A stretch of 64,000 bases of DNA from Nitrospirota bacterium (GTDB taxonomy: Bacteria; Nitrospirota; UBA9217): contig CAVUCU010000004.1 in NCBI GenBank assembly GCA_963740085.1, positions 448,001 through 512,000 of the forward strand, in the 5' to 3' direction. Numbering within the stretch: position 1 is the first letter of the stretch; every line of letters starts with the position of its first letter. Made by a program: the position numbers and the translations under genes. Below, one piece after another: positions 1-64,000 of this stretch. The notes under the pieces are model-generated. The model saw only the letters and a program-made list of their open reading frames with translations. It did not search any database and was not told where the DNA came from.

Positions 1-2976
1 GGGAATGCCATGACTGACGCTTTTCTCGCAAATTTCAGGACCGGTGCGGTGAATGACACCAGCGCACCGTCCGTTGTAGCAGGCTCAATCATTCCTGCTT
101 CCAGCGCCACAACTGTATCGGTGAATACTCCGATCAGTGTTACATTCAGCAAGCCGATGAACGTATCAACCATTAACCTTTCAACTTTTATCGTCAGCGA
201 TGGAACTTCGACGATCCCCGGCGACATGCAGTATTACGGAACTAATGCCGTATTTACACCGAGCAATCCTCTACCGCCGTCCACCACCTATACAGTTACC
301 ATTACCAATGCCGTTGCGGACCTGTCGAGCAATCCACTATCCGGTTATTCCTGGAGTTTTACTACAGAACCGCTTGCGTCGGACGCTGTACCGCCGCAGG
401 TTCTGGCCAACTATCCGACTTGTATCAAAAATGTGCCGGTCTATAGTCAGATAGTTGCTCTCTTCAGTGAGACGATGCTCGTGAGCTCAATTACGCCGAC
501 AGCTTTTAGTCTTACGGATTCTTTGACTCAAACACCTGTCTTGGGGAATATAAAGATCGAGCGGTGCAATTGTTATTCTTTACGCCTACACTGCCCTTAG
601 CGTACAACACGAATTACACTGCGACGATATATACGGCAGCTACAGATATTGCAGGGAATCCACTCACAAGTATCTATTCCTGGAGTTTTACTACGGAAGT
701 TGATTGCCGCATTTACCATCACACCGAGTGCAGGCGCGAATGGAAGCATAAGCCCGAATACGGTGCAGACGGTGACCTACGGAGCGACGCCGTCCTTCAC
801 GATTACGCCCGTCACCGCCTATCATGTCGCCGATGTGTTGGTGGATGGCACCTCGGTTGGAGCTGTGACAACTTATACGTTCCCCCCAGTGATAGCTGGC
901 CATACGATCAGTGCAAGTTTCGCGATCAATACGTACACCATCACAACGACCCCCGGAGCCAACGGCACAATCACCCCTGCTAATCCTACGATTAATTCTG
1001 GAGCAAATCAGGCGTTCACGATCACGCCGGATGCCGGCTATCATATTGTTGACGTCTTGGTGGATAGTGCTTCGCTCGGTGCGCTGACTTCATACACATT
1101 CACAAATGTAACGGCCAATCATACGATCAGCGCGAGCTTTGCGATCAATTCAACATCCACTAACTTAATATCCTCGTCTAATCCCTCGACCTTCGGTGTT
1201 GCATTGACATTTACAGCAACGGTAGCAAGTGCTTTTGGTACACCGACCGGAACGGTTACGTTTAGTGATGGAGGAACTACTATAGGCACAGGTACATTGT
1301 CCGCTGGTGTAGCGACTTTCAGCACATCAACATTGACTAGTGGTTCTCATTCCATTACCGCGGCATACAGTGGAGATACGAATTTTGCGGTTTCAACGTC
1401 ATCTCCTCTTATCCAAACCGTGAACGTGACCAACCAGGCAACTCTGACGGTCATAGCAACCCCGTCGACCGTCGCTTACGGTAGTACGTCGACGCTGAGC
1501 AGCAGTGGCGGCAGCGGTACGGGAGTAGTAACGTTTAGTGCAGGCGCATCGACCGGCTGTTCAGTAGCGGGCACAACACTCTCTGTGACAAATGCCAGCG
1601 GTACCTGCTTGGTAACAGCGACAAAAGCTGCGGACACCAATTACACTGCAGCCACTTCAGCTCCACTCACAATAACACTTCAGAAGATTGGCCAGACGAT
1701 CACGGTAGGAACTCATGCTCCCGCGAGCGCGGCGTACAATTCGCAATTTACGGTAGCGGCAACAGCGAGTTCGCTGCTGCCAGTGGCAATCACTACCAGT
1801 GGCGGATGCAGCGGCAGCGGCAGCGGGTCAGCGACAATAACGATGACGAGCGGTACGACTAGTTGTACCATAAACTACAATCAGGCGGGCGATACCAACT
1901 ATGTGGCCGCTACCCCGGTGACAGAAAACACGACGGCCGGGAAGATTAGCCAGACGATCACGGTAGGAACCCATACTCCCGCGAGCGCGGCGTACAATTC
2001 GCAATTTACGGTAGCGGCAACAGCGAGTTCGCTGCTGCCAGTGGCAATCACTACCAGTGGCGGATGCAGCGGCAGCGGCAGCGGGTCAGCGACAATAACG
2101 ATGACGAGCGGTACGACTAGTTGTACCGTAAACTACAATCAGGCGGGCGATACCAACTATGTGGCCGCTACCCCGGTGACAGAAAACACGACGGCCGGGA
2201 AGATTAGCCAGACGATCACGGTAGGAACCCATGCTCCCGCGAGCGCGGCGTACAATTCGCAATTTACGGTAGCGGCAACAGCGAGTTCGCTGCTGCCAGT
2301 GGCAATCACTACCAGTGGCGGATGCAGCGGCAGCGGCAGCGGGTCAGCGACAATAACGATGACGAGCGGTACGACTAGTTGTACCGTAAACTACAATCAG
2401 GCGGGCGATACCAACTATGTGGCCGCTACCCCGGTGACAGAAAACACGACGGCCGGGAAGATTAGCCAGACGATCACGGTAGGAACCCATGCTCCCGCGA
2501 GCGCGGCGTACAATTCGCAATTTACGGTAGCGGCAACAGCGAGTTCGCTGCTGCCAGTGGCAATCACTACCAGTGGCGGATGCAGCGGCAGCGGCAGCGG
2601 GTCAGCGACAATAACGATGACGAGCGGTACGACTAGTTGTACCGTAAACTACAATCAGGCGGGCGATACCAACTATGTGGCCGCCACCCCGGTGTCAGAA
2701 AACACGACGGCCACGAAGATTGGCCAGACGATCACGGTAGGAACGCCTGCTCCGGCCACTGCGGTGAATAATTCGCAATTTACGGTAGCAGCGACAGCCC
2801 CGGGTGGGACAGTGAGCATAACGACCTTAGGATCCTGCACAGGAACAGGCTCAGGTTCAGCAACGATCACGATAACCAGCGATACCGGCATTTGTACGGT
2901 CCTTTACGGCCAGGTCGGAAACAACAATTACGAAGCCGCCCCTCAAGTGACGAGTGACACCACGGCGCTACCATAA
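1..2976 (+). CDS. Large Ig-like repeat surface protein, 5'-partial; split by apparent frameshifts near 570 and 710
   Basis: ORFs 10..600, 564..983 (first part only) and 649..2976 read as one chain: Big_5/SbsA-like modules (PISVTFSKPMN...YSWSFTT), InlB-B-like repeats (ITPDAGYHIVDVLVD), a Big_3-like domain and Cys-containing 86-aa repeats. The frame is open to base 1. Confidence 0.8.
1691..2722 (+). repeat. Four near-identical 258-bp (86-aa) intragenic tandem repeats, plus a diverged fifth copy to ~2970
   Basis: gccagacgatcacggtagga recurs at 1691, 1949, 2207, 2465 and 2723 (period 258). Confidence 0.95.
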
Positions 2977-3238
2977 CCGGCTTGACCGCCGGCACCTGCA
3001 CTATCAGGGCATCCCAGGATGAAGATGCGAATTATAATGCGGCCGCTAACGTAGACCGGACCCTGACAGTGAATTAAAATAAGATAACGATAGGCATTTT
3101 TCTCTTATAACGAATTGTTTGCATTTAATGCGCTTAGAGAATATTGACTACTACTGATTCGAATAGCCAATTCATAAACTATAAAAGAACGCTTTCAACA
3201 AGATTGCTCCATACCATCAGCTAACGAGGAAATATTCT

Positions 3239-4384
3239 ATGAAGATCCCATCGCGTAAGAAAAATCCCGTCATTCTTCCGCAAAGCGCGGATATGTTCGA
3301 TGACGAAGAATATAGCGGTTATGAGGAAGAGTTCTTTCTCGAGTTTCTTGTATTCGAGCGAAGACGGAGTGAACGCTCCGGGCGGCCGTTTCTCGTGTTG
3401 ACGATGGATTTTACCGGAATTCGTGATATGGAGAGCAGACGTGAATCCGTAAAGTGGGCCATGCAGACGTTGTCAGTACTTACCCGGGATACCGATATCA
3501 AGGGGTGGTACAAAAACCCGACGGTCCTGGGCGTTATCTTTACTGAAATGAACAGCCTTGAAACGGAGACCTTGCAGAATAAGATTCACGAAAGTCTCTC
3601 CTCACGTTTGTCGGACCAACAACTCGATGACATACAGTTATCATTTCACAGGTTTCCCAAGGACGAAAAGCCAAACAAGCCGGGAGACTCGGTAAATTTC
3701 ACGTTCTATCCCGAGTATCCAAAAAGAGAGCGGTCCCAAAAAAACGCCCTCAGGATAAAACGGGTAATCGACGTGATCGGCAGTTTGACAGGCATCATTA
3801 TTTTTTCTCCATTTCTTTTGATCATCCCTCTTTGCATTAAGCTGACCTCTCGGGGACCGGTTCTGTTCCGGCAGCAGAGAGTTGGACAAAATGGGAAGGC
3901 TTTCATCTTTCTAAAATTCAGGAGCATGTATGCCGACAATAACGAGGAAGTTCATAAAAAATACGTCCAGAACCTGATCGTCGGAAAAGTATCCGGAGAG
4001 ACAAAAGATAATGGTGCCGGAAAAAAAGTATTCAAGATCGTTAACGACAAGAGAGTAACTCCCCTTGGGAATATTCTGAGGAAGACGAGTCTGGATGAAC
4101 TGCCTCAGTTTTACAATGTGCTGATAGGTGAGATGTCATTAGTAGGGCCGAGACCTCCCATTCACTATGAGCTCGAGAAGTATGATTCATGGCACCGGCG
4201 CCGCGTCTTGGAGGTAAAACCGGGGATAACCGGGTTATGGCAGGTCACCGGGCGGAGTTCAACAACGTTTAACGAGATGGTGCGTCTCGACCTCCAGTAC
4301 GCGACCAACTGGTCCTTATGGATCGATATGAAAATACTTCTGAAGACCACGTGGGTAATGGTGGCAGGGAAGGGTGCGTATTAA
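3239..4384 (+). CDS. Priming polyprenyl-phosphate sugar transferase (Bac_transf) with degenerate GGDEF-like N-terminal domain
   Basis: Motifs KRVIDV, KFRSM, LRKTSLDELPQ, MSLVGPRP, KPGITGLWQV; one TM helix; N-terminal ERRRSER...RDTD. Confidence 0.92.
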   Translation: MKIPSRKKNPVILPQSADMFDDEEYSGYEEEFFLEFLVFERRRSERSGRPFLVLTMDFTGIRDMESRRESVKWAMQTLSVLTRDTDIKGWYKNPTVLGVIFTEMNSLETETLQNKIHESLSSRLSDQQLDDIQLSFHRFPKDEKPNKPGDSVNFTFYPEYPKRERSQKNALRIKRVIDVIGSLTGIIIFSPFLLIIPLCIKLTSRGPVLFRQQRVGQNGKAFIFLKFRSMYADNNEEVHKKYVQNLIVGKVSGETKDNGAGKKVFKIVNDKRVTPLGNILRKTSLDELPQFYNVLIGEMSLVGPRPPIHYELEKYDSWHRRRVLEVKPGITGLWQVTGRSSTTFNEMVRLDLQYATNWSLWIDMKILLKTTWVMVAGKGAY

Positions 4385-4389
4385 GGGCA

Positions 4390-4483
4390 GAACGCGAAGT
4401 GCATAGCGCATAGCGCGAAGAGCATAGTGAAAATGGTGAAATTTAGATTTCAGGACCGCGAAATCACGTTTTGCTCTTCGCGC
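4390..4483. repeat. Short-repeat/inverted-repeat relic enclosing a possible four-helix-bundle gene start
   Basis: gcatagc repeats; 12-bp inverted repeat gcgcgaagagca (4413-4424) / tgctcttcgcgc (4472-4483); ATG at 4433 reads MVKFRFQD. Confidence 0.55.
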
Positions 4484-4505
4484 AGTGATTGTATCAGGAG
4501 GATAC

Positions 4506-5508
4506 ATGATTAACATAGGCATCATAGGATTCGGTTATTGGGGACCGAACATCGTTCGGAATTTCAGCAACCTTGAGGGGGCCAGGGTCGTCTCTATTTG
4601 CGATGGCAACCAGGACGCAATGAAGCGGGCGAGCAAAGCTTATCCGCACATCAAGGTAACAAGTAACTACAATGACATCCTCAATTCACCTGACATTGAC
4701 GCAGTTGCTGTCATCACACCGGTATCTACACACTTCAAACTGGCCAAACAGGCACTTGAGAACGGAAAGCATGTGTTTGTGGAAAAACCTTTTACCGCAT
4801 CGATCGCACACGCGGAGAAATTGATCGAGTTGGCCGAGAAAAAGAAATTGACCATAATGGTGGATCATACCTTTATCTTCACCGGCGCGGTGAGAAAGAT
4901 CAAACAGCTCATAGATCAACGGGCTCTGGGGGATCTTTACTACTACGATTCGGTCAGGGTCAACCTGGGACTTTTTCAACGCGATGTGAATGTGATCTGG
5001 GACCTCGCACCTCATGATTTTGCCGTCATGGACTACCTCCTCAGCGAAAAGCCATTTGCTGTTGCAGCTGAGCGGAAAAGCGCACGTAAGTGAGATGGAG
5101 GATACCGCTTACATCACTGTGCACTTCAGCGACAACATGATCGCGCATTTCAACGTTAATTGGCTGTCTCCGGTGAAGATCAGGACCACCCTCATCGGGG
5201 GAGAGAAGAAGATGCTTATGTGGAACGACCTGGAACCGGATGAAAAGATCAAGATATTTGACAAGGGGGTCGAAGTAACGAGCACGGAAGCAAAATATAA
5301 AATGCTCGTCAACTACCGCTCCGGAGACATGTACGCTCCGCGAGTCGAGCCAATGGAAGCCCTCAAGGTAGAGACCGAGTATTTTCTCCAGTGCATTTTA
5401 AATAGTGAAACACCGGTCAACGATGGACATGCGGGCTTGCGCGTGGTGAAGATGCTTGAAGCCTGCAATCTTTCGCTCAAGAAGAACGGTCGGGCGGTGA
5501 CGGTATGA
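4506..5508 (+). CDS. Gfo/Idh/MocA family NAD-dependent oxidoreductase (nucleotide-sugar dehydrogenase); frameshift near 5070
   Basis: GIIGFGYWGPN, HVFVEKP, WDLAPHD in 4485..5093; C-terminus (VNWLSPVKIR) in 5014..5508; SD AGGAGG before ATG 4506. Confidence 0.88.
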
Positions 5509-5984
5509 AATACGTCTCCGTCGCTGATGATGTCCGGCTGGGGGAAAACGTCAAGCTTGCCAACTTCGTCAATCTGTATGGATGCGCTATCGGCGATAAC
5601 ACGAAGATCGGGACTTTTGTTGAAGTCCAGAAGAACGCGTGTATCGGCAGGAATTGCAAGATCCAGAGCCACACCTTTATCTGCGAAGGCGTCACCATCG
5701 AGGATGATGTGTTTGTCGGACATGGTGTCATATTCATCAATGACAAGTATCCCCGTTCGACAACTGGGGACGGGAATCTGCAAAGCGAGGCTGACTGGAA
5801 AGTGATCCCTACGGTCGTAAAAAAAGGGGCGTCAATCGGGTCCGGTTCTACGATCCTTTGCAATATTACCATCGGAGAAAAAGCAATTATCGGCTCCGGC
5901 AGCGTTGTAACAAAAGATGTTCCGCCAAACACGATCGTTGCGGGAAATCCGGCAAAGATCGTGAGGAAGATCGAAAATGAATAA
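5505..5984 (+). CDS. Hexapeptide-repeat N-acetyltransferase (WbpD/WlbB-like)
   Basis: Left-handed beta-helix repeats, FINDKYPR, VAGNPAK. Confidence 0.9.
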   Translation: MKYVSVADDVRLGENVKLANFVNLYGCAIGDNTKIGTFVEVQKNACIGRNCKIQSHTFICEGVTIEDDVFVGHGVIFINDKYPRSTTGDGNLQSEADWKVIPTVVKKGASIGSGSTILCNITIGEKAIIGSGSVVTKDVPPNTIVAGNPAKIVRKIENE

Positions 5985-6067
5985 GAAAATCCCGTTTCTG
6001 ACAGAACACCGCGTTTAATCCGGAAGTCATGAAGAGCACAAAATATGAACAGTAGGGGATCACGTGA

Positions 6068-7171
6068 ATGAATGTCGACTGTGATGTAGCAATAATAGGA
6101 GCAGGGGTAATTGGACTTGCCATCGCAGCGGTCCTGTCAGATGATGAGCGGAATATATATATAGTAGAAAAGAATGTAACCCACGGCATGGGTGTGAGCT
6201 CCCGGAACAGCGAGGTGATACACGCCGGCATCTATAATCCTCCCGGTTCGTTAAAAGCAAGATTCTGTATCGAAGGGAGGGAATTGCTGTATGAGACGTG
6301 CATAAGCAATAACATCCCGTACCAAAAGACCGGCAAGTTGATCATTGCAACAACTGAGCAGGAGAGGGGAAAGCTCGAGGAACTCATGAGCAATGCGGAA
6401 CGGAACGGCGTTTCCTCCGTATATTTCCTTGAGGAAACGAGAATTCGCGAGATGGAACCGCACATCAGGGCGGTTGCCGGCCTCCACTCCCCTGATACGG
6501 GTATCATAAGCGTACATCATCTGATGGACTACTATCTGCAAAAAGCAAAAAAGAGAGGGGCAGAAATAGTCTATGGCACGAATGTCACCGGGATACAAAA
6601 AGTGTCCCGGGGTTACCAGATCACCACAGTAGATGCCGGCGGTGATCGTTTCGAGTTCGTCGCAGAAAGGGTTGTCAATGCAGCGGGGTTGTGTTCAGAC
6701 GAGATAGCAGGGATGCTGGGAAAAGAATATTCGCTTCATTACTGTAAGGGGGATTACTTTAGTATAAACAATGTAAAAAAAGGATTGGTTCAGAGACTGA
6801 TCTATCCAGTTCCTGAGGTAAATCATGTCGGTTTAGGCGTCCACCTTACATTGGATCTGAGCGGGAGGATGAAATTAGGTCCCGACGCTACCTATATTGA
6901 AAGGACAGAAAATTATAAGGTTGACGCGGGGAAAAGAAACAAATTCTTTGAGGCTGCGGTCAAGTTTCTGCCTTTTATAAAAAGGGAAGATATCGTCCCT
7001 GAGATGTCAGGCATTAGACCAAAGCTCCAGGGACCGGGAGAGGGCTTCCGTGATTTTGTGATCAGCGAAGACTTTCCCGGTTTCGTTAATCTTGTAGGAA
7101 TCGAGTCACCCGGACTTACAGCCGCACCTGCCATCGCACGATACGTCAGCAATATTTTAACAGGCAAGTAA
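6068..7171 (+). CDS. FAD-dependent oxidoreductase, L-2-hydroxyglutarate oxidase (LhgO)-like
   Basis: IIGAGVIG, SSRNSEVIHAGIY, LIYPVP, LGVHLT, GIESPGLT. Confidence 0.88.
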   Translation: MNVDCDVAIIGAGVIGLAIAAVLSDDERNIYIVEKNVTHGMGVSSRNSEVIHAGIYNPPGSLKARFCIEGRELLYETCISNNIPYQKTGKLIIATTEQERGKLEELMSNAERNGVSSVYFLEETRIREMEPHIRAVAGLHSPDTGIISVHHLMDYYLQKAKKRGAEIVYGTNVTGIQKVSRGYQITTVDAGGDRFEFVAERVVNAAGLCSDEIAGMLGKEYSLHYCKGDYFSINNVKKGLVQRLIYPVPEVNHVGLGVHLTLDLSGRMKLGPDATYIERTENYKVDAGKRNKFFEAAVKFLPFIKREDIVPEMSGIRPKLQGPGEGFRDFVISEDFPGFVNLVGIESPGLTAAPAIARYVSNILTGK

Positions 7172-7257
7172 TTGTTGCTCTGATTGCAAGTGCAAGATGG
7201 ACGGCAGAGCATCGCAGGGAAACTGAGATCAATTTGAAAGGGGCTTGAGGAGAATTT

Positions 7258-8235
7258 ATGAAGATCGAAGGTAAAAAGTTCTTGATAACAGGCGGCGCTG
7301 GATTAATGGGATCCCATATCACTGATCAACTGCTGGCGAAAGGGGCTTCCGAGATCATATTATTGGACAATTTTGTTCGGGGAAGCATGCATAACATAGA
7401 GGATGCTTTAAAGGATAAAAGGGTCAGGCTCGTGAAAGGCGACATCCGCGACCTGGATCTGCTCATGGATCTTGCGACAGACGTAGACGGGATGTTTCAT
7501 TTGGCTGCACTGAGGATAACCGCCTGCGCTGACAATCCCCGGGATGCTATGGAAGTAATGCTGACGGGTACTCATAATGTGTTTCAAACGGCTGTGGAAA
7601 AGAAAGTCGGTAAGTTGGTATACGCGTCGTCAGCATCCGTTTACGGTTTGGCTGACGTGTTCCCCACAAACGAAAAACATCACGCTTTTAATAATCGAAC
7701 GCTTTATGGAAGTGCCAAGATCGCCGGTGAAGGGATGGCGCGCTCTTTTGCGGAAATGTACGGTCTCCAGTATGTCGCCTTGCGTTATTTTAATGTCTAC
7801 GGGCCTCGCATGGACATTCATGGCAAGTACACAGAGGTCCTCGTTCGATGGCTGGACCGCGTCGGCGCCGGACAGGCTCCAATTATTTTTGGGGATGGTT
7901 TACAGACCATGGACCTCGTTTATATTGACGACGTTACGGACGCCAATATCATTGCGATGGAATCCGATGTGACTGACGAAGTATTCAACGTCGCGAGCGG
8001 GAAGGAGACCAGTCTCCTGGAACTTCTTCAAGCTGTGCTCAAGGTCACCGGGTCTACGCTGAAACCGGAGTTCTTACCTGCTCGTACCGTGAATCCGGTC
8101 CCTCGAAGATTGGCCGACACAAAGAAGGCGGAAAATCTGTTGGGATTCAAGGCAAAAGTTAGTGTAGAAGAGGGGTTGATACGTTTGATCGCATGGAGAA
8201 AAGAAATTCTTGCACGATATGGCAACGTTTCGTAA
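7258..8235 (+). CDS. NAD-dependent nucleotide-sugar epimerase/dehydratase (extended SDR)
   Basis: TGGAGLMGS, ASSASVYG, YGSAK, LRYFNVYGP. Confidence 0.92.
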   Translation: MKIEGKKFLITGGAGLMGSHITDQLLAKGASEIILLDNFVRGSMHNIEDALKDKRVRLVKGDIRDLDLLMDLATDVDGMFHLAALRITACADNPRDAMEVMLTGTHNVFQTAVEKKVGKLVYASSASVYGLADVFPTNEKHHAFNNRTLYGSAKIAGEGMARSFAEMYGLQYVALRYFNVYGPRMDIHGKYTEVLVRWLDRVGAGQAPIIFGDGLQTMDLVYIDDVTDANIIAMESDVTDEVFNVASGKETSLLELLQAVLKVTGSTLKPEFLPARTVNPVPRRLADTKKAENLLGFKAKVSVEEGLIRLIAWRKEILARYGNVS

Positions 8236-8468
8236 GAGGGGATATGGGTTGCGGCGCGTATTTCAGAAAAAAGAGATCCATCACAACATAGTTCGTAGGC
8301 AAATTAGACTATTCAAAGTGAAGTTGTTCCAAAATTTATCACAGAATTAATTACCAACCACATGATATGTGAAGACTATCGAACGACGCGGGCTCGGCAT
8401 CACTTTTGCTTCAGCAGATGACCAGGATTAAAATTCTTTAGCAGGATTTTGAAAGACAGGTAAAAAAA

Positions 8469-9716
8469 ATGATCCCAATAGCTAAACCTTTCCTCGGAGA
8501 AGAGGAAGCTGCCGCAGTAAAAGAGGTAATTCTTTCCGGATGGCTGACTCAAGGTCCTCGGGTCAAGCAGTTTGAAGAAGCGTTCTCGTTATACACAGGC
8601 GCGCCATTTTCCTGCGCTGTTTCCAGCTGTACAACAGCCTTGCATCTCGCACTTCTTGTCGTTGGCGTAAAGCCGGGAGATGTCGTCATTACCGTAAGCC
8701 ACTCATTCATTGCAACAGCGAATTCAGTGCGGTATTGTTCGGCGGAACCGGTCTTTATTGATATCGATCCTCATACGTATAACATGTCGCCGGAAAGTCT
8801 CAGAAAATGTCTCTATGAAGACTGCGAAGTTCGGGATGGCGAATTGTTCTTCCGTGACGTCGCAAAACTCGCAGTCGGTGAATCACCCTTATGTAATTTC
8901 ATTGACGGTGGCTCATCATCAAAAAGACCTTCACGAGGCCGGGTAGCCGCCATCATGCCGGTCCATCAGATGGGCATGCCCTGCGATATGAGCGCCATTC
9001 TTACCCTTGCCGGAAAATTCAAGATTCCGGTCATCGAAGATGCTGCATGCGCGATAGGGTGTGAAATTAATATCGGCGGCAGGTGGGAAAGGATCGGCAA
9101 GCCGCACGGTGATATCGCATGTTTTTCCTTTCATCCGCGGAAAATCGTTGCTACCGGCGACGGGGGAATGCTGACGACAAACAACCCTGAATACGACAGA
9201 AAGTTTCGTCTTCTCCGCCAGCATGCCATGAGCGTGCCGGATACGGTCAGGCATAGTTCGAAAAAGGTCATCTTTGAAGAGTATGTCACCACCGGATTTA
9301 ACTACAGAATGACTGATGTTCAGGCAGCCATCGGAATAGAACAACTTAAAAGATTGCCGGGCTTTCTCAAAGATCGGAAGAAGATTGCCGCTCAGTATTT
9401 TAATAAATTGAAAGAGGTGTCCTGGCTGGAGCCGCCTCAGGACCCGCCCTATTGCAGGGGAAATTGGCAGAGCTACCCTGTAAGAGTGTTGGATAATGCG
9501 CCAGTGAGCCGTGATGGGCTTATGCAACTTCTGCTCGACGCTGACATCTCCACGCGCCGCGGGATCATGAATGCCCACCAGGAACCTGCATACGTTCCGG
9601 TGTTCCCGCTCATTCACTCCGAAAAAGCGAGAGATTCCGTCATCCTGCTTCCGCTCTATACGGGCATGAAAGAAGAAGAAACTGAAGTAGTTATTAAAAG
9701 GATCATAAATGCCTAA
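8469..9716 (+). CDS. DegT/DnrJ/EryC1/StrS PLP-dependent sugar aminotransferase
   Basis: SSCTTALHL, IEDAACAIG, FSFHPRK, GDGGM, GFNYRM. Confidence 0.93.
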   Translation: MIPIAKPFLGEEEAAAVKEVILSGWLTQGPRVKQFEEAFSLYTGAPFSCAVSSCTTALHLALLVVGVKPGDVVITVSHSFIATANSVRYCSAEPVFIDIDPHTYNMSPESLRKCLYEDCEVRDGELFFRDVAKLAVGESPLCNFIDGGSSSKRPSRGRVAAIMPVHQMGMPCDMSAILTLAGKFKIPVIEDAACAIGCEINIGGRWERIGKPHGDIACFSFHPRKIVATGDGGMLTTNNPEYDRKFRLLRQHAMSVPDTVRHSSKKVIFEEYVTTGFNYRMTDVQAAIGIEQLKRLPGFLKDRKKIAAQYFNKLKEVSWLEPPQDPPYCRGNWQSYPVRVLDNAPVSRDGLMQLLLDADISTRRGIMNAHQEPAYVPVFPLIHSEKARDSVILLPLYTGMKEEETEVVIKRIINA

Positions 9717-10366
9717 GAAGCTTCTTTTGTTTCCGTTCGGAGGCAACGCAAGAGAATCTCTTCTGTCAGTTTTTGCAACGAATGAGAGAAATAAGGAATG
9801 GGATATTTTGGGTTTCATCGATGATGATCCGTCGCAGCATCGGGAAAGATTGTTGCGGCATAAAGGTCGTCGGGGGAAGGGTGATCCTCGAGGAGATCCC
9901 GGATGCATTCCTTCTCGCGGTACCCGGGAGTCCGACAAGCTATCTCAGACGCAAAGACATCATCAGTAGTTTACATGCAGATAGATCACGCTTTGCAACG
10001 ATCATCCATCCGTCTGTAGTAATAGCTCCGGATGCAACAATCGGTCATAACACGATCATAATGCCCAATGTCGTCATCAGTTGCGGAGTCAGGATCGGCA
10101 GTCATTGTATCTTATTGCCGAATAGCGTCGTTTCCCATGACAGCATTGTTGACGATTACTGCTGCATCGGTTCCAATGTTTCAATTTCCGGTTCTGTCAG
10201 AATTGGTTCAAGCTGTTATATCGGTTCGGGAACGAAGATGCGTGAGAATGTATCCATTGGTGAAGGGACGCTTGTCGGGCTGGGATCGAATGTGATTTCA
10301 GATATCGAGGCAGGTGTTGTTGCCGCCGGAAGTCCGGCAAAAGTGTTTAGAAAAGTTACGTCTTGA
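9709..10366 (+). CDS. NeuD/PglD-family sugar acetyltransferase; frameshift near 9840
   Basis: N-terminal GGNARE...LGFIDDD (9709..) joins TIIHPS, hexapeptide repeats and AGSPAK (..10366). Confidence 0.85.
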
Positions 10367-10387
10367 AAAATAAATTTAAAATGTTCT

Positions 10388-10404
10388 TGTCGAAGAAACT
10401 TACA
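10388..10404. promoter_or_regulatory. Candidate upstream activator site (TGT-N11-ACA) for a sigma54 enhancer-binding protein, possibly PrsR
   Basis: TGTcgaagaaacttACA ends 60 bp upstream of the sigma54 motif. Confidence 0.5.
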
Positions 10405-10463
10405 TTTTACTAAAACAATTAAAAGGGCCGTAAAAATACCCAATTTATTAAAATATTATCAAT

Positions 10464-10479
10464 TGGCACGGCAATTGCT
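10464..10479 (+). promoter_or_regulatory. sigma54 (-24/-12) promoter
   Basis: TGGCACGgcaaTTGCT matches TGGCACG-N4-TTGCW; intergenic and upstream of the giant secreted proteins. Confidence 0.85.
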
Positions 10480-10730
10480 TTTTTAATTGTACGAACAGTG
10501 CTAATCATGCGACCTGTAAAAAAGTTAGAATTAAGGGTAACCTCGAGAATACTTTGTGATTATTACAATTTCTAAAGTTATGTTTCTGATGGTCTCATTC
10601 TCTCGTTCCTAGGGAATTATTGCCACCAAAGTTGACACGCGGTGAACGGTTTTATAAAAAAGTGTAAATGTGAGACGTGGCAAATTTCTATATTAAAAAA
10701 GCAGGCACTATTTCGAAGGGCGGATGGAAT

Positions 10731-13700
10731 ATGAAGAAGATGCAATTGTCGTTTGTCGTAGTCTTGCTGGCTGTCGGGTTGCTTTTCGGTTCCGTTTCAA
10801 GGATGAACGCCCAGACATTACCAGCTGGTCTTGTTGCCGCCTATGGATTTAATGAGGGCAGTGGTAGCACTACCTCAGACGCTTCAGGTATGTCCAATAC
10901 AGGCACCATTTCAGGAGCTACCTGGACAACTTCCGGCCGCTTCGGCAATGCTCTTTCCTTTAACGGAAGTAGTAACCGGGTAAATATCAACGACGCCAAT
11001 TCCCTGGATCTCACTACCGGGATGACACTTGAGGCCTGGGTATATCCTACTTCTTTAAGTGGCTGGCGTTCGGTGATTCTCAAGGAACAATCCGGCGGTT
11101 TGACGTACGCTCTCTACGCCTATGATAATGCGCCCCAACCAGCTGCCTACATCAACACCGGGGGCAGCGATCTTACGGTCGCCGGCACGGCCAGTATCTC
11201 GCTCAACGCATGGACCCATCTTGCCTCGACATATGACGGAGCCTCATTCAAGCTCTATGTCAACGGCAGCCAAGTTGGAAGTAAGGCAATCAGTGGCGCA
11301 ATCAAAGCTTCCACCAACCCCTTGACCATCGGTGGAAACTCGGTCTGGGGAGAATACTTCAGCGGGCGGATCGATGAAGTACGCATCTACAACCGGGCGC
11401 TCAGTCAGGCTGAGATCCAGTCTGATATGAATACCTCGATCACAGTTTTACCACCAGATACCACGCCGCCGACTGCCCCTGCGAATCTATCGGCAACAGC
11501 GGCCGGCAGCAGCCAGATCAATCTGTCCTGGACCGCCGCTACCGACAATGTGGGGGTAACGGGATACCTGATAGAGCGTTGTCAGGGAACCGGCTGCAGT
11601 ACGTTCACACAGATTGCAACAACAACCACGACGACGTATAACAATGCCGGTCTCCAGGCATCAACGAGCTACAGCTACCGTGTGCGGGCAACGGACGCTG
11701 CGAACAATCTCAGTCTCTACTCCAACACCTCCAGCGCAACGACTCAACAGGCATCTGATACCACGCCGCCGACTGCCCCTGCGAATCTATCGGCAACGGC
11801 GGCCGGCAGCAGCCAGATCAATCTGTCCTGGACCGCCGCTACCGACAATGTGGGGGTAACGGGATACCTGATAGAGCGTTGTCAGGGAACCGGCTGCAGT
11901 ACGTTCACACAGATTGCAACAACAACCACGACGACATATAACAATGCCGGTCTCCAGGCATCAACGAGCTACAGCTACCGTGTGCGGGCAACGGACGCTG
12001 CGAACAATCTCAGTCTCTACTCCAACACCTCCAGCGCAACGACTCAACAGGCATCTGATACCACGCCGCCGACTGCACCTGCGAATCTATCGGCAACGGC
12101 GGCCGGCAGCAGCCAGATCAATCTGTCCTGGACCGCCGCTACCGACAATGTGGGGGTAACGGGATACCTGATAGAGCGTTGTCAGGGAACTGGCTGCAGT
12201 ACGTTCACACAGATTGCAACAACAACCACGACGACGTATAACAATGCCGGTCTCCAGGCATCAACGAGCTACAGCTACCGAGTCCGGGCAACAGACGCTG
12301 CGAACAACCTGGGTCCTTACTCAAGCACCGCAACCACTCTTACCTTGACCGCGGGTGTTGAGCCGGCTGGATGGTACGCCGGAGATATGCACGTGCATCG
12401 GAGCTGCGGGGGAACTCCAGAGACGCTATCGAGCATGTACCAGAGAATGGCGCCCAATAATCTGGCCGTTATATCCCTGTTGGCTGATATGGGGAACGGT
12501 GAGGTGCAGGACCCTGTCACAGACCTGCCGCGTGTGAATGGGTCTGATGACCCTGTTTCGACTCCCGGGCAGATCGTACACTGGGATACAGAATGGCACT
12601 GGGACCCCACCTATCCACAGTTTCCCCACCATGCACTTGGAGGGCATATCGTTGCTCTTGGACTTACGCAGGCATCCCAGGTTTGGGAGGAGTACACATA
12701 TCCGATCTTTAATTGGGCGCACCAGCGTGGCGGCATTGCCGGGTTTGCGCATATGCAATATCTCGATGGCACTAATACGATTGCGAATGGTCTCACGTGC
12801 TGCACTCCCATAGAGTACCCTGTAGAAGTCGCTTTGGGATCGAGTGACTTCATCTCGGAGGACGTTGACGATTGCAATTCAACGTGCGGTGGCGCAGCAT
12901 CTCCGGGTGTCAGTGCTCCGCTCTATCCCGAGAACGCCATGCTAGCCTATTACAAGTTGCTTAACTGCGGTTTTCGACCCGGTTTTGCGGGGGGGACTGA
13001 CTATCCTTGCAATTGCAATAACCCATTGGGTTCGATATTGACCTATGCCCAGGTGGCGGGTGGGCAAATGACGTACAGCAACTGGGTCCAGGGTATTGCC
13101 AAGGGCAGGACCGTGGTATCGCGAAACGGGCATAACGAATTCATGAGTTTGCTGGTGAACAACAGCGCGAGTCCCGGCGATGAGATCAAGTTGACGGGTG
13201 CTGGAAGTGTACAGGTGAGTATTCAGTGGACGGCTAACCAGACCCTGACCGGTACGATAGAGCTGGTGCAGAACGGCGTGGTCGTGGCCAGCCAGCCGGC
13301 GTCGGTAAGCCAGGGAGTTCCCGCAAGCTTGAACACAACAGTGAATTTTGCGAACAGCGGGTGGCTGGCTGCGCGGAGGATGGACAGCATCAAGGGACAT
13401 ATGGTGCATACGGCTGCGGTGTTCGTGACAATAAACAACGCGCCTGTACGTGCGAGTGTAGCGGACGCTCAGTTTTATGTTGGATGGATGGACAACCTGC
13501 TGACGAAGACCTCGCCGGGCGGTGCATGGAACCAGTATTTCCCGACCAATCTAGTTGCGGCGCAAGCCCGGTACTCAGCTGCGAAGGCACTGTATCAGCA
13601 AATTGCATTGGAAGCCGGCGGGCAGCCGACTCCAGTCACGATCACTACGACATCCCTGTCGGGCGGAGCACTGGGCGTCTCTTACTCGGCGACGCTGGCG

Positions 13701-13910
13701 GCCGGCGGCGGGGCAACTCCGTATACCTGGTCTATATCCAGCGGCTCACTGCCAGCCGGCCTGTCGCTTAACAGTGGAACAGGCGTCGTCTCCGGAACGC
13801 CGACGGCGCCAGGTACTTACAACTTCACCGCACGGGTGGCCGATTCCGGCAATCCTATCCAGACCGCTACAAAGGATCTGAGCATCTGCAGTCGCCGCTC
13901 AGGCGAGTAA
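10731..13910 (+). CDS. Giant secreted protein, N-terminal part: signal peptide, LamG, 3x FN3, CehA/McbA-like PHP metallohydrolase, He_PIG Ig; probably continuous with 13975..17520
   Basis: MKKMQLSFVVVLLA signal; LamG (MTLEAWVYP...IDEVRIYNRAL); GWYAGDMHVH, FAH and GGTD motifs; frame lost near 13885. Confidence 0.85.
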   Translation: MKKMQLSFVVVLLAVGLLFGSVSRMNAQTLPAGLVAAYGFNEGSGSTTSDASGMSNTGTISGATWTTSGRFGNALSFNGSSNRVNINDANSLDLTTGMTLEAWVYPTSLSGWRSVILKEQSGGLTYALYAYDNAPQPAAYINTGGSDLTVAGTASISLNAWTHLASTYDGASFKLYVNGSQVGSKAISGAIKASTNPLTIGGNSVWGEYFSGRIDEVRIYNRALSQAEIQSDMNTSITVLPPDTTPPTAPANLSATAAGSSQINLSWTAATDNVGVTGYLIERCQGTGCSTFTQIATTTTTTYNNAGLQASTSYSYRVRATDAANNLSLYSNTSSATTQQASDTTPPTAPANLSATAAGSSQINLSWTAATDNVGVTGYLIERCQGTGCSTFTQIATTTTTTYNNAGLQASTSYSYRVRATDAANNLSLYSNTSSATTQQASDTTPPTAPANLSATAAGSSQINLSWTAATDNVGVTGYLIERCQGTGCSTFTQIATTTTTTYNNAGLQASTSYSYRVRATDAANNLGPYSSTATTLTLTAGVEPAGWYAGDMHVHRSCGGTPETLSSMYQRMAPNNLAVISLLADMGNGEVQDPVTDLPRVNGSDDPVSTPGQIVHWDTEWHWDPTYPQFPHHALGGHIVALGLTQASQVWEEYTYPIFNWAHQRGGIAGFAHMQYLDGTNTIANGLTCCTPIEYPVEVALGSSDFISEDVDDCNSTCGGAASPGVSAPLYPENAMLAYYKLLNCGFRPGFAGGTDYPCNCNNPLGSILTYAQVAGGQMTYSNWVQGIAKGRTVVSRNGHNEFMSLLVNNSASPGDEIKLTGAGSVQVSIQWTANQTLTGTIELVQNGVVVASQPASVSQGVPASLNTTVNFANSGWLAARRMDSIKGHMVHTAAVFVTINNAPVRASVADAQFYVGWMDNLLTKTSPGGAWNQYFPTNLVAAQARYSAAKALYQQIALEAGGQPTPVTITTTSLSGGALGVSYSATLAAGGGATPYTWSISSGSLPAGLSLNSGTGVVSGTPTAPGTYNFTARVADSGNPIQTATKDLSICSRRSGE
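11457..12310 (+). repeat. Three near-identical 300-bp FN3 tandem repeats
   Basis: gataccacgccgccgactgc at 11457, 11757 and 12057. Confidence 0.95.
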
Positions 13911-13974
13911 CACTATTTGGCCAAGTACAACGGTTCCCAGCCTTGTTGATGGCGGTCCGGACAGCTCGGTTGAA

Positions 13975-16900
13975 TTGGGAGTGAAGTTCCAGGCCGATTC
14001 GAGCGGCTTTATCACAGGCATTCGCTTCTACAAGGCGAGCACTAATACCGGCACCCACGTGGGAAATCTCTGGACGAGCACGGGCACGAAATTGGCGACA
14101 GCCACCTTCGCGAATGAGACCGCATCGGGGTGGCAGCAGGTGATCTTCTCGAGCCCCGTGGCCGTGACCGCAAACACCGTATACATTGCTTCCTACCACG
14201 CCGGCGTTGGGCATTATAGCGCCGATGTAAATTACTTTGCGGCGAAGGGCATGGATAGCCCCCCGCTCCATGCTCTGGCCAATGGCGTCTCTGGCGGGAA
14301 CGGCGTCTACGCCTATGGCTCCTCCAGCAGCTTTCCCAATCAGACGTGGAACTCGGCCAACTACTATGTGGACGTACTGTTCAGTCCGGGAACCCCTCCA
14401 ATACTTGCCTCCATCGCACTGATGCCGGTCAGCCAGACGATCTCGACCGGTGCTACGCAGCAATTCACGGCCATGGGGACCTATTCCGATGGCAGCACGC
14501 AGAACATCTCCAGCCAGGCAGCGTGGGCTTCTTCGTCCACAGCCGCGGCTACCATCTCCGGCACCGGCCTTGCCACGGCCGTCGGTCCCGGCACAACCAC
14601 CATCACAGCGGCGCTGAGCGGCGTCATTGCCGGCACAAACCTGACCGTGCAGGCGCCTCCGTTGACGATCACGACACAATCTCTTCCGGGTGGCATACTG
14701 AACGTTTCCTACTCGGCGACGCTGTCGGCCGTTGGCGGGACCTCGCCGTACACCTGGTCGATCTCGAGTGGCTCGCTTCCTGCGGGCCTGTCGCTCAACA
14801 CGAGTACGGGTGTAATCTCCGGATCGCCCACGGTCGGCGGCGCTTTCAATTTCATCGCCCAGGCGACCGATTCCAGCAATACTGCACAGACTGCGACCAG
14901 GGCCTTGAGCATCGCCGCCGGACCGGCCGCGCCTATACTGATCATATCCTCAGCGTCGAACCCTTTCAGCAATTACTATACCGAGATCCTCCGGGCTGAG
15001 GGTTTTGACGAATTTGCGGTGGACGACATCTCATCGGTGTCTTCCGCGCTGCTCAATGCCTTTGACATTGTCATACTGGGCGATATGGCGCTCACCTCGG
15101 GCCAGGTCTCGATACTCAGCGACTGGGTCAATTCAGGAGGTTATTTGATCGCGATGCACCCGGATAAGAAACTCGCAGGCCTTCTTGGATTGACCGACCA
15201 GTCATTGTCAATGGCAAATGCCTATCTTCTGGTCAATACATCCACCGGTCCCGGCGTCGGGATCGTGAATCAGACGATACAGTACCACGGTTCGGCAGAC
15301 CTCTACAGGATCAGCACCGCGTCGAACCTTGCAACACTCTACTCAAACGCCACGACGTCGACATCCTACGCGGCGGTTTCGCTTAACAATGTAGGAACGA
15401 GTGGAGGGCAGGCCGCTGCATTTGCTTATGATCTTGCTCGTTCCGTCGTCTATACCCGTCAGGGTAATCCCGCCTGGGCCGGGCAGACACGTGATGGCTT
15501 GTCACCAATGCGTTCTGATGACCTCTTCTATGGGGCGGCAAACTTTGACCCGCAGCCCGACTGGGTCGATCTGAACAAGGTTGCTATCCCCCAGGCCGAC
15601 GAACAGCAACGCCTTTTGGCAAACCTGATCATCCAGATGAATTTCAATAAAAAGCCCCTGCCGCGCTTCTGGTACCTGCCGCGGCACCTGGCAGCGGCCG
15701 TGGTCATGACCGGGGACGACCATGGGTCCTTCTATAGCGGAGGAGCTACAGCCGCACGCTTCGATCAATTCATTGCCGCCAGTCCGCAGGGTTGTGTGGT
15801 TGACAACTGGGAATGTGTTCGCGGATCGGCTTACGTATTTCCGCCATCCGTTGCGAGTAATCCACTGAGCAATGCCCAGGCAGCCACTTATATAAATAGT
15901 GGATTTGAGATCGGAGTACATGTAGATTCAAGCACCGATTGCACTGACTGGACCCCTGCCTCTCTGGATATTGCCTATACGAGCGATCTTAATTCATTTG
16001 CCTCGATGTATCCGAGTGTCCCGGCGCCCGCGACCCATCGCATGCACTGCATTTCGTGGAGCGACTATGATTCCCAACCGAAGACAGAGCTCAGTCATGG
16101 GATCCGGCTGGACACAAACTATTATTACTATCCTCCGACTTGGGTCAATGACCGCCCGGGTCTTTTTACCGGTTCTGGTATGCCTATGCGGTTTGCCGAT
16201 ATTAACGGCAACATGTTAGACATATATCAGGCAACCACCCAGATGACCGACGAATCAGGCCAGACATATCCGTACACGATCGATACACTGCTCGACAATG
16301 CGACCGGACCAACAGGATACTACGGAGTCTATGTGGCCAACATGCACAACGATATTGCCCAGTCGCCGGGAGCTGACGCGATCGTTGCTTCCGCACAGGC
16401 CAGGGGGATCCCTGTTGTTTCCGCCCGGCAGATGCTGACATGGTTGGACGGCCGAAACGCCTCGACGTTCACATCACTGTCCTGGAACGGCAGCACGCTC
16501 AGCTTTTCGATCAGCGTCGGCCAGGGAGCGAACGGACTCGTGGCCATGGCTCCGATGGCAAACGGCCAAACGGTGACGAGTATAACGAATAATGGAAGCC
16601 CGGTCTCTTATTCAATGATCAGGAGCAAGGGTATCCAGTATGCGATCTTCACGGCGGCGAACGGAGCTTATCAGGTCAATTACGCCACGGATATCACACC
16701 GCCCACGGTAAGCTCGGTCACACCGATAAACGGCGCGACCGGCGTAAGCACGGGGACAAAGGTCACTGCAACCTTCAGTGAGTTGATAGACCCGACAACA
16801 ATCAAGGTGGGAACATTTGACGTGCGTAACTCCGCAAACACCCTTATAACAGCTACGGTAACCTATGATGCTGCAACACAGACCGCGACCCTGGCTCCGA

Positions 16901-17520
16901 CCGGTTCGCTGGTCATGTCGACGACTTATACCGCAACGATCAAAGGGGGAGCAAGCGGTGTGAAGGACGTTGCAGGCAATCCGCTGGCCAGTGATTTTAC
17001 CTGGTCTTTTACCACATCAGCGGCGCCGGCAGGACCATATTCCATCTGGCCGGGCACGACCGTTCCGGGAGTCGCGGACTCCGGTCCGGACGGTGCGGTG
17101 GAACTGGGTGTAAAATTCCGAGCCGATTCGAACGGATCCATCACGGGCATCAGATTCTACAAGGCAGGCACCAATACCGGGACCCACGTCGCCAACCTGT
17201 GGACGAGCACGGGTACGAAGTTAGCGACAGCTACTTTTACGAATGAGACTGCTTCGGGCTGGCAGCAGGTGAGCTTTTCCACGCCGGTGGCGATCACTGC
17301 CAATACCGTCTATGTGGCCTCTTATCACGCGAATGCGGGCCATTATAGCGACGATCAGAGCTACTTTGCGGGCAAGGGTGCGGATAGCCCTCCGCTCCAT
17401 GCATTGGCCGATGGCGTGTCCAGTTTCAACGGTGTGTTCGCCTACGGCTCTACCAGCAACTTCCCCAACAATGGATGGAATAGTTCCAACTACTGGGTGG
17501 ACGTCGTGTTCCAACCTTGA
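13975..17520 (+). CDS. Giant secreted protein, C-terminal part: DUF4082, Big_2, He_PIG, deacetylase-like domain, Big_5, DUF4082
   Basis: ELGVKF...ITGIRFYK...NYYVDV twice; VVMTGDDH...GFEIGVH...HRMHC; upstream sequence in this frame (from ~13912) already encodes the DUF4082 start. Confidence 0.85.
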   Translation: MGVKFQADSSGFITGIRFYKASTNTGTHVGNLWTSTGTKLATATFANETASGWQQVIFSSPVAVTANTVYIASYHAGVGHYSADVNYFAAKGMDSPPLHALANGVSGGNGVYAYGSSSSFPNQTWNSANYYVDVLFSPGTPPILASIALMPVSQTISTGATQQFTAMGTYSDGSTQNISSQAAWASSSTAAATISGTGLATAVGPGTTTITAALSGVIAGTNLTVQAPPLTITTQSLPGGILNVSYSATLSAVGGTSPYTWSISSGSLPAGLSLNTSTGVISGSPTVGGAFNFIAQATDSSNTAQTATRALSIAAGPAAPILIISSASNPFSNYYTEILRAEGFDEFAVDDISSVSSALLNAFDIVILGDMALTSGQVSILSDWVNSGGYLIAMHPDKKLAGLLGLTDQSLSMANAYLLVNTSTGPGVGIVNQTIQYHGSADLYRISTASNLATLYSNATTSTSYAAVSLNNVGTSGGQAAAFAYDLARSVVYTRQGNPAWAGQTRDGLSPMRSDDLFYGAANFDPQPDWVDLNKVAIPQADEQQRLLANLIIQMNFNKKPLPRFWYLPRHLAAAVVMTGDDHGSFYSGGATAARFDQFIAASPQGCVVDNWECVRGSAYVFPPSVASNPLSNAQAATYINSGFEIGVHVDSSTDCTDWTPASLDIAYTSDLNSFASMYPSVPAPATHRMHCISWSDYDSQPKTELSHGIRLDTNYYYYPPTWVNDRPGLFTGSGMPMRFADINGNMLDIYQATTQMTDESGQTYPYTIDTLLDNATGPTGYYGVYVANMHNDIAQSPGADAIVASAQARGIPVVSARQMLTWLDGRNASTFTSLSWNGSTLSFSISVGQGANGLVAMAPMANGQTVTSITNNGSPVSYSMIRSKGIQYAIFTAANGAYQVNYATDITPPTVSSVTPINGATGVSTGTKVTATFSELIDPTTIKVGTFDVRNSANTLITATVTYDAATQTATLAPTGSLVMSTTYTATIKGGASGVKDVAGNPLASDFTWSFTTSAAPAGPYSIWPGTTVPGVADSGPDGAVELGVKFRADSNGSITGIRFYKAGTNTGTHVANLWTSTGTKLATATFTNETASGWQQVSFSTPVAITANTVYVASYHANAGHYSDDQSYFAGKGADSPPLHALADGVSSFNGVFAYGSTSNFPNNGWNSSNYWVDVVFQP

Positions 17521-17546
17521 GGAAGCCATAAAGAGTCCCTTGTCCC

Positions 17547-17629
17547 GTCATTACGAGAAGCGGAGCGACGTGGCAATCCTTATTTTTATAAACGAGATTG
17601 TCACGCTCTCTGCATTTGCTTGCAATGAG
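17547..17629. repeat. Nested palindromic intergenic element (GTCATTGCGAG...CTCGCAATGAC type)
   Basis: Outer arms gtcattacgag / cttgcaatgag and inner arms cgtggcaatc / gattgtcacg around an AT-rich loop. Confidence 0.65.
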
Positions 17630-17784
17630 AACGGAACAAAATTGAATGCTTTAGGATTCATCTCGCCAGTAAGTACTCTGTTTTCCTAATATTTCTAACC
17701 TGATATTTCTAAAATGATGCTAAAATATAAGATGTCAAACTTAAAAAGAGAGGTGTCGGCTTGATACAAATCGGAGGTGGTCAT

Positions 17785-20636
17785 ATGAATAGTAATGTCC
17801 TTAAGAGTAACATGATTCTGAAAATTGCATTATCAGTCGCTGTTATCCTGTCATTCATGTTTCCATTGGAGGCGATCAGTTCGTGCGGTTCGCCGGCAAA
17901 CCCGATCGAAGCGGAGAACTGCCTGACTGGTAACCCCTCAAGCGAGTGGGATATTACCGGTGCTGGCGACCCAACTATCCAGGGGTTCGCCACCGATATC
18001 AGCGTCAACACGGGCGAGACTGTTCAGCTTCAAGATTGATGACGGACGCAGTCGCTATCATCTCGATATCTATCGGATCGGATATTACAATGGAGACGGC
18101 GCCCGCAAGGTCGGCTACGGTATTACCGTCCGACCATCACCTTCCGCAGATACAGCCTGCCTGCAGCGAAGATACGGCAAACAAAACTCACGGATTGTGG
18201 AAACTGGGCCGAGTCGGCGTCATGGACAGTCCCCGCAGGCGCTGTATCAGGTGTCTATATCGCGAAGCTCGTGCGCACCGATACCGGGGGAGCGAGCCAT
18301 ATCATTTTCATTGTCCGGGACGACACGGGCAATTCCGACCTTCTTTTCAAAACCTCCGATACTACCTGGCAGGCTTATAATAGTTATGGTCTCGGCTATA
18401 TTGAATACCCGGACTACGGTCCCTATCCATCCCAAAAAGCCACCAAGGCCAGTTATAACCGTCCTTTCACGACCCGTGCTGTTAACAGTGGCATGGGGGC
18501 ATACAACTGGTTCTTCCAGGCGGAATACCCCATGATCCGCTGGCTGGAGGCAAATGGTTACAATGTCAGCTACTTTACCTCAGTCGACGCCGACCGTCGC
18601 GGCGCTGACATCCTTTTGCACAAAGTCTTCCTCTCGGTAGGCCATGACGAATACTGGTCCGGCCAGGAACGTGCAAATGTCGAGACTGCCCGGACTACAG
18701 GAATAAACTTAGCTTTTTTCAGCGGCAATACGAGCTATCGTAAGATCCGCTGGGAAGACAGCATTGACGGTTCGAATACCTCGCTATACGAGAGCAATGG
18801 TCTCCTACAGCGAAAGCAATTCTCCCACACACAATGAGCCTGCCATATCCGATTTGGACGGGCACATGGCGTGATTACCGTTTCAGCCCACCGGCAGACG
18901 GCGGAAGACCTGAGAACGCTTTAACCGGGACTCTATTCACGGTCTCTGAAGGACCGAACGAACTCGGAATTTCTCTTGTGGTTCCCGAAGCTAATGGCAA
19001 GATGCGCTTTTGGCGCAACACTCCTGTCGCGTCGCTCTCACCCGGTCAAACGGCTACCCTTGGCGATCGCGTTGTTGGTTACGAGTTTGACGAGGATATC
19101 GACAACGGCTATCGACCTAATGGGTCGATGCAATTGTCTTCCACACCAACCCCGGTGAATGCAAAGCTCCTTGGCAATAATATCAACCTGGGGCAGGACT
19201 CCTATCTGCCGGGAACAGCCACGCACGTTATGACCCTCTATCGTGCAGGTACTGCATTGGTGTTTTCAGCCGGGACGGTGCAGTGGTCCTGGGGACTCGA
19301 TGGCCAGCATGATAATGGTCCGTCTGTCCCTAATGTGAGCATGAAGCAGGCCACGGTCAATCTTTTTGCTGACATGGGTAATGTGCAGCCGGCAACCATA
19401 CAGGCAGGGTTAACAGCTGCCAGCGCCTCTACAGACACCACTCCCCCGACCTCGGCCATCTCCTCACCCTCCGGCGGATCCTCTGCAGTGACCGGTTCTA
19501 CGGTGATGATCACCGGCACCGCGGCTGATAGCGGGGGTGGAATTATAACAGGAGTAGAGGTTTCGACCGACAACGGGGTTACGTGGCATCCGGCAATTGG
19601 GCGCGCGAGCTGGAGCTATACCTGGGTACCGACCATTCAGGGTTCCGCCATCATCCGCAGCCGGGCCATCGACGACAGCGGCAACATTGAGACACCCTTA
19701 ACGGGAAATAGTGTCACGGTTAATGCTTGCACGGTGAATTGCACCATTTGGCCAGGCACCGTTCCCGAAATTGCGGATGCCGGTTATGATAACGCCGCTG
19801 TTGAGCTGGGCGTGAAGTTCCGTTCGGATTCTGCCGGCTATATCACGGGCATCCGCTTTTACAAGTCGAGCGCCAATATCGGCGCCCATGTGGCAAACCT
19901 GTGGTCGGGCACCGGGACGTTACTGGCTTCGGCGCCATTCTACAGTGAGACCGCGTCTGGTTGGCAGCAGGTAAACTTTTTGACCCCCGTTTCTATCGCG
20001 GCAAATACGGACTATGTTGCATCTTACTTTGTCAGCGATGGTCATTACAGTGCGGATCCATACTACTTTCTGTCCGAGGGTATTGACAGCGCGCCGTTGC
20101 ATGCATTGAAAGACGGAATTTCCGGCTTTAATGGAGTATATGCGTATGGCGCTGCCAGCAGCTTCCCGAATCAGGGATTTCATAGCAATAACTATTGGGT
20201 GGACGTGGTGTACAGTGCAACATCACCGCCAGTACCGACACTTACATCCATTGAAGTGACGCCGGCTGGTCAGACGATTTTCAGAGGAGCCACGCAGCAG
20301 TTCACTGCCACCGGGATCTATTCCAACGGCAGCACAACGAACCTGACAAGTCAGGTTACGTGGGGATCATCCAACACAGGCGTCGCCACGATCACGAGCG
20401 CCGGACTCGCCACTGCCGTTAGCGCCGGCGGCACCACCATTTCGGCGGTATTTGGTTTAACCGGAAGTACGACCCTGACCGTGCATGTAATGCCGCTGAC
20501 GATCACAACACAGTCTTTGCCGGGTGGTCTCCTGAACGTCTCTTACTCGGCCGCGCTCTCGGCCAGCGGCGGGACCTTACCATACACCTGGACGATCTCA
20601 AGCGGCTCGCTGCCGTCAGGCTTGTCAGCTCGATAG
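17785..20636 (+). CDS. Giant secreted protein, N-terminal part: N,N-dimethylformamidase beta-subunit-like domain, Ig, DUF4082, Big_2; several frameshifts
   Basis: NPIEAENCLTG, TSDTTWQAYN, LSVGHDEYWS, LAFFSGN, VGYEFD, VFSAGTVQWSWGLD, spread over ORFs 17761, 17960, 18271 and 18834. Confidence 0.82.
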
Positions 20637-20866
20637 CGGCAACGGGAGCCATCTCAGGAACGCCGACCGTATCTGGAATCTTTAATGTATCATTCCAGGT
20701 TTCCGACAATGCTTCGCAGACGGCAACAAAGGCCCTCAGCATCGTTATCAACCTCAGTGGATCAATTCTGATCATTTCATCATCGTCGAATCCCTTCAGC
20801 AGCTACTATGCCGAGATCCTTCGGGCTGAAGGACTAACCGAATTTACTGAGAAAGATATAACTTCG

Positions 20867-23719
20867 GTGTCTTCCACGGTGCTCGCTTCGTATGACGTGG
20901 TGATTTTGGGAGATATGGCGCTCACCTCAGGCCAGGTCACGATGCTCAGCGACTGGGTCAGCGCAGGAGGAAATCTCATTGCCATGCGCCCGGATAAGCA
21001 ACTAGCCGGCCTGCTCGGATTGACCGATCTGTCATCAACGCGTTCAAATGCTTATCTTCTCGTAAATACTGCTTCTGGTCCAGGCGTTGGGATCGTTGAT
21101 CAGACGATCCAGTACCATGGTACAGCGGACCTCTACAGTCTGAGCGGTGCTTCAAATCTTGCAACACTTTTCTCTGATGCAACGACTACGACTTCCAACC
21201 CGGCAGTCACCCTGCGAAGTGTCGGGAGCGGTCAGGCAGCGGCATTCACCTATGATCTGGCACGTTCTGTCGTCTACACCCGACAGGGAAATCCGGCCTG
21301 GGCTGGTCAGGAGCGGGACGGTTTTCCGCCGATACGCCCTGACGATCTGTTCTATGGAGCCAAAGTCGGAGATATTCAGCCAGACTGGGTCGATCTGAAC
21401 AAGGTTGCTATCCCCCAGGCTGACGAGCAACAGCGACTTTTGGCAAACCTCATTATTCAGATGAGCTTCACCAAAAAGCCCCTCCCGCGTTTCTGGTACC
21501 TGCCGAGAAACCTGAAGGCGGCCGTAGTCATGTCAGGAGATGACCATAACGGAAATGGAACTGCGGGACGCTTCGATGATCAAATTGCCATTGGTCCTTC
21601 GGGCTGTTCCGTGGATAACTGGGAGTGCATTCGGAGCACCTCGTACATCTATCCTGACAACGCGATGACAAATGGGCAAGCAGCGGCATATGATGCCTTA
21701 GGCTTCGAAATTGGAACCCATATCAGCAGCAATTGTGCAGACTGGACGCCAGTGTCATTGGAATCTTTCTTTGCCGACCAACTGAGCGCCTGGGCGGTAA
21801 AATATTCCAGTCTCCCGTCACCGGTCACGAGTCGTATGCATTGTATTGTGTGGAGTGATTATGCAACCATGCCGGCTGTGGAGCTCAATCACGGGATAAG
21901 ACTGGATACAAACTATTATTATTGGCCGCCGGGCTGGGTCCAGGATCGCCCCGGTTTCTTTACCGGATCCGGCATGCCGATGAGGTTTACCGACGCGAAT
22001 GGCAATCTCATCAACGTATATCAGGCAACCACCCAACTGACCGACGAGTCCGGCCAGACATATACTTACACGATCGATCAACTGCTGTCCAAGGCGACTG
22101 GAACTGAAGGATACTATGGTGTTTTTACAGTCAATGCACATACCGACACGGTTGTATCATCATTATCCAGTACGGTCGTCAGCTCAGCCATGGCATATTC
22201 TATTCCGGTGGTCTCATCGCGCCAGATGTTGACCTGGCTGGATGGCCGCAATGATTCGAGATTTGATTTGCTGGGATGGAGTGGCAACAACCTTAGTTTT
22301 ACTATCAGCGTCGGTCAGGGAGCGACCGGTTTAGTCGCAATGGTACCGGTACCTGATGGCAGGACGGTGACCAGTATGACTCATAATGGAAGTCCCTTCG
22401 TATCATACGACGTGACCAGGATAAAAGGTATTCAGTATGCACGATTTACCGCAGCGAATGGGAATTATACGATAGCATGGACAAAGGCGAACCAGGCTAC
22501 ACTAACAGTAGTAGTTACCCCTTCTACTGTCGCATACGGCAGCACCGCAGCGCTGAGCAGTACCGGTGGCAGCGGGACCGGAGCCGTAACCTACAGCGTG
22601 GGGGGCTCAACGGGCTGCTCAGTAGCAGGCACCACACTCTCAGTGACGAGTGTCAGCGGAACCTGCTCAGTAACAGCGACCAAGGCCGCGGACACCAACT
22701 ATAACTCAGCAACATCGTCAGCGGTGACCGTAACACTTCAGAAGGCGGACCAGACGATCACCTTTGGACCGCTTCCAATCTTGGCAGTTGGAGAACCGAA
22801 CTATCCACCTGGAGGCACAGCGAGCAGCGGTTTGACGGTCAGCTATGCGAGCTCCAATACCGCAGTGGCGACGATAGTGGGTGGCAACATCCATATTGTA
22901 AGCGCCGGGACCACGACGATCACAGCGTCACAAGCAGGCAATACAAACTACAACGCAGCTGTCCCGGTAGCGCAGGGACTGACGGTTGCACCAAACATGC
23001 AAACGATAACGGTAACCCAACACGCGCCAGCCAGTGCGGCATACAACTCTACGTTTACTGTAGCAGCGACAGCGAGTTCGACATTGCCAGTTGCGATAAC
23101 CACCTCCGGCGGATGCAGCGGCAGCGGCAGTGGATCTGCAACGATATTGATGACGAGCGGAACGACCACCTGTACGGTGAATTACAACCAGGCGGGCAGC
23201 GTCGATTTTGGGGCAGCTCAGTTGACTGAAAACACAACGGCGCAGAAGATCAATCAGGCGGCACTGACAGCCGTAGTTACCCCTGCGACCGTAGCATACG
23301 GCAGCACAGCAGCGCTGAGCACGTCCGGCGGCAGCGGGACCGGAGCAGTGACCTACAGTGCAGGCGCTTCAACAGGCTGTTCCGTAGCGGGCAGCACCTT
23401 ATCAGTGACAAGCGTTAGCGGCACCTGCTCAGTGACCGCGACAAAGGCGGCAGATACAAACTATAACGCTGCAACATCATCGGCAGCGACAGTAACGCTG
23501 TATATGGGCGGTGATCTGAACGGCGATAATGTTGTAGATATTGCCGACGCCCTCAAGGCCCTTCGCATTGCGGCGGGACTTGACGTGCCGACGGCATCAG
23601 ATATTGCCCATGGCGACGTGGCGCCTTTGGTAAATGGCATTCGCACACCTGACGGGAAGATCGATCTTGCAGACGTTGTAGCTATCCTGAGGAAGGTAGC
23701 AGGGCTGCCGAGCTGGTAA
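20867..23719 (+). CDS. Giant secreted protein, C-terminal part: deacetylase-like domain, Ig-like modules, C-terminal dockerin-like domain; probably continuous with 17785..20636
   Basis: Paralog of the ~14930-16680 domain (VVMSGDDH, GFEIGTH, SRMHC); ends GDLNGDNVVDIADAL...DGKIDLADVV. Confidence 0.85.
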   Translation: MSSTVLASYDVVILGDMALTSGQVTMLSDWVSAGGNLIAMRPDKQLAGLLGLTDLSSTRSNAYLLVNTASGPGVGIVDQTIQYHGTADLYSLSGASNLATLFSDATTTTSNPAVTLRSVGSGQAAAFTYDLARSVVYTRQGNPAWAGQERDGFPPIRPDDLFYGAKVGDIQPDWVDLNKVAIPQADEQQRLLANLIIQMSFTKKPLPRFWYLPRNLKAAVVMSGDDHNGNGTAGRFDDQIAIGPSGCSVDNWECIRSTSYIYPDNAMTNGQAAAYDALGFEIGTHISSNCADWTPVSLESFFADQLSAWAVKYSSLPSPVTSRMHCIVWSDYATMPAVELNHGIRLDTNYYYWPPGWVQDRPGFFTGSGMPMRFTDANGNLINVYQATTQLTDESGQTYTYTIDQLLSKATGTEGYYGVFTVNAHTDTVVSSLSSTVVSSAMAYSIPVVSSRQMLTWLDGRNDSRFDLLGWSGNNLSFTISVGQGATGLVAMVPVPDGRTVTSMTHNGSPFVSYDVTRIKGIQYARFTAANGNYTIAWTKANQATLTVVVTPSTVAYGSTAALSSTGGSGTGAVTYSVGGSTGCSVAGTTLSVTSVSGTCSVTATKAADTNYNSATSSAVTVTLQKADQTITFGPLPILAVGEPNYPPGGTASSGLTVSYASSNTAVATIVGGNIHIVSAGTTTITASQAGNTNYNAAVPVAQGLTVAPNMQTITVTQHAPASAAYNSTFTVAATASSTLPVAITTSGGCSGSGSGSATILMTSGTTTCTVNYNQAGSVDFGAAQLTENTTAQKINQAALTAVVTPATVAYGSTAALSTSGGSGTGAVTYSAGASTGCSVAGSTLSVTSVSGTCSVTATKAADTNYNAATSSAATVTLYMGGDLNGDNVVDIADALKALRIAAGLDVPTASDIAHGDVAPLVNGIRTPDGKIDLADVVAILRKVAGLPSW

Positions 23720-23770
23720 CGCGATAAATACTGATATGATCGCCGAAATAATATTAATGGAGAATAAACA

Positions 23771-24338
23771 ATGAAAAAAATCGCCATATCAAGCCTGCTG
23801 ATTCTTGCCCTAACACTCACTGTGCTGTCAGCCTGCGGTGGTGGTGGCGGAGGAGGGGGTGCAACACTGACACAGCCTACAAGCGCGGTTCTCACGCTTT
23901 CGACTTCGGATACCGGCACTATTCCATTCCGGTAACGACCACCATAAACAGTTATAACGTCACGATAACGCTCCCTGCCGGTGTGACGGTAAAGAGTACA
24001 GTGAGTCCGCCTGAAACGGATACCGGTGTTGTGACTGCATCAGGAAAGGCATCAGGCGCTTTGATTATCGGGGTCTATACCGCGGCAACAGGTACATTCC
24101 CAGCAACGGTGAAGCTCTACTGTGGTCAAAGTAGAGCCAACTACTGGAGCCGGTTTTGATCCTGGAGAGTTTTGTACGGTAAATGCGACATCGCTGCGGG
24201 CTATTATCCGGCAGCATCGAATTTTGTTCAGCCAACACTCGATGATGCTTCCGGTATCGATAGCAGCATTCCACTTCCGCATCTACCATTATTCTGACCG
24301 GGCAACTGGCCGTGTCATCAACAGCGGTTGTTCAATAA
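23771..24338 (+). CDS. Lipoprotein with a beta-rich domain (possibly cohesin-like); frameshifted and missing from the ORF track
   Basis: MKKIAISSLLILALTLTVLSA-C lipobox and Gly linker, then (in shifted frames) NSYNVTITLPAGVTVK...VKLY / VKVEPTTGAGFDPGEFCTVN; likely stop at 24336-24338. Confidence 0.72.
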
Positions 24339-24471
24339 GAGGTCGGTATCATGAAACATTGCCATTCAACTACTTCACGGGCAAGGGTGTGGCAGTCTAC
24401 CGCTGCGTGTCCTGATCGACGGGATGTGCATTTTCGTCGGATTTCTTTAATTTAAATTTAGTGAAAAAAAC

Positions 24472-27400
24472 ATGAAAAGCTATAACTTGCATTCAAAACC
24501 TATTCTTGTGCTTGTCGTTGCGTTGTTTTTTACATCTGCTATTTCTGCTTACGCCGCCACCTTAAGCGTTGACGGCGCGCAGAAATTCCAGACAATGGAC
24601 GGCTTTGGTGTAAATGCCAATTCTCTGAGCTGGAATAATGGAGAACTTGTGCCGGCAATTGATATGCTGGCTGACGAGATGGGTTCGACCCTGTGGCGTG
24701 TTGTCTTCGATATGGAGGATTGGGAGTCTACTAACGACAACTCCGATCCAAACGTATTTAATTGGGATTATTATAATGGAGTTTATTCAAATTCAAAATT
24801 CCAGAATTTGTGGGGAACGATCGGCTATCTGAATCAAAAGGGCATTTCTTCAGGGATCATGCTAAGTCTGATGGGCAGGGTTCCCAGTTGGATGGATAGC
24901 GTAAACCATAACGGCAGCAAGCTTGATGTTGCATACGAAGATGAATGGGTGGAAATGGTTGCTTCGCTTCTCTACTATGCCAGAAACACGATGCATCTAT
25001 CTTTCTCTCAGATTGATCCATTGAATGAAACGGATTGGGACGGATACGAAGGTCCGCAGATTGATCAGTACCAATACGCAAGACTTCTCAATAAACTTTC
25101 ACAAAAACTGGACTCCATCGGATTAAGCGATATAAAAATAGTCGGCCCGAATACCGCGTCGATAAATACAGGCGTAACAAATTACATGCCGGAGATGATG
25201 CGAGACAGTGTCGTAATGTCAAAAGTGGATCATTTTGGATTTCATAATTATTCTGCATATGCAGACGGGGCTGATCAAGCTATAAAAAGTTCTCCATATC
25301 CCGATAGGAACTTTTATATGACAGAATTGTCTTTGCCCTTTGATGTACTCACCATGATACCTCAAGGGCCCTCGGGGTTCCATGTCTGGGATGGTTATGA
25401 TAGCGTTTACAATCATGCGATTATAAGGGGGAGTGGTTCCACTCCGCCCAATGACGCTGGAAATGGTCCGGCACCTCTTGCCTACGACACGACAACAGGA
25501 GCATACTCGCCGAGAAAATGTTATTATCAGTTCGAACAGATTTTCAAATATATACCTTCCGGATCTGTCAGGATAGCAGCAACGCAGTCCAATGGGAACG
25601 TCGTTATTTCCGCATATTATCATCAGCTGAGCGGACGAGTGACCATAATAGGAGGTAATTCGGGATCGGGAACAATTTCGTATACAGGAACACTCGCGAA
25701 TCTGCCGGGTATGAGCGCTTTACAGTTTTATTGGACAAGCAACTCCGACCCTTCAAAAAATTTCTTCAGAGATATTGACATTGCCGTAACGAACGGAACG
25801 TTTGCGTTCAACGCGCCGTCGAACAGTATATTTACGCTGACCGGGCTCGTAAACGGCGCGGATATTACTCCTCCCCTGGTTTCGATAACAGCGCCAACTG
25901 ACGGCGCCACGGTCAGCAATACGACGACAATATCATCATCCGCAACTGATACGGTCGGCGTTGCTGCAGTCCGCTTTTTGCTTAACGGCGCCAATCTGGG
26001 CAGTGAAATTACTTCTCCTCCTTATAACCTGTTATGGGACACAAGAACAGTTGCAAATGGTAATTATCAGCTTTCAGCAATGGCGCGAGATATAAGTGGC
26101 AACACAGCGACATCTTCTCCGATCAATGTTATCGTTTCAAACCAGGACATTGTCCCCCCGACAGTCTCCATAACCAGCCCGCTGCAAAATGCCTCGGTTG
26201 CCGGAATTTTATCTGTAATTGCTGCTGCAGCCGACAATGTCGGGGTGGCTGGCGTGCAATTCCTGCTGGATGGTGCAGCGTTCGGACCGGAGATCAGAAC
26301 TGCGCCTTACACCACGTTTATGGACACGACGATCATCAGTGATGGTACCCATACGGTCGCTGCGATTGCGCGGGATAATTCAGGTAATACAGCTACAAGC
26401 CAATCCGTATCGTTTAATGTAATAAACAATCCGGGAACTGTCTTTCCGATAAATTTAGTTCAAAAGGCGTCCAACATAACCTCAAGCGCACAGAATCTGG
26501 CCACAACAATGCCTTCACCAGTCGCGATAGGAGATCTCATCGTGGTTTCCGTATCGGGTTGGCCCAATCTGCCGGCCTCGACTGCCGTTACCGACAGCCT
26601 GGGAAATACCTATAGCATTGCCGGGACTGTTCTTACTTCTCAAGGGGCTTACAGTGCCATTTACTACGCAAAGAACGTACGCGGGGGGGCCAATACCGTT
26701 ACCGTCAATACCGTCAGCTCCGGAGGCCAGATATCAATGGCAGTAGCCGAATTCTCCGGAGTGGACACGGTTTCTCCGCTCGACAGGACAGCCGGGACCG
26801 TGGGATCGGGGAATACTCCTTCTTCCGGAAATATGATCCCGAGTTCAGCTGGTGATCTTCTTGTCGGTTCCGGGACCCATAACGGCAACACCGTGACAAC
26901 TGCCGGAACCGGCTTTACGATGATCGCGGTGCCGACAGAAGATTCGAATACCCATCAGCCGCTTGCCATGGAATATCAGGTTCTGACCGGGACCCCGCAG
27001 ACTACGGCAACGTTCAATTTAGCCACCGGTTATCCATGGACGCAGAACGGGGTGTTGTTCAAAGCAGCTGTTCAGCAAGGACCTGACACCTCTCCACCAA
27101 CCGTCTCGATCACTTCGCCTCAGAATGGCTCAACAGTTTCTGCCGCAGTCATGGTATCCGCCACTGCCTCCGACAATGTCGGCGTTACAAAAGTGGAGTT
27201 TTATCTCGACGCTGTTCTTCAGGCAATGAGCACGTCATCTCCTTACGTATGGTCTTGGAACACCCTGCTGATTTCGAATGGATCACATACACTCACAGCC
27301 ATGGCGTATGACGCGGCGGGAAACGTGGGGCAATCCAGCACCATAACCGTAACGGTGTTCAATGATACACTGGCGCCAACCGTTACCGTATCTGCTCCAG

Positions 27401-28692
27401 ACAATAATACAACAGTCAGCGGTTCGGTTACGGTCACTGCCGTCGCTATCGACAATGTGGGCGTGAGCAAGGTAGAGTTCTATGTAAACGGCACTTTGCA
27501 AGCCACGGATACAACTTCTCCCTTCAGTTTCAGTTGGAATACCACAACAATTGCAAATGGCCCCTACATCCTGACAGCCAGGGCCTATGACGCCGCCGGT
27601 AATATTGGATCGAGCAACATCGTTACCGTCACGGTCTCAAACCCGTTGGCAGGCATCGCACTGGTTCAAAAGGCATCCAACATAACCTCAAGCGCACAGA
27701 ATCTGGCCACAACAATGCCTTCACCAGTCGCGATAGGAGATCTCATCGTGGTTTCCGTATCGGGTTGGCCCAATCTGCCGGCCTCGACTGCCGTTACCGA
27801 CAGCCTCGGAAATACCTATAGCATTGCCGGGACTGTTCTTACTTCTCAAGGGGCTTACAGTGCCATTTACTACGCAAAGAACGTACGCGGGGGGACCAAT
27901 ACGGTTACCGTCAATACCGTCAGCTCCGGAGGCCAGATATCAATGGCAGTAGCTGAATTCTCCGGAGTGGACACGGTTTCTCCGCTCGACAGGACAGCCG
28001 GGACCGTGGGATCGGGGAATACTCCTTCTTCCGGAAATATGATCCCGAGTTCAGCTGGTGATCTTCTTGTCGGTTCCGGGACCCATAACGGCAACACCGT
28101 GACAACTGCCGGAACCGGCTTTACGATGATCGCGGTGCCGACAGAAGATTCAAATACCCATCAGCCGCTTGCCATGGAATATCAGGTTCTGACCGGGACC
28201 CCGCAGACTACGGCAACGTTCAATTTAGCCACCGGCTACCCATGGACGCAGAACGGGGTGTTGTTTAAGCCGGCCGTGCAACAAGGATCTGACACCGTTT
28301 CACCCACGGTGACCGCGTTCACTATTCCCGCCACTGCTAATACGCTTACCGTAGCGATCAGCAGTTTCATAGCCACGGACAACGTTGGGGTGACCGGCTA
28401 CCTGGTCACTGAATCGACCGCCACTCCTTTGGCAACGGACGGTGGGTGGACGGCTGCCGCCCCGACGTCCTACACCTTCACAACAGCAGGTAATAAGACC
28501 CTCTATGCCTGGGCAAAGGATGTTGCCGGCAATGTATCGGCAAGCTTGAGTGCTTCCAATATAAAATCATTGATAAACGCCGCCGACCGTGACGGCATTT
28601 ACTATTCCGGCAATAGCTTCTGCTCTCACGATATCGATCACCACCTTCACTGCCACGGACAACGTTGGGGTGACCGGCTACCTGGTCACTGA
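24472..28692 (+). CDS. Giant secreted protein: GH30/GH5-like clan GH-A hydrolase domain, Big_7-like Ig domains and a duplicated ~200-aa domain; continues in 28589..29778
   Basis: Signal peptide; FQTMDGFG; putative acid/base NE (PLNETD) and nucleophile (YMTE); DNVGVTKVEFY Ig repeats. Confidence 0.82.
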   Translation: MKSYNLHSKPILVLVVALFFTSAISAYAATLSVDGAQKFQTMDGFGVNANSLSWNNGELVPAIDMLADEMGSTLWRVVFDMEDWESTNDNSDPNVFNWDYYNGVYSNSKFQNLWGTIGYLNQKGISSGIMLSLMGRVPSWMDSVNHNGSKLDVAYEDEWVEMVASLLYYARNTMHLSFSQIDPLNETDWDGYEGPQIDQYQYARLLNKLSQKLDSIGLSDIKIVGPNTASINTGVTNYMPEMMRDSVVMSKVDHFGFHNYSAYADGADQAIKSSPYPDRNFYMTELSLPFDVLTMIPQGPSGFHVWDGYDSVYNHAIIRGSGSTPPNDAGNGPAPLAYDTTTGAYSPRKCYYQFEQIFKYIPSGSVRIAATQSNGNVVISAYYHQLSGRVTIIGGNSGSGTISYTGTLANLPGMSALQFYWTSNSDPSKNFFRDIDIAVTNGTFAFNAPSNSIFTLTGLVNGADITPPLVSITAPTDGATVSNTTTISSSATDTVGVAAVRFLLNGANLGSEITSPPYNLLWDTRTVANGNYQLSAMARDISGNTATSSPINVIVSNQDIVPPTVSITSPLQNASVAGILSVIAAAADNVGVAGVQFLLDGAAFGPEIRTAPYTTFMDTTIISDGTHTVAAIARDNSGNTATSQSVSFNVINNPGTVFPINLVQKASNITSSAQNLATTMPSPVAIGDLIVVSVSGWPNLPASTAVTDSLGNTYSIAGTVLTSQGAYSAIYYAKNVRGGANTVTVNTVSSGGQISMAVAEFSGVDTVSPLDRTAGTVGSGNTPSSGNMIPSSAGDLLVGSGTHNGNTVTTAGTGFTMIAVPTEDSNTHQPLAMEYQVLTGTPQTTATFNLATGYPWTQNGVLFKAAVQQGPDTSPPTVSITSPQNGSTVSAAVMVSATASDNVGVTKVEFYLDAVLQAMSTSSPYVWSWNTLLISNGSHTLTAMAYDAAGNVGQSSTITVTVFNDTLAPTVTVSAPDNNTTVSGSVTVTAVAIDNVGVSKVEFYVNGTLQATDTTSPFSFSWNTTTIANGPYILTARAYDAAGNIGSSNIVTVTVSNPLAGIALVQKASNITSSAQNLATTMPSPVAIGDLIVVSVSGWPNLPASTAVTDSLGNTYSIAGTVLTSQGAYSAIYYAKNVRGGTNTVTVNTVSSGGQISMAVAEFSGVDTVSPLDRTAGTVGSGNTPSSGNMIPSSAGDLLVGSGTHNGNTVTTAGTGFTMIAVPTEDSNTHQPLAMEYQVLTGTPQTTATFNLATGYPWTQNGVLFKPAVQQGSDTVSPTVTAFTIPATANTLTVAISSFIATDNVGVTGYLVTESTATPLATDGGWTAAAPTSYTFTTAGNKTLYAWAKDVAGNVSASLSASNIKSLINAADRDGIYYSGNSFCSHDIDHHLHCHGQRWGDRLPGH
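26458..28270 (+). repeat. Intragenic duplication of ~610 bp (copies start at 26458 and 27664; offset 1206)
   Basis: VQKASNITSSAQNL...YPWTQNGVLFK present twice with only a few nucleotide differences. Confidence 0.93.
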
Positions 28693-29778
28693 ATCGACCG
28701 CCACTCCTTTGGCAACGGGCGGTGGGTGGACGGCTACCGCCCCGACGTCCTACACCTTCACAACAGCGGGCAGTAAAACCCTCTATGCCTGGGCCAAAGA
28801 CGTTGCCGGGAACGTATCGGCAAGCAGGAGTGCTTCCGTTACTATTACGCTCCCCGATACGACGCCGCCCACAGCGCCGACCAATTTGACAGCAATAGCC
28901 AGTGGTCCGACACAGGTCAATTTGAACTGGACGGCATCGACTGACAATATTGGTGTGGCGGGCTATCGGATTATGCGCAATGGGAGTCCAAATTGCGACC
29001 AGCAGCATCACCAATTTATTCAGACACGACTGTCGCAGCCGGCACGACCTATAGTTATATTGTTCGGGCCTATGATGCGGCCGGAAACGTATCGCCCGAT
29101 TCAAACACCGCCTCCGTAACAACGCCAACAGTGTCTTCGGCTCCTGTCCTCGATAAAACCGTAACGACCAAACAGGCGTCCGGCAGCGGCAGCATTAGTT
29201 CGCCAGGTATAACTACCGCTCAACCAAACGAGCTTCTGGTAGCCTTTATCGCTTCAGACGGACCGACGACTGGCGGCTCGCAGCGGATTACCGCTGTTAC
29301 CGGTGGAGGGCTGACGTGGACATTGCGAGCACGCGCCAATGCCCAGGCCGGGACTGCCGAGATTTGGTCGGCAGCCGCGACGAATGTGGTAACGAACGCG
29401 ATTGTTACGGCCACCCGGACCACCGGCTCGTATCAAGGGATGATTACCGTTGCCGCCTTCCAGGGGGCTAGCTTGACTGTGAATGGTGCTGCCGCGAACG
29501 CCAGTGCGTCCAGTGGAGCACCTTCGGTCACACTGACGACAACTAAGGCGAATTCATTGGTTTGGGGTATTGGTGATGATTGGGACAGGGCAGTTGCCCG
29601 TACGGTCAGTGCGAATCAGACGAAATTCAGCGAGTATCTCTCCCCATCAAGTGATACCTTCTGGGTCCAGTACGTAACTGCACCGTCCGCCGCTGCTGGT
29701 GTGACTGCAACAATTTCTTGTAGCGCTCCAACCAATGATCGGTGGAACCTTGCAGCTTTTGAAATACTTCCGAAATAA
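28589..29778 (+). CDS. C-terminal continuation of the GH-like giant protein (repeat, FN3, Thr/Ser-rich beta domain); frameshifts near 28570 and 28995
   Basis: ORFs 28589..29119 and 28993..29778; the ATDNVGVTGYLVTE repeat offset is 280 bp (28381 vs 28661), not a multiple of 3, which implies an indel. Confidence 0.78.
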
Positions 29779-29827
29779 ACCTTGTGGATTGACCACCCAA
29801 AAGTGAAAAGAGCCTGAACGCACCCAG

Positions 29828-31408
29828 ATGATATCAAATCCTCACGACAGTACACTCCTGGCTTCTTCTCCTCAAGATATGCCTCAAACAGCTGAGACGG
29901 CCACGGCTGAGAAACACACCTACGGTCAGATCCTGAAGTCCTCGGCGTTGATCGGGGGCTCATCGGTGATCAACATCGGTATTGGGATCATTCGTACCAA
30001 GGCGATGGCGATGTTGCTGGGTCCGGCCGGGTTCGGTTTGATGGGTGTGTACACGTCGATTGCCAATCTGGCTCAAAGTATTGCCGGTATGGGCATCAAC
30101 AGCAGCGGCGTGCGCCAGATCGCCGAGGCGGTCGGTTCGGGCGAAACAGAGCGGATCGCGCGAACCGCCGTTGTGCTGCGAAAAACCGCCATCTTTCTGG
30201 GGATATTGGGCGCTCTTTTACTGGTCGTATTTTCCAGACAGGTGTCCGCCTTGACCTTTGGGGACGACCAGCACGCCGGTGCCGTAGCTCTGTTGTCTCT
30301 TGCGGTGTTCTTCAGTTTAGTGTCCGGTGGTCAGGGTGCATTGATCCAGGGAATGCGGCGCATCGCTGATCTCGCGAGAATGGGGGTCCTGGGCACGTTT
30401 TTTGGTTTGGTGATCAGCATCCCCCTGGTATATTTCTTTCGCGAGAAAGGGGTAGTGCCATCACTCATAGGCGTTGCCGCGATGACGATCGCTACCTCAT
30501 GGTGGTACAGCCGGAAGGTGCAGATCATTCCCCCCGCGATGACGTCCTCCCAGGTCAGGCATGAAGCAGCCTTACTATTAAAACTTGGCTTCGCATTCAT
30601 GGCAAGCGGGTTTCTTACACTTGGCGCTGCCTACGCGGTCCGCACCATGGTACTCAGGATGGCAGGGCTTGAGGCAGCCGGATACTATCAGGCTGCCTGG
30701 ACCCTGGGAGGTCTGTATGTCGGGTTCATTTTGCAGGCAATGGGAGCGGACTTTTATCCGCGGTTGACCGGAGTGGCCAGGGACAATGCCGAGTGCAATC
30801 GCCTGGTGAACGAACAGGCGCAGATCAGCCTGCTGCTGGCGGGACCCGGCGTGATCGCCACTCTCACTTTTGCATCCGTGGTGATCGCCGTGTTCTACAG
30901 CACAAAGTTTGGTGCGGCGGTAGAAGTCCTGCGTTGGATCTGTCTTGGCACGACCCTCCAGGTTATCACCTGGCCGATGGGCTATATTATCGTGGCCAAA
31001 GGCGAGCAAAACATCTTTTTTTGGGCCGAACTTGCCTGGACAGTCGTCAATGTAGGTTTTTCGTGGATCTGTGTAAGATCATTCGGCTTGAACGGCGCCG
31101 GCATTGCATTTTTTGCATCATACATCTTTCACTGGCTTTTGATCTATCCGATCGTTCGGCGGCTCAGTGGTTTTCGCTGGTCGGCAGCGAACAGACAAAC
31201 GGGTCTGGTCTTTCTGTCCCTGATCGCGGTAGTGTTCTGCACGTTTTATCTGGTTCCTTTCTGGTATGCAATCGCAGTCGGGATGTTGGCCGCGATTTTC
31301 AGTGGTGTTTATTCGCTTCGTGTGATCACTAATCTCATATCCCTGGACCGGATTCCGCATCGCATCCGGCAGTTGCTACTGTGGTTCGGCGTTGCCGCAG
31401 GCTCTTAA
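29828..31408 (+). CDS. wzx: O-antigen/polysaccharide translocase (Wzx flippase)
   Basis: Many TM segments; ILKSSALIGG...RTKAMAMLLGPAGFG; AGYYQAAW; ADFYPRL. Confidence 0.9.
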   Translation: MISNPHDSTLLASSPQDMPQTAETATAEKHTYGQILKSSALIGGSSVINIGIGIIRTKAMAMLLGPAGFGLMGVYTSIANLAQSIAGMGINSSGVRQIAEAVGSGETERIARTAVVLRKTAIFLGILGALLLVVFSRQVSALTFGDDQHAGAVALLSLAVFFSLVSGGQGALIQGMRRIADLARMGVLGTFFGLVISIPLVYFFREKGVVPSLIGVAAMTIATSWWYSRKVQIIPPAMTSSQVRHEAALLLKLGFAFMASGFLTLGAAYAVRTMVLRMAGLEAAGYYQAAWTLGGLYVGFILQAMGADFYPRLTGVARDNAECNRLVNEQAQISLLLAGPGVIATLTFASVVIAVFYSTKFGAAVEVLRWICLGTTLQVITWPMGYIIVAKGEQNIFFWAELAWTVVNVGFSWICVRSFGLNGAGIAFFASYIFHWLLIYPIVRRLSGFRWSAANRQTGLVFLSLIAVVFCTFYLVPFWYAIAVGMLAAIFSGVYSLRVITNLISLDRIPHRIRQLLLWFGVAAGS

Positions 31409-31467
31409 ATGCCCGTAATTTACTGCTTACAAGTAAGTATCATAAGAATATATGAGAGGTTTGTGCA

Positions 31468-32467
31468 ATGAGCTCTGTCGATGTGATCGTGCCCTGTTAC
31501 CGTTACGGACATTTTCTGCGAGAGTGCGTTGAAAGTGTTCTTGCTCAGTCAGTGAAGAATGTTCGCGTTCTGATCATCGACGATGCTTCGCCCGATAACA
31601 CGGCTGAAGTGGCTGGCCGATCTCGTTAAAAAAGACCCCAGAGTAAACTTCTTGCGGCATGCTGTCAACAAAGGACACATCGCAACATATAACGAAGGGA
31701 TCGAATGGGTTTCTGCGGACTATATGCTGCTTCTTTCTGCGGACGATTACTTGTTGCCGGGTGCGCTCAACCGCTCTGCAATCTTATGGATGCACACCCC
31801 GAAGTTGGTTTTACCTTTGGCAGGGCCATCACGCTTGATGATCCGGTACGAAAAGTCAAACACAGACCGTCACAGACAAAGCGGACCAGCGCATCTTGAC
31901 AGGGTTGGAATTCATTGAACTCAGTGGATCGCGCAACATTGTTCCAACGCCTACTGCCGTAGTCCGGACAGAACTACAGAAAAGACTGGGAGGATATCTC
32001 CCTGAACTGCCGCATAGCGGCGATATGGAAATGTGGCTGCGGTTCGCCGCACATGCCTCGGTCGGGATGTCGGAAGCATACGAGGCGGTCTACCGTCGTC
32101 ATGCCGGCAATATGTCGCTTGACTATACCGTGAAAACCTGGTTGCCGGACCTTCAACAGCGGAAGGCTGCCTTTGATTGTTTCTTCAAAACATGCAGCCA
32201 CGCTCTTCCGGATGCTCAAAAGCTTCGTCGGAAGCTCGCTCTTTTTGCTTGGCTGCGATGCGGTCGGTTTCGCCAGCACTGCATTTAACGAGCGGAAAAT
32301 GGAAGTTTCCGAAACAGCTCTCTGATTATGCGATCGAACTTTGCCCGGGAGTTAAAAAGCATCGATGCCGTGGAAGAAGTTTGCATGTGAAACAACTGAT
32401 GGGTTACAGTGTATGGCATGCCTTGCAATCGGCTGTCGCAAAATCCGTACGTGAACTTTTAATATAA
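31468..32467 (+). CDS. GT2 glycosyltransferase, multiple frameshifts
   Basis: ATG 31468 gives MSSVDVIVPCYRYGHFL...IIDDASPD; then LLSADD and HSGDMEMWLR in shifted frames. Confidence 0.8.
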
Positions 32468-32545
32468 AAAGTTACCGGCTCGTGTTTATGTTGAAGTCGG
32501 GATCGAAAGTCTAAAGCCATAGACCTTAAGCAAAAAGGAGATTTT

Positions 32546-33527
32546 ATGTTGAAAATAGCGCAGATCGGTGTCGGTTATTGGGGGCCGAATCTTTTAAGAA
32601 ACCTCGTGGCGAACAAAAAGTGCAAGGTATCAACAGTGGTGGATCTGTCGCCTGAACGGAGGGACTATGTGCGGGGCCTCTATCCTGCGGTAAAGGTCTC
32701 TGACAACGTTGAAGAGGTGATCAATGATCCTGAGATCGAGGCAGTTGATAATTGCAACTCCGGTGGCGACCCACTTTGATCTGGCTATGCGGGCGCTTTC
32801 TGCAGGGAAACACATATTTATCGAAAAGCCGATGGCACGGAGCGTAGCCGAAGTAGATGAGATCGGCAAGCTGGCCGCTCAGAAGAACCGTGTCGCCATG
32901 GTAGGGCACACCTTTCTCTTTAATAGTGCCGTGCGGTACGTTAAAAAAATGATCGATTCGGGTGAACTCGGAGATATCCGATATATTTACAGTCAGCGGT
33001 TGAATCTCGGCAAGATCAGGTCTGATGTCGATGCCTTATGGAATTTGGCCCCTCACGACATAAGCATCATTCAATACTGGCTTGGGGACCCGAAGCCGCT
33101 CTCTGTGGTGAGGATAGGCGCCGACTATGTGCAGGAAAAGATCGATGACGTGGTTTTCATGAACATCATGTATCCGAAGAAGATCATGGCCAATATCCAC
33201 GTAAGCTGGCTTGATCCTCAGAAGATCCGCTCGATGGTCGTCATCGGATCAAAAAAAATGGTGGTATATGATGACATGGCAGACGAAAAGATCGCCATCT
33301 ACGACAAAGGGATAGACCGGAAGGCACCGTCTGGTAGTAGTAAACAATCGCCCGCATTTGATCACCGGTCGGGGGATGTTTTGCTTCCGAAGATCGATTT
33401 CAAGGAACCCTTGAAGGTTGAACTGGATCATTTTATTGACTGTATACAGAACGGAACGAAGTGCTTGACCGGTGTGGACCATGCCAGGACCGTGGTAGAG
33501 ATCCTGGCAACCGCCAACGTGCAGTAA
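32546..33527 (+). CDS. Second Gfo/Idh/MocA family oxidoreductase; frameshift near 32748
   Basis: IGVGYWGPN, HIFIEKP, WNLAPHD, VSWLDP. Confidence 0.88.
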
Positions 33528-33576
33528 GTGCGTCGGGCATTATCAAATTGATCGATCCAGGGCCGATGAAATAGTA

Positions 33577-34595
33577 ATGATGAACAATAAAAAAAAATTG
33601 AAAGTAGCTTTGGTCTGTACCCGCGGCGGACATTTTGAGCAAATGACCAATCTCTCCGAATTTTATGGATGCTATGATCATTTCTGGATAACCAACAAAA
33701 ATAAGCAAACAGAGAACCAATTGAAGGATGAGAGAGTACACTATATAGAGCTGGCTCACTTTAAAAAGCCCTGGACCTACTTATTCCAGCTCGCGCCGGT
33801 ACTGAAAATATTCGCGAAAGAAAAGCCAACGCATATGCTCTCGACCGGATCGGGCAGGACGGCCCTGGTTCCTTTTATTATTTCGCGGCTTTTTAAGATA
33901 AAGTTCATTTATATTGATACCTTTTCCCGGGTGCGCGGACATTCAAAGTTCGGGACGTTTTTGCTCAAAATGAAAAGCAGGATCTATACACAATGGGAAG
34001 ATCCGCAAAATGATAGAGCGATCTACATCGGACCAATATTCAAACAGCAGGAAAACCGCACTAAATGCAGTGACTCAGAATATGTATTTGTTACCGTGGG
34101 GACACGAGATGAACCGTTCACGCGATTGATAAAAGGGGTCGAAGATCTGGTAAAAAAAGGCATTAATAAAAGAAAAAGTAATCATACAGGCAGGGCATAC
34201 AAAATACAGGTCGGACTGTAGTCGAAGTATTTCGATTTCTGTCGTCCTGAAAAGATAGACGAATTGATCTTAAATGCAAAGTATGTCATTACCCAGGAGA
34301 GTGCGGGCATTGGTACCCAATGCCTGAAGTATAGTACGAAGTTTGTAGTTATGCCCAGAGACTATCAATATCGGAGAACTTCCCGCAAAAAGCGATATGA
34401 AAGAGGATCTGCAATGACAAGCTTGAAGAATTGGGTTATACAAAGGTTGTAAAAAATGCAAGCGAGTTGGAACAGGCGATCATAAATATAGATACTTGTA
34501 AAACAGGATATGAGTTCAACAATCAATTAGCGATCACGAAGCTGCATAGGGCTGTGGGTGACGAGTCAGTGACTAAAGTGCCTAAAGTGAGCTAA
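33577..34595 (+). CDS. Fused Alg14-like/Alg13-like (PssD/PssE, CpsF/CpsG type) glycosyltransferase; frameshifts in the 3' half
   Basis: VCTRGGHFEQ, STGSG, YIDTFSR, YTQW followed in frame by VFVTVGT..PFTRL; later VITQESAG, VVMPR. Confidence 0.8.
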
Positions 34596-34653
34596 AGTTT
34601 AGAGAAACAAGTAAAGTGCACTAGAGTGCCTAAAGTTTAAAGTGACTAAAGTG
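34569..34653 (+). repeat. Short-repeat array (7x TAAAGT), left arm around the four-helix-bundle gene
   Basis: TAAAGT at 34574, 34583, 34593, 34612, 34631, 34638 and 34647. Confidence 0.85.
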
Positions 34654-34826
34654 GGAAGTCGGGAGAGAATGCCGAGTAATAAGGAATTTGCAAAGGAACT
34701 TGAAAAGAGGACAAGGGCATTTGCTGTCAGCATCATTCGATTATCGGTAAAATTACCAAACAGTGCTGAAGGCAAGGTTATCAGGAATCAGATCACAAAA
34801 TCCGGAACATCTATTGGCGCCAATTA

Positions 34827-35100
34827 CTCGCCCCGTTAGATAAAATGCATTATGTATATATTTTACAGAGTTTGATAGATAATAAATTCTACGTTGGCTA
34901 TTCGCAAGATTTAAAACGGAGAATTGAAAAACACAATAGTGGACAAGTACCGTCTACTAAAGGGAGAACCCCATTAAAATTAGTTTATTATGAAGCATGT
35001 TTGAATATAACTGATGCTATACATAGAGAAAAATATTTGAAAACTAGCTGGGGGAAGAGATATATTAAAAACCGCATGAAAAAATATCTAACGGGGTAAA
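34827..35100 (+). mobile_element. Minimal insertion element: GIY-YIG nuclease ORF between terminal inverted repeats
   Basis: ccccgttagata (34831-34842) / tatctaacgggg (35085-35096) is a perfect 12-bp inverted repeat; it splits the host gene at its conserved ANY-x-E-A-N motif. Confidence 0.8.
34845..35099 (+). CDS. Stand-alone GIY-YIG nuclease family protein (84 aa)
   Basis: YVYILQS...FYVGYSQDLKRRIEKHN...STK.R.PLKLVYYE...AIHREKYLK. Confidence 0.93.
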   Translation: MHYVYILQSLIDNKFYVGYSQDLKRRIEKHNSGQVPSTKGRTPLKLVYYEACLNITDAIHREKYLKTSWGKRYIKNRMKKYLTG

Positions 35101-35294
35101 AATCTAATCGATCTCGTAGCAAAGCGGATTTTAGAAATAAGATAAGGATTTGCGAAAGCGAAGCCAGCGAAACACAATACTGGTTGGAAGTCATCATTGA
35201 TGCAAATATGCTGACTCGGGATAAAGTCGCAGCGGAACACAAGGAATGCAGTGAGTTGCTCGCAATCTTTACCTCAATTGGTAAAAAACACATT

Positions 35295-35352
35295 CACTTT
35301 AGAAGGCACTTGAGTCACTTTAGCGCACTTTAGCTCACTTTAGTGCACTTAA
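35295..35352 (-). repeat. Short-repeat array (CACTTTAG), right arm, inverted relative to 34569-34653
   Basis: ACTTTA at 35296, 35317, 35327 and 35337; 35327-35343 is the exact reverse complement of 34582-34598. Confidence 0.85.
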
Positions 35353-35371
35353 ATATACCCCAGGAGGAAGA

Positions 35372-36476
35372 ATGAATATTCAACTTGTTGATCTGAAGGC
35401 GCAATATGAAACGATCAAAAATGAAATCGATCCAGTAATAAAAGAGGTAGTATCGGAAACAGCATTTATCGGGGGACAGCACGTCGCGAAGTTTGAAGAA
35501 GCTTTTGCAAAGTTCTGCGGCGTGAAGCATTGTGTCGGCGTCGGCAATGGTACGGATGCTTTATTTATCGCATTAAAAACGCTCGGTATCGGCGCGGGTG
35601 ACGAGGTTATCACTGTTGCGAACAGCTTCATCGCAACATCTGAGTCGATAACGCAGACGGGCGCAAAGGTTGTATTTGTCGACATCGATCCGAAAACTTA
35701 TAACATCGATGTGAATAAGATCGAAGAAAAGATCACATCGCGGACAAAGGCCATCGTTCCTGTCCATCTCTACGGGCAGCCTGCTGATATGGACCCGATC
35801 CTTGCCCTTGCGAAGAAGCATAATTTAAGAATTATGGAGGATTGCGCTCAGGCCCATGGGGCACTTTATAAAGGCAGAATTATCGGCTCGATAGGTGACA
35901 TGGCATGTTTCAGCTTTTACCCCGGCAAGAACCTTGGTGCTTATGGCGATGCCGGGGCCATCGTAACCAGCGATGAGACCCTGGCGAAAAAAGCACGCAT
36001 GTTCGCCAATCACGGACGCATAGGAAAGTACGACCATGAAATAGAAGGCATCAACAGCCGCCTGGACGGACTCCAGGCAGCCATACTTGGAGGTCAAGTT
36101 GAGGCATCTTGATGCATGGTCCGAAGCACGAAGAAAGAACGCATACCTGTATAATGAACAATTGAAGGGAACGGATCTGGTCACGCCGGTCGAAATTGCA
36201 AATGTGAAAGCAGTCTATCATCTTTATGTGGTGCGTATAAAAAAGGAATTGCGCCAGAAACTTCAAGACCATTTGAAATCCAAAGGGATAGCCACGGGTA
36301 TCCATTACCCGATAGCGCTGCCTAATTTGAAGGCTTATTCCTACTTACAACATACAGCAAATGATTATCCTGAAGCCACAAAAGCGTCTCAGGAAATACT
36401 GTCTCTGCCGATGTATCCGGAGCTTAAAGAAGGTCAGATTCAGTTCATTGTTCGGGAAATAAAAAATGTGGTATAG
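35372..36476 (+). CDS. DegT/DnrJ family aminotransferase (FdtB/WbpE-like); frameshift near 36090
   Basis: [62 protein letters not shown]. Confidence 0.92.
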
Positions 36477-36546
36477 AAAACAATAGTTATTTGCTGCTTG
36501 CACATCTGCAAATTTTATCGTTGTTAAATGAGCTTTAAGGTGCCGA

Positions 36547-37434
36547 ATGAAGAATGATTTAAATAAAGCATCATATGTTCTAATAACACCGGCTTATAAT
36601 GAGGAGTCTTATATAGAAAAAACGATTCAATCGGTAATATCACAAACCAGATTACCTAATAAGTGGGTCATTGTAAGTGATGGTTCGACTGACGGCACTG
36701 ATGACATCGTAAAAAAATATATAAATCAATATTCTTTTATTGAAATCATCCGAACAACTGATCACAACGAATGCAGTTTTGGTTCGAAGGCGCTTGCCAT
36801 TGGCATTGCCTTTCAGAGGCTTAAGGATGTAAAATACGATTTTATAGGAATTCTAGACGCCGATATAACTTTCGCTTCAGATTACTATCAGAATGTTTTA
36901 ATGAAGTTTGGAGAAAATACATCTGCTCGTCTAGGTATTGCAGGCGGAATGATTGCGGAATTATGGAACGGAAGGTTCACAATACTCGACTATAACGTCA
37001 ATAGTGTTGCAGGGGCGGTACAACTGTTCCGTAGGCGATGCTTCGAAGAAATTGGCGGTTATCGACCCTTAAAACTTGGCGGGATTGACGCACTGGCTGA
37101 AATAATGTCGAGAATGCATGGCTGGGATGTGAAGTCATTCAAGGATATTATTGCTTATCATCATAGACGAATCGGGACCACAAGAGGAAGCTTGGCACGC
37201 TCAAAGTTCAAGTATGGGCTAAAAGATTATTCTATAGGAACACATCCATTGTTTATGTTTCTTAAATGCATCAATAGATTCCAGCAAAAACCTTATGTCG
37301 TGGGTGGTATTTTGACACTAATCGGGTTTATTTGGGCATGGATACGAAGAGAACCTAAGGCTGTTTCAGAGGAAATAGTCCGGTTCGTGAGAGATGAACA
37401 AATCAATCGAATAAAGTCAAAAATCCATTTTTAA
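36547..37434 (+). CDS. GT2 glycosyltransferase
   Basis: LITPAYNEE, VSDGSTD, ILDADI. Confidence 0.9.
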   Translation: MKNDLNKASYVLITPAYNEESYIEKTIQSVISQTRLPNKWVIVSDGSTDGTDDIVKKYINQYSFIEIIRTTDHNECSFGSKALAIGIAFQRLKDVKYDFIGILDADITFASDYYQNVLMKFGENTSARLGIAGGMIAELWNGRFTILDYNVNSVAGAVQLFRRRCFEEIGGYRPLKLGGIDALAEIMSRMHGWDVKSFKDIIAYHHRRIGTTRGSLARSKFKYGLKDYSIGTHPLFMFLKCINRFQQKPYVVGGILTLIGFIWAWIRREPKAVSEEIVRFVRDEQINRIKSKIHF

Positions 37435-37494
37435 TTTTAATTTGCACATTTGCCAACTAAACTATGACGTAAGACTAGGTAGGATTTTATTATA

Positions 37495-38265
37495 ATGATC
37501 TCACAACACTACTTTACATTTCCGTTTCAACTACCACGAGTCATTTCACAAATTCGCAACTGGCCGTTGTATCTTTTAAATTATCTATTACGACGGAAGC
37601 GCCCGGCAGTGTATCAGTTGCGGAATGGTTTCCAATTAATTGATGGTAGGGGGACACTGGCCGGAACCATAGCGGTCATTTTTGTCCGCCGAGAGTATGG
37701 GCCAATGCAAGACTATCGGACGATTGTAGATATTGGCGCGAACATGGGGAGTTTTACTGTTTACGCGGCACTAACATGCCCGAATGCAAAAATATATTGC
37801 TTTGAGCCGGAAGGGCGGAACTTTGGAGTGCTAATGAAAAATATCACAGTTAATTCATTGGACGCACGTGTTCATGCATTTCAATTCGCTGTTGCCGCCA
37901 GCAGTGACTCCAGAGCGATGGCCATTGGATTGTCGCCGCTGAATTCGCTGGTTACCAAGGACGCATGCGATAAGAGCCAGACGGTCCGTTGCACGACGAT
38001 TCAGGAAATCTTCAAGCGACAAAAATTACTAACCATCGATCTCGTAAAAATGAATTGTGAAGGGGCAGAATATGAGATTCTTGAGAGTTGCACTCACGCC
38101 GATTTTAAGAGAATGCCACGTATCCGATTGGAGTATCACAACCTTGACGCTGATAAACAAAATGGAAAATGGCTTGCAACCTATTTGAAGGTCCAAGGAT
38201 ATCAGATTGAGCATTATACTAGCTACCGTGGTGAGTCTGGTTTTATCTGGGCGACTCTAAAATAA
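37495..38265 (+). CDS. FkbM family SAM-dependent methyltransferase
   Basis: VDIGANMG, FEP, KMNCEGAEYEIL, LEYH. Confidence 0.9.
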   Translation: MISQHYFTFPFQLPRVISQIRNWPLYLLNYLLRRKRPAVYQLRNGFQLIDGRGTLAGTIAVIFVRREYGPMQDYRTIVDIGANMGSFTVYAALTCPNAKIYCFEPEGRNFGVLMKNITVNSLDARVHAFQFAVAASSDSRAMAIGLSPLNSLVTKDACDKSQTVRCTTIQEIFKRQKLLTIDLVKMNCEGAEYEILESCTHADFKRMPRIRLEYHNLDADKQNGKWLATYLKVQGYQIEHYTSYRGESGFIWATLK

Positions 38266-38300
38266 CAGCTGCTCCTGTATATGGTTAGAGCGATTGTAAT

Positions 38301-39299
38301 TTGATGTCAGGGAACGCAGCAAAAGAAGGGATTGTTCGTGTGGAGTTATCCATCATCATCGTCAATTGGAACTCGAAAGACTATCTTCTTAAAGCGATTG
38401 CATCAATCAAGGCTGAGACTCTGGGGATTGATTACGAAATCATTGTCATTGATGCCGCATCTTATGATGGCTGCGACGAGGTGCTTCGCATTAACTTCCC
38501 AGATGTCAGATTTATACAGGCCGTCAAAAACCTTGGTTTTGCGACAGCCAACAACGAAGCATTCGGCGATTCGAGTGGGAGCACGCTTCTATTTCTCAAC
38601 CCCGACACAGAGATCAAAGGCTCTGCCATAGAAACCATGTATTATCAACTGAACGCGTTGCCTAATGCCGGTATTGTGGGACCTAAACTCCTTAATAGTG
38701 ACAGATCGGTGCAGCAAAGTTGTGTCCGTACTTTCCCCACCATTTTCAATCAAGTGTTTGAATCCGATGCACTTCGCAAGTTGTTTCCCAGGGCTCAAGC
38801 ATGGGGTATGCGACCGCTTTTGACCGGAAATGAGACACCTAGCAAAGTGGATGCGGTCTCGGGAGCATGTCTCATGATCAAAAGGTCAGTATTTCAAAGT
38901 ATCGGAATGTTCAGCACTGATTACTTCATGTATTCTGAGGATATTGATCTATGCTTTAAGGTGGGGAAGGCCGGGATGAGTACATATTACATTCCAACGG
39001 CTGTCGTCGTTCACCACGGCGGTGCAAGCAGTTCACAAATGAGCATAAACACATTTTCCTCTGTAATGATGCTGGAATCCCGATGGCGATTTTTCCGAAA
39101 AACACGATCTTTATGGTATGCCAGGCTTTACCGCCTCGCAATGTTCGTAGCCAGCATCGTCCGGATCAGGTTGCTGCTGTTAGTGTGGCCGGCCAGCGGA
39201 CTGTGTGGAAAAAAGGACAGGTCTGAACAAGTGCTGAAAAAATGGATGGCAAGGCTGCGCTGGACAGTTGGGGCAGGGAAATGGGTAATAAAAAATTAG
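38301..39299 (+). CDS. GT2 glycosyltransferase (rhamnosyltransferase-like)
   Basis: SIIIVNWN, NLGFATANN, LFLNPD, VSGACLMI, FMYSEDIDLC. Confidence 0.9.
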   Translation: MMSGNAAKEGIVRVELSIIIVNWNSKDYLLKAIASIKAETLGIDYEIIVIDAASYDGCDEVLRINFPDVRFIQAVKNLGFATANNEAFGDSSGSTLLFLNPDTEIKGSAIETMYYQLNALPNAGIVGPKLLNSDRSVQQSCVRTFPTIFNQVFESDALRKLFPRAQAWGMRPLLTGNETPSKVDAVSGACLMIKRSVFQSIGMFSTDYFMYSEDIDLCFKVGKAGMSTYYIPTAVVVHHGGASSSQMSINTFSSVMMLESRWRFFRKTRSLWYARLYRLAMFVASIVRIRLLLLVWPASGLCGKKDRSEQVLKKWMARLRWTVGAGKWVIKN

Positions 39300-39360
39300 G
39301 GATTTCTTGTAGTGGCGGGAGACAAACGATAAGTCTTATAGTGGAAAGTAGATTCAACTT

Positions 39361-40714
39361 ATGGAACATGAAGTAAGTACAATATCACCAGGTAGCCTTG
39401 TGTTTATTTTGTGCATGGGGCTTCTCCTGCTGGTATTGCCACGGCGATATGCAATAGTCCCTTTGTTGGTAAGCGGTTGCTACATGACGCTTGGTCAAGC
39501 CCTTATAATAGGCGGACTGCACTTTTATCTGATCAGGATCATTATATTTTTTGGCATGATCAGGATCTTTGTCAAGAAGGAAATATTCAGTATAAAACTG
39601 AATTCGATTGATAAGTTTTAATAGCCTGGCTCTTGGTAAGTTCTTTATTGTATCCTCTCTTTGGCGAAATTAACGTTGCCATCGGCGAAAGACTTGGCCG
39701 AGTATACAATACATTCGGTATTTATTTTCTCGTTCGGTCATTGATACGAGACTTGGATGACATCATCTTTACTGTTAAGATGTTTGGAATTATCATCATT
39801 CCACTTGCCGTTTTATTTGCAGTAGAACATACGACCGGGAGAAACCCTTTCTCTATATTTGGTGGGGTGCCATCAATTTCCTGAACTTCGTAACGGCCGT
39901 ATCCGTTGTCAGGGTCCGTTTATGCATTCTATTCTTGCGGGAACTTTTGGAGCAACCTCATTGCCTCTTTTTGTAGGATTGTGGGCTCAAACTACCGGCA
40001 AGCGCTATCTCGCAACGGGAGCTATATTAGCGTCAACCGCCATTGTTTATTTCTCAGCAGCAAGTGGTCCATTTCTTGCCTATATTGCGGTTCTAGTTAG
40101 GATTGATCTGCTGGAATATCAGAACTCACATGAGGACCCTCAGATGGGGTATTGTAGTACTCTTACTTACCCTGTCTGCCTACATGAAGGCACCGGTATG
40201 GTTCCTAATATCTCAACTAGGCGATATAACCGGAGGAGGCGGATGGTATCGCTCGGCTCTGATCGATGCGGCCATAAGTCATTTTGACGAGTGGTGGCTA
40301 ATTGGTACAGGGTATACAGCACACTGGATGCCGACTGGCCTTGCTATTGATCCGAACATGGCGGACATGGTTAACTATTTTATCGCTCAAGGAGTACACG
40401 GAGGTCTTCTTGCGCTGATATTGTTTATTTGGTTGATCGTCAAGTGCTTCAAAACTGTTGGTGTGGCAACTCGAAATGGGATCCAGTATACAGCTCAGCA
40501 GCGATTCATGATCTGGTGTCTGGGATGTACCGTCTTCGGTCACGTTACGTCTTTTTTCTCCGTGTCATATTTCGATCAAATCACTATATTCTGGTACATG
40601 GTCATAGCTATGATTGCGACACTTGAAGGTACCAGAAATATGGCTGCTATAACTACTTCAATCAGGCCTTCAGATATATGCGAATCTGTATCATCTCACA
40701 TTCTGCATATATAA
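39361..40714 (+). CDS. Wzy/O-antigen ligase-like polytopic membrane protein; frameshifts near 39615, 39875 and 40095
   Basis: Four consecutive hydrophobic ORF pieces; RCQGPFMHSILAG and WYRSALI...WWLIGTG loop motifs. Confidence 0.78.
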
Positions 40715-40886
40715 GTAATATGCGATTCCCGAATACAACTATTCATTCTTATCCATCAAGATCTGAATTAGCCTTCTCTTATTTTTACTTGTGATTCTAA
40801 TCACAGCTACCTAAGCCAATAAGCGTATAATTAAAACAATCTACAGAGCAAAGCCATCGATCGATGAATTTTGAAGGGAGAATATC

Positions 40887-42163
40887 ATGAAGAAACAGCT
40901 TATTGTCATCTTATTTGTATTGATTCTATCCCCCACTGTTACATGGGCGGCATCTCATTACATTCGTAGTGGTGCATCAGGCTCTTCTTGTGCGGATTGG
41001 GGTACAAATGCCTGTAATGCTCTGCCGGCAACGCTTACGCGAGGAGATACTTATTACATAGCCAAAGGGTCTTATGCAGGAAGGACATTTAATGCGTCGG
41101 TATCAGGCACTTCGGTTATCATGATCAAAGGAGCAACTGTAGCTGATCATGGAACGGATACTGGGTGGAATAGTAACTACTCAGTAAGTACTGCAGATGG
41201 TGGTGGCCAAGCAACCTGGACTTCAAGCGTTTCATTCAGCACATCATATTGGGTGTTTGACGGTTCTGTAGGACAAGCGTGGGATAAAACCTCCACTGAT
41301 TATGGTTTTACATTTAGCTCCAATAGTAATCCAATCTATATATACAACACAAGTTCAGCTATATCAATATTACAATCTCTCATATTGCGGCAACTGCTCC
41401 AGGTGGCGATACTGAAAAGTTTTTCATTTCAACTTCTAATTCGTCCAAAGCAGTAAGTAATGTAGATGTAAGCTATATTTACGCAAATGGATGGCAGATC
41501 GTTCTGGTGGTCAACATCTCCGGGCCTTACTATGGATAGTTGGACTTGTGAATATAGTACAATATTAAATTCCTGGGGAAGTTCTACGCATCATGGTGGC
41601 GAAATTAATAATAACTATGGGCTTATGACTAATTTAGTTATTCGCTATAATTGGTTTGAAGGGTTTTACTGATACGGGAATTACCGCAGTTGTCGAAGCC
41701 AACAATAACAACATTAATAGCTCTTATATATACGGAAATGTCTTTAAGAATGTCACAGGTAGGAATGGAATTCTATCTGGTACCTCTGCCGGAAATCTTG
41801 TAAGTCCTGCTATATATAACAATACTTTTATCACCTCTTCTAGTCAGGGAGTTGGATAGGAAGCACTACGGGAACTCCCGATGTAAGAAATAACCTTCTA
41901 TACAATATGAGCGCCAGTAGTACTTCAGCAGGTGGAGATTATAACGCTTATTTTTCTTGCACAAATGTCCCTTCTGAAACTCATAACAAACTGGCTCGGG
42001 AAGTCCATTTGTAAGCGAGGCATCGGGAAATATTAATCTAACTACAGCAACAACGGCAGGCGCAACCTCGCTGCGCCCTATAATATGGATGTCGATGGAA
42101 ATACAAGGGGAGGATGGGATATGGGATAGGGGGGCATTTGAATTTGGAGGTAATGTATTGTGA
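40887..42163 (+). CDS. Secreted Asn/Ser-rich beta-helix (pectin-lyase-fold-like) protein, heavily frameshifted
   Basis: Signal peptide; GDTYYIAKGSY; IYGNVF and IYNNTF repeats; C-terminal MDVDGNTR...WDRGAFEF. Confidence 0.65.
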
Positions 42164-42222
42164 TACGCCCGAACCCGCCCGTACTCTTCTACAATGGCAA
42201 TTGTCCAATTACCAGGTGTTTT

Positions 42223-42251
42223 AGCGGCTGGTGGAATACCAACCAGCCGCT
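42223..42251. terminator. Stem-loop after the beta-helix gene
   Basis: agcggctggt / accagccgct inverted repeat; weak U-tract. Confidence 0.4.
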
Positions 42252-42677
42252 GCTTCTATAAATTAAATTTAACTCCAACAAGCAGAAAGATAATCGTTCA
42301 TCATACGCTAAATGGTAGCGAATGATCAAATCGCCCGCTCTAGATGTCATGACAACCAATCCAGTAGGTCCGCGAACTCCCCAAGTTTCGTTAGTTTCCT
42401 AATGAACATTAATGATATTGTAACATTCCTTAATAGCTAATGTAACATTGACACTCCCGCTGTGCTGGGCGTTCGCCCGGCGGCTTTTTGAGACCTGTCC
42501 GGGAGATAGAGTTGAGGCCTTTCTTTGTTCAATAGTTTGCAACAAGCCTGCGGACTCGGCCGGAGGCATAGAGTGGGATCTTTTTTCACTTAGCCTCGAT
42601 TATATCGCTTAGAATTTTACCGGTCCGTGGAAATTATGTCGGATTTCAAACACCATGTTTAAAGGAGTCTCTGAAAG

Positions 42678-43773
42678 ATGAAAATCACATTCGTTCTTCC
42701 GTATGCAGGTTTGCAGGGAGGAGTTCGGGTGGTTGCAATCTACGCTGACCGCTTGGCGCGCCGTGGACATAAGGTAGCTGTGATTTCGACACCACAAAAC
42801 ATTTCAATGCGATCGAAGGTGAAGTCGTTTCTATTCGGCCGAGGGTGGAAACGAATGCACCCAGAACCTTCGTATTTCGAGGGTATTAACGTGCAACACC
42901 GTGTACTGGAACAGGTCAGACCGGTGACGGATACGGATGTACCTGATGCAGATGTAGTAGTAGCGACCTATTATACGACTGCTTATGGGGTGCAGGGGCT
43001 CTCTCCTGCGAAAGGCGCGAAAGCGATCTTCATCCAGAACTATGAAGTTGAAGAAGGCAAGCCCAACCCGAAGTTAGACGCGACCTGGCGCATGCCGATG
43101 CACAAGATAACGATATCAAAGTGGTTGGTTCAACTGGCGCGAGAAAAGTTTGGAGATGAGGTCGTTTCCCATGTGCCCAACAGCGTGGATTTGGACCAGT
43201 TTCATGCTGCACCGAGAGAGAAGAGTTCGGTTCCCACGGTTGGAATGCTGTATAACACCTTTTCCCTGAAGGGGTGTGATACCAGCCTCAAGGCACTGAA
43301 ACAGGTGGCTGCAGCACTGCCTTCGATTCGTCTTGTTTGCTTCGGTGCAGAGCATCCGGACTTTAGGTTGCCGCTCCCGCGCTTCGCGGAGTTCCATTAT
43401 CAGCCACAACAGGAAAAAATCAGGGAACTCTATGCACAATGTGATGTGTGGTTGTGCGGGAGCAACGTGGAGGGTTTTCATTTGCCGCCGCTCGAGGCTA
43501 TGGCCTGCAGATGTCCCGTCGTGTCGACTCGTGTTGGAGGGCCGATGGACATCATTGAGGAGGGGGTAAACGGTTATTTAGTCGATGTGAAGGATGTTGG
43601 TGCGCTCGCGGAGCGAACGTTGCGCGTGCTTAAACTTGCCGCGTGAACAATGGAAGCAGATGTCGGATGCCGCTTACGGTACGGCGACCCGCTTCACATG
43701 GGATGATGCAACGGACCTGTTTGAAAAGGCATTGGAACTTGCCATAGAGCGGGGCAGGCGCGGCGATTTGTAA
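42678..43773 (+). CDS. GT4 (GT-B) glycosyltransferase; frameshift near 43640
   Basis: GGVRVV, EGFHLPPLEAMACRCPVVST, NGYLV; tail ...RFTWDDATDLFEKAL stops at 43773. Confidence 0.9.
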
Positions 43774-43847
43774 ATGCGTTAATGTTTACTTGTGCGGCAT
43801 ATCTTTAACACAATCCAGCTTATCAGCCCTGATCGTGATAGAAAATT

Positions 43848-45853
<2,006 letters not shown>

Positions 45854-45869
45854 CAAAATCAGTGATCCC

Positions 45870-47081
45870 TTAAAGGGCGATCGGATATAAATCAGAGGTG
45901 CGGATCAGATCATGAAGCGTCCGTCTTATTAATTCGCGAAACATTGGAAGAGCATATTCAAGAAGATACACTCCCACGGCGGTTCCCAGTATATTGCTGA
46001 TAACATCCATGAGAGAAGAGTCTCGCGTGGGAAGATATGCCTGCGTCAACTCGATTGCAAGGCTGAAAGATGCCAAGAAGAATAGAGAAGAGGTATGCGC
46101 GTGTTGCCTGAGGTTCTTTGTTTAATAGTAACCAGGCTGAAAGAAAAAATCCGAAGAGGAATAAAGCCGACAATATTGAAAGACAATATCATTCATGTTG
46201 GAACGGCTGAAAAATTGGTCTTTCGCTGGCATGCCGAGGACCGTTCTGTGCATCGGTTGAAAGACGCCAGGGATCATCAGATCATACCCATGCCTGAGTA
46301 ATCGTCGAACCAGTTCCCCACGGCGCTCATTGAAAAGGTACAAGGCAGACGGCATGGTCGGTCCTTAAATTTCCCGGCTAATTTGTTTGAAGCGTCCTTT
46401 GAGGCAAGAACCGTTTTGCCGCCAGACAAGGTAATTAGCCCGGACTTCTTCGTTGCGCAGAGCCCGATCATAGACTGCCAGGCCGAAAAAAGAGCCATTC
46501 CATGGGTGTGTTCCATCGGGGGAATTCCCGAGAATAAGGCGTCCTGATAGCCCTTTACCAAAAGGGAGAAGAGAAAAGTACCGGGTACAATTTTCTCATG
46601 ATGTTCCGTCGATATAAATAGCTGTTGACCCTTTATCTGAAACCAAGGTAATAAAATGCGTCGCATCTCTTGTAAGGCATTGGCAATGCCGATCTCGCGA
46701 TAGCGTTTCTGTTATTGTCGAGCGTTGATAGCAGATACTCGAATGATCAGTTCTGATATCCACTGGCCCGCCATAAACAAGTTCGCGTATCATGATCATA
46801 AATGGTGACTAATGACGCAACGGTATTGGTACTTTCCTCATGAGGGCGGACCAATATCTCGATGCTGATGGAATCAGTTACTCGAATGACCGCGTCCGAA
46901 ATTCAGGCGGTTGCCGGCTCACAACCATGCCCTGACCGTAAAAACGGATCCCATTCCTGTTCTGTAACCACTCCACCTTGTTTGCAGGATTCAAATCGAA
47001 CGGCCAGAGCGGTACCAGAAACCGTGCGAATGAAGAGGTAGATGACGCGGTATGTTCTACCGAGAGCAACGGCGATGCCAT
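45870..47081 (-). pseudogene. VanZ-family membrane protein with LamG-like domain, fragmented by many frameshifts
   Basis: Fragments LWPFDLNPANKVEWL, ALYLFNERRG, DLMIPGVF, IELTQAYLPTRDSSLMDVISNILG. The breaks may be sequencing errors rather than true decay. Confidence 0.65.
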
Positions 47082-47197
47082 TATGGGATCTTTCAGTAGA
47101 TAAGTTTTGTTTAACAGTGAGCAATTCAGGAAACCGTTTCCTATACGTATTGGTAAAGACGGGGCAAGTAAAAACAGGATAGAGATCTAAACAGCGA

Positions 47198-47750
47198 ATG
47201 AACAGGAACAAACGACATCTCAATTTAAAAGAACACGGCCGCTCTCCGCGAGCAGTGGTATCTGAACAGGAACCGGCTTTTTCTCTTGTTCAATGTTGTG
47301 TTTGTTGCGACATTTTTAAGCTCATTGCGGTACCTTGTGCAAACGTCACTGCGTAGCTATTATGACACCTACATCCCGTTCATTCCGTTCATCACTGCAT
47401 ACTCTGATCTGAAATGGAAAAGAAAGATATCTTTTCCTATAAGGATTTTCCACCTGTTGTCGGGCTGCCTGTCGCCAGCATCGGCATCCTGCTTCTGTTC
47501 ATCGCCAGAAAGCAGGAACCCCTTCTCGAAAACCGTGACTCCCTTGCCATTATGACGTTATCGGTGGTCGTGTGCTGCAATCGGCGCATTCGCTTTGGTT
47601 TACGGCGTCAGGTCTTTACGTGCCGCGGCGTTCCCGCTGCTGTTTCTGCTTTTCGCTGTGCCGATCCGAAACACTGATTTTAAAGGACTATTTTTATTCT
47701 CCGATTAGGCTCCGCTGAAGTCGCCTACAGGTTCCTGCAGGCGACCGGCA
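47198..47750 (+). pseudogene. Truncated exosortase (N-terminal part only)
   Basis: YYDTYIPFIPFITAY, AFPLLFLLFAVPI and LGSAEVAYRFLQATG across shifted frames; similarity stops before the catalytic Cys region. Confidence 0.6.
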
Positions 47751-47825
47751 TGTTTCTCCGTGGTTAAGTTTCACTGTTCTCTGTGGTTGGTTTTGACAAT
47801 ATAATAGAAAAAAAGGAGATAGAAA

Positions 47826-49132
47826 ATGACACTTCTGGAAAAAATTGAAAGCGCAATGCAACAATAGGTGTTATCGGTCTTGGTTATGTCGGTCTCCCTC
47901 TTGTCATCCAGTTTGTGAAGGCAGGATACGAATCAATCGGTTTTGATGTGGACGATGAAAAGATCAAATACCTGCATGCGGGGAAGACCTACATCAAACA
48001 CATTCCCATCGAGGAAGTAAGGCTGCTAAAGAGACAATGATAATTTCATGGGCACAACCGACTTTTCATTGCTGAAAAAAGCGGACTGCATCATCATCTG
48101 TGTTCCGACACCACTGGGAAAGCACCATGAGCCGGACCTCTCCTTTGTCCTGGATACGACAAAAGTGATTGCGAAGCACCTCCGAAGGGGCAGCTTATCG
48201 TGCTTGAATCCACGACCTATCCGGGGACGACAGATGAGGATATGAGGACAATACTCGAAAAAACCGGGTTGAAGGCGGGCAAGGATTTTTATCTCGCGTT
48301 TTCTCCAGAACGGGAAGATCCCAATAATAAGGATTATTCGACTAGCACGATTCCCAAGGTGGTGGGTGGTTATACGCCGTCCTGTCTTGAGGTAGCCAAG
48401 GCACTTTATGACTCTGTTGTTGTGAAAACCGTAACCGTATCATCAACCAGGGCGGCGGAGGCCACGAAACTGCTTGAAAATATCTATCGCGCCGTGAACA
48501 TTGCCATGATAAACGAACTCAAGATGATCTTTGACCGGATGGATATCGACATTTGGGAGGTCATCAATGCGGCAAAGACGAAACCCTTTGGATTTCAGGC
48601 CTTCTATCCCGGACCTGGCCTGGGAGGGCACTGTATTCCCATTGATCCCTTTTATCTGACCTGGAAGGCGCGCGAGTATGGTTTTCATACCAAGTTCATT
48701 GAACTGGCCGGGGAGATCAATACGCACATGCCCTATTACGTCGTGGAGAAGGTCATCGGCGCTCTCAATTCCAAAAAGAAGACCATCAAATCATCCAAGG
48801 TACTCATCCTCGGCCTCGCGTACAAGAAAGACATTGACGATACGCGGGAGTCGCCGTCACTGAAGATCATCGAGCTCTTGATGGAGAAGGGCGCGCACGT
48901 TGATTTCAATGATCCTTATATTGCGAAGACCAAAAAGATGCGAATGTACGATCTCAGAAAGAAGTCAGTACCGCTTAACAAAGAAACGCTTAAAAAATAC
49001 GACTGTGTCGTGGTCGCCACCGATCATTCCTCATACGATTATGAATTTATTCTCAAGCACGCGTCGTTGGTCGTGGACACCCGGAATGCAATGAATGGCC
49101 TTGCAAATAACAAATCCGTAGTAAAGGCGTAA
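47826..49132 (+). CDS. wbpA: UDP-N-acetylglucosamine 6-dehydrogenase (nucleotide sugar dehydrogenase); frameshifts in the 5' part
   Basis: GVIGLGYVGLPL, ICVPTP, LESTTYPG, FSPERED, GPGLGGHCIPIDPFYLTWKAREYG, GLAYKKDIDD.RESP. Confidence 0.88.
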
Positions 49133-49134
49133 AC

Positions 49135-51198
49135 ATGTTCGAGATGGTCCTGTCATACATAGCAGTACTGGTCCTGGCGACATCCGGCATCTTTGCCATG
49201 CTAAAGCAGAGAACTGTAGTCAATGCTCTTTTGCTGATAACTGTTCTGCTCCTTGCAGGCATTGTTATGTTCGATCAACTATCGTTGCAGTCATCCGTCA
49301 ATTATGAGAAGTTCAAGCAGATATCTCTCTACCTCGAGGCGTTCTTGCCCGGTTCTGTTCTGTTTTTAGCCTTTATGTATGGCCGCAGCAGACCTTTTGA
49401 GTCGTTGTCAAAGATCCGTCTCGGACTCATGGCCGTCCTGGTCCTGTTTCCGCTAGCAATAGTACTTCTCGTTGGAAACGATCTCTATTCTTCCCCAGAC
49501 TTTCAGAATCAAAGAGTCCTGCTCCTTGGGAGTGAGGGCTATTGGTATTATATCGGAATCATGCTTTCGCTCATCGTTTCCTTGGCAAGCGTTGAGGCCA
49601 CTCTTGCTGCGACGCACGGAATTGCACGGAACCGGATGAAATTCGAGGCGATCGGGATCATGAGCCTGTTTGCGGTCCTGATCTTTTATTACAGCCAGGG
49701 ACTTCTGTACCGGACCATAAACATGAACCTGATGCCAATACGGTCGAGCGTCTTTATCTTTGCTGCGTTCCTGATCGGTTATTCACATGCCTTCCGGGGG
49801 AGCGGGACGCGTGTCTCCATATCACGGCATATCCTGTACCGTTCTATTACGCTGCTGGTCGTAGGTGTTTATCTGCTTGTTCTTGGTCTTGTCGGCGAGG
49901 GAATGAAGTATTTTGGCGTCAAGTTCGGCAGGGACTTGACCATTATTCTGGCATTTGCTGGAGCTATCATGCTTCTGGTCATCCTTTTTTCTGAAAGAAT
50001 TCGGAGAAGGACGAAGGTCTATATTAACAAACATTTTTACGCGGGCAACAAGCATGACTACCGGGAGGAGTGGATAAAGCTGACAAGCCGGTTTTCGTCG
50101 TGTGCAGCGCTCAGCGACGTTCAGGAGGCCATTCTAACGGTTTTCGTGGAGACATTCGGAGTTGCGGGCGCGTCGCTGTATCTTCTGAGCCGGGAAGAGA
50201 GTCGCTATATTCGTGTTTCTGAACTGTCCATGCCCAAAAGCCCGGTCGAGATACGCATATCCGGGGATCTCTATAATTATTTTGCGCAACGTGAGCGTGT
50301 CTTGAATCTCACTGATGGTGAATTTCCGCTCTCAGAGTCCGAACAGTCGAGCTTCAGCCAGGCCGGCGCCTGGCTGGTCATACCGCTGATCAGCAATAAT
50401 AAGGTCATCGGGCTTGCTATGTTCAGGGAACATATCGTTCCTGAGATGCTTATTTATGATGATTTTGATCTTATGAAAGTTCTGGCAAGGCAGGCGGCCC
50501 AGGCGATCACGAATCTCAGGCTTTCGGAAGAGGTAAGCGAAATGCGGGCCATGGCCGCGGTGTCAAAAGTAACCACCTTTGTCATCCATGATCTTAAAAA
50601 TCTGACGACCAGTCTTTCCCTTTTTGTTGATAATGCCGAAGAACATATCAATAATCCTGATTTTCAAAAAGATACTATTACCACGATGAAAAATTCTCTC
50701 TTAAAAATGAAAAGCCTCATGCAGCGTCTCAAGTCAATACCCGAGAAGATCACGCTCAATGCAGAGGTGATCAATATCGACCTTTTGTCCCGGGAAGTCG
50801 CCGGTGAGTTCGCAAAGTTGAAACCAGAGACGCGTCGTATATAACGGCGAACCGGCATTTTCGCGCGTCGATGGAGAAGAAATTAAAAAGGTCATCGTGA
50901 ATCTTCTTCAGAACGCCCTTGAGGCAGGTAATGAAAAGGGGACCGTTCTGGTGGAAACATGCAAGGAGCAATGGAAGTGTCTTTATCCGAGATTTCCGAT
51001 TCCGGCAAGGGAATGACGGAAGACTATTTAAAGAACCATCTATTCAGGCCATTCAGGACCACAAAGGAAACGGGGCTTGGCATCGGACTGTACCAGTGCA
51101 GGCAGATCATCGAAGCCCATGATGGCAAGATCGAGGTCAAGAGCGATATCGGGAAAGGGACGGTTTTCACGATCAGCCTGCCTGCCGCGGATAGGTAG
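49135..51198 (+). CDS. prsK: PEP-CTERM system histidine kinase PrsK; frameshifts at ~50840-50960
   Basis: Multi-TM N-terminus, INKHFY...DYREEW, GAF domain, FVIHDLKN H-box, NPDFQKD, LFRPFRTTK..GLGIGLYQ. Confidence 0.88.
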
Positions 51199-51207
51199 TG
51201 GATAGGT

Positions 51208-51274
51208 GTAGCCGCAAACTTCAGTTTGCGCGGTTTTCAAAGAATTATATGCGCAGGCTAAAGCCTGCGGCTAC
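51208..51274. repeat. Inverted REP doublet (REPIN-like, GTAG...CTAC)
   Basis: gtagccgcaaacttcagtttgcg ... cgcaggctaaagcctgcggctac; each unit is itself a hairpin. Confidence 0.7.
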
Positions 51275-51420
51275 CTCCAGAAGATGCTTTAAAAAAGAAG
51301 GTTTATGTTTGTGGCTCTTCCGATTTTGATGTGGGTCGCTTTTATCTGTTCTTAAATCAGTTCCTGATGAGCAAATCGTATTTATTGCACATCCCCTTCG
51401 CGTCCTGAACGATATTGTTG

Positions 51421-51884
51421 ACCCGTCTAAGGCCACGTCCGCTCGCCCGCGTAAACTCGGCCTTCGGCCTCAGACACCGTGCTCTTGCGATAACGCTGGT
51501 GCAGGCAGTATCACGTTCTGTGGGACGCTTCCTTAGGCCAAGACGGGTGCCCAAAAATATCGCCTGCGCCCAGCGATTACGAGTGGAACCGCGAGTGCAG
51601 GGTGTAAGGGTCGCTCCGGGGACGTGCGGGGTTGGGTAAAGATCTGAACGAAATTCTTACTGGTTCCCCATGCGAAAATTTAGCTAGGCGACCAAGTCCG
51701 AGGGTGAAGCATTTCGAAGGACTGCCTGCACCCAGCGTTTACGAGTGCAACGCGCGAGTGCAGGGCGTCTGAGCCCGCAGGGCGAGTTTCCGAAATGTAC
51801 CGAGGACGACCGAGCATGGCGTAAAGGATTTTCGCCGGGTGCCCTTCTTTGGGTCACCTTTCTTGGGCACGCAAGAAAGGTGAC
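51421..51884. repeat. Cluster of structured non-coding repeats (MITE/REP-like)
   Basis: aaactcg-hairpin-ctcagac at 51453-51475 (+) and 51767-51789 (-); related cctgc.cccagcg units at ~51491 (-), 51561 and 51723; 13-bp hairpin at 51853-51884. Confidence 0.6.
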
Positions 51885-51948
51885 AATAAATAGAGAAAGA
51901 GTTTTGTAATGCAGCATAAAATAGCCTAAAGATGCTTAGACCATCCAC

Positions 51949-52341
51949 ATGAAAATCGGAAGATTTACATTTGTTTTATGCGCCGCGGCCTGGATGTCCC
52001 TGATATTTTACCTGTCTTCCATTCCGGGAGCGCAGTTGGGTCCCGATACCCTGGTAGTCAACACGATCAAGAAGTTGGGTCACCTGTTCATTTTTGGCGT
52101 CCTTGCCGTCTTGTATCTTTTCGCGCTCAAGGGAAGGAAGTCTCTCCTGGAAACGCGCATTCACATTTTCGCGTTGAGTTTTATTCTTGTCTTGCTCTAT
52201 GCAGTCACCGATGAGTTTCACCAATCGTTCACTCCCGGACGGCATGCGACGGTCAAAGACGTGGTCATTGATGCGGCCGGGGCGATCTTATGTCTCGGTT
52301 CGCTGTATAGAGTAAAATCCGGGAACTACTTCAGGTTGTAG
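51949..52341 (+). CDS. VanZ family protein
   Basis: LIFYLSS, KKLGHLFIFG, YAVTDEFHQSFTPGR...DVVID. Confidence 0.9.
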   Translation: MKIGRFTFVLCAAAWMSLIFYLSSIPGAQLGPDTLVVNTIKKLGHLFIFGVLAVLYLFALKGRKSLLETRIHIFALSFILVLLYAVTDEFHQSFTPGRHATVKDVVIDAAGAILCLGSLYRVKSGNYFRL

Positions 52342-52380
52342 GACGAAGTTACCCCGAATTGTATCAAAATAAAAACACGG

Positions 52381-52597
52381 TTAACCGCAAAGAACACAGG
52401 GAACTCAAAGGGTGGGAGATACGAGAGACATAAAATCGTTATGCGATCAGATACGGCAGATTACTACAAACCAAAGTTGATCAGCAGGCCATGCTCAATG
52501 CGCGAAGACTTAAGATAGCCTACATGAATGCATGACCTGGAACTTTATTGAATTCATGTCCCATTAACTTTGTGATCTTTGTGTTCTTTGCGGTTAA
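52381..52597. repeat. 18-bp perfect inverted repeat enclosing a possible decayed GxxExxY-family gene remnant
   Basis: ttaaccgcaaagaacaca (52381-52398) / tgtgttctttgcggttaa (52580-52597); inside, GGGAG then ACG-RDIKSLCDQIRQI. Confidence 0.6.
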
Positions 52598-52637
52598 ATT
52601 GAGCCGTCATAAATAGATACAATCGAGGATTATTGCC

Positions 52638-54101
52638 ATGGAAAAACTGTTGATCATAGATGATAACGAAGAGATACGGACCCAGCTGAAATGGGGCTTT
52701 AGCAAGGAATATACGTTGGTCCTTGCCAAGGATGGAAAGGAAGCACTTGCCCAGTACAAAAAGAATGGCCCGCGGGTTGCGACCCTGGACCTGGGTCTCC
52801 CGCCACATGAGAATGGGACCGAGGAAGGGTTCCGCTGTCTTCAGGAAATGCTCCGGCATAACCCCTCGACTAAAGTTATTGTCATAACGGGCAATGATCA
52901 GCGGGAAATTGCCCTCAAGGCCATTCATCTGGGGGCCTATGACTTTTATCAGAAACCGATAAACCTTGAAGAGCTTAAGGTCATCGTCCGAAGGGCATTT
53001 CACCTTTCCGCCCTTGAAGAACAGAATCGCTCGTTATACAATGCCCTTGAACGACAGACCACTCCATTCGGCGGCATGATCGGCCAGTGTCCGGAGATGC
53101 AAGAGGTGTTTTCCACCATGCGGAAGATCGCATCTTCGGATGCCGCCGTCCTTGTCCAGGGAGAGAGCGGCACGGGAAAGGAACTGGTTGCACGGGCGAT
53201 CCACGCCATGAGTCTGCGCAAGGACGGCGCCTTCGTGCCCATTAACTGCGGTGCGATCCCGGAGACTCTTCTTGAACCCGAGCTGTTCGGTCATGAGAAA
53301 GGTTCATTCACCGGGGCTCATGCTCAAGTACAGGGAAAGGTGGAGTATGCACAGAATGGAACGCTTTTTCTTGATGAAATCGCGGAACTTCCCGCCCAGC
53401 TTCAGGTGAAGTTGCTTCGCTTTCTCCAGGACAAGACCATTCAACGTGTAGGAGGCAGAGAAGATATTGCGGTCAACACAAGGATCCTCGCTGCAACGAA
53501 CAAGGACCTGGTAAAGGAAATAGGGTTGGGGAGATTCAGGGAAGACCTTTACTACAGGCTTGGGGTGGTCTTGATAAAGGTCCCGCCGCTCCGGGAACGA
53601 AAAGGGGATATCATGGTCCTTGCGACCTTTTTTTTGAAGCGATATTGCGACCTGTATACCAGGAGAATACGAGGATTCAACGCCTATGCCCTCGAAAGCA
53701 TGGAGACATATGAATGGCCTGGAAATATACGGGAACTCGAAAATAAGATCCAGAGGGCCGTCCTTTTATCAGAAGGACCAATGATCGAACCCCGTGATCT
53801 CGGGTTTGATGCAAAGTTGATGACCCAGAGGACGATTGATCCGGATATCAGGACGCTGAAGGAAGCCAAGGATAAAGTAGAAAAGGAAATGGTAATGTTC
53901 GCGCTCGACAGGTATGGTGGAAACATTGCAAAATCAGCGGAAGAGCTGGGGGTCAGCAGACCGACCTTGTATGACGTCATGAAAAAGCATGGGCTCTATA
54001 ACGGAACGGCTCATCAGGAGAACGGGAACGGGAGCCCTGACAATCGGCAGGATCTGCTGCCGGCAGCAGCGGTAAAGAAAAACGGGGAGAGCGACGGTTA
54101 G
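52638..54101 (+). CDS. prsR: PEP-CTERM-box sigma54-dependent response regulator PrsR
   Basis: REC domain with TLDLGLPP and GAYDFYQKP; GESGTGKE; GSFTGA; LFLDEI; WPGNIRELEN; Fis-type HTH. Confidence 0.9.
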   Translation: MEKLLIIDDNEEIRTQLKWGFSKEYTLVLAKDGKEALAQYKKNGPRVATLDLGLPPHENGTEEGFRCLQEMLRHNPSTKVIVITGNDQREIALKAIHLGAYDFYQKPINLEELKVIVRRAFHLSALEEQNRSLYNALERQTTPFGGMIGQCPEMQEVFSTMRKIASSDAAVLVQGESGTGKELVARAIHAMSLRKDGAFVPINCGAIPETLLEPELFGHEKGSFTGAHAQVQGKVEYAQNGTLFLDEIAELPAQLQVKLLRFLQDKTIQRVGGREDIAVNTRILAATNKDLVKEIGLGRFREDLYYRLGVVLIKVPPLRERKGDIMVLATFFLKRYCDLYTRRIRGFNAYALESMETYEWPGNIRELENKIQRAVLLSEGPMIEPRDLGFDAKLMTQRTIDPDIRTLKEAKDKVEKEMVMFALDRYGGNIAKSAEELGVSRPTLYDVMKKHGLYNGTAHQENGNGSPDNRQDLLPAAAVKKNGESDG

Positions 54102-54569
54102 TTGAGGTACCTGCTCACTTCATTTGAGGGATTGCTTTCCCTGTTTGCTGAATCCACAGCCGTGACGACAAAATAGTACGTGCCGGTTCCCTGAGAAATA
54201 AGGTCTTTTGGTTTTATACTTGTTGTCTGAGCAGGCACTGTGTAGTAATTTCCTGTAGAATAGGGGCCGGACGACGTGCTGTAATAAACCCTGTATTCCT
54301 TGAGGTCAAGCAACGCGCTGCCATCAGAGTATGTTGTCGGTGCATCCCATGCTAACGGCTGGGGCGGGTGTTGTGGTATCGGGGGTTGTAGTATCGGGGG
54401 TTGTAGAATCGGGGGTTGTCGAGTTGGGAGTTGACGACGAGGTGTCTTTAGCATTATAGCTTGCATCGTTTTTATTGCACCCAGAAATAGACAACCCTGA
54501 AACAATAATGGCAAGGACTGCGAATAACGATATAATGGGAATAGAAAATATTCTAACTTTGTGATGCAT
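54098..54569 (-). CDS. Lipoprotein with Thr/Pro linker repeats and an FN3-like domain; frameshift near 54350
   Basis: ISG-C lipobox and 15-bp (S/T)TTP(D/N) repeats (ORF 54324..54569) join LAWDAPTT...YYFVVTAVD..ESNPSNEV (ORF 54098..54514). Confidence 0.75.
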
Positions 54570-54761
54570 CAGAGCCTCCTTTCAGGGAGTTGGATCGGGG
54601 TCGTTTATAAATTCGCTGTTATGCATAGTAAATAATAAAGTGTCGAATGTCAACTCTTCTTTGATATTTTACGATAAATTTAGGCTTCCGCATTGAATCA
54701 TAATGAAGACCATGATTGATTTACAGAAAGATTATAATACTTAAGTCTCCATAAATGAAGG

Positions 54762-55700
54762 GTGCAAAAAATGATTATGCGATCGTTATTGATGTTCATA
54801 TTAGTGACAGGGGCATCTCATTCCGCTTTTGCCGCACCGATCGAAGTTCAATCGATCCGGATAGCTCCTGCTGAAATCATAGCCGGAACCCATCCGGAAA
54901 TTACAGGGAAGATCAGAGCACATAAATTTCGTTCTCCAAGCAAGACCCTGAAAATAGTCGTGGTTGCTGCAGTGGTTCAGCCGGATCATGTCGTGAAATC
55001 GTGGACATGGAAGAAGGTAAGCCTGCGGTCTGGTGAGATCAGATATTTTACCATACCGAAGAAATTCCTGACGAAATTGCCTGGGACCTATAAAGTGGAT
55101 TTCAATGTGTATTCCAGGGACATGAAACCGTTGCACAGTCTCTCTAAAACATTTGTCGCCGTCGCTCAAAAGCCTCAGCACGAGAAACCGGCAACTCCAA
55201 CGGAAGAAAGTTTGCTTATTCAACCGACTCCTGTACAGGCGACTGGCCGCCCGCTTGAATACCCGCGCTTCGGCGTCGGTCTTTATGCTGATACCCTGCA
55301 CAATACTGGAGGGGCAACGATGCTCCTGTGGCCGTTCAAGCATGTGGGGCTGCAGGTCATTTACACGGGAGGGTCGTTTACTATCGCTGAAGGCCGGATC
55401 CTCTTGCGGTTTCCGTTCTCATCAGGGATCACACCGTATCTGGGCGCCGGGTATTTGAATGTTACCACGGAACGGTCAGTGGAGAACATAGGTCTCAAGA
55501 CCAAATTCCAGGACAGTGGTGTGAGCGGCGTGATCGGCATCGAGATCCCGCTGGGGAAAAGAGTTTTCGCATCCGCCGAAGTTAGCGGCGCGTCAATTGA
55601 CCTGAAAAAAGAGGTGAACAGTGGGGCGATAAGCGGGACCGCTTCTGTCAAGTACACACCCGTTACCATCGGGATAAGCATAGGTTATTATCTGTTTTGA
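54762..55700 (+). CDS. Exported protein: N-terminal Ig-like domain plus C-terminal small outer-membrane beta-barrel
   Basis: Signal peptide; PYLGAG strand; alternating residue pattern; C-terminal GYYLF. Confidence 0.7.
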   Translation: MQKMIMRSLLMFILVTGASHSAFAAPIEVQSIRIAPAEIIAGTHPEITGKIRAHKFRSPSKTLKIVVVAAVVQPDHVVKSWTWKKVSLRSGEIRYFTIPKKFLTKLPGTYKVDFNVYSRDMKPLHSLSKTFVAVAQKPQHEKPATPTEESLLIQPTPVQATGRPLEYPRFGVGLYADTLHNTGGATMLLWPFKHVGLQVIYTGGSFTIAEGRILLRFPFSSGITPYLGAGYLNVTTERSVENIGLKTKFQDSGVSGVIGIEIPLGKRVFASAEVSGASIDLKKEVNSGAISGTASVKYTPVTIGISIGYYLF

Positions 55701-55993
55701 TGAGTGAGGGCCGCTATTCGGGTTCAATGCGTTGTGACCCCTGTGTTTCCTGTAGCAAAAAGGAATTCGTTCATGCTTGTACAGGCAGCTGAATAAGTAT
55801 GAATGCGTGACAGTCCTTATGGTATAATAAAAACGGGTTTTGTGTGGGTCGCTTTTATCTGTTTCTAAATTCAGCACAGGTCACGATCCTGTTTTTTTCT
55901 GCACCCCAGTTCACAGCTCCGCGCAGGGCATGATTGCCGGTACTGATAACAAGCCTTTCGAGCATCGCAGCACTTCCCCTCGCCCGGGGGAAC

Positions 55994-56215
55994 GGGCTTG
56001 GCCGTGTCTGCCTGGCTTTGTTACAGCATCGGTCTTTTCTACCTAACCATGCTTGTGCGCGAACCTGTTCATGGGATGCAGCGGGTCCTGGAAAGGCAAA
56101 GAGTTCTGCCGTCCCCCTGCGTCGGGTAGCTCTGACGCGAGAGACACGCATAGCAATGCTGCACTGATCATAGTTACAAGAGCAAGACAAGGCAGACACG
56201 GCCGAGCCCTTTTTT
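55994..56215 (+). ncRNA. Candidate rod-shaped structured RNA (6S-like) or empty MITE
   Basis: 19-bp closing stem 55994-56012 / 56191-56209 (one G-U), nested inner helices, then T6. Confidence 0.4.
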
Positions 56216-56444
56216 AAAGGGCAAGGGTGGAGTGATGCGAGTCCTGCATATCAGGGTGGAGGTACTGTACCTCTTCCCGGCATGCTGCATGGCCGAGTGA
56301 TGAGCTGCCCCAAAAAAAATCAATGCACACCTGGGACAAGCGCCAACCTAGATAACATTCAGGAAACAGATTGTTAGTGAAGAATAAAAAGCGATACATG
56401 CATTTAAGTGACACACAGAAAAGTCAGAAGAGCCATAAAAAACG

Positions 56445-57212
56445 ATGAAGCCGAAAAAGCAAATAAATACCAAACCGGCAAATGGAAAAACGAAACAGCC
56501 GGGGGCCCTGGTCAGGACAGAAAATAGATTGTCCGAAGACAGGGCTAAGATTTTGAAGCGCATACGCCTTTTTCATGGTCTTACCGATACCGAGCTGTTC
56601 GAACTCTCGCCGAAGGTGATACTGAGAGATTTCAAAAAGAACCACGTAATACTCCATGAGGAGGATACGAACAGCTTCATGTATATTATTGTCCAAGGCA
56701 AGGTCAAGATCTATCAGATCGGGAACCAGGGAAAGGAAATGATCCTTTCCGTCCACGGCTCTGGAGAGTTTTTCGGAGAGATGTCCCTTATTGACGGAAA
56801 GACAGACCCCGCAACGGTTGCCGCGATGGAATCCTCCATAATAGCGGTCATTTCACGGAACGATTTCTACGATCTCCTGCACTCCCAGAAAAAGATGCTG
56901 GAGAATTTGCTTGAGCTACTGTGTTCCCGGCTTCGTGAATCATGGAAAAAGATCCAGATGTTGAATTTTAACGACGCAGCGCAAAGGATCAAGATGCTTC
57001 TGCTTATACTCTCGGAAGACTATGGAGAAAAAACTCAGACAGGGTCGACCCTCAGGATCAAACTTATTCATCAGAACATCGCGGATATGACCGGCCTCAC
57101 GCGTGAAACGGTTACCCGGGTGCTTGACAAATGGAAGAGAAACGGCGAAATAAGAATGACGAAAGATAAATTTATCCACCTTAATCAAGAATTTGAATCA
57201 ATTCAGCTCTAG
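56445..57212 (+). CDS. Crp/Fnr family transcriptional regulator
   Basis: cNMP-binding GEFFGEMSL; HTH IADMTGLTRETVTRVL. Confidence 0.93.
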   Translation: MKPKKQINTKPANGKTKQPGALVRTENRLSEDRAKILKRIRLFHGLTDTELFELSPKVILRDFKKNHVILHEEDTNSFMYIIVQGKVKIYQIGNQGKEMILSVHGSGEFFGEMSLIDGKTDPATVAAMESSIIAVISRNDFYDLLHSQKKMLENLLELLCSRLRESWKKIQMLNFNDAAQRIKMLLLILSEDYGEKTQTGSTLRIKLIHQNIADMTGLTRETVTRVLDKWKRNGEIRMTKDKFIHLNQEFESIQL

Positions 57213-57375
57213 TACTTTACTCGCAGAAGCGTTTGTTTCTCTCGCTGGTATGTACAAATTTCCGCTAATGATAAGCTTCATCCAACCTTGATCCTTCTCT
57301 TTACGCCGTCTTTCTGCCAAAAAGCTGATTCATCTTCTTTCTTGGATAAAAAAATTGGCTAGGAAGTTTTTATCC

Positions 57376-57404
57376 TTGACAAAACCTCTGAAATTTCATA
57401 CAAT
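57376..57404 (+). promoter_or_regulatory. sigma70 promoter for tRNA-Val/thrS
   Basis: TTGACA-17 nt-TACAAT. Confidence 0.75.
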
Positions 57405-57427
57405 TCGCTTTTGCAAATATAATATAT

Positions 57428-57502
57428 AGGCTCGTAGCTCAGGGGGAGAGCGCTACCTTGACACGGTAGAGGTCGGCGGTTCGATACCGCCCGGGCCTAC
57501 CA
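57428..57502 (+). tRNA. tRNA-Val (GAC)
   Basis: Acceptor AGGCTCG/CGGGCCT-A-CCA; anticodon arm ctacc-ttGACac-ggtag; T arm ggcgg-TTCGATA-ccgcc. Confidence 0.97.
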
Positions 57503-57541
57503 TGATTTAATTACCGTACTATCATCTATGTTATCAATCAT

Positions 57542-59461
57542 ATGAGTGAAATACAGCTCAGGCTGCCTGACGGTCAGGACAGAAAGTATGCCTCTGGCAT
57601 CACCGGTCAGGAAGTTGCCGAGAAAATCGGCTCTCGCCTCGCTAAAGACGCGCTTGCCATTAAAATTGACGGTCATCTTCAGGATCTCAACATTCCGGTT
57701 GAACGCAGCGCCGGGATTGCGATCGTGACCTTTGACGTGCCTGAGGGACGCGAAGTGTACTGGCACAGCACCTCGCATCTCATGGCGCACGCGGTGAAGC
57801 AGCTTTTCCCGCAGGCAAAGCTCGCCATCGGCCCGGCGATCGAAGAAGGGTTTTACTACGACTTCGATCTCGATCGTCCCTTTACGCCGGAGGACCTTGA
57901 GAAGATCGAGAAGAAGATGGCGGAACTGGCCAAGGCAGCTGTCGTCATAACGAGAAAGACGTTTTCCCGGGCCGAGGCCCTGGCGTTCTTTGAAAAGAAG
58001 GGTGAGACTTACAAGGTAGAGCTCATCAGCGAGCTGCCGGAAAACGACGTGATCTCGATCTATGAGCAGGGAGATTTCGCGGACCTCTGTCGTGGACCGC
58101 ATGTCCGGACCACGGCGAAGATCAAGGCCTTCAAGCTCCTCTCTGTCGCAGGCGCCTACTGGCGCGGCAGCGAAAAGAACAAGATGCTGCAGCGTATCTA
58201 CGGCATCTCGTTTCCGGCGAAGGACGCGCTCGACGCCTATGTCGCGAGAATCGAGGAGATCAAGCGGAGGGACCACCGGAAGCTCGGCAAGGACCTGGAC
58301 CTGTTTTCCGTGTCTGACGAGGTGGGCGGCGGCCTGGTGCTGTGGCATCCCCGTGGCGCGCTTATCCGGAAGACCATCGAGGACTTCTGGCGCGACGAAC
58401 ACCAGAAGAACGGCTACGACTTCGTGTTCTCTCCTCATGTGGGCCGCGCAAATCTGTGGGAGACCTCCGGTCATCTCGGCTTTTACCGAGAAAACATGTA
58501 TTCGTCCATGGAAGTGGAAGGGCAGGAGTACTATGTAAAGCCGATGAACTGCCCGTTCCACATCATGATCTACAAGAATAAGCTTCGCTCCTACCGCGAA
58601 CTGCCGCTGCGGTACGCTGAGCTTGGTACGGTGTACCGGTTCGAGCGCTCAGGCGTGTTGCACGGTTTGCTGCGTGTTCGGGGTTTTACGCAGGATGACG
58701 CCCATATCTTCGTGGCACCGGAGGATATGGAGACGGAAGTTATCCGGGTCATCGGTTTTGTCGTAAAAATGCTCAGGACCTTCGGGTTCGAGGACTTCAA
58801 GGCCTATATCGCAACGCGACCGGAAAAATCTGTTGGAGATAACGCAGTGTGGGAGCAGGCAACGCAAGCGCTCAAGGTTGCCGCTGAAAAGGTCAAGCTT
58901 GGATACGAAATCGATGAAGGCGGCGGGGCATTCTACGGTCCAAAGATCGATATCAAGATCAAGGACGCCCTTGGAAGATTGTGGCAGTGCTCCACGGTCC
59001 AATTCGACTTCAACATGTCGGAAAGATTCGATATGAGCTTTATCGGTGTTGACAATCAGGCGCATCGACCGTATATGATCCATCGTGCTCTGCTAGGGTC
59101 TATCGAACGCTTTTTTGGCATGTTGATCGAGCATTATGCCGGCGCGTTCCCCGTCTGGCTCGCGCCGGTGCAGGCCAAGGTGGTGTGCATCACCGACAAG
59201 CAGTTCGAATATGCCAGGGGCGTTCGGGAAGAACTGCTTGCCGCTGGAATCAGGGCCGAGCTCGATGCCCGGTCTGAGAAGATCGGTTTCAAGATCCGCG
59301 AAGCCGCGATGGAGAAAGTGCCCTACATCCTCGTGGTGGGGGACAAGGAAGTACAGCAGAATATGGTTGCGGTGCGCGAACGCGGCGGCAAGGACCTGGG
59401 CGCGATGCCGCTTGCGGAGTTCATTGATAAGACGCTGAAGGATATCCGTGAGAAACGGTAA
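57542..59461 (+). CDS. thrS: Threonine--tRNA ligase
   Basis: TGS domain, HSTSHLMA, DLCRGPH, RDHRKLG, KPMNCPFH, RVRGFTQDDAH, AFYGPKID, IHRA. Confidence 0.98.
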   Translation: MSEIQLRLPDGQDRKYASGITGQEVAEKIGSRLAKDALAIKIDGHLQDLNIPVERSAGIAIVTFDVPEGREVYWHSTSHLMAHAVKQLFPQAKLAIGPAIEEGFYYDFDLDRPFTPEDLEKIEKKMAELAKAAVVITRKTFSRAEALAFFEKKGETYKVELISELPENDVISIYEQGDFADLCRGPHVRTTAKIKAFKLLSVAGAYWRGSEKNKMLQRIYGISFPAKDALDAYVARIEEIKRRDHRKLGKDLDLFSVSDEVGGGLVLWHPRGALIRKTIEDFWRDEHQKNGYDFVFSPHVGRANLWETSGHLGFYRENMYSSMEVEGQEYYVKPMNCPFHIMIYKNKLRSYRELPLRYAELGTVYRFERSGVLHGLLRVRGFTQDDAHIFVAPEDMETEVIRVIGFVVKMLRTFGFEDFKAYIATRPEKSVGDNAVWEQATQALKVAAEKVKLGYEIDEGGGAFYGPKIDIKIKDALGRLWQCSTVQFDFNMSERFDMSFIGVDNQAHRPYMIHRALLGSIERFFGMLIEHYAGAFPVWLAPVQAKVVCITDKQFEYARGVREELLAAGIRAELDARSEKIGFKIREAAMEKVPYILVVGDKEVQQNMVAVRERGGKDLGAMPLAEFIDKTLKDIREKR

Positions 59462-59534
59462 CAAAATTATCAATTTAGAATTTTCAATTTGCAATTTACA
59501 ATTCCGGCGCAGCCGGTCAAGGGGGTGATTGTTT

Positions 59535-60068
59535 ATCAGTAAGATTACGACGAGAATCAATTTTATGATCAAGGTGAAGGATGTCCGCGTTATTTCGGCG
59601 GAAGGCGAACAGCTGGGAATCCTCGATACCCGTGAGGCGATCAAAAGGGCGGAAGATGCCGGACTCGACCTGGTTGAAGTAGCGCCCACGGCAAAGCCTC
59701 CGGTTTGTCGTATCATGGATTTCGGAAAATATAAATACGAGATCGCCAAGAAGGCACATGAATCCAAGAAGCACCAGAGCGTTATCGTCGTTAAAGAGAT
59801 CAAGATGAGGCCTCGTACCGACGACCATGATGTGCAGTTCAAAACGAACAACATCAAACGCTTCCTTGATGAAGGCAACAAAGTCAAGGTGACCGTGATG
59901 TTCCGTGGCCGGGAGATGGCCCACACAACCCACGGAAGGGCATTGCTGGATCGCATCCTGGCTGATCTGCAGAACGATGCTGCCGTGGAACAGTCGCCGC
60001 GCATGGAAGGCCGAAATATGACGATGATGCTCGGGGCCAAGATAAAAGACGCGGTGATAAAAAAATAG
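59535..60068 (+). CDS. infC: Translation initiation factor IF-3, probable non-canonical ATC start
   Basis: LDLVEVAP..PPVCRIMDFGKYKY, KEIKMRP, MFRGRE; GGGGGTG lies 7 nt before ATC 59535. Confidence 0.95.
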   Translation: MSKITTRINFMIKVKDVRVISAEGEQLGILDTREAIKRAEDAGLDLVEVAPTAKPPVCRIMDFGKYKYEIAKKAHESKKHQSVIVVKEIKMRPRTDDHDVQFKTNNIKRFLDEGNKVKVTVMFRGREMAHTTHGRALLDRILADLQNDAAVEQSPRMEGRNMTMMLGAKIKDAVIKK

Positions 60069-60168
60069 ACCAACGCAATGAACAGTGAGTGATGCCACGG
60101 AAGAACGTTCTTCCGTTGTTACCATAAAGGAAGCGGCAAAAACCTGATATTTCGGAGGGGGAAGAGAA

Positions 60169-60390
60169 ATGGCAAAGGCCAAGGCAAAGATAAAATTGAA
60201 GACCAGAAAGAGTACGGCCAAAAGAATAAAGATAACAGGCACGGGCAAGGTCATGAGGCGCAAGGGATGGAAGGGACATCTGTTATCGGGCAAGAACGCT
60301 ACACGCAGGAGACGGCTTTCCGGGGCGGTGGAGCTTACCAAAGATAATCTGGAGAATGTCAAACAGATGCTTCCGTACGGCGTCAAATAA
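60169..60390 (+). CDS. rpmI: 50S ribosomal protein L35
   Basis: KLKTRKSTAKRIKITGTGK...HLLSGK; located between infC and rplT. Confidence 0.93.
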   Translation: MAKAKAKIKLKTRKSTAKRIKITGTGKVMRRKGWKGHLLSGKNATRRRRLSGAVELTKDNLENVKQMLPYGVK

Positions 60391-60500
60391 TAATTAAAAT
60401 GAGATGACAGGAGTCAGAGGACAGAAGGTAGGTCATATGAGTTGTTTTATTTCTCGTCTGAATCTATCATCTGGCATCGTGATTTAAGGAGGAAGAAGAA

Positions 60501-60854
60501 ATGCCTAGAGCTAAAGGCGGCCCCAAGACGAGGGCCAGAAGAAAAAGGGTGCTTGACCAGGCAGAGGGCTACTGGGGAGCAAAATCAAAACTTTTCCGCA
60601 GTGCTACCGAACAAGTGGACCGTTCGCTTAAGTATGCGTATCGTGACCGGAAAGCCCGGAAGAGGGATTTCCGCAGACTCTGGATAGCGCGCATCAATGC
60701 GGCAGCCAGGCTGAACGGAGTTACGTACAGCAGGTTCATCGCCGGCCTCGCAAAGTCCGGTGTGGCGCTTGACCGTAAGATCCTTGCAGACCTTGCGATC
60801 ACGGATCCGTCCGGCTTCGCGAAGCTTGTGGATACAGCCAAGGCAGCATCATAA
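60501..60854 (+). CDS. rplT: 50S ribosomal protein L20
   Basis: YAYRDRKARKRDFRRLWIARINAA, LDRKILADLA. Confidence 0.97.
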   Translation: MPRAKGGPKTRARRKRVLDQAEGYWGAKSKLFRSATEQVDRSLKYAYRDRKARKRDFRRLWIARINAAARLNGVTYSRFIAGLAKSGVALDRKILADLAITDPSGFAKLVDTAKAAS

Positions 60855-60922
60855 AAGGTCTATGAATAAAGGGTAACTGTCAACTGGCAAGGTTGATAAG
60901 TTATTCAGTCCGTTCTATCGCT

Positions 60923-60948
60923 GGCCCCGGTTCTTCCGGGGCCTTTTT
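60923..60948 (+). terminator. Rho-independent terminator after rplT
   Basis: ggccccgg-ttctt-ccggggcc followed by ttttt. Confidence 0.85.
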
Positions 60949-60995
60949 ATTGTTGACATCTCCCCGTAATTCGGTTAAAAATCAACAGGAAAACT

Positions 60996-62816
60996 ATGTT
61001 TAATCGCTGCCGATCATTTATCGCAGCCTTCATGGCCTGCGCCATCCCGCTGCTTGTTGCAGCACCTGTGTACCCGTCTTACAATACAGAGGCCGGGCAT
61101 AAGTATACTGTCGCCCGCCAGCGCCTGGAAAACCTCAAGAAATCCAAAAATAAAATGAAATATAGGTCCTATTGGCTGGATTGCATCAGGACCTTCGAGC
61201 TGGTAGAAAAAAAATACCCTCGAAGTCCGAGTGCGGGGGACGCTTGCTTTGATAAGGCCGCAATATATAATGAACTCTATCATTACAATAAATATTCGAA
61301 AGATATCGCAGAGGCGCTCCAGTCCTACGCTGAGTGCCAGTCCAGGTATGCCAGGAATAGCAGGGCGCCTGAAGCGCTCTATCATATTATCGAACTCTCT
61401 CTGAAGTATAAGAATGACGACGATCTTGCGAAGGAAACCTATGAGAAACTCACCAAGTCATATCCTGACAGCTCCTGGACCAATAAGGCGAAGGCGCAAC
61501 TCGTCCCTGCTGTAAGAACGGTCAGGAAAAGAGGTCGGCAGGAAACGAAAATTCGAAAGATGCCTGTGCCGGCAATAGAAGCCTCTGGCAAGGGAAAGCC
61601 CGCTGGTGTAGTGCAGAGTATTCGTTACTGGTCGGGCGGTGCGTATACCCGTATTGTCATCGATCAGGATAAACCCGTGGAGTTTAATGCCTATGAGCTC
61701 AAAAGACCGGACCGCCTGGTCTTTGATCTTTTGGACACTCGGTTGTCGGCTTCAGTTGAAAAAGATCCGATGCCCGTGAACGACGGTATACTGAAACAGG
61801 TCCGGTCGAGTCAGAATAAACCGGATATCGTACGGGTAGTCCTCGATCTCGCAAGTATCAAAAGTTACTCTGCCTTTCCACTCCATGATCCCGAGAGGCT
61901 TGTGATCGATGTTACCGGTGAGGGCGGAAGGGAGTCCGGAACCGATTTATCAACCAGAGCATCCGGATCACCGCATAACGAAGCGCTTTCAGCAGAAGCT
62001 GATATCCAGGCAAGCGTCGAGCCGCAGTCACCGATTACGCTTCCTTCGAAGACACATGATGGTAACAATAATATCGGCGATTCGTTATCCATATCACGTC
62101 AACTCGGGCTCAAGATCAAGACCATTGCCATCGACGCCGGTCATGGTGGCCGTGACCCCGGAGCAATGAGCAGGGGTGGTTTGAAGGAAAAGACCATAAC
62201 CCTCGATATCGCAAAGAGGCTGGCAGCGCTCGTAAAGGAACGTTTGGGGTGCACGGTCGTGATGACCCGCGACAAAGATGTGTTTATCCCGCTCGAGGAG
62301 AGGCCATTCATCGCAAAGTCCAAGGGCGCTGATCTCTTTGTTTCTATCCATGTGAATGCCAACCGCAAACGCAAGGCACGGGGGATCGAGACATACATCC
62401 AGAGCCTCAGGGCCTCGGACCGCGATGCCATGGCTACTGCTGCGCGTGAGAACTCCATGTCAACCAAGCGTTTGAGTGAACTGAAATCAGAATTGGACAG
62501 GATATTCGCTGACCTGGCTAAGGACGATAAACTGGAGGAATCTCTCCAACTGGCGCATGCCGTGCAGGGATCGCTCGTAGACACGATGAAGCCGATCAAG
62601 GGGCATGTCGTGAACCTGGGTGTTAAGCGCGCGTTCTTTTATGTGCTGATCAATACTGAGATGCCGAGCATCCTCGCAGAAGTGGGATTTATCAGCAACC
62701 CTGAGGAAGAAAAACTTCTTAAAACAGAGGTGTATCGACAGAGCATTGCTGAGGCGTTGTACGAGGGTGTGAAAAAGTATGTTGAGTCCCGGTCGCCGCA
62801 GATGATGGGAATTTGA
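60996..62816 (+). CDS. N-acetylmuramoyl-L-alanine amidase (TPR-like + AMIN + Amidase_3; AmiC-like)
   Basis: YTRIVID and DRLVFD AMIN motifs; IDAGHGGRDPGA; SIHVNA; LAEVGFISN. Confidence 0.93.
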   Translation: MFNRCRSFIAAFMACAIPLLVAAPVYPSYNTEAGHKYTVARQRLENLKKSKNKMKYRSYWLDCIRTFELVEKKYPRSPSAGDACFDKAAIYNELYHYNKYSKDIAEALQSYAECQSRYARNSRAPEALYHIIELSLKYKNDDDLAKETYEKLTKSYPDSSWTNKAKAQLVPAVRTVRKRGRQETKIRKMPVPAIEASGKGKPAGVVQSIRYWSGGAYTRIVIDQDKPVEFNAYELKRPDRLVFDLLDTRLSASVEKDPMPVNDGILKQVRSSQNKPDIVRVVLDLASIKSYSAFPLHDPERLVIDVTGEGGRESGTDLSTRASGSPHNEALSAEADIQASVEPQSPITLPSKTHDGNNNIGDSLSISRQLGLKIKTIAIDAGHGGRDPGAMSRGGLKEKTITLDIAKRLAALVKERLGCTVVMTRDKDVFIPLEERPFIAKSKGADLFVSIHVNANRKRKARGIETYIQSLRASDRDAMATAARENSMSTKRLSELKSELDRIFADLAKDDKLEESLQLAHAVQGSLVDTMKPIKGHVVNLGVKRAFFYVLINTEMPSILAEVGFISNPEEEKLLKTEVYRQSIAEALYEGVKKYVESRSPQMMGI

Positions 62817-62925
62817 GGCCGTTACGGGTGATGAGTGAAAAGTGGAAAGCAGGATGTTGCGCACGGGATGAAGGAAGAGAGAAGTTTTTATTGCTCATTA
62901 CCGATCACCCATCACGTTGTACTGA

Positions 62926-64000
62926 TCACGATTTTACCGCCCCTGCCGTTCCGCTTCCCGCGATCAAATAGGCATCAATGAACTGGTTGAGATCGCCATC
63001 CATGACTGCGTTCACATTCCCGGACTCCGCGCCAGTGCGGTGGTCCTTCACCAGCTGATAGGGCTGGAACACGTAGGACCGTATCTGGCTTCCCCAGGCG
63101 ATGTCCTTCTTCTCGCTCACCAGCTTGTCGAGTTTGTCATCATGCTCTTTCTTCCTCAGCTCGTACAGCCTCGAACGAAGCACCTTCATCGCCACGTTCT
63201 TGTTCTTGAGCTGTGATCGCTCGTTCTGGCACTGAACTACGATGTTCGTGGGAAGGTGGGTAATGCGCACCGCCGAATCGGTCTTATTCACATGCTGGCC
63301 GCCGGCGCTTGACGCACGATAAGTGTCGATGCGCAGGTCCTTTTCATCGATACCGATATCAATGTCGTCTTCTACCTCGGGATACACATAGACCGAGGCG
63401 AAGGATGTATGTCTGCGTTTGTTCGTATCAAAGGGCGAGATGCGAACGAGACGATGCACGCCGGCTTCCGCCTTCAATTTGCCGTAGGCGTAAGCGCCGG
63501 AAACCGTGAATGTGACCGACTTGACGCCAGCCTCTTCGCCATTCTGGTAGTCGAGGATCTCGGTCCTATAGCCCTGCGCCTCTGCCCAGCGCAGATACAT
63601 GCGCATCAGCATCTCGGCCCAGTCCTGGGCTTCGGTACCGCCGGCGCCGGGGTGGATCGAGACGATGGCGTTGGTAATGTCCTGTTCGCCCGAGAGGAGC
63701 GCCGCGATCTCTGCAGCCGAGATGTCCTTCCGGATGGATTCGATGTCGCGCTCCAGATCGGCGCGCATGTCGTCGCCGCCTTCTTCCGCCGCCAGCTCCG
63801 CCATGGCCTCGAGGTCATGAAACCGTGTCGAAAGAGAGTTCCAATCCTTGAGCGAGCGTTCAAGCGCGGCTTTATCCTTCATAAGCGCGTTTGCTTTGTC
63901 TTTGTTGTCCCAAAAGCCCGAGGCTTCCATGAGGAGGGTAAGTTCGGTCAGTTTTGCTTCTTTGGCAGGAGTGTCAAAGATGCCTCCGCAGGGTCTCTAT
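62926..64000 (-). CDS. prfB: Peptide chain release factor 2 (5' end beyond the window; programmed +1 frameshift)
   Basis: GAGGTEAQDW, HRLVRISPF (SPF), GGQHVN, WGSQIRSY; CTT TGA C shift site. Confidence 0.97.
63973..63987 (-). promoter_or_regulatory. prfB +1 programmed frameshift site
   Basis: Minus strand reads GGAGG cat CTT TGA C: internal SD, 3-nt spacer, slippery Leu codon and UGA. Confidence 0.95.

Follow-up and report, generated by a model that had tools for sequence, protein, structure and literature searches.

A small GIY-YIG nuclease gene between paired terminal arms interrupts a four-helix-bundle protein gene in a Nitrospirota bacterium and recurs at the same codon position in other genomes

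The window analysed in this study, a 64,000-nucleotide stretch of a Nitrospirota genome, contains a four-helix-bundle (4HB) gene of the PF05635 / TIGR02436 family ('23S rRNA IVS protein') that is split after its GANY codons by an element of about 270 bp. The N-terminal half of this host gene occupies positions 34669-34827 on the plus strand, with an alternative start at an upstream GTG (34642). It ends at the Y codon of GANY, covers positions 7-45 of the 106 positions of the profile and is 96% identical by tblastn to the intact homologue P0122. The C-terminal half, with its stop codon, lies at 35100-35333 on the same strand, covers profile positions 50-104, is 94-95% identical to intact homologues and has no start codon available. 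The first-pass annotation of this DNA had proposed that the host frame breaks at GANY and resumes after the insert, and the two profile matches bear this out. It had also stated that deletion of 34831-35099 restores 131 codons. The count is right, as the removal joins 54 and 77 host codons, but the junction is not the native one: intact homologues at 94-95% identity have GANY-REA-NRSRSK, and the window has GANY-S, then the insert, then KS-NRSRSK. The neighbouring genes are polysaccharide-synthesis genes, and we found no transposase nearby, as had been claimed earlier.

Arrays of an 8-10-nt repeat, detected by repeat search, lie on both sides of the host 4HB gene, with CTAAAGTG-type repeats in a left array at 34568-34653 and CACTTTAG-type repeats, inverted relative to the left array, in a right array at 35304-35353; the arrays mark an outer cassette that carries the host gene. 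In other metagenome contigs the two arrays are joined over fillers of 4-37 nt with no 4HB gene between them (joints from 34588, 34593 or 34652 to 35315-35326), and thus the array arms also occur without the 4HB gene. Two neighbouring genes occur as two overlapping frames each, one for a GFO/IDH/MocA oxidoreductase (within 32546-33527) and the other for a DegT-family aminotransferase (within 35372-36476; profile 3-234 and 232-359). The cause of these splits is either genuine frameshifting or indel errors in the assembly, and this bears on a one-base offset beside the element. The C-terminal host half of the window is one base short, and so out of register, when compared with a group of relatives whose insert, written TYR-CCC...GGG-T, is 288 nt long; this length is a multiple of three, and precise removal of the insert restores the host frame. 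Beside the right end of the element of the window is a run of five A (35098-35102). Since other frame-broken genes lie within 3 kb, an assembly indel in this run is possible at the one-base offset, and the details of the altered 12-nt patch described below may include an assembly error.

The ends of the element are a left arm, CCCCGTTAGATA, at 34831-34842 and a right arm, TATCTAACGGGG, at 35085-35096, which form the perfect 12-nt inverted repeat described in the first-pass annotation, with 242 nt between them. When up to one mismatch is allowed, the arm word occurs at two places in the 64 kb, namely the two arms, against 0.28 expected, and two or more occurrences were reached in 2 of 100 shuffles. 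The nuclease gene, 84 codons followed by TAA, runs from 34845 to 35099 on the plus strand and is the sole ORF between the arms. Its ATG is located 2 nt downstream of the left arm, and the right arm overlaps its last four codons, encoding YLTG, with the TAA directly after; both details had been read correctly before. The whole unit is therefore a single-domain GIY-YIG gene with paired arms. Within the element only 17 nt precede the ATG, which leaves no room for a promoter, and the gene thus probably relies on read-through from the host gene. In folds of a 311-nt region as single-stranded DNA, the pairing of the two arms was the sole stable feature of either strand, and the overall fold energy was ordinary (z -0.53 and +0.43 for the two strands). 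A search of 34300-35600 against Rfam with E values up to 1 gave no relevant match, either to a group I or group II intron or to a known IVS RNA, in agreement with the earlier statement that there is no room for an intron. The bases TCG at 34828-34830, between the last host-like base and the left arm, belong either to the outer end of the element or to altered target; TCG, TCA or TTA precedes the CCC core in relatives, and the joint of the empty alleles described below begins after 34827. The outer limits of the element are uncertain by a few bases (34828 to 35096-35108), and no single rule for them could be derived across the 4HB host subfamilies.

The protein matches PF01541 over residues 1-68 with 57.9 bits (cut-off 22.6, E 1.2e-15) and belongs to the GIY-YIG superfamily. 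Residues Y5, Y16, G18, R26, H30 and E50 are each conserved in 90% or more of 22 ungapped relatives, and Y5, Y16, R26, H30 and E50 are among those that we take to be the catalytic constellation of the two tyrosines of GIY and YIG, an arginine, a histidine or tyrosine, and a glutamate. Single-base codon differences within the family are synonymous in 4956 cases and non-synonymous in 2110, and third codon positions account for 10363 changes compared with 6416 and 4250 at the other positions. Judged by these substitutions, the nuclease ORF is intact and under purifying selection. Its best relative of solved structure is 1zg2, UPF0213 (E 4e-8), and in NCBIfam it has a sub-threshold match of 27 bits to TIGR01453 (cut-off 56).

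Metagenome contigs provide the same locus without the insert. Four metagenome runs were compared with the stretch; no public run contained more than 0.13 of its sampled words. Two contigs from two studies, X1 (812 nt) and X3 (457 nt), match 34612-34827 with 4 differences in 216 nt and then jump to 35109 over the 12 letters AGGGAAGCCAAC, which encode R-E-A-N; the empty 4HB target at the insertion point is thus ...GGCGCCAATTAC/AGGGAAGCCAAC.... Past the joint X3 has 7 differences in 165 nt, and the X1 contig runs into the DegT gene. A third empty allele, X5, is more diverged. As X1 and X3 are the same locus lacking the insert, the element is present in one allele and absent from others at an orthologous site. 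Relative to the empty alleles the net insert is 269 nt after base 34827. In addition, TAAAAATCTAAT at 35097-35108 stands in place of AGGGAAGCCAAC; this patch differs from the empty alleles at about 6 of 12 positions, against flanks of about 98% identity. Its letters are similar to the [RK]-E-S codons that follow related elements in other 4HB hosts. The alignment of filled and empty sites that the first-pass annotation had suggested therefore agrees with its supposition that a few target bases are replaced on insertion. This possible sign of co-conversion consists of one 12-nt patch, on the 3' side only, in a single filled/empty pair.

Relatives of the nuclease are numerous, with 1380 of the 1381 candidates scored reaching an E value of 1e-3 or better. 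The best are 81-82% identical, and identities of 70-82% occur in records named Deltaproteobacteria, KSB1, Lutibacter and Parcubacteria. The source genome has one copy of the gene, and eight genomes of the same genus contain nothing above 41% identity to it. By this measure of homology the element is patchily spread over many phyla, with no close homologue in the genus. A set of 161 loci was assembled from 80 loci in species genomes (44-71% identity, at least 10 phyla), 80 in metagenomes and the window. Arms that score at least 9 and have a CCC...GGG core were present in 89 of the 161 loci, 78 of them non-identical, under a strict criterion by which some loci classed as lacking arms do carry them (for example, L059 and L162). 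This recurrence, together with the empty orthologous site, substantiates the view that the nuclease gene and its paired arms are a real unit. The first-pass annotation had asked whether GIY-YIG proteins ending in [YF]LTG always have the upstream repeat; paired arms are present in these 89 loci, and more distant homologues are without arms. Seven distant homologues without arms (L078, L099, L101, L106, L107, L109 and L113; 44-58% identity) are located immediately upstream of tRNA genes. An Rfam scan of 20 loci outside 4HB genes found no rRNA around the elements; its matches were tRNAs and a single group I intron. The intron (RF00028, 85 bits, L073:1306-1524) lies on the opposite strand about 80 nt downstream of the element in a Paceibacterota contig.

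The arms, with their family-wide CCC core, covary. Among 74 distinct elements, 789 of the 888 cells of the 12-bp stem are Watson-Crick pairs, and compensatory pair types are found at stem positions 3, 6 and 8 (at position 3, TA 32, CG 20 and GC 8). Mismatches of the G-T type are about as frequent as those of the A-C type (17 vs 15), and hence there is no sign in these alignments of an RNA-only, one-strand constraint on the arms. Covariation of the arms by itself is no proof of pairing, because the same pattern arises when one protein reads both ends of a transposon.

The 4HB context is widespread and oriented. Pieces of 4HB genes occur within 400 nt of the nuclease gene in 58 of the 161 loci, a lower bound since the profile, which was run on translated flanks, was built mostly from GANY-type proteins, and 85 of 85 pieces are on the strand of the nuclease. 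In 34 loci the insertion point is N-[IY]^[AR]-E, with hosts that are just 30-50% identical. The other 4HB loci comprise 8 with the element at or before the N-terminal helix, 4 near profile position 36-40 and 2 of other kinds, as well as 10 in which only the distal C-terminal part of a 4HB gene follows, including the nested L129, L138 and L142; the remaining elements are outside recognisable 4HB genes. The arm sequence was considered as a guide to the target and was rejected in that role, as the same arm type is found at different sites. A second GANY-type 4HB gene in the source genome (contig C3:96660) has an identical left half-site, ggcgccaattac, and is empty, from which it follows that spread within the genome is not efficient. 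Some loci hold either two filled 4HB genes in tandem or a nuclease ORF nested with a gene-less arm pair (L054:296-925 and 1819-2448, L087:3421-4134, L129, L138 and L142). In the nested arrangement, a nuclease ORF without a recognisable left arm is followed directly by a gene-less arm pair, and both lie in one 4HB gene.

Within the sub-lineage with 288-nt inserts, third-position divergence is lower for the element than for the host gene in 13 of 15 pairs, the other two being equal within 0.01, and the identities of element and host correlate weakly (r 0.32). The lower divergence of the element would fit movement among hosts that had already diverged. Almost every filled locus retains intact host halves, whose differences are mostly synonymous (e.g. 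37:9, 47:11 and 42:7); this reflects either recent moves or some retained function.

The first-pass annotation had also suggested a search for arm pairs with and without the ORF. The source genome was found to contain six further CCCCGTTA-type arm pairs without a gene, with spans of 30, 85, 94, 94, 97 and 106 nt, all of them intergenic and several right after a stop codon (G000 C1:1590683-1590776, C1:258453-258546, C3:115209-115238, C4:431920-432004, C5:493938-494043 and C7:36238-36334). Single arms were not informative: with up to one mismatch they gave 38 and 31 matches in the genome, below the 73-90 of shuffled sequence, and only pairs are meaningful. Likewise, 12-mers of the CCCNG[TC] type with a nearby complement numbered 27 against 22 in the control, with no clear excess apart from CCCCGTTA-type pairs. 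Inside the five longer pairs (85-106 nt), the sequences align neither with one another nor with the nuclease gene. We considered whether the gene-less pairs of the source genome are deletion derivatives of the element and rejected this, as their interiors cannot be aligned and their '...SLTG' endings are just the arm. The arm pair of L129, L138 and L142 is a different case; it keeps an ATG, a shortened frame and the last codons of the nuclease ORF, and from these remnants it looks like an internal-deletion derivative.

Three of the six gene-less pairs are flanked by identical 4-nt direct repeats (TTGA, TTGA and TTTA). In a set of 83 elements, the four bases just outside the CCC...GGG core form identical direct repeats in 6 (0.84 expected) and agree at 3 of 4 positions or better in 19 (8.5 expected), values that none of 2000 shuffles reached. 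An inverted extension beyond the core was not enriched (4 of 4 positions in 3 elements vs 5.65 expected; 3 of 4 or better in 26 vs 20.2, a value reached by 104 of 2000 shuffles). The direct repeats are hints of a 4-bp target duplication in some insertions, although some cases may be shared descent. The earlier statement that there is no obvious target duplication holds for the copy in the window, where we found none; across the family, direct repeats are enriched.

The closest published system is that of the Ssn nucleases. Chenal et al. (2025, Nat Commun, PMC11893778) describe SsnA as a 94-aa single-domain GIY-YIG enzyme that binds a hairpin repeat (NTS/SRM), cuts single-stranded DNA just upstream of the hairpin, ignores double-stranded DNA and RNA, and still works when the hairpin is given as two half-oligos. 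The same source reports that ssnA is often flanked by NTS hairpins, likens the NTS-ssnA-NTS arrangement to an insertion sequence and proposes that Ssn is domesticated in Neisseria. Like Ssn, the element has a single-domain GIY-YIG protein of fewer than 100 aa, with no DNA-binding domain, whose gene is bracketed by CCC...GGG inverted repeats. Unlike in Ssn, where complete short hairpins stand on each side, the element is one hairpin split around the gene; its 84-aa protein is shorter than the 93-95-aa NTS-flanked proteins and is without their KW.R.WK...NP.W.DL tail, and the element has a defined target within a protein-coding gene, of which an empty version is observed. The degenerate SRM motif published in PMC11893778 was found within 150 nt of the gene in 0 of 161 loci, and 3 times in 464,575 nt overall compared with 2 in a shuffle. 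The exact Neisseria-type NTS core, GTCATTCCCGCG-NNN-GCGGGAAT, occurs in 69 of 401 small genomes (0.5-1.8 Mb) of one class (G064-G462, the class of G062), with as many as 41 copies in one genome, and the reversed core was absent. These genomes, with loci L202-L205, L211 and L219, have 4-10 small GIY-YIG genes each, some of them flanked by NTS hairpins. The NTS-flanked proteins of L211 and L219 are 93-95 aa long and 36-39% identical to the nuclease of the window, and the L219 hairpin, GTCAT-CCCCGT-GAAG-ACGGGG-ATCCAG, has the same CCCCGT...ACGGGG stem core as the arms of the window. From this resemblance the arms look like one Ssn-type hairpin, with its CCCCGT core, split around the gene. A quick maximum-likelihood tree of 150 rows and 84 columns, for which the careful search was unfinished, groups 6 NTS-type rows in one clade (94%) and all 76 rows with split arms in the other clade of 140 rows (98%). 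By this tree the nuclease of the window is a sister of the NTS-associated nucleases and, as sampled, stands outside their clade.

Free-standing homing endonuclease genes of the GIY-YIG type, such as those of the phage T4 Seg proteins and the I-TevI / I-BmoI family, are a second point of comparison. With these the element shares a nuclease gene that is itself the mobile unit, a target in a conserved coding motif entered in fixed orientation, of which both filled and empty alleles are found, and possibly altered adjacent sequence, as in co-conversion. It differs from them in having no DNA-binding domain, intron or intein, in breaking its host gene, in its covarying terminal arms and gene-less derivatives, and in being chromosomal in many phyla, whereas homing genes are found in phage and organelle genomes. 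The IS200/IS605 elements, REP/RAYT systems and MITEs resemble the element in being tiny, in their DNA hairpins, in their scattered intergenic derivatives without a gene and possibly in a short target duplication. The element has terminal inverted repeats but no HUH/Y1, DDE, serine or tyrosine enzyme and hence no recognised transposase, and its two ends together form one hairpin, whereas theirs are subterminal at each end. Small GIY-YIG ORFs have been described in rRNA genes of CPR bacteria, within insertions that are neither group I nor group II introns, and that report (PMC11270868) places 23S_rRNA_IVP (4HB) ORFs in the same kind of places. No paper that connects GIY-YIG genes with both paired arms and 4HB genes turned up in our literature search. 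The first-pass annotation had regarded the unit as its best candidate for an undescribed system, which stands, as far as our literature search goes, for the combination of arms with a 4HB target but not for its surroundings, given what PMC11893778 and PMC11270868 say of the sister Ssn family and of GIY-YIG ORFs in CPR rRNA insertions. The element is a variant beside the Ssn nuclease/hairpin systems and the free-standing homing endonucleases. The first-pass reading of a tiny mobile element whose only gene is a nuclease is largely borne out, while its autonomy and movement by its own GIY-YIG enzyme are putative.

Our preferred explanation, to which we give a probability of roughly 0.55, is that the unit is a minimal, selfish and site-specific mobile element that moves in a homing-like manner, with the nuclease cutting the arms and/or the empty target and host repair installing the unit. 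The nuclease gene would lie in the loop of one long-range hairpin or terminal inverted repeat, made of the 12-bp arms with their CCCYGT core, and the unit would be inserted in host orientation between the Y and R codons of GANY/REA (equivalent to NI/AEG in other subfamilies), breaking the 4HB gene. The enzyme may recognise its own paired arms and/or the empty 4HB target and cut beside them, after which host repair or replication could copy or join the unit into the break. A few flanking bases would travel with it and leave the 12-nt patch on the 3' side. GIY-YIG homing enzymes can cut at a distance from the insertion site, and a one-sided patch would fit cleavage a few bases to the 3' side of the insertion point, the copied sequence coming from a donor in another 4HB gene. 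Several observations count against a homing-like process. The genome has only one copy of the gene, and the identical half-site at C3:96660 is empty. Homing by pure gene conversion needs no arms and makes no duplication, yet direct 4-nt repeats are found in 6 of 83 elements. The host halves remain open with mostly synonymous differences, and a dead gene is not expected to stay so for long. By analogy, Ssn enzymes, which according to PMC11893778 do not cut double-stranded DNA, would be a poor fit with classical homing. The element may instead move by hairpin-guided single-strand transposition, a possible but rather doubtful alternative in which the arms pair on single-stranded DNA (at a replication fork, or during transformation or conjugation), an Ssn-like nuclease cuts at the foot of the stem, and host enzymes insert the freed or copied strand at a staggered break, which gives rise to a 4-bp duplication. 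Functionally this would be like IS200/IS605, with a hydrolytic GIY-YIG enzyme in place of the HUH transposase. It would explain why arm pairing is the sole stable feature of both strands, why the near-equal G-T and A-C mismatches point to constraint on both DNA strands or on the duplex, and why direct repeats are enriched; intergenic gene-less arm pairs of 30-106 nt in the source genome, the arm pair with a shortened ORF start in L129, L138 and L142, the many elements outside 4HB genes and the biochemistry of Ssn reported in PMC11893778 also fit. A hydrolytic nuclease alone cannot rejoin DNA, however, and the copy in the window is not flanked by a duplication. Element-borne ends or shared descent may account for some of the direct repeats (L136/L042 and the two TTGA copies), and the strong preference for one codon position, in one orientation, in diverged 4HB genes is more suggestive of a protein recognising its target.

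The remaining explanations fare worse. It is unlikely that the unit is an Ssn-like nuclease gene, resident or domesticated and not currently mobile, whose stem has a regulatory or protective function, and that the 'empty' alleles arose by deletion between the arms. In favour of this, the gene is a single copy, the identical half-site elsewhere in the genome is unfilled, and domestication has been proposed for Ssn in Neisseria (PMC11893778). Deletion between the inverted arms, however, would not regenerate a 4HB gene that reads R-E-A-N perfectly and agrees with 111 of 120 intact homologues, the gene is missing from congeners yet 70-82% identical in other phyla, and 34 loci with diverged hosts are filled at this site. 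We consider it improbable, too, that the insert acts at the RNA level as an intervening sequence tolerated like those of 23S rRNA, its stem being cut out of the transcript by an RNase III-like activity or the transcript even being religated, so that the host 4HB gene would still work, or its two halves would work as a split protein. The intact host halves with their mostly synonymous differences would agree with such a process, as would the 288-nt inserts whose precise removal restores the frame. It is contradicted by the lack of an Rfam match, by the lack of an excess of G-U-type over A-C-type mismatches and by the missing start codon of the C-terminal host half, and since the element is less diverged than its hosts, recent moves can explain why these are intact. 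To our knowledge, bacteria do not splice such stems. An assembly chimera at this locus is very improbable; other frame breaks do lie within 3 kb, but the same architecture at the same codon is found in dozens of independent assemblies.

Beyond the preferred homing-like explanation, we tentatively put forward a broader idea, which is possible rather than probable: the unit may represent a new class of autonomous prokaryotic mobile elements, at about 270 bp the smallest known, in which a bare Ssn-type GIY-YIG nuclease serves as the 'transposase', reading the hairpin formed by its own ends on single-stranded DNA, with host repair doing the joining. The Ssn/NTS systems would then be domesticated or degenerate relatives. 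If the nuclease does mobilise its own hairpin-bounded gene, this would amount to DNA mobility without a recombinase, and the Ssn single-strand nucleases would gain a natural role as engines of selfish elements. The family would also offer a large natural set of nuclease, hairpin and target triples for tools acting on single-stranded DNA, and it would account for many interrupted genes annotated 'four helix bundle protein', and for isolated calls of 'GIY-YIG nuclease family protein', in genomes and MAGs.
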